DNA of 64,000 nt, taken from Cirrosporium novae-zelandiae (taxonomy: Eukaryota). Both the position numbers and the translations under genes were made by a program. Shown here piece by piece: positions 1 through 64,000 of the stretch. Each line of letters begins with the position of its first letter. Position 1 is the first letter of the stretch. The notes below the pieces were generated by a model. It ran no database searches. It saw nothing but the letters and a program-made list of their open reading frames with translations, and was not told where the DNA came from. The stretch is from positions 124,001-188,000 of the forward strand of contig JAPETS010000014.1 of the NCBI GenBank assembly GCA_026023565.1, given 5' to 3'.

Positions 1-45
1 TGTGATGTACAACACGACTAGCAAATGTAATCATAACCTAGCATT

Positions 46-3000
46 TCATTCTTCATCCTCTGCATCTTCATCCGCGACCTAGTACATTACTATTAGTATG
101 GTGTCAATAGGTGAAAGTGTCAAAGAACCAAACTCACGTCGTCATGGAAGTATTTGCCTTCCTTTGTCTCCTTAATGATACCGGCTCTGATAGTCCAGTC
201 TCCAAAATGCTCTCCTTGCTCTCTTTCCAATGAATACTGTTTCAGAAGACCCTGCATAATATCCAGTATTTCTGGTTCCTTGATACTACTTCGATACAGC
301 TTGTTCAGTCTTTGTCCGTAGTAACCTCCTCCCAGGTACATGTTATAGGCCCCATAGGCCTTTCCTACAAAAGCAACTTCGGCAAGCCATGGCCTAGCGC
401 AACCATTGGGGCAACCGGTCATACGCATAACAATGCTAGCTTGACTAAGACCGTTTTCCTCTAGACAATTTTCGAGCTTGGAGATAAGCACAGGCAAGTA
501 GCGTTCACTTTCCGCCATGGCTAGTCCACAAGTAGGAAACGCAACACATGCAGAAGAGCTGAGCCGCAGTCCCGTGAATTGAAGGTTATCGAGATGGTAT
601 TTCTTCATGAGGGTTTCAACAATGGGTTTATCTTCGTCAGCAAGATTCGAGAGGATAAGATGTTGGTTTCCGGTAAGGCGAAACTCTCCTCTGTTGAGTT
701 TGGCAATTTCTCGAAGGCCAGTGCGCATAAGGAAATCTGCAGTATCTTCGATACGCCCATTCTCGATAAAGAAGGTGAAATGATTCTTGCCCTGTTCGTC
801 CTTCTGCCAGCCAAAAGTGTCGACGTTCTTGTCAAAATGATATGATCGTGGCGGCTCGAATTTAAAGCCCACGAGCTCTTCAACCTTTTCTCGGAAGACA
901 TTCACACCCATATCCTCGATGGTGTACTTGAGACGAGCATGTTTACGGTTCTTACGATCCCCATGGTCACGCTGAATAAGCATGATCTTCTCACAGACTA
1001 GAACAATGTTGGAAGTAGAGACATAACCGAGCATGCTACCAGTGCGTGGAAAAGTTTTTTTGTTGTTATGAGTTACCCCCATACCGCCACCAGCAAGAAC
1101 GTTGAATCCATCGAGTCGACCGTTGGCACCCTTGATAGCGATTAAACCAACGCAATGTGCAAAGACGTCGGTATCATTGTAGGGTGGGACGGCAATGGTG
1201 ACCTTAAATTTTCGTGGCAGGTATGTGGGGCCATAAAGGGGTTCTTGATCAACGATTGCATCACCTGCGACCTTTACCTTTTTGTTGTTTTCGTCCCGAA
1301 GCCATATTTCATGGTAAGCCGTTGTGTTTGGAAGAAGATGCTGGTCAATTTTCTTAGAAACTTCATATACATCACGATGATAGGCAGAGCGCTCTGGCAT
1401 AGTACTACACATGACATTTCGATTGACATCTCCACAGGCGGCAAGTGTTGTCATTAAAGCCCTATTAATAGCCCGCATTGCTCCTCGAAGTTTTCCTTTG
1501 ATAATACCATGGAACTGGAACGTTTGACGGGTGGTCAGTTTCATCGTCTCATTACCATGCGCACTGCTTATCGCGTCCATTTGTAGCCACTGAGATGGGG
1601 TTGCTACGCCTCCTGGAACTCTGCATCGGATCATAAACGCATATGCCGGTTCAAGACCTTGAGCTTTTCGCTCGTCACGAAGGTCACGATCATCTTCCAT
1701 ATAAGTGCCATGGAATTTAGTAAGTTGCGAATCACTTGCAGAAATTGCTCCAGTTGTCTCGTCGTTCAAGCCTTCCACGATTGTTCCCCGGAGGAAATTT
1801 GATTGAGCTTTGATATCTTCATTTGTGAGCGGCGCAGGTTCTTCGGGGAGGCCTTCTACATTATCAACCCCAAGTGCATGCCATAGCTTTGGTTCCCATT
1901 CTCCATATCCTGTTTGGTACCCATCTGGATCCTGATCATCGCCTAATCCCACATCTGCCAGTTTTTTTGCACCAAGGAAGGCTATTCTAGCATCGAGATC
2001 TTTCGCTGGCTTGTTGTAAAAGATCTTGTCCTGCTTCCGTGGCCAATAGTGACTATCACCAAGGCCAAAGACGGCGAAATGAACCGAAGACAGCTCAATA
2101 TCCCCTGAGCCTTTTATTGTTTCCCAGAATGATCTACCGTTCTGAGGAAATTCCCCCTGACCGGCCGTGCTCGTGATTATCACGACGTTCTCTTCAGCAG
2201 GAAGATCTTCAATAGGATAATCATCCATAGCCATAGCCATCGTCTTTAGACCTCTGTTCTTTCCCCTGTTGCAGAGTCTTTTGGCCAGATTTTCAGCATT
2301 ACCATTGTCTGAAGCATAGAGTATCGTCAGAGGTGCACCAAAGAGACCCTCTAGAAGCTTTCCATAAGCATTTTTAGCCTTGCGCTTCTGTAAAGCTCTG
2401 ACTTCTGAACCATAGGACTCCGATAGGCTGTTCGAGAAATTAGGATGCCGCCTCATTAGCTGGGAGAGCTGATTATCCCTCCTTAGAAAACCTTCAAGCT
2501 CTTGTCTAATCCGTGGTGAATCAAGGGAAAAGTTGGGCTCTCCCTTGTCTTCATTGTTAGGATTCCATCTATACAGTGGCCAGTATCCAGCATCCACGGC
2601 ATTCTTTGTTTCGCGCAAAACGGTAAGAGGAGAGTCATCCTCTTTGTTATATGGCAGATATGCAAGCACTACAGAAGGGCCTTTGAAACGATCTGCTTCG
2701 ATCATAGCCTCAAGGACCTGTGTATAAGAACCGTAAACGGCAACAGAGGCTACATATGCGTTTCCAAAATTCATTGCATACAGACCAATGTCCTTTTTTC
2801 TTCGGGGTGAATCTTTTGCCGCGCGTTCGGAATAAGGTTGGGTGTCAATGATCAACATGTTGATGTCAGCATCAGAGGCGAGTACATGGTGTACTCCCGA
2901 ATTTCCAAGGTCATAAGCCCATGCATCTGACCCTATTAGCCAGCGAGATTCATCGAAGAAAAATTCTTTGGAGGAAAGCAGTTGATTTGCAAGCTTTGAT

Positions 3001-4790
3001 CCATCGACAGCCAGTCGGGCTATAACATCAGGTGCTAGGGAACTGGCTTTTGCCGAATCTTCAGCAATTAACGACCACTTTGAGAGCCAGTTGCGAGGTA
3101 TATCCGTTGCGAAGTCGGGGGTTTTTGCAGCTTCTTGAATTTCCTTCATGAACTTTTGCTTGCGTTCAATTCTAGCGAGTAAAGAGCCAAATCCATACTC
3201 TGGAGAAGCAGCTATCGTCGAGGATATTCCAGCATCATTTGCACCTAGTCTATTTGCGACATAAAGATGTTCCCCGAACACTTGGGTTAATATCTTCCAG
3301 TAGGCGCCCTCCACTTTTGGTTTTTCTAATGATGTTTTTTGTCCCTGCTTGAAGGGCTTCGAACGACCGACCGTGAGGTTCTGGAGAGGCGACGGAGAAT
3401 GAAGGTTTTGATAGATTCCTCGTAAAGCTTGCAAGGCAGTTGCGGACTCAACATGCTCCAATTGAAAGCCAACGATGAGTATCTTATCGCCGGGTGTAGA
3501 CCTTGAATTTACCGTTGAAAGTAGATCAAGTAGTACCGGACCCCATTTTGTTGTTTTCGTCCGTAATTGCTCCAAGACCGCAATCCTTTTTATCGTTCCG
3601 GGAATCTCTTTTAGAAGCTCAGAAGCGAGCCAAGGTCTATAAAGACGAGCTGTGATTATGCCTAAGTTTTTAAGATCATCCGGAGCATCTGCTTCCAATT
3701 GGTCCACGAAAACTCCTGTAGACCCGAAAATGAATAGCGCAGCCTGTGCGTCTTCAGGGCCAGTGTACTTAAAAGCATTATATTTTCGGTTGGTCTCGGA
3801 GGATATCACGGCCCAAATTTTCAGTAGAGAGTGATAAATGTCTTCAGAGGAGATGGGTCTTGTGGTGGTCGACTCTACCGAGGTAGCAGAAGAAAGCGTT
3901 TGTCGGCTATCAGTACTACTCTCTCTAACGGAAGATCCTACCGAGGAGCTTTGGTGACTTGCTGTAGTCTGCACTGAAATATCATTTGGGGCAGTTGGTG
4001 GAATTGAGGCGCCCCTATTATGAGATGGTGCAGTTTCGGTAATTGTCGCAAGTCTTCCGTCATCAGCGTAAAGCGACGCCTGGCTTTCTTTGAGAGTGTG
4101 GGATTCCTTCACCGATTCCCAATCAACCACCTTCTGTATTAAATCTTGACTTTCATTCACAATCGGATCATCAAGGGACAGATTTCCAGGATCAAAGAAA
4201 TGTATCACGCCCTTTCCTGTCTTAATGGCCAAGGCATGCGCAGATAGGGCGAGATCTTGTGCTTCTTGTAATGTCTCCGACTCCAAAAATGTGAACCCGC
4301 ACTGTCGTATAGAGGAAATATCCGAGTAGTCAATGGATTGAGAGCAACTCAGTGAGACATGTATGACAACGGGGAATTGCGCAAGCTTGTATAGATGGGG
4401 AATGGAGGGCAAGAGAATCGCAGAATTTGTAGTTACCGACACTAATCGGCCTGAGTTGATTGGCTCAAACGCAGAGAGGAGCGGATCATCATTTTGTCGA
4501 ATAAACAGTATCTGAATTTCTAGTCAGTAGCTGGCGGTCGTTTCTAAGAGCGCGTCGTACGTCAGGAAGCCCTTTTGCCACCAGCCCATGAGCCTTTTCT
4601 CCAACCAGCTGTTGCAAGCTCTTTGAGAAGTCGGTCTCAATTCGAAGTGCAGGCTGAACAGAAATTACAACATCGCTAAGGAGATATGCGATCCTCGCAA
4701 CTATTAGCCATATTAGTTGACGGCTTGAAGGGGCGAAAATATCTCAAAGCACATACTCACTTCCCCAGCGGATGAGGATACCGATTCCAT
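46..4790 (-). CDS. MET5: Sulfite reductase (NADPH) beta subunit / hemoprotein: PFOR-like N-terminal domains, flavodoxin domain and siroheme NiR/SiR domains; 4 exons
   Basis: ORF 120..4442 has flavodoxin motifs (YASDNGNAE, TSTAGQGEFP, GLGDSHY) and SiR motifs (KLTTRQTFQFHG, ACGDVNRNV, YLPRKFK, SACVAFPTCGLA, MTGCPNGCARP). Manual splicing: ATG at 4790 (MESVSSSAGEV|IARIAYL, donor GTATGT at 4756), a second intron near 4561-4512, and a last intron after FHDD giving VADEDAEDEE-stop ending at 46. Confidence 0.96.
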
Positions 4791-5208
4791 TGAACAAGGA
4801 GATATTGTCAGCAACAAGAAGTGAAACTTAGGTTTACTGTTGGATTAAAATGCCCCTTCTCCAAAGGTCATGAGGGGTCTGCAATAGTGGTCGCAAGTAG
4901 TAAAGAACAAAGCAACAACACTACCAGAGAACCTGAAGACTCATGGTTTGTGGGTTATCATAAAGATCAAATTCACAAATTTACGTCCCCAGTGATCTTT
5001 TCAAGTCTCATTTGAATAAGAGAAGACTCGAAACTCTCTTCTAGGCTTGTGGAATTTTTTTCCCTAACTACTTGGCCCTGACCCCTCCGAGATGACCTGC
5101 TGAGGGGGGATTATCTTCCAATTACACAGCTTACAATTGGCGAGACTTACCCGGTGTCTCTTATCCGGCTCTTATCCGATGGTTTGTTTGGTTAATAACC
5201 ATACCTAC

Positions 5209-5218
5209 ATGACGTGAT
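5209..5218. promoter_or_regulatory. Candidate CYS-3/MetR (sulfur regulator) bZIP site upstream of MET5
   Basis: ATGACGTGAT is one mismatch from the ATGRYRYCAT consensus and lies about 420 bp upstream of the sulfite reductase ATG. Confidence 0.4.
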
Positions 5219-7236
5219 GGTAATATTTGCTTACAATTTCACAGTTTCTCATTGTTGCTTTGAAATGCTTTACACAACAGAGGGGTAACCTTACGCCCCG
5301 ATACCGGAAGAAGTGATTATTCCCCACACTAATGCCAATCACGCAATCAAACCCGCTTCTCAGCAGTCTATAAACAAGTCTTCAACATTCAACAGTAACT
5401 TGTTAATTAATTACATCTAATTACTGTTACAAAAAAACTCCCAGTTTGACCGTCTTCCGCTAATCAACTTGATCGGAAGCAGGTATCTATAGTGTCCAGA
5501 TCCGACGCCATATACTTTTCCCGTCTTTCCCGTCCCGAGGGATCCACCGCATTGAGGGTTAGACACTTCTTCAGTCTTAAATCCTTGTGTGGATACCTAG
5601 GTAATTGCCCATGTTAAAGGTATACTATGGCATGTCCGCTATAGCCTGTAGGCGACATGCGGACAATGAAATGAATCATCATCATCATCATCATTATCAA
5701 GGCATACTACGGCGCCAAAGTCACTCCAAGAATCAAGCCAGCGCCACGATTTGCACCCCGGAATTCTTCAAGCAAAATCAGATGCGAAATTGGACTCCGA
5801 AGGCCTTGCCATGAATCACAGCAATTGTTGATTTGACTGGCCTGTTTTATTCAAGACAATAAAAATATAGAAAAGGAGTTCCAGCAATAGAACATCAGAC
5901 GAAGTGTCTTCGAACGTTACAAGCTGAAAAGGCTTTTAAGAATTGAATGCTGTTTCACAATTTGCAATAGCCATGATTCCCCGAAAGATGAAAGTGATGG
6001 AGAGTAGGGAGGTTTTGTACTCAGGACTCGCCTTATTCTATTCGCCTTATTCTAAGTTCACCCTAGTTCTTGGCGCCAAGCTCGATAAGACGAGTCTTGT
6101 TGCGAAACAGAACCGTAGGTTAAAATATATAAAATATATCCCAATCCGGTAATATATTGACATTCCCCTGTATCCCCGCTGTCATCTTATCGTTAGTGTC
6201 AAATACAATTTGTATATAGTTTGCATATATATCATTAAATGTATAATTTATGAAAATTTAACTACGAATGGTAACCCAAATATAAGGCAAGTCCGGAGTG
6301 TGAAACCTCCCTAGCAACAATCATCATTGGATCAATAAACCTTTCAGCATTACCCCCCTACTAGCGTACGACATCGGAGGCCTGTTCAGGAGATAGTCAC
6401 TAAAGACAGGGACAATATCGGTGGACTAGCATTGAAGCTTAAGTTGCAAATCGATGTTATCTCCTCTGTAAAAGTGCAGCCCTTCCAAACGCATGTTCGG
6501 TTTTTCATATTGAACTGCAGTATTGAGGCTTTTCACACGAGAAATATACCCGAATGCATCTCATTCCCTTATCGTGCTCTCTTATGAGAGTAGGAAAAGG
6601 GAGCTTTCACCTTGTACTGTACATGTACCTGCTTTTTTCTACTGCTAGTACTTTGAGCAAATTCACTAGTGTCTACGGTACTTGAATGTACCTATTCATT
6701 TATCATAAAAAGTATTTTGATTAGGTGTTTATTCTTTGTCTCATATTTTTTTTAGGTGTGTTAAAATGCCTTTTCTAATTGATATTCTATCGATCTCAAG
6801 TGAATTTGATATCCCGGTGCGTCTAACCGCATTCTAGTGTTTTGAGACAAAAAATTTCAGACATTCTTTCATTGTACATGTCAGCTTCTAGTCTTTCCAT
6901 ATACCTAATACCCTTGATGATGATGATGATGATGATAATGTATTTTGTTGTCCGCATGTCGCCCGAGAAAGTGTCATTTTCGGCGCTCTTTTCAAAGACT
7001 TTCCCTTCTCAACAAAGCCGCTCGCTACTTCAGCCAGATTTGATGAAGCCTTGATTGAATTATCGCCACTTTTAGCAGCATTCTCAAAATGTTCGACCGG
7101 GTTTCAGGTTCTGTCGACTTCAAGCTATGGCGGACATTGCCTATATCCTTCTCAGCATGATTTTGTCCGTATTTATAATCCCACGATCTCCCCTCTCTTA
7201 CAGCACAGTTCTTCAAGCCTCGAGATTTTGAACAGT

Positions 7237-9317
7237 ATGTTGGAACCTATTAGCTTCCTGCTCGCAGCAGGGCTTGTGGCTGCTCAAACTACGACCACAA
7301 CCGTGGACAATGGTTATGGTGAGACGATCACTTTCTTTCATCATTAGCATCTGCTTACACACTAGTCCAGGCCCAGTTGGTGCTGGCCCGATAGATCTCT
7401 CTGTCGACCCCGTCAATAGCGATATAGTGATCGAAGTCGGCCAATTCTCAACAACCCTCTACTGGAGTACAATTTTCACCAATGGAATGAGCTCCACGTC
7501 CCCGAGCACCACGTCCTTGAGCACCACGTCCTCAAGCTCCACGCCCTCAAGCTCCACGCCCTCAAGCACTCCTTGTGACACCTCAACTCTTACTGTCGTC
7601 TCCACTACTACCAGTCTAGCTACTACAACCAGTGTATCTACTGCAACAGAGACCGACATTTCTACTGCAACAGAGACCGACATCTCTACTACGACTGAAA
7701 CCGACGTCTCTACTACGACTGCGACTGACGTCTCTACTACGACTACGACTGATTTTTCTACTGCAACTAGTGTTTCTACCACGACCGACATCTCTATGGA
7801 AACTTTCTTTTCTTCCGTGGCCCCTGTGGCTACGTCTGGAAGCAACAGCGTTTCTACAACAACCGATGTCAGTACTTTGACGGATACTACAACGGCTACC
7901 ACAACAGCTACTACAACTGACATTACCACTACGACTTCCGTCGCAACGACTCAAGTTGTCTCCACGGCTTTAGCTGGAGGTAATCTACCACGAAGCCAAC
8001 CCACAAGCTTTAAAGCAAAAAGTATATTTTCAGTCGCATCAGGAGAATATTTAACTGACTCATTTCTTTCAGGAGATCCAGCGATACTTGGCAACACCCC
8101 CAATAATGCCCAAGGTAAGGCTAAACCCCTAACTCACCACAGTTCTTAAGTCCCTAGTCTTCTTCAACCTAGTCGCACTCAAGTAAATCTGCTACGACGA
8201 AGCTTACTCCCTTACTAGCAAGCCCAAGTTCCTTCTGGACATGGCAGCTTTATCCGGCACCTGGTCATTGGGAACTAGCCGACAGGTTTATGCTCCCTTC
8301 TGACAGAGTCCCTCAGCCACCACAAGCGCCTTTCCCCCCACCATTTGGCATGGAATGGGTATGGCATCCTGAATTTGGATGCTGGGCCCTAGAGCGCACC
8401 TTTGGACCACCTGGGTCTCAATATCCGGTTCGAGACTACAAACATATACCTTATCCTGCTCCTCCTGGATATGCTTGGACCTGGCGAAATTCATATTGGG
8501 AGGTAGTCCAAGTTTATGCTCCTAATTCTAATCAACCGCCACCAGGTAGTTCATTACCACCTCCACCAAAATCCCCATTTGGATATCCTACTGGATGGCC
8601 ATGGGACGTACCCCCCCAGTCTCCAGAAGAGCAATTCGGTTCACCTAATGCCGACAATCCCCAATGGGATTATGAAGGTAATTTGAAATTCAACTGGGGC
8701 GGTAAGGAGGTTGAAGTGAGTGCTGGTCCCTCTGGTGACGTGAAAATCGACAATGATCGCGTTCTTAGAGGTGCTGCCAAGCAACAAGATGGGGAGGGAG
8801 CTCCTACTTACGATATTAAAAGACTTATGAGTCATATTAAACCCATTCTTTCCTATAACGTGAATATGGGATTCGCAAAACGGGATATTCTTGGTAAACG
8901 ATCCGCCGGTATGGACAACGAACTATCAACCGTTTACTCCATTATCTACTCTACTGTAACTGACTCGTGCTCGGCCAAAACAGACAGTCCTAGGTATACT
9001 TCTAGCTCAGCTCCACACCCTTCTATAAACTCGAGTAACTGTACTAGCTACCCATCAACAACCCCACCCGTTCAAACACCGATCTACTATTCGGCATCTG
9101 GCTCTGAAGCCCAGTCGTCATTTGCGACGGGGACAGGGAGTGGGAACTACAATACTAGTACGTTATTTGCTTCTACCTGCTTTTTCTCAATGGTTCTTAT
9201 AACGATAATTTTCTAGGCTACCAAGGGCCAGTGTCCAACGGCGGCTTTTCTACCGTTGTTCCTACCTGGACGGGATGCCTCTTAGGCTCTATCTTAACAT
9301 TCTTCTCACTTGGGTAG
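7237..9317 (+). CDS. Secreted, Ser/Thr-rich, putative GPI-anchored cell-wall protein with a Trp/Pro-rich repeat domain; 4 exons
   Basis: Signal peptide MLEPISFLLAAGLVAA. Introns 7319-7370, 8115-8218 and 9158-9216 are all GT-AG and phase-1 consistent. The last exon reads SYQGPVSNGGFSTVVPTWTGCLLGSILTFFSLG-stop (small-residue omega site plus hydrophobic tail). Confidence 0.75.
7630..7800 (+). repeat. Coding 24-bp tandem repeat (STATETDI / STTTxTDV octapeptides)
   Basis: tctactgcaacagagaccgacat occurs twice, followed by degenerate tctactacgact... units. Confidence 0.85.
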
Positions 9318-11541
9318 AAGTCTGCGCAAGCTTCTTTCTTCTATTGCTAAGACTTATTAACATACGAAGAGAGAGAAAAAGGTTATGCGTGTCCCTCACG
9401 ATTCACGATTTCCTTAATGTCCTATTCCTAAATATCTAACGTACACACAACTAACCTAAAGTCCCTCATTTAAAAATAACTCCCCTTATTCTCTCCGTCT
9501 TTATTTGGCGTCGACGAGAAAATCCTTTTGAATTCTATTCATTTACGATCCTTCCCGATTTCTTAGAACTGTCTACGTCGAAAGGATAGGCGGGTGGGAC
9601 TGGGTTTGGTCGATTTCGGTCGTACCTAACATTCGATTCTTGATAACTAGTGCGGAGATTTATGTTTTTTATATACGAATGGTTATATTGGTGATATAAT
9701 GGCCCGGCGATGATGGCATAAAAGGTTTGCAGGTCCCCATTTCCTTTCTTTCCCTCTTATCACCTTTATTTCCCTGGAAGTTATTACTAACTAATTTGTA
9801 TAGAACCGGTCAATTTTTGGCCCTCCTTACTATTCAACATTCATGGCAACATCAAAGATTTAATTTGAATGGGCTTGAGAAGCAAATTCGCCAAAAAGGA
9901 TTCAACATCCTCTTTCTTGGAACTCGAGCTTTAAATCTTTGATTGCAATCTTAAGCAAAGTACTGGCATTGAGATTACGCATTCTATGTCTACTACACAG
10001 CGTAGCATTGCATTGCATTACACACGGTAACAGATGTCATGTTACATGGAAAACTTTACTCCAGCGCATTTTATAATGATTTTTTTTTCCCCTTCCCCCT
10101 TATTAGAAAATAAAATAAAATGTCTCTCGTTAACTACTTATAACTTTTATGGCTCACCCATGGATGGATGAATTAAGGGATTTTTTTTTCTTTAACACCC
10201 CGTAGGATGGAAAACAAAATAACTTTTGGGATAATTACTGTAGATAATTGAGGTGAAGTTGGAATCATGATGATGGTTGATTTTTGCAAAGCTCATTTCC
10301 TCCTTTCTCTTCCTCCACCCTCTCCCTTCCTTTTTCTTTTATTCCCATTCACCAAAATTTTAATCAATTAACTAATTACCTCAATCATTTAATCATTTCA
10401 CTCACATCAAAATGAGCATAACTAAATTAAGTATCTACACATTCATACACATCTACACACACGTCCCATTCTCCCCCCAAAAAGGTTTCATTCACTCATC
10501 TATTCACTCATTTATTCATCCATCAATCCATTCCTTCATAATCCATTTCTACCTTCCTTTCCCTTCCCTCACTTTATCCATCTATACCCCTACCCCTTTT
10601 TTCTATTTCATTAGCCCACGAATTTACCGAGCAGCCGAGCACATGCATAGATCGATTATCCGAGCTGCCGGATACGAGACCGAGCGGAATATACTTTTTC
10701 CCTTCCCTCCCCTCCCCCCGACCATTCCTTCCTTCTCTTGGTGAAGTCTATTCCTACGTACGCGCGTTCTTATTTTGTTTTGTTTTGTTTTGTTTATTTT
10801 ATTTTATACATTCGAAAGTATTACCTATTTGGATTTTGGTAATCAATCAATATTGTGAAACGAAGGGAAGTCCCCGGAGGCGCGCCCGCGGGGGGGATGG
10901 GGGGGGTGGAGGTCTATAGTATGTTATTAATTACCCATTCATTAATTTTAAACCCTAGTAATTTCTTTCTTGCCTCTCCTCCCTAATTCCATTAAATTTG
11001 AGATTCCTTGGCCCGAGCGGAAACCTTCTCTCTTTCACTTTATTCTGATTTAAGCCAAGTACTTTTTTACGAAGGAGGAGCGGTAAGTTTTGGCATGCAC
11101 GGTTAAGTAAAAAACAAACCCACCCACCCTTGTTCTTTTCCTCCTTGCCCCCTCGGGGAGCCAAGGGTTTTCGGCCAAGGGATCTTGATGACCTTTTCTT
11201 TTTTGAGAGAGAGAGAGGGAGAGAGCTTTCCTGGCCCTGGCCGGCCTCGAAGGATGTTGATGTTATATCCATACATACATACACAGAGCTAGATCCTATC
11301 GTTGTACTTAAAATCAAAAACTCCTTTATAATATTAACATATATCTCTTGCGTAATTGTGGTTGCTTGAATGTTTTCAAGGTTGAAAAACAATACAACTC
11401 GGCTGTACTATGTAACTACGTATGTATACATCCTAAGTGTTAGATCTATCATATAATTTTTTTTCTTCTTTTCTTTTCTTTTCCTTTTATTCCCCATCCA
11501 TCAATCTGGCATCATTATTATCATTGCCATCATCGTCATCA

Positions 11542-14500
11542 TCATCTCCAATCCCTCTCCTCACCCAACACCCTCCTCATTTCCCGCTCCACCAACCCCA
11601 CAATCTCATCCTGCACGTCATGGCCGGCTCTCCAGCTCCGCAGGACCACATTTTCCTTGCTCAAGAGATCTTCTGCTCGTATCCAGCGGCGTTTCCAGAG
11701 CTCCTCTTTTTTGTTTAGGGTAGCCTCGGTGGATGCTGTTGTCATTGTGGACATGGATGTCGTTGTGCGTGTGAGGTCGGAAGGGGGGAGATTGGTAGTG
11801 TTATTGGAGGTGGGATTTTGGATGGGGGTGGTCGAGATGGTGGCGGGGTTATTGTAGTAGGATGTTAGATGGTTGCCAGCATATTGTGCTGCAGCGATTG
11901 GATAACTTGCTAGTGCTTTTCGCGGGGGGAGCGTTGGTGGGGTAGGGTCTTGAGGATCTTGTTGCTGCTGCGAACTACTTGGTGTTGAGTCGGATTTTCC
12001 GTTCTCGCCCGAAGACGAACTTGGGTTTTGTGGGTGCGTTCCTCTTCTGGGTGGGGGAGGAGGTGGGGGTGGGCCTTTTGCTTGTGTTGCATTGCTAGTG
12101 AAGTAAGATGCTTCGGGGAGGTTGTTATAGGTTAATGCTACTTTTTCGCGGATGGTGGATGGATAGCTCTGATTGTTTGCACGATCGGAGGAGACGGCTC
12201 GGTGTGGTGTGGCCTGCTGGATATCCGACCCCTTCGAGGTGGAGAGTCTGCGGGGCTTTGGTGGAGGCGGGGGTGGGGGTGGATGTCCAGGTACTGTTTT
12301 TCGGGGTGGTGTTGGGGCGTGGTTGTTACTGCGGGATAGTGTAGGTGCGACATCATCTGAACGTGTTCTCAAAGTAGCTGGCTTTTTGGGAGGGACGGGA
12401 GCAGGAGATCTATTGATGGTTAGGTAGGCAAGGTCATGGTTTGCAGAAGAGCAAGTGTTTATAGAATCCGATTCTCGTTTGGATGAAAGAGAATCATCGT
12501 TAAAATCAATCAAGTTCCCTTGGGGAGGGCCGGATGTTTGAAGAGCCGTATCACTAGGATACCGTACTGGAAACGTTGGTTTGCGTGACGGAGGCGCAAA
12601 CGATTGGGTAGATTGATTGGACAATACCATTGGTCTGATTTTATTGTTGTTTTCTGGCCTTAGCTTTTCTATATTCTGGTCGAAAAATTTCTTCTGTTTG
12701 GTAGTAACATCTCTTATGAAAACACCAATGACCCTTCCGGGATTAGCGAGCACAATGTCAGTGTATACTTCTAGATCTGCTTCACCGCTGTCTCCTACGA
12801 GGATGAATCTGCGTTTGGGGAAATCTCGCATTATTTTCTCCAGTGTGGCCTTCTTTCTTTCGGCAACAGGTTCAAAAATTCCTTGGAGCATACCGCTATA
12901 TTGTTTTAAGTGGAATGAGCCAGGTGGGAGTCCCGCTAACGAGAAGTAGCTGAAAAGTAATGGATATAACTGCCAAGGAGAGTTTGAGACGTAATGCATA
13001 CTAACTCCCATTTCTGCAAGTTTAGAATACCATTCTTTTACCCCATCAATGGTGAGGTCTCCAAGCTCTCGTGCGAAGGTGTTGCGGAATATTTCTTTTG
13101 CGCCGCTTCCGATGCCGGAATGTTTGACTGTATCATCGATGTCGCTAATCAAACTGACACCTGTGGGTTCGATGATATGGACTTCTTCAGTCGCGGAGAG
13201 ATCTTCGGAGGCGAGGACGCGGAGATTTGTGGGTATAAAGTCCAGAGCTGCTCTGATGGAAAAGTGACCAGCGTCATTGGTAACGAGAGTACGGGACTGG
13301 GAGTTGTTGTCATCGTAAAAGAAAATAGTTAGAGGGGTTCCAGGAAGCGGGTTTGCCATGAATGGTCTTAAACGGGCCATTAGACGATCATTTGCAGCAG
13401 ACAGCTCAGCCCGGCTCAGTTCTGACGGTTGGCTTCGTAGTTTCCGCCTGTCTCGAGAATCTTCATCTTGTTCTGATGCAATGGAACTGTCTGTTAACGG
13501 ATGTGGAAACTGGCCTGGCTTTGGCTCTCGTTCTCTTCGTGAAGCTGGTGAATTTGACCGACTTGGCGTGCCGTTTGGTGTACTGTATGGGCTCCCACTA
13601 TCAGGGTCAAGAGAGGGAGCTTCACTATAACCTCCCCTATAGGCAACAGCGGCCTCCCCTTCCCCTCTTCTTGCTATAGACTCGGCTTCCCTATTAATAA
13701 ATTCTTCTTCCTGTTTGGAAGTTTGTTCTTCAACTACTTCTTGATGTTTCGTATGACGGCTTCGAGATCGACTCTGACCAGGACTTCCTGAAGGGGCAGG
13801 TATTCCACTCAATCTTCTTGCAAGAGATATAAGAATTCGATTTTTTCTCGTAATAGCGCCTCGATGCGGAGAATATATGCAGCCACGAACATCAACATCA
13901 ACAATCGCATTATCATCTTCATATTTCTCCCATTCTTGTTTCCAGTATTCAGTATCGCCAGGGTGTGGTGGATCACGGATATCTTGTCCTGTCTCAGGGA
14001 CAGCCCTATCTCTAGATTGCCCCCGATCTTTTTTGATATGACGTCTAGCGTAGCTTGGGAACAGGACCATCTCTTCCCCTCCGCTTTGCGCTATCGCAAT
14101 ATCCGGAAAGGCCCCCGGTATCTCTTGACCATATTCAACAAAGCCATTCCGTTGTGATAGATACGACTGCTGGTATGTCTGCCGCAATTCATTCGCTGCC
14201 TTTAGGTATCCCATAAACTTCTTCCTCCGAGATCCCCTCTCTCGTGTTTCACCGACATAGTAAGGTTCCCCGCCGTTCATGCTCATGGAATGGTTGTTCG
14301 GGGATACTATCGGCTTATTACTGGCATCCTTTAGAAGTACTCCTTTAACCAAATGATGTTTTTTTTCTCCTATTAACGACCGTTGACGTCGTCCTGAAGC
14401 GTTTCGCAGCGCAGCCCGAGCCTGATAGTCAACAAGGAAGCGGAATATGCGAGACTGGAGTCGGCGTTGATAATATGGTACAGTTTCGTGGCGAAATGTA

Positions 14501-14943
14501 AAAAGTTTCCCCCTGGATCTTTGACGGGTATTAGGGAAAAGATATCGAAAGAAGGAGGTAGGTTTGGACCGAGACGGGTTTCGGATATGAGGAGCCAGGT
14601 CTGGCGATGGGCTGGCTGAATGGTCTGGACTACCGTGATAATTATTAAAAGAGTTTAACAGATATCTGTTTATGGAATGGATAATTTTGACTACATGGTT
14701 AATCAATAGATAGCTTTAAGAAAAAGAATTATTATTGGGTAAGTCTGAAAATGGGAATATTGATACTGTGTAATCTGGATTCGGTGATAATCTAGTTTTT
14801 GAAGCTGCGAATATCGAATAACTATCTCAGCGTGTCAGTTTTCGTCATATTTGTGGTAGGGAATCCGGTCAAGTGATAGCTCATTGGTCATTTTTCCATT
14901 TGAGAAGTGTCTGACATATCACAGCAATTACTTACGTCAACAT
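11542..14943 (-). CDS. APP1: Actin-patch phosphatidate phosphatase App1 (DUF2183); start position uncertain
   Basis: Catalytic ISDIDDTVK motif, HYVSNSPWQLYP, GSFHLKQY, FILVGDSGEADLEVY and a Pro-rich C-terminus. The first in-frame ATG of the long ORF is near 14286; a possible micro-exon ATG TTG AC|GTAAGT at 14943 splices in frame to 14713. Confidence 0.9.
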
Positions 14944-14989
14944 GTTCTGAAATGGGATTAGCCGCGAATACAGAGAACTGTACCTTATC

Positions 14990-15046
14990 CACTGCCTCAC
15001 TGCCTCACTGCCTCACTGCCTTACTGCCTTACTGCCTTGTTGCCTC
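14990..15046 (+). repeat. 8-bp tandem repeat (cactgcct / tactgcct)
   Basis: cactgcct x4, tactgcct x2 and one degenerate unit, seen directly. Confidence 0.85.
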
Positions 15047-15945
15047 AGGTATACATATATATATATTCTAATCCGTTTTAAGATTAGCATAAATTGACCG
15101 CAGCAAAGTCTCAGGTCAGCGATTATTGCTTATACCACAGTATGCCCAAGTGGCTCCCACTTCACACTTAGCACTACAGCAACGCAATTCCCCAAAAAGT
15201 AAGCATTCCGAGAAGGTTTAGGTAATTACTCTTGTTGATCCTACGGAATGCTTCTACTACTATATAATAACAATGGAGATTAGAATACTGAGGCGCAGGA
15301 GATTTCTAGAAGGCCCATCCAAGCTGAAAGATTCCCCATCATGAGAAGAGCTGAGGTGTTAAAGGTACCCAGGTATGCCTACTCTACCTGAGTTGTCGGT
15401 GGCTGCCAGTAGTGATTGCTTATTAGAAGAAGATCGTAAAGCGGTGGAACTTGAAAGTTTTGTTGGGTAGGCGTATCGCGAGGGATTTCAAGGGTCGGGG
15501 GTCGGGAGGTCCTAGATGGTTATGGGTGCTCCACTGGCAAGGCCACCAAACAAGCCTCAGGACTCCCCGTCGTCATCAAGCATTCACCCTCTCCTACCAA
15601 ATACAACCACAAATAACAGCGCAGTATGTGGCATTATGTAAGGTTAGGCGTTAGTTTGGGTTCAAAAGTGAATCAATCCTGTTTGTTGTCATTGTACAGT
15701 CCAGCAATCAGGAATGAAACATGGGAAGTAGTACAGAACGACTTTAGGTCCGTGTAGCATTAATGTGTACTGTACCTACTTAGACAGTATCTTCCTCCAG
15801 AGAATTGCTTCCTCCTGTTTCCTACTTTATTTCAGTTTATTACTCTGCAATCAACAAGAGTCTATTGAAACATATTCAGTGTCGCGAGATCAAGCAAGCT
15901 AAGCTCTTCCTAAATTGCGCCAAGGCCGGAGAATCTCTTGACATT

Positions 15946-15954
15946 GTGGCTGTG
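15946..15954 (+). promoter_or_regulatory. Candidate CrzA/Crz1 calcineurin-response element upstream of VCX1
   Basis: GTGGCTGTG matches G[T/G]GGC[T/A]G[T/G]G. GAGGCGCA at 15290-15297 matches the yeast CDRE GNGGCKCA. Confidence 0.5.
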
Positions 15955-16341
15955 TCCCCGCCCCGGTTGCTGTATCTCCCCATGGTAAAAGGCAATCACA
16001 CAAGTCCTGTGTACATCTCAGTAAGTAATCAGTCAATCATTCAGGAAAAGTCTTTCTTTCAATTCCATCACTCTTTTGATTCCAACTTCAGCTGTTCTGT
16101 ATTTTCTGCTGCCTACTCTATTTTGCGCAGCCACTTAACTCCCACATATAAAGCTGTGCCTGTTACTTAGGTATCTTCAAGGGGTACTTGACATTCCTTA
16201 ATTGTATCTCTAAACAAATCCAATCCAATCAAATCAATGTGCGACGAATCATCCTCAATTTGGTCTCGGAATCAAGCATGCTGACTTTATAGAACTAATC
16301 CTATCTCTTGAAACTTGTGGCACGAGAAACAAGGGATCACT

Positions 16342-18229
16342 ATGCGTATGCTTCCAATACCTCTATCATGATCATTTCAAAGCTCACCTTCGCAGATCAA
16401 CTTCGAAGACAAGCTCATAAGTTAGCATGGGAACCGGGGTCGATGAACCCATTTGTCAAGCTTAGTCGACCCGTCAGACATACCGATGAAGAAGCAGGTG
16501 GACATTTACGCACTCAATCAGAGCCCGTAGATGCGTTTAATACGGGCACAAATGAGCGTCCCCATCTTGAAAAAGCAAGAAGTGTACCTCCTATCTCTGC
16601 TGGTGCGGGACAGGAGATCCTACAAGATATTGCAGAGGAAAGACGGAGTGGGAACACTGCCACTACAGGGACGAGTGATACTGTCGCAAATGATAGAATG
16701 TCAGAAACAAGCGCTGAAGGATCAAATATCCAAGGACCACGGAAACGAAAGTCCAATTCAGGGGATAACAATGATGAAGAACGGACAGAGGTAGACCTAC
16801 CGATGTCCACACCAGCCCCCGAGGGAAATGAGCACAAGTTCACGGTTGCCTCTCAGCTAAGAGCTACTATTCTGAACTCGTGGATCAATGTACTTCTCAT
16901 TGCAGTACCTGTCGGTATTGCTCTCGCCAACATCGATGTGAACCCGCTCGCCATCTTCATCGTCAACTTCGTAGCCATCATTCCCTTGGCAGCTATGCTT
17001 AGTTATGCCACTGAAGAAATCGCTTTAAGAACAGGAGAAACTATAGGAGGATTGTTAAATGCCTCATTCGGGTAGGCTATTTGGTGTTCGGGGATGTTGG
17101 AACCTTTCACTGACGTTGAATATAGTAATGCCGTTGAACTGATTGTTGCCATTATCGCCTTAGTGAAAGGTGAACTAACCATTGTCCAAACATCTTTGAT
17201 TGGTAGCATGCTGTCTAATCTTCTCTTGGTTATGGGGATGTGCTTTTTCTTTGGTGGACTTAACCGGCTAGAACAACATTTTAACATTACAGTTGCTCAG
17301 ACCGCTGCGAGTTTGTTGATTCTGGCTGTGGGTAGTTTGGTCATCCCAACAGCATTTGTCTCCTGGTCAAGTGCTGGTAAAAAGGGCGTCCTTGAACTAT
17401 CTCGGGGAACATCAATTATGCTCCTTATTACGTATGGATGCTATTTATTTTTCCAGCTCAAATCTCACATCTCCATGTACAACACACCTAGCGAAAAGGT
17501 GGCAAAGAGAAGTACCAAGGTTGACAAGGGGGATGCTTCGAAAGGTGTGGCCCAGATCGGAGCCGCTATGTCGAAAATGTCCGGCGGAGAAGCCGCCAAA
17601 CAAGAATTGATGCAAAATCCAGATGATGAGGAGGAGGAGCCTCAACTAGCATTTTGGGTTGCCATCCTTACTTTGTGTATATCTACTGCTCTTGTTGGTG
17701 TTACTGCCGAGTATATGGTTGACAGCATCGACGCTGTGACTGATGAGTACAATATCTCTGAGGAGTTTGTTGGCTTGATTCTTCTTCCTATTGTTGGCAA
17801 TGCCGCCGAACATGCAACCGCTGTCACTGTTGCTGTTAAGGATAAAATGGACCTTGCTATCGGCGTTGCTATCGGCTCAAGCATGCAAATTGCTATGCTA
17901 GTCATCCCAATTGCCGTAGTGCTTGGTTGGATTCTGACCGGTTCCGATTTGACGCTTGACTTTGACGGCTTCCAGATCGCCATCCTTTTTGTGGCTGCGC
18001 TCTTGGTTAATTTTATCATCTCTGATGGTAAATCACATTGGTATGGGACATCTAACGATCTATTACTTTTTTATTCTCTAACAACCTCTCCAGGCTCGAG
18101 GGTGCTATGCTCCAAATTTTATACGTCATTATTGCCGTGGCTGCATGGTTTTATCCCGCTAAGGGCGATGCGGTATGAGACATCCAAGTACCCATTGCTA
18201 TTATATTTTCTAACTGTATCCAGGCTTGA
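16342..18229 (+). CDS. VCX1: Vacuolar Ca2+/H+ exchanger (CAX family); 5 exons
   Basis: Alpha-1 repeat GGLLNASFG|NAVELI and GSMLSNLLLV; alpha-2 repeat LPIVGNAAEH and GSSMQIA; acidic loop DDEEEE. Micro first exon ATG C|GTATGC; final exons give WLEGAMLQILYVIIAVAAWFYPAKGDA|A-stop. Confidence 0.94.
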
Positions 18230-19435
18230 GGGCAATATTTCCCCAAATTCTATTACAACACTAAAACTATGAGGACCCGGTTCTGTGCCGCTGGGGATGA
18301 CGAGGTTGAGCGACGTTCGTGGTGTCACTCGGGGAGAGCCGGACTACCTCTATTCCACTCACTCGCTCTTTCTAATAGATCCAAATTGAACAGCGCACAA
18401 TTTTCTCAACTACTTCTCGATACCCGCCTATTTATTGAAACTCTCGAGCCTTGTAGTGAAGCGCTTACGGTGATGTTGTACATAGAACAAGGGGATTCAG
18501 TGCGTTTACATACAGCGATAAAGAGTGTTATGTATAGTAATTCCATAGTGCGAAACGTCCATAAAAATCTACCTAGAAGCTTTCTTATATTCGCGAGGCT
18601 TGATGGCCTCGACACTGATGCTTATATGAACCAGGCCATTATGCTAAATCAATCATTTCCACAATCTACATTCGGGGGAGCCTTTTCATAAATTGCAGAT
18701 GTGATTGATATAACACACCGGTCTGGTACATGTCAACACGACAAATTTATCGAGAGATAACTAAGCAATATATACTAGACTTGGACGGATTCTTCTAGCA
18801 TTACTAGCATCGCTTCTTACAACAAAATTACGACACTAAGTGATCTCGAGTATATTGCTGTACTTCAAGGAAATTTTCCTTCTTCTGCTTGCGAGCGAGA
18901 GTCTAAGTACTAGCTACTCAACTTTCATATATCTTACTCTAGGAAAGGTCTCTCTCGAGCACTATTTTCCTAGCCCTTGGCTAAGTTGGTCCGACTTGAA
19001 TAGTCTTTGGGGGAATCTACTCCTCGAAAGCCCATCTCCTGATCCTACTCTTCAACTTCGCTTGAGGCATCTTCTGATTCTTTGCTTCTTTACATTCGGT
19101 CAACTACCACTCACGAAATATTACTTCTTCTCTTCAATATCCTTGATTCTACTTATTACACAATCCCAATTGTCCCCAGATACCTTGCGGTTGTGCAGTT
19201 TCGGAACAACTTCGATAAATTATCACTATTTCGTCTCGACAGCTTTTTGACTGCCCCTTGCCTTTGCCTTATAACTCCCTTCCCCACACTAGCTCTCATT
19301 CTCTCATTACAACTACCAGACAATTCATCTCTTTCCACCTCTTACTCTACCGCTTACTCTACCTCTTACTACTTCTTACTCTATCATCTCGACTTACTTA
19401 CCTAGTACTTCATTCATCTATTTTCTCACTTTCTT

Positions 19436-19488
19436 GTCTTTCTTCTTCTTCTTCTTCTTCTTCTTCTTCTTCTTCTTCTTCTTCTTCT
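19436..19488 (+). repeat. (TCT)n microsatellite in the pyrimidine-rich leader of the SNF2 gene
   Basis: About 16 TCT units seen directly. Confidence 0.95.
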
Positions 19489-19697
19489 CCATCTTTTACT
19501 TCTCAATTGACTGAAAAGCTTCCGGACTATCTTCAACCGAAATCTCCGCTCGTATATCTTCCTATATCTCAACTGACTATCGGTTACTCAATTAGCGATT
19601 ATTTTGCTTTAACTAGCTACCTTACTTTTCTATTTATTTATAGCAGATTTCTTATTTCTTCCCCTCCCCACTCCTCTCCTTAGATATTGACAACATT

Positions 19698-20248
19698 ATG
19701 GAATCTACTGGGGCTCCGGGACTTTCCTCGGAACCCGTGTCTCCTATTGTCCAAACTGATGTCGCTATGGAGGATTCAAACAATGAGTTAATAAATCCCG
19801 ATAACATCAAACAGGAGATTCCGGATATTATTGACCTCACGAATGCCATTAAGTGGAACACCAAAGATGACCCTTGGGGCCTTGATGATGAGTTGATGAA
19901 CCCCAACGGCATCAAACAGGAAACTCTAGACATTATTGATCTTACGAAGCTTATTCCTATGAATACCAAAAGTGACCCTATAGTTCTCGATGGTGAAAAT
20001 AGCGATAATGAGGAAGTATCTACTGAGCATATGACTCTCTCTGAAGTCGCCGCTCAAGCTCTGACTGGAGTTAAGCAGACTATAGAACCTCCAGTCATCC
20101 CAAAAAATGCAGATCTTGGCCCAAGTGTTTTGAGACCTAAACGTCGACCTAAGTTGTCCTCCGAAGAACTGAAAAGGTTCAAGGAAGCTGGATTGAGCCT
20201 TGCGGCAAGACATCTTAATAAAGTCCCCAGCCAATCCCAGGACCCATT

Positions 20249-20285
<37 letters not shown>

Positions 20286-23200
20286 GGTGTTGATAAGTCC
20301 AATAATATTGCTCTTATTACGGATAGTGAGCATGGATGGATGAATGTCGACTACACTGAGGAAAACCCTGTGCCAAATTATGCAGAACTGAAAGCCCAGT
20401 ATAACGCTCGCAAGGCTAATGAGATTAATGATTATGCAAAGGACTGCGAATTTCTTCGATTGGAAAAGCAATACTCTGCTTGGAAGAACCGTTGCGAAGA
20501 AAACCAGAAAGGTCCCCCTTCAGAGCTCATAGTCGAGGATGAAGAAGAAAATGATGCCGAAGGAGAGGATACTGACCAGGGGCTTTTTGTTCCTGAGGGT
20601 CCCCCGGAACTCTCAAACAAAATAACTAAACGCCTTCGCCCAGAAGTGGATCTGGATTCTTCAGGTATCGGTAATGATGGAAATGATCCCCCAAAAAAGA
20701 AAAGACGAAGCAAAAAAGACGCGCTCACCGAAGAAGACAAGGAAAAGGCCTTAGAGGTTGCTTTAGAACAAGAAATTTCTGCAACTAACAGGAGATTCAA
20801 GAAAAAGGGTCCATCAAAGCCGAAAAATGCCAGTTCCAAGAGTACAAAAGCACGAAAAAGGCCACCAAAAGACAACAACTCAAAGAACAGCAGCGGTAGG
20901 AAAAAGCGTGGTCCAAACATAAACAGCCGACCATTAGTCAATCTAGACTTCAGCGTTAATCCCTTCAACCATGGCAATGAAAGGGAACCAATAGCACCAG
21001 AGATCACTACAACGACGAAGAAAGACGAGGCTCTTAAATCCCTCATTGCATCAGTGCCAATGGAAGATAGACGAACCGCGAGCATGGATAAGAACTCGAT
21101 CCTACGGGCTAGCAGGTTCCTCAGTCCATACCGTGTTAAACCTGACGGAAAGGGGGAGTGGAGAGTTTCCGGGATGAAAACTTCGTTGAAGCATCACCAG
21201 CTTTTGGGCGCTTCTTGGATGAAGGAACGAGAGACGACTGGTGGGAACCCCCGTGGAGGGCTCTGTGCTGATCAAATGGGTTTCGGGAAAACGATACAGA
21301 TGATCGCCCTGATGCTTTGTCACGAGCCCCGTAAAGGATCAGAATGTCGTACAACCTTGATTGTGGCGACTCAAGCACTGCTAACGGAATGGGAGAAGCA
21401 ATTTCAAGAACATGTAAATAAAGGCGCATTAGGCCAGATTGTTCGTCATCATGCTGGACACAGGCTGCGTGGTCCAGATATTGAGGATCTCCTTTTGACG
21501 TTCTCCGTTGTTCTTACTACCTATTCAGAGGTTATGAGATCCTACCCCAAATACAAACCGCCAGCCACGTTGACGTCCAGAGCCGCAAAAGAGCAGTGGT
21601 GGGAGAATTATTACAAAGAGAACTGTGGGGTTCTTCACAAAATTAAGTTCTACAGAATTATTCTAGATGAAGCACAATGCATCAAAAACCGCGAGTCTGA
21701 TACTTCGAGGGCATGCAGGGCTTTGACGGCAGAGTATAGATGGTGCCTCTCCGGGACTCCAATCCAGAACACCGTGAAAGAGCTATACCCTTACTTCAAA
21801 TTCCTTCGAGTGGAGCACACAGGCAACTACCAGACATTCCGAACCAATTTCTGCAACGGTTCAGAAGCGCACACCAGTCGCCTGCAAGCATACCTATCTA
21901 AAATCATGATTCGGAGAACTTATACTGATAAGATGTTTTCAAAACCACTTATTGAGTTGCCAAAGACCGAACAAGAGACGGTCATACTCGATTTTAGCCC
22001 TCTTGAACGACTAATCTATTGCACAGTTCGAAATCGGTTCATTGAAAAGATTAACTCCTATGTAGAAGCTGGCTCCTTAAAAAAGCACTACCACAATATC
22101 TTCGTCATGTTGCTATGTCTTCGACAAATGACAGCACATGTTTTGATAGTTCAGGACGCCATCCAGGACTTATTTGAACTTGAGGACATCGAAAGGCTCT
22201 GTGAACTAGTAGCAAGGGCAGCAGGGACAGTAGGGGAAAACGAGCGAGGGATGGTAACTCAAATGAAAAACATGATAGGTACATTCAATTCCTCGTCGAG
22301 GTCTCCAGAGCCTTCTATATACACCCCTACTAGAGTTCTTGCTAACTATTTCTGACTTAGCGGCTCGCAAGGACAAGGACACCGAAGAAGAAGACGCAGA
22401 AGGCCAAGAGCAAGCAGATTCTTCAGCACATGAGACAGCTACTATTGCAGAAGAGTCAAACAGTCAAACAAACCAAGACGTAGCTACTCAGTTCCGAGGT
22501 ATTCTTTTGTCGTTTCGAAAGAGCTCGAGATGGGACGAGTTACAAGGGAGGAGCCTCTGTCATTATTGCCGTGGAGTCGCTGATGACCCCTACGTGACAA
22601 GCTGCTTACATCTTTATTGCAAAGATTGCCTCGAAAGAATGCTCATGGCAGCAGCCGAGAATGGCGAGGAGGGCGCACGCTGCAAAGCATGTAGCAGCCG
22701 ATTCGTTGAATCCAAGCCCTGTGATGGCATCAAAGAACTAGTTGGTGAATATTCTCCAGATACGTCTAATGCACCACCTCGCACCCAAGGGCCTAAGAAA
22801 AAGAAGCCTGATCAAGAGATGAAATGGGTACTTCAAGGAAAGAGGATACTTCGATCAACCAAGGTTACAGCCGTTACGGCCTGTATTGGAAAATGGCTTA
22901 AAGAAAACCCAAACGGAAAATGCATTGTGTACACGCAGTGGGCGATGATGATCAAGATTTTGGCAAAAATTTGCGACGAGGAAGAATGGGGCCACAACAC
23001 ATATTACGGCGCAATGACAAGTGACGAGCGTGAAAAAGCAATTAAACAATTCTCGATTGATAACGGGAAACGGTTACTACTTGCAACACTAAAGTGTGGA
23101 GGTGTCGGGTTGAATCTTACAATGGCATCCATGGTCATCAATATCGACTTGTGGTGGAATTCATCGGTCGAGCAGCAAGCGTGAGTTCCCAGGCCCTATT

Positions 23201-23624
23201 TCGATGCGAGGAGGCCTTCAAACTAAACAGGGTTTTATGTAAATCTCAATTTTACTGACTGTGCGATAGGTTTTGTCGCATTTACCGCCTTGGTCAAACC
23301 CTAGAGACAAAAATCACTCGCTTTATCGTAAGTTACAGCTTTTGACAGAAAACAGTACCTCTTGTTAATATATTTTAGGTCAAAGACTCGATTGATCAGA
23401 GGCTTCAGTCGATGCAGATTGATAAGCAGGAAGGAATTGACAAGACTATCGATGGAGCGCAATCTGGGCACCTGTCACTTGAGAAACTGATCAGCTTGTT
23501 TGATACCCAGCCAGGGGAAGAAGAGTTTGTGATTCCTCATGATGAAGGGGTAGGTCTTGCTTCGGGGGTGCCACCACCTCCTGAAGATGATCCGATTTCT
23601 CGCAAAATGAGAAATTGGAAATGA
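19698..23624 (+). CDS. SNF2-family ATPase with an inserted RING finger (Rad5/Rad16/Uls1-like); 4 exons
   Basis: GGLCADQMGFGKT (motif I), RIILDEAQ (II), WCLSGTPIQN (III), RING C-HY-C...CLHLYCKDC...CKAC, GGVGLNLT (V) and spliced EQQA|FCRIYRLGQ (VI). Introns near 22279-22360, 23181-23269 and 23328-23378. Confidence 0.92.
20250..20285 (+). repeat. Pure (CAA)12 coding microsatellite encoding polyQ
   Basis: Uninterrupted CAA run encoding Q12. Confidence 0.95.
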
Positions 23625-24595
23625 TCTTGCAAGGTAATTGGGGATTTCTTTGGACGTTAGCAGTTGTATTTTAGACGTTTAGCAGAATCCTCCGCCTAAT
23701 CCGGACCAGGAGTTTTTGATCAGAATTTAGATTATGATTTCTTGGTTCTTTTTTCCCTGAAGACCTCCTTGAAAATACATAGTAGGGATGCTCAGCTTAC
23801 CACATATCAAAAATATATCTTCAAAAAAGAAATATAGATTCAGACTAAAATTTATAAGTTTCTTTCTTTTTTTCACTATTTTGCTTCAAGCCCTCACCGA
23901 GTATATAACATGATGAAATGCTTACTTCGTTGTACCAAGGGGTATATTATTACCCTTGACTAAGATAAAGGCTCTCGATGACTTAAATATGAAAAATATA
24001 GCCTAACCGGTATGGATGTAACAACTTGTAGTCTAAAAATCCAAGGTAGGGGCTACAGTTATAACTGTAGATGAGGGGGGTGGTTATTGACTATATCACA
24101 TAACTAATGGCGTGTAGGTGCCTGAGGCATACGCATGTGGCTTCAAATCATAATCTTTGGATCATATATTTTTCTAGCAAAGCCGTCAGGGGATAGTAGA
24201 GTAGAGATGAATGGGATGATTCTCTTGATTGAGTGAATGGAGTGTCAGTCGATGCATAAGTTGTCTTTTATCCTAGGCACAGGCCCAACTACAACAATCT
24301 CATCGAGAGACTTAGAGCGACGAGGGGGAGTGGGAATTATAAGATTGGTGTTAGTACGCATCAAATTTCTTTGGCTAATTACCACACACGCCACATTATC
24401 CAATGCGCTGAGAGGTGTGACTACAATTTTAGCGCCTTAGGGTGACGTGCAACTTCCCTATCTCACACAGTCGCAACCCCCTTCGATATTTTGTTCCGAC
24501 AGAATATAGCGACACGTCGAAGGCATAACTATCTAGACTGACCTAAACCTGGCTCAGTCTCACTATCTATCCACTGCTTCTTTCTTCAAGTTTTT

Positions 24596-27500
24596 ATGCA
24601 ATCCGAGTCCTCCAGCGAATTCAACACAGTGATTTTTCCAAACCAACACCATAATAACCAAACCGCTAACTCGAAGCATGGAATCAATGACAACCACCTT
24701 CCACTCTCATGCTCCCCTTTGCCTGAAGGGGAGCGTGGGAGGCTCAAAGGGCCGTCGGCCGATCCAGGCATACCTTCACCTCCGCAAAACGCAAACGATT
24801 GCGACGGTGAGGTTGCCGGACCTCAATATTGGATGAACAATGGGATGCCATCATTAACCACGCCATCTCATGCTAACCATCCATCGGAACTTGAACAAGA
24901 ATCTATCTCACCCACGAGCGCTAGTGGAAGCCCTTCCTTTAGAGTGACTCGCATGCGGAATGGCTCCACGCGCGACTGGCCACCTATTGTGCATGTTCCA
25001 AATGGTAATACACAGAGCTTAACTTCTATTTGATAATGTTGCTAATACTCGTTCAGAGATCTTAACTCACGTTTTGTCCCATCTTTCGCCTTCATCCTTA
25101 TCTGTTGTATCCCTTGTATCGAAAAGGTTTCACAGTCTAGTAACGACCCCTCATGCCTGGCGCATGGCCTTTGCCCGATTTTTTCCCGGACCAGACGCTA
25201 TATCTCCAGCCTTTCTAAGTGATCGAGGACACCATGAAAAGACAGGACAAGATCGCGAAAACTTGCGATCGGAAAAGCGCATGTTTACGCGGTTGACTGC
25301 CCTTGCGTCCTGGAGAAGCGAATATATTTTGCGAACACGGTTGATAAGGTCTCTTGCAAGAGGAAGACCTTCACAAATTGATGGTCTTGGTTCTACGTCT
25401 CGTTCGAACACTTCTAGTCCCATATTCACCTACAGTTCCAATCTATTTTTTCCAATCAATCATGTCCACGCGGATTATGGAAGCGGACTCAACAAACGAC
25501 TGCCCCGCTTTATTCATGGAGCAGATGAAACTGGGACCGCTTGTCTCAGTGATCCAAACAGTGAAAAGGTTGATAACTGGGGCAATGGAGATCCTCAGAC
25601 TTTCTTTCAGTTTGTCGACCGTTCGCCCGGGGATACTCAATATGGCCTTGGATCTGGCGATGTTATAGGGGCTCCAAATGTGATGGATGTGAGTCAACCA
25701 TATGGCATGATCTATGGCGAAGGCTTCCCAGGTGGGATGGCATATTTTAGATCAACAGAGGAACAACGGGGCCGCTTTCTTACCAACCATACTGGAGAGG
25801 CTGCTCTCGAGGTTGGCCTGCCCCGAATCCCCTTAACAACAGAAACTATCACCTCTGTTTATATTTCAAAGTCTTCTAGCTTGCCAAAGGTATCAGAGGG
25901 TCTCATTGGTCTACTTTCGGGCTCTTCTCTAGGCATTATCACTGCTTATTCATTGGGAGCTCATGGCCTGGGCGATAAAAGAATGACTCCCGGAGAACTA
26001 ACTGCGTGCTGGATTCTAAGTCCTGGAGTACCTATTGTCGCCATTGCCGTAGATGATGAGTACAGCTTCAAACGCAAAGCAGAGCATAGAGTTTGGGCTT
26101 GTGTATTAAATGCACTTGGGGAGGTTTTCTACCTAACTGACCTACCCTCTCGCCCACGTTCTAATCAGCGTGGAAAGTTCAACGAACAACAAATTGAAGA
26201 ACTTGCTTGGGAGACTGGTCGCAGCGTATATTGGAACATCGTGGAACTCAGTAGGCGAATTGCTCGTCCTGATCCATTTGATGGATCAATTGATGGGAGC
26301 TACTCACCTCGCTCCTCTTCAAATGCTATGGGCCTTAGCAAAGATCAGATTGTTGCTGAGACTAGAGAAATCGAAACCTTCTTAAAACATAAACCAAAGC
26401 GTTTCCACAAATTTTGCAGAGGTTGGAATATGCGAAGAAGGCTTGAGGTCGATTTCGCTGGGACAGATGGCAAAGGAGCTGGAGAGAACGTACTAGTTAT
26501 CGATTGCGGTCTAGATGAAGGCGAGGCTGCTGCGATTCGGCGATATACCAGATGCAAAACAAGCAACACCAACATACGACCAATCCAGGTGGAAGGTGTT
26601 GACACACCGCCGACTATCCCTATCGACACTCCGGCCCCATCGCTTTTTGGCAGTTTGGCTCTACAAAGTCAGTCATCTCCAGCCTCTCCAGCAAGTCTAT
26701 CACGTTCACGGACATCGAGTGAACATTCCGAGAACAGGGCTTTGCTTGATATGCCAGAAGAATGGCGGATTTCGGAGTTTGGTCTTGGAAACCTCAGAAG
26801 CTCCCAGATCACCACAACTTCGCTAGACATGTCCACATACGCTCTTTTGACTACTTTTGAGGATCCGCTTCTTGGAATGTCCAGTTCATCTTCAGCTTCA
26901 AGTCCTCTGGAGTCGCCTCTTAGGCACATGCCACAACTAGCAACTATTTCTGGAATCCCAGGACATCGGGGTCGATTTTTTGCCGCAGGTACTAATACGG
27001 GATCAATTATTTTATGGGATGTGCGAGCACCATTCCCTAAAACGACTGGATTTATCAACGAGGTTAACCCTGTGCGCGTCATTTATACTGACTCTCCTGA
27101 GATATCAAGTCTTGCTCTCACCTCATTATACCTTGTTCATGGAGGTAATGATGGTCTTGTCCAAGCATGGGAACCCCTTGCTTCAGATGAACAACCCATT
27201 CGTACTATTCATTCTCGATTTTCTGTCCGCGCCCGTCGGAGATTAGTTCAGGCTCAAGCATCCGCTCAAGGGATAGGTCTCAATCTCTTTGCTGCAGGTG
27301 CTATCAGTCTAGACCCTGATCCAACTGTTCTTCGTGGCATCGTATCTCTCGGGACACATCTTCGCTATTGGAGTTTCAGCTCTCTTACAGCCGAACAATA
27401 CAAGGGCTCTAAGCGCCGCCTTCGTCGTTCTACTCGTGGAAGTAACTCCCATGGCGGAGACCGGTTCAGTCACACCGGTCGTGGAGCTCTAGAAGATTAT

Positions 27501-28241
27501 ATCGAAACCGAGAAGATTGAGTTGGAACAAGAGAAGGCCGCTCATCGTAAGGAACAGCAACGGCTAGCCGGTCGTTTCGGCATTGATCTTCTAGGACCTA
27601 ATGCTAGCGAGGAAGATATGCTAGCATACGCAGTCATGCTGAGCAAGGAAGCGCATGCAAGTAATGAACAGCAAAAGCGGGAGATCGAAAAGACTGCTAC
27701 TTCATCACCTACTCTATCTACTTCTGACGTGCCTACATTGATACCAGACACTCTCAGTAGCGCAATGGTGACTCTCACCGAGCCTACAGCTAGTAGTCCA
27801 ACTATTGCCGAAGATGACCCCTCCCAATATGATGCCGACCTCGCCGAGGCCATCCGTTTAAGTCTGCAAAACCAATTGCCTCCGGCTCCGTCTCCGCCGC
27901 CTGAATACTCATACTCACACCCTAGTTCGACTGCTCATTTCAGTGCCTCTACGTCAAACATCCCGATTCGCTACGCGAAGAGCAAGAATCGACGACGATC
28001 AATTTCGCTCTCGGGCTCACCTGGTCAATCAGCGACACAAGATGAACCAGGTCCGAGTAGCGCATGGGATGAACAAGATGAGCTGGAGTTTGCGTTACAG
28101 TTGAGCAGGGCAGAGGAAGAGTCTCGGAAGGCTTTGGAAGTGGAGATGGGGATGGAGATTGAACAGGCAGAAAGGGACGAGTTTCCGGCTTTGGATAGCG
28201 GCAAGGGGAAAGGCAAGGGCAAGGGTAGAGCGTGGTCGTGA
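24596..28241 (+). CDS. F-box/WD40 protein with C-terminal UIMs (Pof10-like); 2 exons
   Basis: F-box split by an intron near 25004-25058 (PIVHVPN|EILTHVLSHL...VSLVSKRF). Also RLTALASWRSEY, WD repeats (GSIILWD, GGNDGLVQAW) and UIM-like EEDMLAYAVMLS, DLAEAIRLSL, ELEFALQLS. Confidence 0.88.
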
Positions 28242-29696
28242 TGTGATTTAATTTTTTGGGGGCTGCAGCTATGGCCGTAGCACAAGATAAAGAGAAGGTC
28301 GCTTCCTTTGGTTGTGGTGATAGATAACCTCCAATTCTTTGTTTTTTATAGCTTTTGATGCGGACGCACTTCATGGATGGTGAACAGAAATAGACAGGCA
28401 GGCAGATAGACAGATGGAGATGTTCAGTTTCCTTTTATTTTTATTTTATTTTCTTCGAGGGTGACATAATTACATGGAGCAAACCAACACTTCCATAGTC
28501 ACACAAACGCGATTTTCTTCTGCTCTCAATTGAGGAGAGCTATTATTGTTCTACATATATCCAGGTCCTACATACAAAGCTCTCATTCATTCATAACTAA
28601 GTCCTGCCTAGATAGATAGATGTTTGGATACTGGAATATTGGCTGTAGACATGATATATTTTATATTTGTATTTTTTTGTTGCTAAAGCACGTACGTCGA
28701 TAGATGGATGGATATGGGAGCGAAGAAAAAAATAAGAAAGAAAGTTGAATCCCAATAATAATGACACGAACGATTCGGGGGGGAAAAATGATAGTGATAG
28801 TGATAGACCCCATGTCATGAGGGTGTCGTACTGAGTACTTAAGTAACTATCTTATACTTTCGAAAGTATATAATTATATAAAACTGAAACTGAAAACTGA
28901 AAACTGACAGCTCATGTAAATAAATATGTCCTCCTAAGTCCGTCCTAAAAAATAAAAATAAGGGTGACCTTGAAACCCTCAACCCTCAACCCCAATCTCA
29001 GCCTCAACGATGTCTATTTGAATATTGAATAATGCCACCCCACCATATAGATAGCCTAATTATACCAACAATAAATATTTCAAAGAGTTTCTTATTTCCC
29101 TTCCTTTTGATTTATTTTAAAAAAAAAATCTTGAGCATGGGGGCATGGCATGGCATTCCTTAACATCGCCATGCCTTTACTCAACCTCAACCTCAACCTC
29201 AACCATAAGTAAAACTCTAGAGGTTTAGCTGAACTGAACTAATCACGCATAAAGCACGTACGTTTGATTTGATTTGATTTGATTTAGTCAACAAAAAAAC
29301 GCAACGTATCTAAACTAAGTAAAAACACGACGCACGAGAGGATATCTTTCTAACTTTGCTTAGTTCTCGAAAAAAAAAAATTTCTCGCACAACCTACTTA
29401 CTACACACGCGCGCACACACACGCCTCTCTCTCATCTTACTTCTCATAGACCAGACCAGCTAGCATTATGTGTTACGTGTCTCCCTCCAGCTGTCTAGGA
29501 AAATACCCACAGTAAAAGAGAAGATCGAAAAAAAATCTGAAGACAACTTGTTCTTTATCATCAGACCGACCAACCAACCAGACTTGGATAGTCATTCTGT
29601 ATACTATACTCATGAAAGATAAAAAAAACATGGAGGCTCAAGAAATAGCATTATGAGCTGTAATAACCACCCCACGGTATCTACGCTTGTCTAAAT

Positions 29697-31392
29697 TCAC
29701 CAGACCAATGCTGCAGCAATAGCAGCGAGTCCGAGAACAGGTGCAACTCCGACCTGGAAAATTCCTGCTGCAGCTCCACTTGTAGATGTTGATGAGGAAG
29801 ATGAGCCAGAGGACGAGGAGGACGAAGACGAGCTGGATGATGTTGAGGTGCCTCCAGATGTGTTTTCACCGGGCAAGTTACTTTCTCCACTGCTGAGTTT
29901 GTTGAGTTTAAGGCCAGTCAGTTCTGTGCCGTTCGCATAGGAGACGGTGTATGACATGGAAGTGTCGCTGACGCTAACGATGCTGCCACCCTTGGCAGTA
30001 ACACCATTGTTGATAAGCGATTGACCGCCAGATGGGATGGATGGGATAGTCCAGTTGCCGTAGAATGAAGAATCCGTGATCAAGCTCGACTTGCAAGTTG
30101 GTGCAGTCAGGGAAGTAGCAGTAGAGTTGGTATCTTCCAAGGAATCCGTGTCAAGTTTAAGATATTGGTTGTACAAATTCACAAAGTCAGTGAGTAAGGT
30201 GATAGTGCCATTGTCATTGATTTCGACGAGACCATAGTCGTTAGATTCTTCGCTGTATTCATAGACAAGGCCACCACTGAAAACGCCGGTCATTTTGTCG
30301 GAGTAGAGAGCTTGCACTTCATCGAACACGCGAGGGGTGACTTCGTTGCAGCCGTACTCAGAGAAGAAAACGGGAACTGTGGTATTCGCAAACATAGCAA
30401 CCAGTTCATCATAACCAGAGGTTGAATAAGTAGCATCGCCACCACACCAGCTGTAAGAATTTAAACCGAAAAAGTCGATACGCGACATATCATCATCATC
30501 ACCATCAATTGCACATTGAAGGTATTCCCAAGTGTCTGCTAGCACGTCACGTACATCGGCGGCAGAATATCCGACCGGGATGCTTCTGTCAGCTTGCTTG
30601 GCAATGTAGTTTTTCAAGTCTCTTGTGACAGCCTAGAAGTAATCAATTAGCAAATTGGTATGGACTGGTCATCGGTATACGCACTCGCATATATGGGGGG
30701 ACAACTCCTGCGCTGGTCTCATCGTTGATAACTTCATTTCCTGAGAAGAAACCAAGAGTATTTGGGTAAGACTTGAATGCCTCAACGACCTGGAAAATTC
30801 TCTTCAGGTAAGATGAAGTGTAGGTACTGCTAGGATCATCCCGATTGATACTCTCGCCATCGAGGGGGGAGTTCACGTCCAAAAGCATGTAGATACCAGC
30901 AGCATTGAAGATACTGGCGCATTCATCATGGCTAATAGTTCCGTCAAGATTGTAAACTCGGAGTGTGTTCACCTATACTATATTTAGTTATGGGTCTCTA
31001 TAGAACATTCAAAAATCGTACACCAAGCTTTTGCATGATTATAGCATCTCGCAAGCACGCTGTGCCATTGCTGAGAGGGTCTTTGCTGGCGCTATATCCA
31101 GATGAGCCACCAGGCTGGTAACTATAATTCATATCAACAATATGGTCATAAATGGGTTGTTATTCGAGTCAGACGTACTCAATACCAATGATTTGAAAGC
31201 GCTCGTTAGTCTCACTGTCGACAAAATCGGATCCAGAAACTTCAATGGTATTGACGGCAGAAGCAATGCCGATGAATGGGATGAGCGCACATAGCGCAGA
31301 TAGAGGTGTCGAGAGCTGTATCGCATATATTAGTATCAGCAACGCATATCATATATCAATTCTTATTGATATAGAGGCGATAGATGTACCAT
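29697..31392 (-). CDS. GH72 1,3-beta-glucanosyltransferase (Gas/Gel/Phr family, no CBM43), GPI-anchored; 5 exons
   Basis: NTLRVY, FFSGNEVIND and PVFFSEYGCN (catalytic Glu residues), FSGGLVYEY, Ser-rich tail with hydrophobic C-terminus. The first exon is ATG only (31392-31390), followed by the signal peptide LSTPLSALCALIPFIGIASA. Confidence 0.95.
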
Positions 31393-31832
31393 TATATCCA
31401 ACCAGTCTTTTCGTCGCGCGATAAGTTGTGATTGTGATAGAAGCAGATTGCGCTTAGGAGAAGTAGCTCTCCCAAACTGAAAAAAGCGAATGAATAGGAA
31501 AGTAGTTTGAGTATGAGGGTTCAAAGATTGGACGTCTTGATAAGACAGGTGGTGTACCTTCCTTGGAGGTTGAGCAATTATTAGAGGGGAATGGTTGAAA
31601 GTGAGGTAGGAACGATAATGAGGAGAAATGGGAAAGTTGAAAAAAGGGTAACTACTAGGTAATTAACTAAGAGGATGTTGATTAGGAGAAATAGTTAGCT
31701 AGTAGGGGAACTGATTTGTCGTTTGCCGCTATCACTATTTAGTCTACTGCTATATTCTAATGACGAGCGATTACCAGCACTGGATAAATCCAAGGAGATC
31801 TAAGGACCATCAAAAAACAATTGCAGGGGCTA

Positions 31833-31899
31833 CCAAGACCATATCAAGATTATTCCAAGAATTCCAAGAATTCCAAGGTATTCCAAGACCCTACCAAGG
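31833..31899 (+). repeat. Degenerate 9-11 bp tandem array with a CCAAG core
   Basis: taccaaga...ttccaagaa ttccaagaa ttccaagg tattccaaga ccctaccaagg. Confidence 0.8.
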
Positions 31900-33384
31900 C
31901 CAACACAGAAATGAGGCAACCTTTAATAGAAAAGGATTCGTAATCCTCAAGTTGGCCTGCATTTGTAGATGCTACTGCTGTTGTTCTTGTTGTTGTCATT
32001 TTGTCATTTTATTATTGTGAATTGATGGGTGTTTGATGAAACCAAACCTATCACCCAAGACTTGAAGTGAAACAATCTAACGTTTTCCCATGTTCCACAT
32101 GTTCCACATGTTCCATCTGTTCACGTGCTGTTCCAGGTAATTAATGGCCAAGAACACCAAGCTTTTTCACATCCATCACACTAACGTCTTAGCCGCATAT
32201 TTTCTATGTTTGGAAATATAATTCACTACCAAGGTACCTTTTGTAACTTGGTAACTTGGGCCGAAATCTACTTTGCTTCCCCTGAGAATATTTTTTATGC
32301 CTCCCCAAACTCCAAGCGCTCTGTCTATCCGTCTAGAACGTCTTTTAAGAAGCGAAGCCATTGCCACAAATGCCGAAAGGATGCTGACCCAATACCTCCG
32401 CTTCAATATCCCTCAATTCCTTGTTCTCTGTTCTTATCCGTTTATGGGATGCCTATACCCGTCAGGCACCGGCTAATTGATCCCAAAGATCAAACGTACC
32501 GAGCTCTCATTGTACTGTACATGTGCTGTACAGTACAATGGCTGCTGGATTGAGTGTTTCATGGTATCATTTTTAGTATCTATCAACCATATGGCAAGCC
32601 GATCACCTTCTGTCTTTGTTGCCTTTATTGTGGCGGGCGAGATGTTATTTCCCCACGACATCGCTTTGATAAGCATTGCTTAATGGCCCGTCCTTAATCG
32701 ATGAGGGGTTCTCCGAATTGTGGTAAAGAGCCCGATATCCACTCATTTCAGGGTAGGATTAGCGTACCTACAGCCGATGCAAGCAATGATTTCATTCGAA
32801 GCGAGTCTCCCCGTAAGGATTTTCTATCAGCCGTTGATTATATTCCACAGAGCACCTTGGTATTAAGTTTATCCATATTCTGTGAGGATTGGCTGTACTT
32901 TCGGACAAAGGTCGCATTGTCTACGCCACATCAGCGAAGGGACAAAAATCGACTTGACCTAGATATATAAGACGCGGGTAATCCCCTATTATTGCATTCC
33001 AACTTGCTTTCCGTGTTAATTAAGGTCATGTAATGTCAGGCCACGAGACTCATCTCTGACTTCTGGTCGTGACGCATGTCAGCTGGTAATCAGCGGCTAA
33101 ACAGATGTGTGCTTGATCCAGTTTCGACACCGTATTGCACCATCATATATGGTGGAGTAACCATGCCTGTTTTGCCATCACTAATAGTAATCCTCCTTTA
33201 GAAAGTCCTCATCCTTCTTTACTTGTTTCGTTTCCTCCATCTTTCAGCCTGCATAAGATTGTAACTCTCACTGGGCTCTACACTTCGGACTTAGTTCACT
33301 AAGCACATTACCTTCCCCCTAGCCTTGCTAATTGAGCTGTCTCTGTTGACGACCGATATCTTAACTTGCGAAGCTTAATTTAAG

Positions 33385-35090
33385 ATGGCGAACATGTCGA
33401 CATTTCAAACGCTTAAGGGCATACCTGAGTCCGCCGTCATCAACATCGGGGAATCGATCCTGCCCCATTTGAAGCACGTAGACCCTAACTCCTTTTTGAG
33501 TATCCCGTTCTGGGCTACACTCCTTGCTGTGCACCTTGCCTACCGATACTTCGGATACGATAGGTTCAAGAATGTCAACCGACTCAGAAAGAAATATGGC
33601 TATACCGACCATCCGGCAAGCTTCAAAGACATGTCAATTCAAGTAGCCTCCGAAATCCAGCACAATGTTGCCGGAAATGACTTCCCATACCTTTATGAGT
33701 TTGGCTGGGTCGTCGAATTCTTAAAGGCGAGTGGTCTCTTCTTCCCGTTCTTATTCCTAGCTCAACGTCATGCTGTAAGGCGTTCGGGGTTGTGTCACCC
33801 CCGAGCTCTAACTCTATGGTGGCGAGAAGTTCGTCCTTGAGTTTACAACTGTTAAAACTCTATAAAACAGATTATGATGGTTCTGCTAATATCCGATGTA
33901 ACACAGACATGTACCGACCCTACTCTAGCCAAGGTGATTTGTGAATCCGGGCATTTCTGTAATATTGATCCTCATGTCTCGCACAAACGTCAACAGGACA
34001 CTGTATGTCTGATGACAGCCATCATGGCCTTGCCAATTAAGTCGTGGAACTGTTCTCTTGCTTGTGCTCGCATTAATGAACACCATACTAAGTAAGGACC
34101 ACAAATTACCAACCGAAATCCGACTGACAGTTTCTTTTCAGATACAAGAGCGTTATTAATAGTGACACTATGCTTTGGCTGTCGTGGATGTGGACTGAGT
34201 AAGTAATATGGTGGCTGGCTAAGAAGCTATAGCTGATTAAATATAGTGGCCCCATACGTTGGATCAACAATCATGGCTGGCGAAAACTGGAGCCCTTCGA
34301 GGAGCATGCCATCTGGATCGTTTGGCGGGAACTCTCACTTCGTCTTGGATGTAAATGGGTGCCGCATACCTGGGGAGAGCTCGTAGAATTCAAAGATGTA
34401 AGTCGCTCTAACCTACAGGTATCGATCTCTTCACTGACCGCGCACTAGAAATATACCAAAAAGATGGTACGCCCAAGTGAGTGGAATGAAAAAATGTCGG
34501 ATGCTATTCTTGATGCTATTATCTTTACCGTTCCTGGAATGTTTAAGCCATTTGCACGCAAATGCATCATTTCGATTCTCGATGCAGACGTTGTCTGGGC
34601 AAACCAATACACCCAAGAATATTCCCCCGGTTTTCGTGGGTTCTGCTTTGCAGTCCTTCACATTTTGACTATTTTTGAACGATACTTTGGAGTTCCTGAA
34701 CATCGTATTCTGTCCCCAGAATATCCAAACAAAAACGGTCTATACAACTTCCCTGACTATACCTACCCAAGCACTCCTTATTATGTTGCTCCCACGTTGT
34801 GGAACCGCTGGGGTCCGATAGCCCTCCTTGATCGTCTTCGTGGACTGCCCGTGCCAAGTGCGGAGTGGGGCGGTGACGGTATTCGGTGGGAGAAGATTGG
34901 GGCCGTTCTCAGGGACCCCACATTACAGAAGAAATCAGAGAAAAAGGTCATCCACAATGCTGAAGTCTTGATGAGGGCAGATTGGGGTTTTCGTGCTGAT
35001 GTCCCATTCCAAAACGGAAAGCCACTTGTTGTTGACCAAAAGTACGGTGAAGGATATGGTTCTCGAGAGTTCGCATATGACTTTTCTTAA
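33385..35090 (+). CDS. ER-bound oxygenase MpaB/DUF2236-like protein; 5 exons
   Basis: N-terminal TM segment followed by KKYGY...MSIQVASEIQ...FP, KRQQDT, ARINEHH, INSDTML and PIRWINNHGWRKLEPFEEHAIWIVWRE..RLG. The pattern resembles MpaB-type proteins as I recall them. Confidence 0.75.
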
Positions 35091-38024
35091 CTGTCGCCTT
35101 TGTCATGTGGGGGACCGAGGTTCGAGGAGAGAAGAACCTGGGGAAGCATCCGTGCACCGGTTCAGGGAGCACGAAGGTTTGCTCTGAAAGTTCAACTTGT
35201 GTCTTTGGTTCTGTTCAGAGATGAGTTTTGACGGTCAGTAAATCTTGGTGGCTATTCTTTTTACAATGGTGAAACTGAAAGCGTATCCTGGAGTCCAAGG
35301 AGGGGGCTGTATTTTTCGAAGTGTCTGAGATTAGTAAATGGATTTCTTTAATAAACTGTATCAGTAGCCTTTGAATCTCTCGAGCATTAAATGGATTGTG
35401 CTCTCGCCATTCACTTTTGTCGTGACTGACAGTATATCTTAGAATCAGTTGGGGGACGATGGTACAGTAGCCAACAATGAAATAATGAAAGGAGTAGTCT
35501 TTCGGTGGAATCTTGATGATTCCTCTTTACCAATAGATCCTTTATACATAGATCCTTGCGGAGGTGCAGGAGTTTGAGGAAGAGTTCACGAAAGCGAGAG
35601 TGTTTGTCAGTCTAATTGACCCTGGAATCTCGGAATCTCTCCAAAGTTGGGGCACGGATCACCGCTTTGTCGGCTCGCAAAACAAAATGCAAAGTAACGC
35701 ATAGTAAATAACTAATAAAGTAAGTAAACAGTAAACCTTGGAAAGTTGGGATAGTTGCTTGCTAGGTATTATTCTCGCAAGAACTGCAGTCAGACCCAAC
35801 GTTTAGCGTGGATAGGAATGCATCAACCTAGAGGGTATAAAAGTACGACAGCGCAAGTAACTTGTTATTTTGCATCCGCTTGGCATTCGGATCCAAGATG
35901 CCGTTCCGCTCCCTCCCCCCCCAAAAAGATTGATGCTACATCATGCTACACCGGAGAATAGCTCTGATACTGTGGGATCTAAGAGTCTTCTGAACAGCAG
36001 ATTTTTACGAACCATGGCTAAGGAAGGCTGAGGAGAGCTTAGAGATTGGAATAGGTTATCTGTGGAATACGGGCTGAAGGTAGGCTATGCCGGAGAATGT
36101 GTTGACTGGCTTCCACAATAGGTAGTGCCTTTATCCGCCTTGGGCGATAATTGGGGGTATGAAAGGGAAATGTTTATATTCGGTTGATCTAAGTGATGTA
36201 GAATAATGGGTCCTTTTTTTGTTGCGCTGTATTTGTGGGTTCAAGGTCATCAGGCCATACTCGCTCATCTGTGCTCTCTAATAGACACCTTATCACCTGA
36301 GAAAGTAGACATGTTATCGATGACCATGGCATCTACCAACCACAGCCCACCATCTATGCACAAACTTCAACAAATTACGAACATCATCACGATATTAAGA
36401 GAGAGAAAAAATGCCAAAGCGCGCTATTGTTGGCGTTCTACCGACTCGAATCTTCCTATTGAATTTTTTCTTTTGAGCCTTTTCCTTTTGGGGTCCATTC
36501 GTAGCCTATCATCTCATCATTTCAATTAATGGGGATTTTTTTTTAGATCTATTGTTGCAGATAATTATTAGATGCCGGCGGTGAATTTCATATCCACTCC
36601 ATCTATGCATGGCCATTGGTAACAGGTATTGTTAAAGCCCTCTTGGCCGAAGCAATTGAATGTAAAGAGGGGTAGATTACAAGGCGGCAACCAAAAAAAA
36701 TTGCCTTCGTCCGGACCTAAGTTTTGTAGATATCCGGACGTACGGGGGAGACGAGAGGTGGACACGGTGGAAGACAGGACAATTGAGACAACTCGCGTGG
36801 GAGAAGGAGTGTAATGGTGGTTATCAAGATGGATCTTCTACAGATGTTCTGCGACCGTTCCAATGAGATTCTGGATGGGAAAGTTTTAACCCCGCAAAAT
36901 CTAATCAGCCAGGCTGGGTCTTGGACAAATGGATGATGAATACTGAGGACATGTTGAGAAGAGTTTGCTACTAATTAGCCCAAGAGCATTTTTCCCCAGA
37001 GCCGTGCCACGGCTGCTCATTATTTGGAGGGCATAATAGACTGGCATCAGGTACAGATTTGCTTTTGACAAGTGCTGAGTTTACTATGATCAATTGGATG
37101 CCATTTGGTTTTATAACTTATAAGGTTTTGGGGATATCTTTCTGTAATTAACCAATTTCATGTAATTTACCGTAATTTACCGTAATTGGCCGTATTGGTG
37201 TGTCATGACCAGTAATTCCCGCCCTTTCCCCTCCCGCCTGCAAAGTTTAATCTCGTATCGCTGGAGTTCGCCGGCGTCCCATTTGAAAGTTACAACAAGC
37301 CTCAATGGCCGTCAAACCCAGGGACTTATCGGTTTTGATCCAGAATCTTTCGCTGCCATAGGTTTTTAATTTCATGTATTTACTGTATCAACCATGATTT
37401 CATCAATTGCCCAATTGCCCCTCATTCCGGTCAATCAACATAGTAGTCAAAACATCCCAAGAAGCCTAGACGTCCTTTCTTCCGGTGTGATGCGAATCCT
37501 GAATCTACGATCCACAGCCCTTGAGTTGGTTGGTTGGAATTCCCAGTGGATTCGACGGTTTGTCCTGTAACCAGAGGAGATCAGTGGGAACCAGGAGGGA
37601 AGGATTACAACTTTCCAAAGACTCTAGACGCTCAACGAAGTCTCCTGTTATCCTTGTATGGCCCGGCTTACCTGCCTGGTCGACGCCGCATTCCCACTTA
37701 TGCGCAAGTCGATGAGAATGACGGTTGCAGCCATAGTGGCATAGTGGGGTCGCAAATCGCTCGATTGGGAGGATCCTGAGAGGGTCCATGGAGGGGTAAT
37801 TTTGGGTACACAGTAATGTGTAGACTGGTGTAGATTGCTGTCCCAAAGGTCTCCAAAAAGTCACTCCATCACTCACCTTCTTCCAAAGGTCCCATTGTCT
37901 ATAAGAACTTGACCTTCTCCCCCTCTATTCTTTCCTTCCTCATCCATCACGATCTCTCCAATTCCTCCACATTCATCTTACCCAACCAGCTTCAACAGTC
38001 CAACATCCCAATCAATCCTTCAAA

Positions 38025-39209
38025 ATGCCTTCCTACGAAATCCCCAAGATGCAGTGGGCTCAGATCCTCGAGAAGGAGGGAGGTAGCCTTGTCTACAAGC
38101 AGATTCCGGTTCCTCAAATAAAACCTAATGAGGTTCTTGTCAAGATCCTTTACTCTGGTGTCTGCCACACTGTATGTCTTCCCCCCAACCCACTCTAATA
38201 TCAACAACATTTCAATCTAACTGAATCATATAGGACCTCCACGCCTTGAACGGTGATTGGCCATTGGACCGAAAGATCCCCTTGGTCGGTGGTCACGAAG
38301 GTGCTGGCATTGTCGTCGCCAAAGGTGCCCTTGCTGAAGAAATTGAGATCGGTGACTATGCTGGTGTCAAAGTACGTTCTGTTCCTTCTCCATCTTTCCA
38401 CATCTCGAGCTTTGCTCTAACCTCATCCCTAGTGGCTCAATGGCTCTTGCCTCGCCTGCCAATTCTGCATGACTGGTGATGAGCCTCTCTGCCCCCATGC
38501 CACCCTCTCTGGGTACACCGTTGACGGATCATTCCAACAATACTGTGCTGCCAACGCTGCCCATGTTGCCCGCATCCCCAAGGATGTTCCTCTTGACGCA
38601 ATTGCCCCAGTTCTCTGCGCTGGTATCACCGTCTACAAGGCCCTGAAGGAATCTGGTATCCGACCTGGCGAGACTGTCGCCATTGTCGGTGCTGGTGGTG
38701 GTCTCGGCTCCCTTGCCTGCCAATACGCCAAGGCCATGGGCGTCCGCATCATCGGTATTGATGGAGGAGATGAGAAGGCTGCACTCGCCAAGTCCCTAGG
38801 TGCCGAGTCCTTCGTTGACTTCACCAAATCCTCCAACATTGTCAAGGACATCCAAGCTTGCACCGAGGACGGTCTCGGCCCTCACGCCGTCGTCCTCGTC
38901 GCTGTTGGTGAGAAGCCCTTCCAACAAGCCGCCGAGTATGTCCGTCCTCGCGGTACTGTTGTTGCTGTCGGTCTCCCAGCCGGCGCTCAGCTCAAGGCAC
39001 CAGTCTTCGAGACCGTTGTCCGCATGATCAGCATCAAGGGCTCCTACGTCGGTGGCCGCAAGGACACTGCGGAAGCCCTCGACTTCTTCCGCCGTGGCCT
39101 CATCAAGGCCCCCTTCAAGATCGCTCCTCTTGAAGACCTCCCCAAGATCTTCGAGATGATGGCTCAAGGCAAGATTGCCGGCCGTTACGTCCTCAAGATG
39201 CCCGAGTAA
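38025..39209 (+). CDS. ADH1: Zinc-dependent alcohol dehydrogenase (ADH1/AlcC type); 3 exons
   Basis: [30 protein letters not shown]...C, GAGGGLG and GRYVL. Strong C-ending codon bias. Introns near 38172-38233 and 38372-38432. Confidence 0.95.
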
Positions 39210-39899
39210 AGGGATAACCCTCCCCCCCCCCCCCCCCAACTAGAGATTACAAAAAAGTCCTTTATAGACTAAGGGAAAAATAGTCGGGGGGATTTGTTTC
39301 TTTCTTACGCCTTGGAACCAAATGGATGGCGGTGTTTTTTTAAAGTATCTTACGAGAACAGGATGAACTGGAAACTATGGAACATGAACAATGACAATTA
39401 CAATAACCAGCGGACTAACGGAAATCAATATGGTGTTTTTAGTGTGGTGTGTGATCACGGGAGGGGGTTGGTTGGCTGGTTGGCTGGATGGATGGTGATG
39501 GATGAATCAAGGCTTCGCTACCTTGGGGAACCCACATTGTAAATAAACACAAACTATCTGGAATGAAGATGAATATCTTTTGAAAACCCAAGACCTATTC
39601 TTATTGCTTATTTTTTTTTTTCTTTTGCATGTCATATTGTGAGGGGCACGCCAAGCCTCGGCAAAGTGCTAATTCTAGACGCGCGGCATTTATCCTAGTC
39701 CGTCCTCGCCGCCCTGAGCACATGGTAGGGACGGTTTGAAGGGCTTGTTTGAGCAGGGTGGCTGGAGTGATATTAGAAAATAAGGGACGAATGTGGGTTT
39801 TAAATAGTATATCTCATTATTTCATGTTGCTGCTTTTTGTTTCTTTATGCCGAATCTTGATTTGAAAAAAAACGGGATAACACAATATGGCTCCTTTCT

Positions 39900-41731
39900 T
39901 TAGCCCCGACCTCTCCCTCCTCCTCCGCCCCTACCGCCTCTACCGCCCCTACCTCTACGACCTCCGCGAAAGTTACCGCGACCTCTCCATCCACCTCTTC
40001 CGTGTCCCCTAAACCCAGAATCCTGACCCTGACCCTGACCCTCCGCCGCCTTCTCCCGCTCATACCTCTCCACCCTAGCCGCCCTCTCCTCCTCAGAAAT
40101 ACAGAATTTATTCTCGATGCCCACCAAGCCGCAAAACTGCTCCGTCTGCGGATTCGAGTACTCGGGGGGCTGCTCCATTCCGCGGATCCCCTGCTGTGGA
40201 TCGTATGGTGGTGCCGTCCTGGTGAAATTTTGCGGAATGCTCATTTTGCCCGCCTTGATGATGTTTTCTTCGACCCATTCTTCTTCTTTCTCGATGCGTT
40301 CGCGGTAGAAAGCTTCGCCCTTTTTAGGGGGGACGGGTTGGGAGAAATCGCCGAGGGTGAGGTCGGATGCGAAGACTCGAGTTATGGCGAGCCATTCTTT
40401 ATCGTATTGGAGGGTGGGGGGGTCGGTGAAGGGTGCGTTTGGGGAGGTGGTGTGAGGCTCGAGTTCGAGGATTTGGAGGAATTTACGTTTCGGGAGGCAT
40501 TTGTCTAGGGCGAGGAAGCGGGTTTTTTTGTTGGTGATTGCCGAGGGGAAGGCGAGGTTTATCAGGGGTTCGTCCTGGGAGGGTTGAGGGGGAGCGTGGC
40601 GGGAAAATGAAGCGGGGAGTTGAGCGCGGAGAGAGTCGGGGACTTCGGTTGAAGGCTCGGCTTGTTTTGGCGGGGGTTGGTCTTGGTTGGGTGGAGCATC
40701 GTTTATATCGTCGTCATCCATATCTAAATCAATCTTATCATCATTAAAAACCTGGGTTTTTTGTTGTTCGTCTTCAACGGGGACTTCAATGATATCAATA
40801 TTTGGAGTCTCGCTAATCTGCCTTTGGTTATTTGCAGAAGCTGTGGCGGAACCGCTGGAGACCTCGTTTCTCTCACCGTGCTCCACCACCGCGGAGTATT
40901 TAATATGCAAATGTGCTGAGAACCAGTATGGCGGGCGAAGACGCTCCATGACACTCTTGGCTGCTTCGCTACCCAGTTCCCCATTATTTGCATCGGCTTT
41001 AAGCCAAGGTTTTTCTTTGAACAACCCTTTCCAGTCTCCTTTCCACTCAATACCCATTGGCCAATCATGACTAATACCTACATCGACCTGGGTACGGATT
41101 TGGAGTAGTTTTCGCACATCCAGCTCTCGAACATGGTAGACACTTTTCAAGTCGCGGTTGCCGTAGGGTAATCGTTCGTGGTGGGGTTTATTATAATTAT
41201 TGCCTTTGCAGATTCCAGAGAGACCAGCTATCCGAAGTGGACCAAGCCGGACAACATTTGCAGCGCCCATATAATAGATGTTTGGGGCAACCCAACCACC
41301 ATAGTATAGCTCGAATAGATGATTACTTGCTTCATGATTACCACCCACGAAGATGGTGAGATAAGGTGCAATCCGCTTGCCGCTATAATATTCATGAAAG
41401 TCTCCTATTTGTCGGTACTTTATTGGTACTGACATGCAGTTCAAATCGTGGGCATTCCTCACTGCCTACCAGAATCAGAAATGAATAATTTGAAGCAAAT
41501 CTTGATGAAATGGGAAGGATTACCTGGAAGTCACCGCCAATAACCAACAGATCCACACCATCCCAACCGTTAGTTTTGCATGCTTGTCCAATGGAGGCAT
41601 AGATGGCATTTAACGTGCCATGACCCTAGAAGAAGATTAAAAATAGGTTCAATAGATATAAATATCATTATAGCACGTACACATCCTTCCACGGCAATTC
41701 GCAAACTCTTTCGAGGAGTCGCAATATCCAT
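39900..41731 (-). CDS. DBR1: RNA lariat debranching enzyme; 3 exons
   Basis: RIAVEGC|GHG, GGDFQ|AVRN, GGNHEASN, SHDWP, YWFSAHLH, FLALDKCLP, YDKEWLAI and NPQT..FC, with an RGG-rich tail. Confidence 0.96.
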
Positions 41732-42260
41732 CGACGGATATTTAGGCCACGGGTTTTCAAGAACTTCAGTAACAAGCAGGGCTTTTCTTGGGCTGCGCCG
41801 AGAACCTTTGCAGATGGAAGAAGAAGACGAGAAGGGATGATTGAAGATAGTAGGGATTGAAGGGAACTTGAAATCAGCTATGATGGTGGAAGAAGAAGAA
41901 AACAACGAGCTTTTCAATTGTTGTGGAAGCTGAACTGAAGGACGAGAGATGGCAACATGGAAAGGCGAATTGTGCAATCTTCTCGCATATTTTATCTGCA
42001 AATTTCTTACCATGTGCACCGATTTTACTGTATGCTATATCACTTATTAGAAAAATGGGTTACCTATAGCTACAGTAGCTACTCAGCTTCTTGTGGAAAA
42101 GTTCATACAACAAATTAACATTCAAGGGGCCTATGCATCCAAGAGCAGTTTTACACGAGCCTTGGCAACTATAGGCGATAAATTCCAACATCAAACCCCA
42201 GTCTCGCGCCACCAACAACTATACAAAAGCTATCAATCCTATATCCATGCTCAAATTCGA

Positions 42261-42917
42261 ATGGCTTCTCAGCAACTCCAAGCTCGACTGCGGTTTCTCG
42301 ACGAAGCCGCACGTTTACTTGCGCCTTCATTACCCTCAACGTCTGCTCATTTGTCTTATGAATGCAACAATCTTCTCCTTGAAAATGATCAAACTTTACC
42401 TGAGTCGCGAACAATGCAAGTTTGCAGTGCTTGCGGGACAATAATGATACCCGGAAAGACCATGAAAATGTCCATGGAAGGGAAGTCTTCTCCAAAAAGA
42501 AGGTCTAGCGCAAAGCCTTCAATAGCGAAGAAAACTCGGGGCAGCACTAAACAAACTGTTGAGGAGAAAGAGCCTACCCCACGCTTCATGGTACATGAAT
42601 GCTTCGAGTGCAATCGGGTAACTCGTCAGCCCCTCTTAAAGGCATCTAGACCCACTCGGCTTGCTCGGCCAACAAGGCCCAAGACTTCGGCCATTCCCAA
42701 TATTGCTGTTACTTTGCCTTCTGACTCTTCTGGTTCATCACCTGTGGTACAAACTCCAGGTTCTTCTCATTCCGTCAACCCCAACAGCAATAAGAGGGCC
42801 AAGGCAAGAAGGAAAAAAGGACTCCAGGCTATGCTGGCGAGCTCAAAATCGAAAGCATCCGATGAAGCCACCTCTGGCCTTAACCATGGTTTAATGGACT
42901 TTTTAAAGGGTATATAA
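42261..42917 (+). CDS. RNase P/MRP subunit of the Rpr2/Rpp21/Snm1 family
   Basis: ARLRFL..AA.LL helix, zinc ligands CSACG..MIPG and CFECNR, and a basic tail KRAKARRKKGLQAML. Confidence 0.8.
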   Translation: MASQQLQARLRFLDEAARLLAPSLPSTSAHLSYECNNLLLENDQTLPESRTMQVCSACGTIMIPGKTMKMSMEGKSSPKRRSSAKPSIAKKTRGSTKQTVEEKEPTPRFMVHECFECNRVTRQPLLKASRPTRLARPTRPKTSAIPNIAVTLPSDSSGSSPVVQTPGSSHSVNPNSNKRAKARRKKGLQAMLASSKSKASDEATSGLNHGLMDFLKGI

Positions 42918-43088
42918 AGGCTACTGGATGACATAACTGGGTAATATGCTTCTTTTCAAAGCATATTATAAACTAAGCGATGATATAAACTAGCGGAGAC
43001 TCTAGACATACGGCATTGCTTATTTATCTGTATAAAATCTTCCCATCTTCAATCCGATAGCCCATTAGCTTAGACGTTATAACACAGC

Positions 43089-46000
43089 CTAATGAAGTCG
43101 TCGCAAGCCCTCAACCATTGCTCTGATCTCCTCAATGTCCGCACCTAAGCCTTCTATAGCTTTCTCTTGTGTTTCCTCTGAACAATCCAAGAATTTCTCG
43201 ACCAACTCTCCATCAACAAAGCGAAACGGCTCCTCTGCTGTTCGGACGGTATTCTTAAACGCTCTAAACTTATTGAATGACGTGCCGCCTGGGGATTTGA
43301 CAAAATTTGCTAGATTTGATTGTAGTTGCATGAGTAGATTTTGTTTGGCTGGGGCAATAAGAGCGAAGAGGTAAATGGACCCTTCGACCTGGGAATAGAG
43401 TGTCAGCTGGCGGTGCGTGAATACTAACGAAGAAACCTACCGTTGCAAGAAAAGCACGTGGAATAACCGCTGCTCCTGGAATGACTGGAATGTGGAAAGG
43501 CCGGATTCGATTTACCATTTCACCCAGCAGCATATCACTAGTGACGTCCAATCTTCGCCTATCAGCTTCAGTTAAGCCATTGATGTTTCGATGAAGCACT
43601 ATGAGGTTGCCCTCAGCATCTCCCTCTAACCACGTATCGTCTGCGACACATGCGATAGCAGTTCCCCAAAGAGTAGAGTAATGGCGCGCAACTTCAACCA
43701 AGCTTTCTGGCTCGGCAGCATTCTCCTCATTACGCTTATATTCTACTACCGAGACACTCTTCATTAGGTCGCTTATAGCAATGAGATTTCCTGTCACCGT
43801 TATGTCAATAGGAGCAGTCGATGTTCTGTAAGAAGCCACTTTTTCAAGAGAAGGTTGAGTAGAGCCATCATTCTTGAATGCATAGATTAGGACCTGTATG
43901 TTATTAGAATCCATCCTTCCAGCTATGACAAAAGGACTTACCGTCTTCACTAGAGCTGCCACTATTCTATCATCTATTATCGCCAAGGCTCTGCAGGCAC
44001 CTCTAACAGCATTCTCCGTTATTATCTCAAGTGTTCTTTCAGGCGTAACGTCAAAAACAATAATTCGTCCTCGGACCGATTCTTCCCTATTTTCGTCTAG
44101 GTACGCTGTACCAACGACAAACCGCTCTTCGAGTCCACCATTCCCATTAGGTAGCTCAGCCCGAATAACACTTTCCACCAATTCGTCCTTATTTAAGGCA
44201 TAAGTATCAAGCTCCTTGAACAAGACTTCATCTGCTAGCTTGAAGTGGCTTTCAACAAATTCTTCGCCATCTTTGACACCCCTTTTAATGGTCCCCATTC
44301 CAAATGATTTGAGTTTTGTGGAGTAAGCTATTCTCCTTACGGTTTCATGGACCGAAAGCGTTTGAACGTGGGTAGTCCTTTCGTCGTCAACGACGGCGAT
44401 TCTTAGGTCACAGGGCGTTGCAATGGCGATCGAGCCAGGAAAGGCTTCAGTATTCAGATGACAGACGCAGGACGCTTTGTCAGCGGTCACGGCCGAAAAA
44501 ACCAGCCTGCCTTCCGAACCATAGATCAGACTAGGATGCTCACACATCGCAAACACATTGAAGAGGCCATCCCCTCGAGGGAGAACTTTGAAATTTGCTT
44601 GCTGAGTCCCAATGATAACACTTTTCTTCGCAGATAAGGACAGGCTTTCTACGTTCAAGGAGAATGTGATGACATTGCCATCCGCCATTGCAATGAAAAT
44701 CGTCGGTGACTGACCAGAAAGTACTTGAGTTAAGAGGATCGATCGAGGAACCGATTGACCAGGCTCACCAAGACTCTCGTTCTTCAGAATCTCGAATCTT
44801 TCCAGGTTTAATATTGCGAACGCTCCGCTCTGCCAGAAACCAACCAAGCAAAAATTGGATGTTGATATAGGTGGAAGAGCAATGCAAGCAATTTGACTCT
44901 CCACTGGAAATGTCTTTTGCGTCACGGACTGCAGATCATTAGACAAATCTAGAAGAGTTAATGTCAGGCCACCAATAGATAATAAGACGAATCTGTCGTT
45001 TGTAGATACGGCCGTTATAGATTTATTTCCTTCTTTAAATGTCGAGGTTACCATACCACTTTCCAAATCTATTAGTCTGACTTCAGAGGCAGTAACCTGT
45101 AGTGCTCGGTTATCAGAAAGGTTGGAGGCAAATAACGTGCCAGATGATAGATCCAGCCCCTTAAACTCGGAAAGCTCTTCCACGTCACCATCAGGTGTAA
45201 AGGCAAAGATTCGCGTCTCATCCATAAAAGATACCAATAAGGTATCATTGTACAGTCTCTCTGGATTTGAGCGTAGTGCAAATAGGTCGGTGATATGTTC
45301 TAGATCACCCAAGATGCCTAGGTCTGCAAGTCCAACGCCGCTTCTTATGCTCCGTAAACTGCCATCTTTGAAAGCACCGGACCCAGTGACTATACGTGCT
45401 TGACCGGAAGAGAACTCATTTATCTGTCCTTCTCCACCCCGACTGCCCATGTCCATGATCGTGAAATCAAGGATGGGTGCTATGTTTGGAAGTGACTGAA
45501 TAACCTCAATCGAACCTTCATTAATCTTAATTAGTTGAGAATCACCTTGATGTGAGCCAACAAAAACATATCCACCATCAAGGTAGACAAGAACCGTCGG
45601 GCACGGAATCTCGCCGATAGTATCAAACCTGAACCCTTGAACCTCTCCGTTCAATTCCACAAGCATTAGCATATGTAAATAACCATATTCATCACCTAAT
45701 AGCCATCTTTTGTCATCGATTGCCTCCCACGTCGCGAAAACAGTAGCATCTTTTAACGGCTGCTCGATCATTTCGTTTGAGCGCTCATCAAGGTATTTCA
45801 CTTGGGTCTCTCCAAGTATTATAACACCGCCTACTTTGGTCAGCAGCGACTCGCATTGTCAACTATAGACCATACCAATTGGTGAAGGAACAGGAATAAG
45901 ATGGCTTGCACCTGACTCCTGCTCTTTTGTTGGGCTATCTATATCGCTATCATCAAGTTCCGCGCTAGCATTATCGCCAGATCCGGCAGAGTATTCCAGT

Positions 46001-46673
46001 TGCCTAAGCTTAATATAGACTTGTTGGTGATTATCCTCGTATAAAAAAGCCATTTTCAGTTTCTCTTTCCCATCATGCCTTCGTGGATGTAAGAAAGTTG
46101 ATGACCTGATGAATAGCTCTGGTATTCTGACGACAGCACCTTTCCCCAAGCTTCCAATTTCCAAATCTTTTTTCTTGCGATGTTTTTGTACGATTGGAAC
46201 CACCGTTACCGATCCTTCAAATAGTTCGAGTGTCATGAACCGTCCAGTGGGGTCCAACAAACATCTATCACCGTTTTGAGAATCTCGAGCGAATTTCTCA
46301 GCCAAGTCGATAGAGCTCTGCACTGTGCATAGTTTCTTTGCTTGTGGGTCCCAGCATACGCTAAAGTATGTGTATCTGTCCGTTCCTACGAAGAGATGAT
46401 CTGTCGGAGAAGATACAGGGCGATGCTTCGAGAGCATCGTGACCTTGCCATATATAGCCGATGAATGCTGTAAAGCAAGGCCATCGTTTGATATCGAGTA
46501 GATTTCAAGCCGATTTGCTTTCCTATCTTGTTCGTTAGCTTCTTGACACTCTAGTGGTTTTAAGTAATGGGCGCAAACGCGACGATTAACGATTCCTCTT
46601 CTTCGGAAAGAAAATTGAGCTTCAGAGCATGCCGAACGCTACTAGGTCGGTGTATAGGAGCAATATAAGCCAT
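43089..46673 (-). CDS. DDB1: DNA damage-binding protein 1 (CUL4 adaptor); 5 exons
   Basis: Start MAYIAPIHRPSSVRHA, then FVGSHQGDSQL, NIAPILDF, GSGAFKDGSLRSIRSGVG, SDLMKSVS, LGEMVNRI and C-terminal FVDGELVEKFLD...LRRLH. Confidence 0.96.
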
Positions 46674-46915
46674 GGTAAATTGCTAGGCTTCGAAGGGAAA
46701 TGAAGCTCGAAGAGCTATATTTCTTGGACGTTGAACTAATCTTATCCTTTAATCGGACTTATCGATACGAAATGTCCGATAAGGCTGATGAGTGGGATTA
46801 TGGAATTTTGCGACCCGCCAAAAAAATATTCAAGTATTACCTACTTATTTACATAACCAATAAGTTCAATCACTGCCCGAATATATAACTATGCTCTATT
46901 CAATGCCCAAATCAA

Positions 46916-48238
46916 TTACTCATGTCTACCCAAATACTGATAAACAACCGAGAAATCCTTCCCCTTGTATTCCTGCTCCACCATTTCATAGACCCTCCGA
47001 GCTGTTTCAGCAAGCTCTAGTTTTGCTCCGGCCTTTTCAGCAGCCGCCATTGCTAGTATAAGATCCTTTTTCATTAAACTAACTCCGAACCCGCCATTAT
47101 AATCATCAGATGCCGGGGCATTATCGAGAATTCCTGGTACTGGATTATTTACTTCACTCGACCAACATTTCCCGGAGCTTGAATTGATCAGATCTGCTAG
47201 AGCTTTGGGCTCTAGACCCCACCTGACTCCTAGATTCATAGCTTCCGCAGTAGCTATATTGCTGATTGCAAGAAGGTAGTTGTTTGCCAATTTTGCGGAG
47301 AGCCCAGAACTCTGTTCGCCCATGTGAATAACCCGTTTCCCCATCAAGGATAGAGCCTCCTTAGCTCTCTCAATAAGGCTTCCGGTTTTCGATGATGCGC
47401 CCAGCATAAAAGTGAGGGTTCCTGCTTGAGCACCAACAACCCCACCAGACATTGGGGCATCGACAAATCTGCCAGAATGATGGGTATGTACAGCATTCGC
47501 CACTTCTTTGGATGAGAGAGGGTCAATTGTGGAGCAATCAATGAATAGACGCTCTGTCGTTGTTGAAGACTTTTCGGGCAGCTCTCCAGAAAGAATATTG
47601 TGGAAAACGGATTTGACATGACTTGGTTCAGGTAAGACGGTGATTATGGTATCCTCTCTCAAGTCAGTTCATGGCACTCGGTAATGAGAAATTAACACAG
47701 GGCAATGAATGAAGTACAAAATCAGAGGATTGGCTGTCGATTTGAATGTAATCAGGAAAAGACCACCTGAAGGCAGCCCCAACTTAGATCATCAAAATAG
47801 ATCAACTCATCATGTCAGATGCTCGGAAAATCAATAGCAGGAGTACTCACTGATCGTTCTGCGACTTCTCTACAGCCACTAGCAATCTCTATTCTGGTTC
47901 CTTTAAATGAGACCCCATGATTTGATGTTGTTACCCCAGCCTCCTTGACAAATTTATCTGTGGTATTCACATTCGTATCATAGATGATCAATGAATCTGA
48001 TTCGGGTATCTTCGCTCGAAGGTTTTTGGCCATGGGGTACCCTAAGGGAAGAATCAATGCAAGGTCTTAGCATATGAATGATTATGTTTAGAGCTGTACC
48101 CATTCGGCCCAATCCGATGAAACCCCATGTTGCTTGCTGTTGAGTAGTGGTTGCAAAGCTTCTTCTCAGAGAAGAAGGGCTGGTTCTGGCCCGTGTCGAT
48201 CTTAGGACCGTTGCAGGAAAGGTAGCTAAAACACTCAT
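46916..48238 (-). CDS. Mitochondrial 3-hydroxyisobutyrate dehydrogenase (HIBADH/MmsB); 3 exons
   Basis: Arg/Ser-rich presequence, WGFIGLGRMG|YPMAKNL, DCSTID, FVDAPMSGG, AKLANNYLLAI, NNPVPG, GGFGVSLMKKDL and KDFSVVY. Confidence 0.95.
47718..47818 (-). ncRNA. Candidate intronic box C/D snoRNA in HIBADH intron 2
   Basis: C box ATGATGA (47813-47807), internal CTGA (47755-47752) and terminal D box CTGA (47725-47722), spanning 92 nt inside an unusually long intron of about 197 nt. Confidence 0.6.
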
Positions 48239-49049
48239 CTTGGTTTTCTGTGCATTGATGAAGAAATAAAGAGTTGAGGTCAATCAATTCATTCAGCGAA
48301 GTGGCACGTACAATACCCCCCTGTGTCATTCCTCCCAAAGGCTCGGTCTATACAAGGACATTAGCCGAAACTTGCTGCATGTTGTCAGCAACCTCCTGAT
48401 ATTGATGATCATTGCCAATTGGTCGAGTCATCTAGCTATCAGATACAAGGACCCCTCTATATCTAAACACTGTAGCATTGACTTAGTGAACTCAAACTGG
48501 GATATATTTGATATTCTATTGGCGTTAACACGGGCTTATGGAGGAGGAATGTGGGCACGGCGGGGAAATAATGAACGACCGAGGTTGAAAATGAATGCAT
48601 TATTGTGGGCTGCCAAGAAAGCTGTAAGCTTAGCTACATATTACAGATTTAACCTCTCTAAACTTGCTGAATGTGACATGAATCTTAATACTATTTAGCT
48701 GTCGGTTGAACCTCAAATGCCCTTACACAATACATCTCGTGAGCATGATACAAAGTAAGATATTTGATGCGGTCGGAAACCGAAACAATAGTGGGGACAG
48801 AATACATGGATCCAGCACTCTTTTGTAATATGTCTGAGAACGTTTCATAATTTACTTCTATTATTCATACCCTAGATATTCATTCTTATTCAAGGCCGTG
48901 TGGCGTCGGATCCTTTTCGAAAATTTTGCACAGCCTTTTATGCCTAATACCTAGTCGGCAGTCAGTGGTTATAATCGGAGGAAATACTTATTGTCTATCG
49001 GCCTTGATATTTTTGTTGTTCTTAAATCTAACATGTCATGCAATTTCGG

Positions 49050-50296
49050 TCAGTTTCGGTCAAAGGTTGAAATACCAATCCAACGTAAAGGTATATTCCC
49101 CATAGAGGAGGACCTGGAAGATTGTGACACCGATTCTCTCATTTTCCTTCCTGTGTTCACTCTCACAAAAGGTGGAAGCATTATACTCGGCTTAAGGTCC
49201 CCAAATTTCTGCTGTTGAAGGAAGTTAACAACGTCATCCGTCTTCTCTTGAAAGCTGTGGGGCGGGGATCCTCTGGAGAGTATATATCTGATCTCCACGT
49301 GCCCGAGTGATGATAAAGCTTACGGACTTTACCCTTAATCGCATATCCTAATGAGCTACCCCGGAGATGTAATATCTCGGGATCACCTTGAAACCATATA
49401 GGATCTATCAATTCGGTTGCTTCCTTCTCGACTATAATGCGGCATAGATCATACCCCTGCATTTTATAAGCCCCAGATCTCTGTTTCTCTGGCAACTTCG
49501 TCATGAAGTTTGCCTTCCTTTGACCAATAAGCATATACCACAGAGATATATCTGGAGGTGTGCTATTTCTAGTGGGAATCTCATGGCCGTAGAAAGACAA
49601 GTGATGAAAGCCCGTCCTTTTATGATGATCCCTCAAAATCTGTGTATGGTCGCTTGCTGATATTTCAACATTGTCCAGTGCCGCTGATTTTGGTGTTAGG
49701 CAAGACCCATTCGTAATGAGATTATGGGCATTTTCAGTTGCTAGTAATGACACTTGGGGAATAGAATGTGTCCGGTGATGATATTCTAAATAGCCTTTAG
49801 AAGCAAAAGAGCTTTGATTGAACCGTTTGCGCCTCCTCAACCTAGGCTGAAGCAAAAAAGGATATACATGCAGGGCTTCTGCGAACGAAGGTGATATTCT
49901 TTCAAATCCTGCCGAGGACAGTTCATCTTTCGAATTTGGGCAAGTTTTAAGAAGGTGAATAGATGCGTGGTGAGATTTTGCCGCCGCGCCAAATGGAAGG
50001 TCGATGGTCTGCACACTATGAGTTAGGGACAGCAAATTTTCAGATATATCAAGAATTTGCTTACTGTGTCGTAATTCATCTTATTATGAGATATGGAGTT
50101 TTAGGTGACTTAGACTAGACTCTTTGCATAAGATCGGTATCGAGAAAGGTAAAGAACTGAGAAAGTAGGCTGGCTCTGATATCAATGCTGGAGAGACATC
50201 AGGAATTCTTGACCCGTAGCTTATGAAATCCCACATCAAGTAAGAGATCTTTGGTAACTTGATAATAATGATTGAAGTCGAGTATGTTGTGTTCAA
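49050..50296 (-). pseudogene. Probable disrupted hypothetical gene
   Basis: ORFs 50296-50084 and 50035-49181 are in the same frame, separated by tandem TAA TAA at 50086-50081. Coding-like sequence continues in another frame (49298-49050), suggesting a frameshift. No family recognised. Confidence 0.45.
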
Positions 50297-52127
50297 GTTC
50301 GCTGGGATTGGGGGAACTAAAGTGAAAGAAAGAGGTCCAGCCTGTTAAGATATCTATATACTGGTTAAATGTTCTGTATTTTAAGTCATCACAAAACGTG
50401 GATAAATTGGCTTAAGATGTTCTCCATCGGGACGATGCAATAAAGGATTGGAGGCAAACTCTTTATATCAATTAACTGTGTTGGAACCTCGTTTCCTAGC
50501 CCCTTAGCTCCGAGCACTCTGAAGCTGCTCCAAAACAGTGCCTAAGAGTTGAGCAAGCCTGACTGTTGCCATTGATTATGCAATTGAAAAATAATAATTC
50601 ACTTCTGGAGTGCTTCTGCAAGTTTCCTAGATTGGCTAACTCTCATGACCCGGAAATCAAATCCTACCCTTTAATTCTTCATTCACTTCATCATATGCAT
50701 ATATACTCTCTCCAAGAGCCAGTGATATTCTCAATTGAAGACCCTCGGTAGTCATCCTACAGTCCTCTGTCCATGTCAAATTCTCAGCCACATGCCACAG
50801 CTCTTAGGAATTTCTTTCCTATTCGTCTTTCTTCACGCACCATTTTGTCAACTCTTGATGTGTATTTATTTTAGTATTCCCGTCTTTCAGTGAATTATTG
50901 AAGTATCCTTTTAGATGGTGAGGTACTGCAATTGCGATTAAAAGATGAAGCTTCAGAGTGATTGAGGGTCATGCTTCTATAACCAGTTTTCAAGATCGGT
51001 ATATACCACTCAAATAACTGTCATTCAAAGACATGGTAGATCCTCATACCCCCAGCTCTACTTATCTGCATTCCTTCGTCCATTTCCTATCTTTAGGCCA
51101 TAATAGCTTTGCGACAGCCCATAGCAAATTGAACCAAACAATTAGGAGTAGTCGCATATTGGTCTACCTCTGGTGTACTGGTACAGCTATTCTGAGAGTC
51201 ATTGATGCTCGAGAGATCTATTCTTAAATCAAAGCAGAAGATTCTGATATCATTCAGCCTATGCTTGCAGGGATGGATACTTATGTACTGTACTGTACAT
51301 GACTTCAAAGTGTTTCAATGCCTCAGGCATAGAAATTATGTGACCACGCGTCCAGTTTGTGCTCGCGCCCCCTATATGTTTACCGCTCGTCCGTAGATTG
51401 AATGAACAACTACCTATGCTGAATTGTCCCTCCAATAAGGAGAATTGAAATGCAACAGCCTGACTAATCTCTGCACTCTGTGTTCGAAAGCAGGCCTGTT
51501 CATAATGAGGGATCTAAAAGATTAAGCCTATATTAATCTTAGGACTTGTTGAAACAAATTACAATAATAATGAACCCCTTTTGACGGATAGAAATGAAAG
51601 TGACCAGCCCCAAAAGTGGAACGAGAAAAGTGATCCTGGGAGGCCTTCAAAGAAAACCAGTTTTCAACAACAATTCAAATTTAAAGACTTCCCCAAAACC
51701 TGAAGGACAAAAGTTAATTGCAAATATATAAAAATTGATCTTGTTTGAAAGCTTCCCTAAGGTTACTTTTTCTAGGTTCGTTTTCCGGGTCTGGTCGCTT
51801 TCATTTCTAGCCGTTGAAAGTAGACCAATTATTAATACAATGCTGTTAGGAAAGAATTATTTACAGGCTTTCAACATTGTCGTCGTTAATAAAGTACCTA
51901 CCTAAGTAGAGTAGAAGGCTAAGCTTACTTGATCTTACTTGTAATTCAACCTTGCTTTTCCGCCGATGCCGTTATCGCAGGGGCGGGGTGGTGGGGCCTA
52001 TCTAAGATAACAAATGGGAGCTCCATAATTGCGCAATACGGAGAGCGGGCATATCTTTCCCCCACCCTCGAACAGTAAATTACTCAGTTTCCTCTGCCCT
52101 CAATTGATAAAAAAAATCTCACCTCAT

Positions 52128-53122
52128 ATGCAAATTCTACGGTCTTGTCGACATTTCTTAACTACTAAAACTTCCACATTTACATCCCGCAGAATACTAT
52201 CAACTTACCCTGTATCTAATAAGATCTTCAACTCCGGTTTTCGGCGCACCATGGCTACAGCAATGGGTAAGCGCCTTGAAGGCAAGACAGTTGTGATTAC
52301 AGGCGCTTCCTCGGGCATTGGACGGAGCACAGCTTTAGAATTTGCCCGAACATCTCCCAAGAACCTCAAACTTGTTCTTACTGCACGTCGATTCGATACC
52401 TTGAAGCAGATCGCTGAGGATATCAAGAAGGAGTTCGGTGATGGTGTCAAGGTTCTGCCTGTAAAACTCGACGTGAGCAATCCGAGTGAGATCCGAGGTT
52501 TCGTGGATAGCCTGCCTGAGGAATTCAAAGAGATCGATGTTCTAGTGAACAACGCGTACGTATCGAATTATCTTCTTTCGAGCGCCTAGGCAGCTGATTT
52601 TCCCTTTTTTGTAGCGGTCTCGTCAAAGGTGTAGCCAGGGCTCCTGAAATTGCCGAGGAGGACCTCAACATCATGTTCCAAACGAATGTCACCGGCCTTA
52701 TCAATATGACTCAAGCCGTCCTTCCAGTATTCAAAAAGCGCCCCGATGGTGGCAAGGGGGACATTATCAATATCGGTAGCATAGCAGGACGTGAACCTTA
52801 CGCAGGGGGCAGCATATACTGTGCTACTAAGGCCGCTATTAGGAGCTTTACAAATTCGTTAAGGAAGGAATTGGTTGCAACAAGAATAAGAATTATTGAA
52901 GTTGATCCGGGGCAGGTCGAAACGGAGTTTTCGGTCGTACGATTCTATGGGGACAAAGCTAAGGCTGATGCCGTTTATACTGGGTGTGAACCGCTCACGC
53001 CTGATGATATTGCGGAGGTTATCGTCTTTGCTGCTGGGCGACGGGAGAACGTGATTATCGCAGACACGTTGGTTTTCCCGAACCACCAGGCCGCTGCTAC
53101 AGTCATGCATAAGAAATCATGA
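52128..53122 (+). CDS. NADP-dependent short-chain 3-hydroxy acid dehydrogenase (YdfG/YMR226C-like); 2 exons
   Basis: ITGASSGIG, LVNNA|GLVKG (intron 52556-52614), NIGSIAG, YCATK, PGQVETEFS and PLTPDDIAE. Confidence 0.92.
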
Positions 53123-54404
53123 GAATATTAAGGGTATAGATAATTAAGGTTCTTGGCACGCGGGGAAGCAGTGCAGGAAGGAGAGCCATAGGTAAATATG
53201 AAATAACCATTTGGGGCCTCTTATTATATGTAGACTCTATAAAACAACTTGAATATACACAGGCTTAACTACAAGGTACCTCCCTGCAGAGTACATCGAT
53301 GATAAAGGTATGCCATCCATAGTTTAAGCCAAGAGTCATCCTGTCTATAATTTGGTGTTTGATATTCAAATCTGAAATACCAAGTCGAAGAAAAGAAGTT
53401 TATTGTCTTGCCAGACAATGTAATAGCCTTCCAGGGTGATTGACGTTGGATGTTTCGTGGAAGTTCGTCGGTAGGTTTTTCCATTGAGTCTTAGGATATT
53501 ATTGCAGGTACTAAAGATCTTCATTAATGTCAGCTTCTGGAAAAGCAGGAATCTTCGTGTGACAGGTTAGAGCTCTAGCACATTGCGCCAAGTGGTGACA
53601 TTGAGACAACTATTTAAATGAATAGAGAATATTATAGCCTTCTTCTGTTTTTAAACGAAAAGAAGAGAATCTGAAAACAACTTTGAGGTATTGTGGGTAA
53701 CCTATTCCAATACTTAATCTTTCTGGTCTACCTCAAATTATTCAGCGATCTGTTGTTGTTGTTGGAAGATTTAATAATAGATATCAACCTGCGCAAGTCA
53801 GTGGAGAAGGTGGACAGATATTAGCGTGACAGGAACAGTATATTATTTGCAAAAAGAAAAGGGGACTTAGTAATAGAGCTTGTTATCTGTTGAGTGGGTG
53901 ATCATGTGAAAGCGGATAGGCAAGGAAAGGAGGAACTATGGATCAGAAAAAAAAGAGGAAAGGTGCCTTTGAAGTTTATGCCTACTTTTGTTTGCAATCA
54001 GTAGGTGGGTAGATTGAGAGTTACTATTGTCATAGTCATAGTCGTTAGGGAAATACATCAAATGTGGGGGAGTATTGGGTAACACAAGATATTAATCATG
54101 GGAGAAGAAAAGGAGATGTGATTCTTAGGTCATTCCGTCATAACAATGATAATTAGTGGAGGTTCACCACAACCATTATATATTTATACCCTTGCCTAAG
54201 TACATAGCAAGATGTACCTTTGATTCTTTGTACAGTACAGTTATAAATATAAATCAGTGTTGAGGTTAAGATAAAGAAAATAAAGTCATAGCTTTAAGCG
54301 TAAATTCTGTTCTGTCTGGTTCTGGTAACAGTATAGTAGATGTAATAGAAATTCAATCCCTGTACTAGTTCACTAGATGGTTGATATCTATATTGGCATA
54401 TCCC

Positions 54405-57351
54405 TCAAAAGCTGAGCTTCGCAGTCAGCTTTTGTGTCATGGGCAAATCAGTCTTCACGCCAAGAATCTTTGTTGCTGAATTATAGGTATAATTCAATGA
54501 GCTATACGAGCTGCCTCCATTCACAAGCACCTGCTTGGGGGCAGATTGGATGCCAAGGAATGTAATATTACTCAGTTGAACATTAGGGTCATAGTCAAAT
54601 TGACCATCCATAGTGAATAGATTATTCACAAATGTGAAAGTGATAAGGGATGTCTCTGGCTGTTCGATCGCATCACCTTCGTCAAGATAAAGTTCCCCCT
54701 TCGCAGTACCGTTAGACCCGAGAGGGACCAGAACCACAAAGTCTTTCTTGCGAAGTTCTGTGGTGGTATTTGCTCCTTCAGCTCTCATTGGAATAATAAC
54801 TCCTCCCCGATAGTGCAATGGAATATCAGTCCAGCTTTGGTCTTTTATTGTAATACTTGCCCCTGTTCCTTGTACTTTTTCATAGGTCCACAGATTGTAG
54901 AAAGTATCATTTGGAAAGTAAACATCGACTTGGGTGCTGTTCTCCTCTATAACAGGGGAGACTAGAACTCCTGGACCATAGAAATATTGCATGTCAAGTG
55001 CAAAAGTATTGGAATCCTCAGGATAAATGTAAAACATAGGGTTCAATAATGGGGTACCATCAACGGACTGGCGCCACATCGCAGTATAAATGTAATCCAG
55101 TAATCGGTAACGCAAATCGACTATCTTTCGTGCTGCAGTTGCGACCGATTCCCAGCGATAGAACTCTTGTCCAATGGTGCCAGACTCGGCATGATTTCGA
55201 TAGAAAGGACTGAAAGCACCTAGGGTTGCCCATCTTGCACAAAGCTGTTCCGTAGTATTCATACCAAACCCACAAACATCGCTTCCTACCATGGCAACTT
55301 GGTATATTGAGGCCATCCCTAGGAGTGTAGGCATGGAGGCCCGATATTTATCCCAAGTACTAAGATTGTCTCCAAGCCACTTGCCCACCTTCGCCCCTGC
55401 TCCAGCAAAAGTACTCCGAGTAATAACCAACGGTCTTCGCCCAGGACGCCGTTTAAGCATTGCTTCTCTGCTTTGAGTACTCATCATCATACCATAGATA
55501 TTATGAGTATCATACATTACTAATCCATTTTGATGTACAACGTTGGTATTAACGGTATGATTAGACAATCCACCAGCGGGACCATCACCAGCAGCATTAT
55601 TAATAGAGTAAGGTGGAATAAGTAAATTGCGGTTAGGTAGACCCATCATTTGTCCGTTCTGTCTTTTCAATTTTGATGATCCCGTTGCGGCTGGCTGGAA
55701 TGCGGAGGGAAACCCAGGTATCGACACTGTTGGAGAACGAACTGGAGGTGGGGTAGGTGGGTACCCTTTCTCGGATGCCTGCTCCTCAGGATTATCACAA
55801 GGGTAGTCGCAAGCAAAATTAGATGGTTCATTCATATCGATCCATAAACCATCTACATCGACCCCAGTGTCGGGGTCAAAAAACACCTGGAATTCGTTGT
55901 CCCAGTACATGGAGATATTTTGATGAAACCAGTCAGGAAAGACTGTTACGCCCGGCCATACAACACCTGATTTATTCATTATAGTTAGGAACTAGGGCGT
56001 AACCAGGGCCAAATATACGAGATACGCTTACCTCTAAACACAGTCCCATTCGGCCTCTTTACCCAAATATCATCAGCTGTTCCACGATTGTACGGTGGAT
56101 AATCGGTATGGGCAACAGCGGGATCTACCATCAATATATAATGTTGTTGATGGGAATGAAGATAGTGCACAATATCTTGCATTCGAGCAAGCGGAAAGCG
56201 TAATGGGTCTAGGCTGAAAACGCGTCGCCTAACCAGCATTTAGTAAGAGATCAAAAAACTAGAGCAGAGGCATCCTTACAGGTTCATGTAGTCAATATCA
56301 GTCCACATGGTCTCGAGCGGGATATTCGATAGACTATAGTTTGCAATAACCTCTGCCACTGCCAGATAATCCTGATAGCCATATTTGCACTGGTGGAACT
56401 GCGGCATAATTAGTATGTTTTATAACCAGAAAATCTGATTTATTACGCACCCCAAACCCCCAATATGGCATCATAGCAACCTTCCCAGCTACTTCGCTAT
56501 ACTGTTTCATAACATCTATGGGGGAGGGACCGGCCATAAAATAGAGATCCACTATTCCCCCAATAGTATTATATTCAAGATACTGCCCATCCTTAGCAGT
56601 ATTATTGATTTTGATATCCATTCCGTTTGAATTAAGAAGAAACACTCCATGGGCACCATCTTTTCCCCGGTGGTCCAGGTAGACCGGATGATTTCCGTAG
56701 AGGTTCTCTCCAGTGGGTATCCCGTAGGCATCTCGAGACCATAACGTACGTGTGGAATTAGTGATATTCAAACGTAATGGATCAGAATGCTCTCCTAGAC
56801 CATAAAGATATGGATTTGAGGGCAATGACGTCCTCAATCTAATATATTGTGACTCGAATATTAGACTTGCAACGGAGGTATCAAATAAGACTTCTTCGCT
56901 CGACTTGCGCACGATCTGGAACGAAAAGGGAGAATTTTTATGCACATATTGAATAACACAGTGGTCTGGATCCACTGACTGATTGCTAGTGGGTCGAGGG
57001 AAAACGGATTCCGGAACTTGGTATACCACTTTGTCAACGTCTGAGATTTGAACGTGTATCCGAGCACCTTCAATTATTAGTAAATTACCCCAATACTATT
57101 ATGTTAGACATACTCGATTCATAGGTAACTTCCAATTGAAGTTTATCCAAGTCGGTACCATAGGCATTGCAAGCGGGCCCTGCAAGCGCCAAAGATGCTG
57201 TCAGTTTCCCCCCAACCTTTGTAACATTTGACGCGGTATAACCAGGACACTCGGCGAGTGATCCGTTTGTGTGGGGAATTAAGAATGCCTCAAGTGAAGT
57301 AAAAGAAATAAGAAGAAGGAAAAGAGTGAATAAATTAGAGAAGCCCAGCAT
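54405..57351 (-). CDS. Secreted GH31 alpha-glucosidase; 5 exons
   Basis: Signal peptide, [34 protein letters not shown], catalytic [22 protein letters not shown] and PFYRNH. Confidence 0.96.
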
Positions 57352-58389
57352 TGTGTCCCAATGTGTCCAACTCTGGAAAATATACGAGTTCAATTGAGGA
57401 AGACTTAAGTTGGCAGAGCCAGCCACTTATGAGCTTTCGAGGAAACTGCCAAGGGAAGGTCCCACTCTAGGTGCGCATGTACAATATGCGACTGAAACTG
57501 AGGAGAGGGTTCGCCTTCAAAAGGCTCACAGGGTTTGGACTCCGTTTAAATCCTTCTCAGACGATAACAGGAGGGTTTCCGAAGGGCGGTATTGCTGAAG
57601 CGAGGATATGACGCAAAAAATGAATCTCCTAGCAGGATGGGAACTTGTTCCAATAAAACAAAGGTATTCGGTATGAATATCGGGCATTGATTTTCCTTAG
57701 TTGGCAAAGGGTCTCATTATTGTGCTTGTATTGTGCCTACATGACTGTAAGCAATAAACTGGGAAGAACGTTGAGTAAATGAAATGGCTGGTGACTAAAG
57801 TTCACTTTTGGGAAAAGTAAACAATCCAGTATGTCACGAGCTGGAGAAGTTGGGGAACACAAGGTGAAGTTGGGGGGGAAGTGGATGCAACAGTAACCAG
57901 TGCCCACAATTCTAGGATCGTTGGTACTGTAAGCCCTTGCGGGGTTGATATCATGTATCAGGTAATCACTCTTGTTATTGTCAGTTGCCAAGTTGTTGCT
58001 GGTTGTCCCTTGATGATCTTTCAGACCAAGAGGAAGACTTTAACGAGCCATGATTCGATGTCCTTTTAGCGACACGTAGTTGGTAGATCAATCAATCCGA
58101 CAGCCGAGCAAGGATTACTAAGGGGGGCTGTGGGGAGAAGATGCTTCAAAACATTTTAAAACAGTTTCACCCGATGCCCATGCTTTAAAGTATGTTGAAA
58201 GTAGGAAGAATTCGCAAATTTGATTAAATGGGGATGGGTGGGGGATTAGAAAGGGATATATATATTTTCAAAACAGAGGAATGAAAAAAAGCAAATGCTC
58301 AAATGTTCAAACGCCTCAAGCTGCCTTATTTTCTAGGCTGCTACCTAGGTAATTAGCATTCGGTCTTTTTTTTTTCCTTTTCCTCTTTC

Positions 58390-58427
58390 TCTCTCTCTCG
58401 GTCTCTCGGTCTCTCGGTCTCTCGGTC
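58390..58427 (+). repeat. (CT)n grading into (TCTCTCGG)n tandem repeat
   Basis: ctctctctctcgg tctctcgg tctctcgg tctctcgg seen directly. Confidence 0.85.
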
Positions 58428-59203
58428 GCCTTGGCAATCTCTTTCCTTCGGACTTGCCGTTATCTACCTCCACTGCTTTCTAAAAATCAGAAGAAACTTC
58501 AAAAGTCACGATATCATCCTAATTACATGTCACTATTTTCTACTCGAACTCAATTCAATTATTCAGTTCTTCCCAAGTTTCTCGATCCGAACAAAATTAA
58601 GTCCAATCATGCTTAGATCTAAGCTTTTCAGGGGTTAACCAACTGGGTCTAACTCACTCATTCTAGCCCATCTCTTCGTATTGATTTAACTAGGACCGAC
58701 ACCTAAATCTCAGCTAATTCTTTCTCGACCAGGCCATAAAGAAACCTTACACTCTTTTCAGTAATTTTTTCATCTCAAATCCCTATAGTTTATCATACTG
58801 ACCAGATCTACCAGAGTTTATGTCTAGCTATGACTCCACACTCCCTGTGGTCTTGTACTAATCTTCAGGTTGACACCATAACAGGTATAGGAATGTTTCT
58901 AGGCAATGGCCTTTTGGTTATTCTATCCCAAAGTTAACTGCAACTTCAAGTAAATTCGAGTCAGAGGCGTTTTTCAACACCCTGTCGTGATTACATACTA
59001 TCCTTGCAGCCGTGATTCTGGTTCTTAAGGGGCATGCCGTGTGCTCAAGCCTCCTCGGTCCGTTGAAGATACATTCCTGAAACCAGTCACAATGTTAAAG
59101 ATTCCTTGAGAGATCCTTTTTCTACCTTCTTTGCTCCAAACGACGACGACGCTCTTTTCTCTTCTCTATTTCATTACCATCTAATTCCAGCTCATTAGGA
59201 ATC

Positions 59204-60907
59204 ATGCTTATTTCTTTCGTGTCCACCCCCCTTCGATTCATCCCCACCACTCTTTGCATACTGGGTGCCATTCTTTGTTTTTTTCAATTACTAGATCCAC
59301 TTCGAATAGCAAGTTATCTTCCCGAAAAGGCTCCTCCCCCCCCAGACCCCATACTGAAGGCATTACCCTCATCCACGCCGTTCCCTCGGAAAATATGGCA
59401 AACCTCGAAACTTCCATTCACCTCCTGGGATGAAAGCGATAGAGAAGTCATCAAAACATGGACTAAGACTAATCCCAGATGGCGCCACGAGACTCTCACG
59501 AGCGACAGCTCGGAGACTTATGTCCGAGAGAAGTTTGCCCACAGACCAGAGATCAAAGACGTCTTCGAGGATATCCATGATCCAATCCTACGTGCTGATT
59601 TGATTCGCTATCTCGTGCTCTTGGCAGATGGGGGGGTGTACGCCGATATCGACGTCAAACTCCTCAAGCCGATTGACTATTGGATCCCTTCCGAATTTCA
59701 TGATCAAACTAATCTTCTTGTCGGTGTCGAATATGATGTATTAGATGGAGGCCGCTGGGGTGATTGGGTATCAGATTTGTCCTTTGCAACTTGGACAATA
59801 ATGGCAAAGCCGGGACACCCAGCCTTGGAAACGACTGTCCACAACGTTATCGAAAGCCTCAAGGGCCTAGCAATGCGCCAAGATGTCCCTCTATCCATGG
59901 TTAAGGCTTCGTATTTCGATGTCCTCAACACTACGGGCCCCAACATCTTTACTGACGCTGTCTTCGAGCATCTGGCCAAAGCAACCGCCACAAATTTTAA
60001 CTACTCAAATATCACGAACCTTACAGAGCCGCGACTAGTCGAAGACGTCCTTATTCTTCCCATCACAGGCTTTGGTGCCGGGCAACAGCACTCCAACTCC
60101 CGACGCCCGGAGAGCAATTCTGCCTTAGTGCAGCATATGTTCAAGGGTTCCTGGAAAGGTGATCATTCCATGGAAAGCGAGGAGGACAAGAAGAAAGAAG
60201 AGGAAGAAAAGAAGAAGGAAGAGGAAGAAAAGAAGAAAGAAGAGGAAGAAAAGAAGAAAGAAGAGGAAGAGAAGAAGAAGGAAGAAGAAGAAAGGAAGAA
60301 GGAGGAGGAGGAAGAACGGAAGAAGGAAGAAGAACAGAAGAGAAAAAAGGAAGAGGAAAAAATAAAGCAAGAAGTAGAGAATCTAAAGCAAGCCGAGGAG
60401 CAAAGGAAGAAAGGAGAAGGGTCCAAGAGCCAACAAGAAGAGCAGAAAAAGCAAGATGAACAGGTGAGGAGATTTGGAGAAGAACAAAAAAAGCAGGAAG
60501 AAGACACACAACGACATCAACAAGATATTGAAACCTCGCAAGTATCGGACAGCATTTCGCCAGTTCCAAGCAGCCCAGCCAACTTCCTAATAAACGTATC
60601 TTCAAATCCCGTAATCTCTCCCAAGCAATCAACAAACCTAGATGCTATGACTGTTGACGAAGATGAAGAGTTGTGGACACTATCGCACGGATCCCTTCCA
60701 CTGACTCCTCCTAAAATCGTCCAAGAAACCGGAAGCAATTCCCCAACCCCATCAGCCATTCAACCTGACGATTTCCATCCGGACAGCGCCCTCACTGAAG
60801 GCTGGCTGGGACCCAATGTCGTGCCTCCCAAGCCAACCGCATCGCCTTCAAATTCAAACACAGCTAGTTCAATACAACCTTGGTTCGATAACAATGAAGT
60901 TCGTTAG
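59204..60907 (+). CDS. GT32 alpha-1,6-mannosyltransferase-like protein (OCH1 family) with a charged C-terminal extension
   Basis: N-terminal signal anchor, FPRKIWQT, RADLIRYLVL..GGVYADID (DxD motif), AKPGHP, TTGP and HMFKGSWK. Confidence 0.9.
   Translation: MLISFVSTPLRFIPTTLCILGAILCFFQLLDPLRIASYLPEKAPPPPDPILKALPSSTPFPRKIWQTSKLPFTSWDESDREVIKTWTKTNPRWRHETLTSDSSETYVREKFAHRPEIKDVFEDIHDPILRADLIRYLVLLADGGVYADIDVKLLKPIDYWIPSEFHDQTNLLVGVEYDVLDGGRWGDWVSDLSFATWTIMAKPGHPALETTVHNVIESLKGLAMRQDVPLSMVKASYFDVLNTTGPNIFTDAVFEHLAKATATNFNYSNITNLTEPRLVEDVLILPITGFGAGQQHSNSRRPESNSALVQHMFKGSWKGDHSMESEEDKKKEEEEKKKEEEEKKKEEEEKKKEEEEKKKEEEERKKEEEEERKKEEEQKRKKEEEKIKQEVENLKQAEEQRKKGEGSKSQQEEQKKQDEQVRRFGEEQKKQEEDTQRHQQDIETSQVSDSISPVPSSPANFLINVSSNPVISPKQSTNLDAMTVDEDEELWTLSHGSLPLTPPKIVQETGSNSPTPSAIQPDDFHPDSALTEGWLGPNVVPPKPTASPSNSNTASSIQPWFDNNEVR
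60178..60362 (+). repeat. 21-bp coding tandem repeat encoding (EEEEKKK)n
   Basis: gaagaggaagaaaagaagaaa-type units, about 8 including degenerate copies. Confidence 0.95.
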
Positions 60908-62389
60908 GTAGACTTACATCTGTCAAGGATAAGCGGAGGGTGGAGTTTTTAGATTATGAAGTATGGTGATTATCGAATAAATATGCAGAGTTAATCAATA
61001 ATCTCTTATAATTGATATATGAAATTGAAAACTCAAAGTCCATTTGACCTGATCCTTGCAATTTTAATACCATATTTCTTTTGAATCATGGCGTTCTCGA
61101 TTGTATTACAGTCCTTTGTCAGAGATCGTCAAATGTGGTCATTTCGATGTAATCACACACAGCCACTGTCCTACTGATAGTATAATTTGTTGGTAAATGC
61201 ATCACAGCATTCTCGATCATCCACTATCCATACCTACAATGTAGAGATCTCGTACCACTTCCATGAACTAGAACAAGCCGGTAATACCAATGACTGTTTT
61301 GATCCATCACTAATAACCAGCGGGCTGGTGCTGCCAAAACCCTCTAGGAGGCCTTTGAGAAACTAGGTGAAAATATCTGTGTGATGCAAGCGTCGGTTGA
61401 GATCCCCACTATGAAGACCGTCACAGCCGAATTTGTCCTTCCTTCACATCAAATCGCTTACCCTTCTACATTATGTAGTCGATACCGGGTTATACTACTT
61501 GGGTAGCACAGCTTAACTGGGTAAACCCTTCATCCGACAAAGGCCCCGCATAAAGAAAGTAGACGGAAGGCAGCGTGTATGCCTTTGCTGCGAGTCTAAA
61601 TAGATAAAACACGCCCCCCCACCAGCAAATAAGGGTCATGGATCATGTGAACTAGATATCAGTGAGGATGGTCATGAACAATAGCAGGTATTCATCTAGT
61701 TCCATAACCCTAGGGACATGATAGAAGTAATGAAATTTGGGCGAGAACAAGCTTAACGCTCTCATTCAAGAGTTTAATTAATTGTAATAATCCGATTTAT
61801 CGGATATTCTCAGAATCCACTAACTAGCTCCATCAGTTTGTGTTCAGCGCAGGGGAGGGGAGGTATTTAGACTGCATTAGACTAGGATATATTTTTCCTC
61901 CTTCCGCGGCAAATTATAGATAGATTAATTTAATAATTATCTCATCATTGGAATCCTGAAATGCCGAAGCACATAGCTATTGGATTAATCAAATATCTAA
62001 GATTTCAAATGATATATCTGCATGGTAAGGCCCTGTAAAGCAAAGAGGAGTAAAGATGAAGTTGCTGGCATGGAAAGGTTTATAATATAAAGGGCTCTGG
62101 TTTAGGTGCTATCTGCCGATTTGTGACACTGAATGAGGATAGCGAGCCGTCTTCTTTCGGTTACCGTAATTCAATACCCGCAGCCCACACGAACACACAA
62201 GTTTAATCATCCATGATGAGCTGCATTCTGTGACATTCTACCCCATTTATCAATCTTTGATTACTTCAACGTTGTACAATCATTTTTACCTAGAAATTTG
62301 CTAGTATATTTATAATTCATCATTATATTCAATGGATGCTCACTCATATCAAGAAATTCATCCACAACAACAGCAGAAAAATACTCGTA

Positions 62390-64000
62390 ATGGATTCAAT
62401 TGGAAAAGCCGACGGCCAGCTCCCTAGCGAACGCACACCATTACTCGCAACCCCGAATAGTGATCGCAGACTCGCCTCGGCCTACAGTCAGCAGTTATCT
62501 TCGGCTCACGAACAATTGGACTCTGATATCGAGGATGGTCAATTAGATCTCGACCTTGCGAGAATAGTCTCTGGTTCAAGTGGCATCGGGATCGAGCCCC
62601 AAGTGGAAGAATTCATATACCCGACAATTGATGTTCCTCGGAAGAGGAACTCAGACAGCACATTGTGTGATGCTGCAAAACATTACGAGGAAGAGTCACA
62701 AAGTGACGGCGATACTCTTCATTATGAATCCAGATATATAGGAATAGGCGTTTTCAAGTTCTGGACCATTTTCATTTGTGTTTTGTTAGGCTACTTCGTG
62801 CGTCCTTGATGGCCTCCTGCTAAGGTTTTTACATGCTAACGAAGAAAGATTGCTTGTTTCGACTCTACCCTCATGGCATCCAGCCACCCGGTGATAACCT
62901 CATACTTCCATGCTTCGAATTCAGCTTCTTGGCTCTCTACTGCCTTCTTGTTGACATCGACTGCCTTCCAGCCATTATTTGGAAGGGTTTCCGACACTGT
63001 AGGTCGTCGGCCGATCTACCTATTTGTTTTGATAATTTTCTCCTTAACAACTTCATGGTGTGCTTTGGCCCAGAGCATTGGCAGTTTCATTGCAGCACGT
63101 GCTATTTCTGGGCTTGGAGCTGGGGGTACCATGTCGCTAGGGATGATCATAATCAGCGATTTAGTACCAATTGAAGATCGTGGTATATACCAATCGTATC
63201 TCAATCTTGCCTTTGGAACCGGTTCGGTAAGCGGCGCTGCCTTTGGAGGTTTCTTATGCGATCAACTTGGATGGCGATGGGCGTTCGGCATCCAGGTCCC
63301 ATATATCCTTATACTTTTTATTATAGCTTTCATCGCAACTCCAAGTGATCTTGGTCCAAATCTAGCAAAGTCGTCAGAGAAGACAACTTGGGAGATAATC
63401 AAAGGATTTGACATTGCGGGATCATTTGCGATTACTACTACCGTTGCACTACTTATTCTAGGTGTTAACCTTGGTGGAAACGTCCTCTCTTGGAGTCATC
63501 CCGTCGTCATATGCTCTTTAATTTTATCGATTATCACCATGGGTTTCGTTGTGAAGATCGAGTCGCATGCTGCACGGCCTGTCATGCCTTTATCGTTGCT
63601 TATGAGCAAACCTCGGGGAAATTTGATGTTTGGTAACTTTTTTGGAGCTATTGCTGGCAACGCTGTCATGTTCAACGTGCCCCTCTTCTTCCAAGCTGTG
63701 ACACTGGATAGCCCGACTAATTCTGGTCTTCGCCTTGCAATTCCATCAATATTTGTGACAATTGCTGCAGTTTCAACTGGATTCATTATCACATGGAGTC
63801 GTCGGTTAATGCCGATGGTGAGAGTAGGGGCAGGGTGCTTTTTGGTCGGTTCTATCTGCATGTCATGCATTTGGAAAGATATTCCGGAGTGGGCATCTAT
63901 GCTTTTCATTACAATTTCAAGCTCAGGGCAGGGATTTGGTTTTCCAGCCTCTACCATGTGCCTATTGGCGGCAAGTGCGCAAGAGGAGCAAGCTGTTGTT
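62390..64000 (+). CDS. MFS transporter (DHA2 / Vba-like vacuolar type); 3' end outside the window
   Basis: After an intron near 62798-62848 the frame reads IACFDSTLMASSHPVITSYF...FQPLFGRVSDTVGRR (motif A)...ARAISGLGAGG...LGWRWAF. The N-terminus carries an ERTPLL dileucine motif. Confidence 0.9.

Follow-up and report, generated by a model that had tools for sequence, protein, structure and literature searches.

Introduction

The described box C/D guides closest to the RNA reported here act on the same part of the large-subunit rRNA. snR62, SNORD34 (U34) and Neurospora crassa (Nc) CD22 are intronic guides directed at a U in the same region of 25S domain IV. Nc CD28 carries a D guide for 26S-Am1859, the equivalent of yeast A1881 (Table 1 of Liu et al., PMC2780460). 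According to the same source, Nc CD16, with U50 (SNORD50) listed as its human homologue, is assigned 26S-Gm1907, which lies in the stretch spanning helices 62 and 63 (h62-h63).

Some guides carry additional elements that pair with rRNA. For snR70, snR75, snR13, U18 and others, van Nues et al. (2011, PMC3116282) describe conserved non-guide elements, mostly between D′ and C′, which form 4-11 bp with rRNA near the methylation site and stimulate methylation up to five-fold. In the earliest pre-60S particles h62, h63 and ES27 are stable duplexes, and the DEAD-box helicase Spb4 later unwinds this region at U1937-A1945, according to bioRxiv 10.1101/2022.02.24.481786. The methylations predicted for snR190 (Gm2395) and snR57 (Gm1142) are absent from yeast in the data tabulated in PMC5199042, and a good guide is therefore no guarantee of methylation.

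Here we describe a locus in a 64,000-nucleotide stretch of the Cirrosporium novae-zelandiae genome (contig JAPETS010000014.1, positions 124,001 to 188,000; hereafter the window, in whose coordinates all features are given). On the evidence of its sequence and of orthologous sequences, the minus strand from 47813 to 47722 is a genuine gene for a conserved intronic box C/D snoRNA. We consider it likely that its product is a splicing-dependent snoRNA that combines a predicted guide for Um1937 with a helper element for h63 and a switched D′ guide.

Host gene and intron

The host, on the minus strand, is a 3-hydroxyisobutyrate-dehydrogenase-like gene, as judged from its reading frames and from Pfam. 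Exon 3, which runs to the stop codon (46916..47653), contains NAD_binding_2 (5.9e-19) and NAD_binding_11 (8.4e-26); exon 2 (47851..48041) was read directly from the sequence. Intron 2 (47654..47850, 197 nt), delimited with the help of the reading frames, opens with GTGAGT at 47850, has the branch sequence ACTGAC at 47668-47663 with branch A at 47664, and ends in AG at 47655-47654. Its exon junction (...AERS/DTIITVLP) and that of intron 1 (48042..48099, 58 nt; GLGRMG/YPMAKNL) both agree with orthologues that lack the intron. Measured against intron 1 of the same gene, intron 2 is about three times the usual size, as an earlier sequence-only reading of the locus had remarked, because it contains the snoRNA. 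For annotation or engineering of the host gene, intron 2 is thus not neutral sequence.

Anatomy of the snoRNA

The earlier reading had proposed a candidate box C/D snoRNA within this intron. The letters on the minus strand from 47818 to 47718 are exactly those it gave, and C and D boxes are present, spanning 92 nt from box C to box D (47722..47813). Read 5′ to 3′, the RNA begins with box C, AUGAUGA (47807..47813), followed by a D′ guide, GUUGAUCUAUUUUG (47793..47806), and a degenerate box D′, AUGA (47789..47792), which throughout the family stands directly before an invariant element. This accessory element, UCUAAGUUGG (47779..47788), leads into an internal hairpin of 8 bp between D′ and C′ (47760..47779, -9.3 kcal/mol). 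Box C′, UGAUUA (47749..47754), the D guide core, AGCCAAUCCU (47726..47735), and box D, CUGA (47722..47725), follow. The layout is C - guide - D′ - hairpin - C′ - guide - D, with internal boxes that are degenerate and conserved within the family.

This layout accounts for what had looked like a non-standard order of boxes, in which a second TGATGA (47794-47789) precedes an internal CTGA (47755-47752), the terminal CTGA lying at 47725-47722. There is no true anomaly: the AUGA of box D′ lies within the second TGATGA, and box C′ overlaps the internal CTGA. The original inventory of parts included the D guide and missed the second guide upstream of D′ as well as the conserved accessory element.

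The internal hairpin keeps its structure across the family as its sequence varies. RNAalifold gave six consensus pairs, four of them with compensatory changes. When the linkers were folded singly, at least 5 bp formed in 50 of 51, and z fell below -2 in 44 of 51.

Box C/D snoRNAs commonly have a short stem that unites their two ends, although intronic ones do not require it. The window RNA has none, as had been suspected; its flanks pair at -1.3 kcal/mol (z = 0.8). This trait is common in the family, only 8 of 53 members having flanks that pair at -5 kcal/mol or below. The strongest flank duplexes (-10 to -19 kcal/mol) belong to loci L064, L091-L093 and L115, which have near-identical flanks and group on the host tree.

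Splicing-dependent intronic box C/D snoRNAs follow a positional rule, which fixes how far they lie from the 3′ splice site. Box D of the window ends 57 nt before the branch A, close to the roughly 60 nt first estimated, and 68 nt before the exon. Across the family the distance from box D to the exon has a median of 72 nt and falls between 45 and 90 nt in 52 of 53 members. This fixed spacing fits splicing-dependent assembly.

Conservation across fungal loci

A metagenome search with the host exon recovered 80 fungal orthologue loci, at 57-71% identity and without taxonomic labels. In 62 of them the orthologous intron contains AGCCAATCCT joined to CTGA; as the exact guide and D box motif served to pick these positive loci, that choice accounts in part for its invariance among them. 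With boxes and guide kept in the orthologous intron of 62 of the 80 loci, and the guide's target present in eukaryotic LSU rRNA, the interpretation as an intronic box C/D snoRNA holds.

The snoRNA is absent from 16 of 78 assessable loci, the remaining 2 of the 80 being too short upstream to judge, and therefore appears dispensable in some lineages. Four of the 16 have no intron at this position, eight have a short intron that lacks the RNA, three are variant and one is unclear. A C/D-like RNA with a different D guide lies in the intron of L066, L105 and L111.

We aligned the window with 50 distinct complete copies (51 sequences), leaving out L079 and L081, which contain large insertions, and L070 and L090, which are cut at contig ends. 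The elements follow in the order C box, variable guide, ATGA, invariant TCTAAGTTG, hairpin, TGAT(T), spacer, AAAGCCAATCCT and CTGA. The C box, the ATGA of D′ with TCTAAGTTG, the TGAT of C′ and AGCCAATCCTCTGA are each invariant or at least 90% conserved. Within box C, GATG is invariant and the whole box is at least 90% conserved; TGAT of box C′ and the whole of box D are invariant. Boxes C and D are both kept in all 51 sequences, the one variation being A/T at position 2 of the C box (n = 3). The flanking intron sequence is unconserved in the same alignment. These results run against the earlier concern that boxes and guide might not be conserved in orthologous introns.

A covariance model built from this alignment found one copy in the window (47717-47818, 73.3 bits, the window being part of the training set). 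It also recovered four loci outside the training set, namely L090 (62.3 bits), L079 (56.9), L081 (49.1) and L070 (23.1). The variant loci L105 and L066 scored about 18 bits, and the model had no match in loci whose intron lacks the snoRNA.

Comparison with annotated families and published surveys

A search of Rfam 15, which had been suggested as a check on the candidate, gave no family above the gathering thresholds in the window or in 20 orthologue loci. A permissive search (E up to 10, 47550-47950) returned chance-level matches only, to DLEU2_4, SNORD61 and SNORA5, the last in the exon. Among the box C/D families SNORD61 came closest, scoring 17.2 bits where the gathering threshold is 43 (E = 6.9).

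No guide for the positions discussed below appears in Table 1 of the N. crassa survey (PMC2780460), in Table 1 of the A. fumigatus survey (PMC2377427), in the accessible text of the T. rubrum survey (PMC3890542) or in the legible S. pombe supplements (PMC4138321). The fungal snoRNAome of Canzler et al. (2018, PMC5824354) likewise contains none in its main text; its supplementary tables might list the family. A full-text literature search with motifs of the snoRNA returned only three matches, all to unrelated primers, and a search for the site names Um1937, U1937, Am1911 and Am1881 returned no snoRNA paper. Searching for a snoRNA in a 3-hydroxyisobutyrate dehydrogenase intron gave nothing relevant in the literature text accessible to the search, and a search for terms in the accessible part of PMC7277114 gave no match.

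The D guide and its predicted target

The pairings were checked on surrogate fungal rDNA contigs, which stand in for the rRNA of C. novae-zelandiae. A scan of genome contigs for complements of both window guides returned at least 35 contigs, with a pattern that included both window-type sites. Among the matches listed, 30 contigs carry the guide sites in rRNA context, and all six site-carrying contigs tested with Rfam are LSU_rRNA_eukarya. A scan of viral contigs for the same rRNA target pattern gave no matches. As an aside on their provenance, the rDNA contigs that carry the sites are eukaryotic contaminants in assemblies labelled bacterial.

Yeast numbering was set on the S. cerevisiae-like contig L028 with an offset of +3, which placed 15 of 15 known 2′-O-methylated (Nm) positions on the right base. 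The list of positions agrees with the table in PMC5199042, and the numbering agrees with the naming of U1937-G1940 and C1941-A1945 within h63 in the cryo-EM preprint bioRxiv 10.1101/2022.02.24.481786.

In this numbering the short D guide, AGCCAAUCCU, forms 10 bp with AGGAUUGGCU of 25S rRNA (A1933-U1942), after which a C-C mismatch follows. The guide is invariant in the 62 loci, a set selected by that motif. Because the 10-bp pairing places U1937 fifth from box D, opposite A47730, the fifth-nucleotide rule makes U1937 the predicted target. The first reading had proposed a complementarity to conserved LSU rRNA with its first U as target; the surrogate rDNA bears this out and identifies that U as U1937. 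Assignment to the U1888 site of snR62 was considered and ruled out by the L028 numbering, in which yeast U1888 lies 49 nt upstream of U1937, in AAUAAU*GUAG (the asterisk follows the target U); the window snoRNA does not belong with snR62/SNORD34.

We infer from the pairing a 2′-O-methylation at the U1937 equivalent. The first reading had noted that its target is not known to be methylated in yeast, and the S. cerevisiae table of PMC5199042 indeed lists no Nm between Um1888 and Cm2197. The accessible portion of the plant (Arabidopsis) maps lists none between Um1892 and Um2114. The prediction is thus of a 25S modification absent from both the S. cerevisiae and the plant maps.

The arrangement goes beyond what chance would give. 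Both strands together contain 13 arrangements in which RTGATGA is followed at 60-120 nt by CTGA, and only one of the 13 has a complement to fungal rRNA of at least 10 nt at box D.

Two other complementarities were judged to be chance. The sequence-only reading had also matched the RNA to SSU rRNA; this pairing, GCTGCCTTC with GAAGGCAGC, found in L021, falls in the 5′ arm and loop of the variable hairpin, has no adjoining box and is unconserved, and an rRNA match of 9-10 nt is expected by chance. The second, TTCCTGATTA, is a 10-mer complement over the C′ box to the SSU part of L021. A single 10-mer rRNA match somewhere in the RNA arose in 11,499 of 50,000 shuffles (23%).

A conserved element complementary to helix 63

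The accessory element carries a further complementarity to 25S rRNA. Its CTAAGT and the next G are invariant in the 51-sequence alignment, and UCUAAGUUGG is the exact 10-nt complement of CCAACUUAGA. In the Pezizomycotina-type rDNA of L002 and L021 this stretch follows the D-guide site, 147-149 nt further downstream. On the yeast-like contig the match to the element is 9 nt.

The CCAACUUAGA stretch is the 3′ strand of h63, the partner of UCUAAG, whose first nucleotide is also the last of the D-guide site. The 5′ and 3′ hexamers of h63 are Watson-Crick complementary in 16 of 16 two-strand contigs among the matches listed, with five different pair types, a covariation that demonstrates the pairing. 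The 5′ strand of h63 in the rRNA reads UCUAAG-GG-UUGG, and the snoRNA element has the same sequence minus the 2-nt bulge. Its duplex with the 3′ strand is predicted at -15.1 kcal/mol, compared with -13.1 kcal/mol for the rRNA's own two strands. A conserved non-guide element complementary to rRNA near the target defines the extra base-pairing class, and UCUAAGUUGG, located 3′ of D′, belongs to it.

Joint occurrence of the pairings is rare in shuffled sequence: when the 92-mer was shuffled 50,000 times, one shuffle gave three separate duplexes of at least 10 nt whose rRNA sites fell inside a 260-nt span. To judge from these complementarities, the accessory element probably helps the 10-bp D guide to invade h63.

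The D′ guide and its probable switch of target

The D′ guide is the second and more changeable module. In the window its 3′ 11 nt (47803-47793) are Watson-Crick complementary to CAAAAUAGAUC of 25S rRNA, pairing 11 of 11 with C1907-C1917 on surrogate rDNA, with A1911, opposite T47797, as the predicted target. This guide differs from the family consensus, UUGUUCUAUC, and is unique among the 51 sequences; because it is unique, a metagenome scan for both window-type guides at equal spacing gave no matches.

Most members appear to target A1881. In 29 of the 50 distinct orthologues the D′ guide matches 9-12 nt of GAUAGAACA(AU) (yeast 1878-1888, target A1881), a site 55-56 nt upstream of the D-guide site. 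Predicted energies separate the two versions: at the new site the window guide reaches -13.6 kcal/mol and the consensus guide -5.7, and at the old site the values are -7.3 and -12.4, respectively. In a midpoint-rooted FastTree phylogeny of the host exon, the window branches from within sequences that carry the consensus guide, and the switch is therefore probably derived in the window's lineage. A1881 is also the site assigned to Nc CD28, and the family's D′ guide would therefore be redundant, a redundancy that may have permitted the switch.

It is possible, though in our view doubtful, that the window's D′ guide is instead decaying, that its 11-nt match to 1907-1917 is fortuitous and that only the D guide works here. 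The D′ guide is the most variable module of the family, 21 of the 50 distinct orthologues have no D′ match of at least 9 nt (several of them being one-mismatch variants), not one of the other 50 sequences shares the window's version, and single rRNA matches of at least 10 nt are frequent in shuffles of the whole RNA, as noted above. Against decay, the match ends exactly at D′, an anchored 11-nt match that only 15 of 20,000 shuffles reached; A1911 and U1937 are 26 nt apart within one rRNA domain; and the window guide pairs with its new site as strongly as the consensus guide does with the old one. Read as a switch, the change offers a clean example of a guide moving between neighbouring sites that share an AUAGA core.

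Discussion

From the conserved anatomy, the covarying hairpin and the complementarities we infer an RNA that accumulates, binds proteins and directs methylation with the help of its accessory element. Splicing of the host pre-mRNA would release the intron, and the RNA would be trimmed to about 92-100 nt and assembled with Snu13, Nop56, Nop58 and fibrillarin. The D guide would then form its 10 bp with 25S 1933-1942 and, with U1937 at the fifth position from box D, lead to 2′-O-methylation of this nucleotide. U1937 sits at the h62-h63 junction, where both helices are expected to be stable duplexes early in pre-60S assembly. The accessory element, being a bulge-free copy of the rRNA 5′ strand, would therefore compete for the 3′ strand of h63 by pairing with CCAACUUAGA, giving the guide access. 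In the window, the rewritten D′ guide would pair with 1907-1917 and target A1911.

A chaperone role is known for snR190. One could accordingly picture the present RNA as a real box C/D snoRNP that acts chiefly as a folding chaperone or placeholder, keeping the base of h63/ES27 open with little or no methylation. Its complementarity to both strands of h63 would suit such a task, as would the early duplexes in this region and the need for Spb4 to unwind U1937-A1945 (bioRxiv 10.1101/2022.02.24.481786), and the missing snR190 and snR57 methylations in the yeast table (PMC5199042) provide a precedent. We nevertheless regard a mainly chaperoning RNA as improbable. The invariant D guide adjoins a perfect D box in exact register, as if catalytic geometry had been selected, and similar extra pairing elements stimulated methylation (PMC3116282).

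The preferred reading, a methylation guide with an h63 helper element, also has to be weighed against a cis-acting role, in which the conserved block would serve splicing or expression of the host and would not be a trans-acting RNA. In favour of such a role, the block never changes intron, and its spacing to the 3′ splice site is fixed. One review reportedly treats cis roles of snoRNAs within their host loci. What is conserved, however, is the C, D′, C′ and D boxes, the rRNA-complementary stretches and a covarying hairpin, and 12 of the 78 assessable loci have nothing of the kind (four lacking the intron and eight having a short one), which makes a cis element very unlikely. A long intron could also bring short motifs together by chance. 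The brevity of RTGATGA and CTGA, the lack of a terminal stem and the lack of an Rfam match could be cited for this reading, but conservation in 62 of 80 orthologous introns, covariation and the shuffle controls effectively refute it.

A more ambitious form of the guide reading, which we offer tentatively and hold to be less probable than its opposite, is that this lineage-specific snoRNA acts by strand invasion and clamps the two strands at the base of h63/ES27. It would place Um on the first base read by Spb4, might time or substitute for part of the h62/h63 remodelling and would have gained the new A1911 site. If this were true, a guide on the 5′ strand and a mimic on the 3′ strand of h63 would meet at the U1937-A1945 segment gripped by Spb4, and the window's A1911 would be a target switch caught in the act, 26 nt away. 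The predicted U1937 site coincides exactly with the place where Spb4 contacts rRNA during 60S assembly, as described in bioRxiv 10.1101/2022.02.24.481786.

The locus adds a widely conserved and unannotated snoRNA family to the fungal repertoire, and its relation to the known systems can be stated for each of them. snR62, SNORD34 and Nc CD22 target U1888 (U1866 in N. crassa, U1942 in S. pombe) and not U1937, and snR62 and SNORD34 have no sequence or Rfam similarity to the window snoRNA. SNORD50 and Nc CD16 act on the same h62-h63 stretch at other nucleotides, and the human SNORD50 target positions presumably differ from the U1937 equivalent. Nc CD28 shares its D-guide target with the consensus D′ guide of the present family; as given in Table 1 of PMC2780460, it differs in being a 78-nt RNA whose other guide is directed at Am1845 (U95/snoR33-like), with no guide for the U1937 equivalent. 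The likeness to the elements of snR70, snR75, snR13 and U18 lies in a conserved non-guide sequence complementary to rRNA. Unlike those elements, the one described here has its pairing partner about 148-165 nt away in the rRNA sequence, on the other strand of the helix beginning at the target, and mimics the rRNA's own 5′ strand minus its 2-nt bulge. It would thus widen the notion of extra base-pairing to include the other strand of the helix that holds the target, and it offers a simple model, testable by mutation, of how a 10-bp guide gets to a pre-formed duplex.

Structural variation within the snoRNA family

Two members of the intronic box C/D snoRNA family, L079:522-646 and L081:29-175, both in fungal metagenome loci orthologous to the host gene, carry large insertions. 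The L079 insertion is a 27-nt run of A in the spacer 5' of the D guide, and in L081 the internal hairpin is enlarged by 57 nt; the guide and boxes are intact in both. An external stem of 9-12 bp, with energies of -10 to -19 kcal/mol, flanks the snoRNA in one clade (L064, L091, L092, L093, and L115), where the spacing from D' to the accessory element is also lengthened by 2-5 nt. This flanking stem is absent in most family members, including the one in the window.

Variant C/D-like RNAs were found in the orthologous intron of three further loci, L066 (~674-760), L105 (~815-904), and L111 (upstream of the exon). The C box is retained in all three, together with a consensus-like D' guide in L066 and L105. 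The D guide differs from that of the family in every case, and the UCUAAGUUGG element, complementary to the 3' strand of 25S h63, is absent. Model R1, the covariance model of the family, scores L066 and L105 at ~18 bits. These RNAs possibly represent target switches or decaying copies.

Chance-level matches around the window snoRNA

A weak, truncated SNORA5-like Rfam match at 47550-47626 (minus) falls within host exon 3 and was rejected as chance (13.8 bits, E = 2.1). The 10-mer TTCCTGATTA at 47749-47758 (minus) overlaps the C' box and is perfectly complementary to a stretch within the SSU portion of rDNA contig L021. This pairing was likewise judged to be chance, because the TTCC portion is not conserved across the family.

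Guide complements in genome contigs

Scanning genome contigs for complements of the window guides recovered eukaryotic rDNA in 30 of the 35 matches listed (L001-L035). The assemblies holding these contigs are labelled as bacteria or bacterial MAGs, evidently reflecting contamination. Four single-cell alphaproteobacterial contigs (L012, L015, L026, and L034) share an identical non-rRNA stretch in which the two search motifs lie 13 nt from each other; this is probably a chance match to a conserved gene segment.

Among the eukaryotic rDNA contigs, L003 is filed under a Nostoc assembly and may originate from a lichen-type partner. Its LSU rRNA is interrupted at 3038-3458 (minus) by a group I intron, which matches RF00028 at 59.2 bits. 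L002, L014, and L021 are fungal-type, and L028 is an S. cerevisiae-like 25S fragment.
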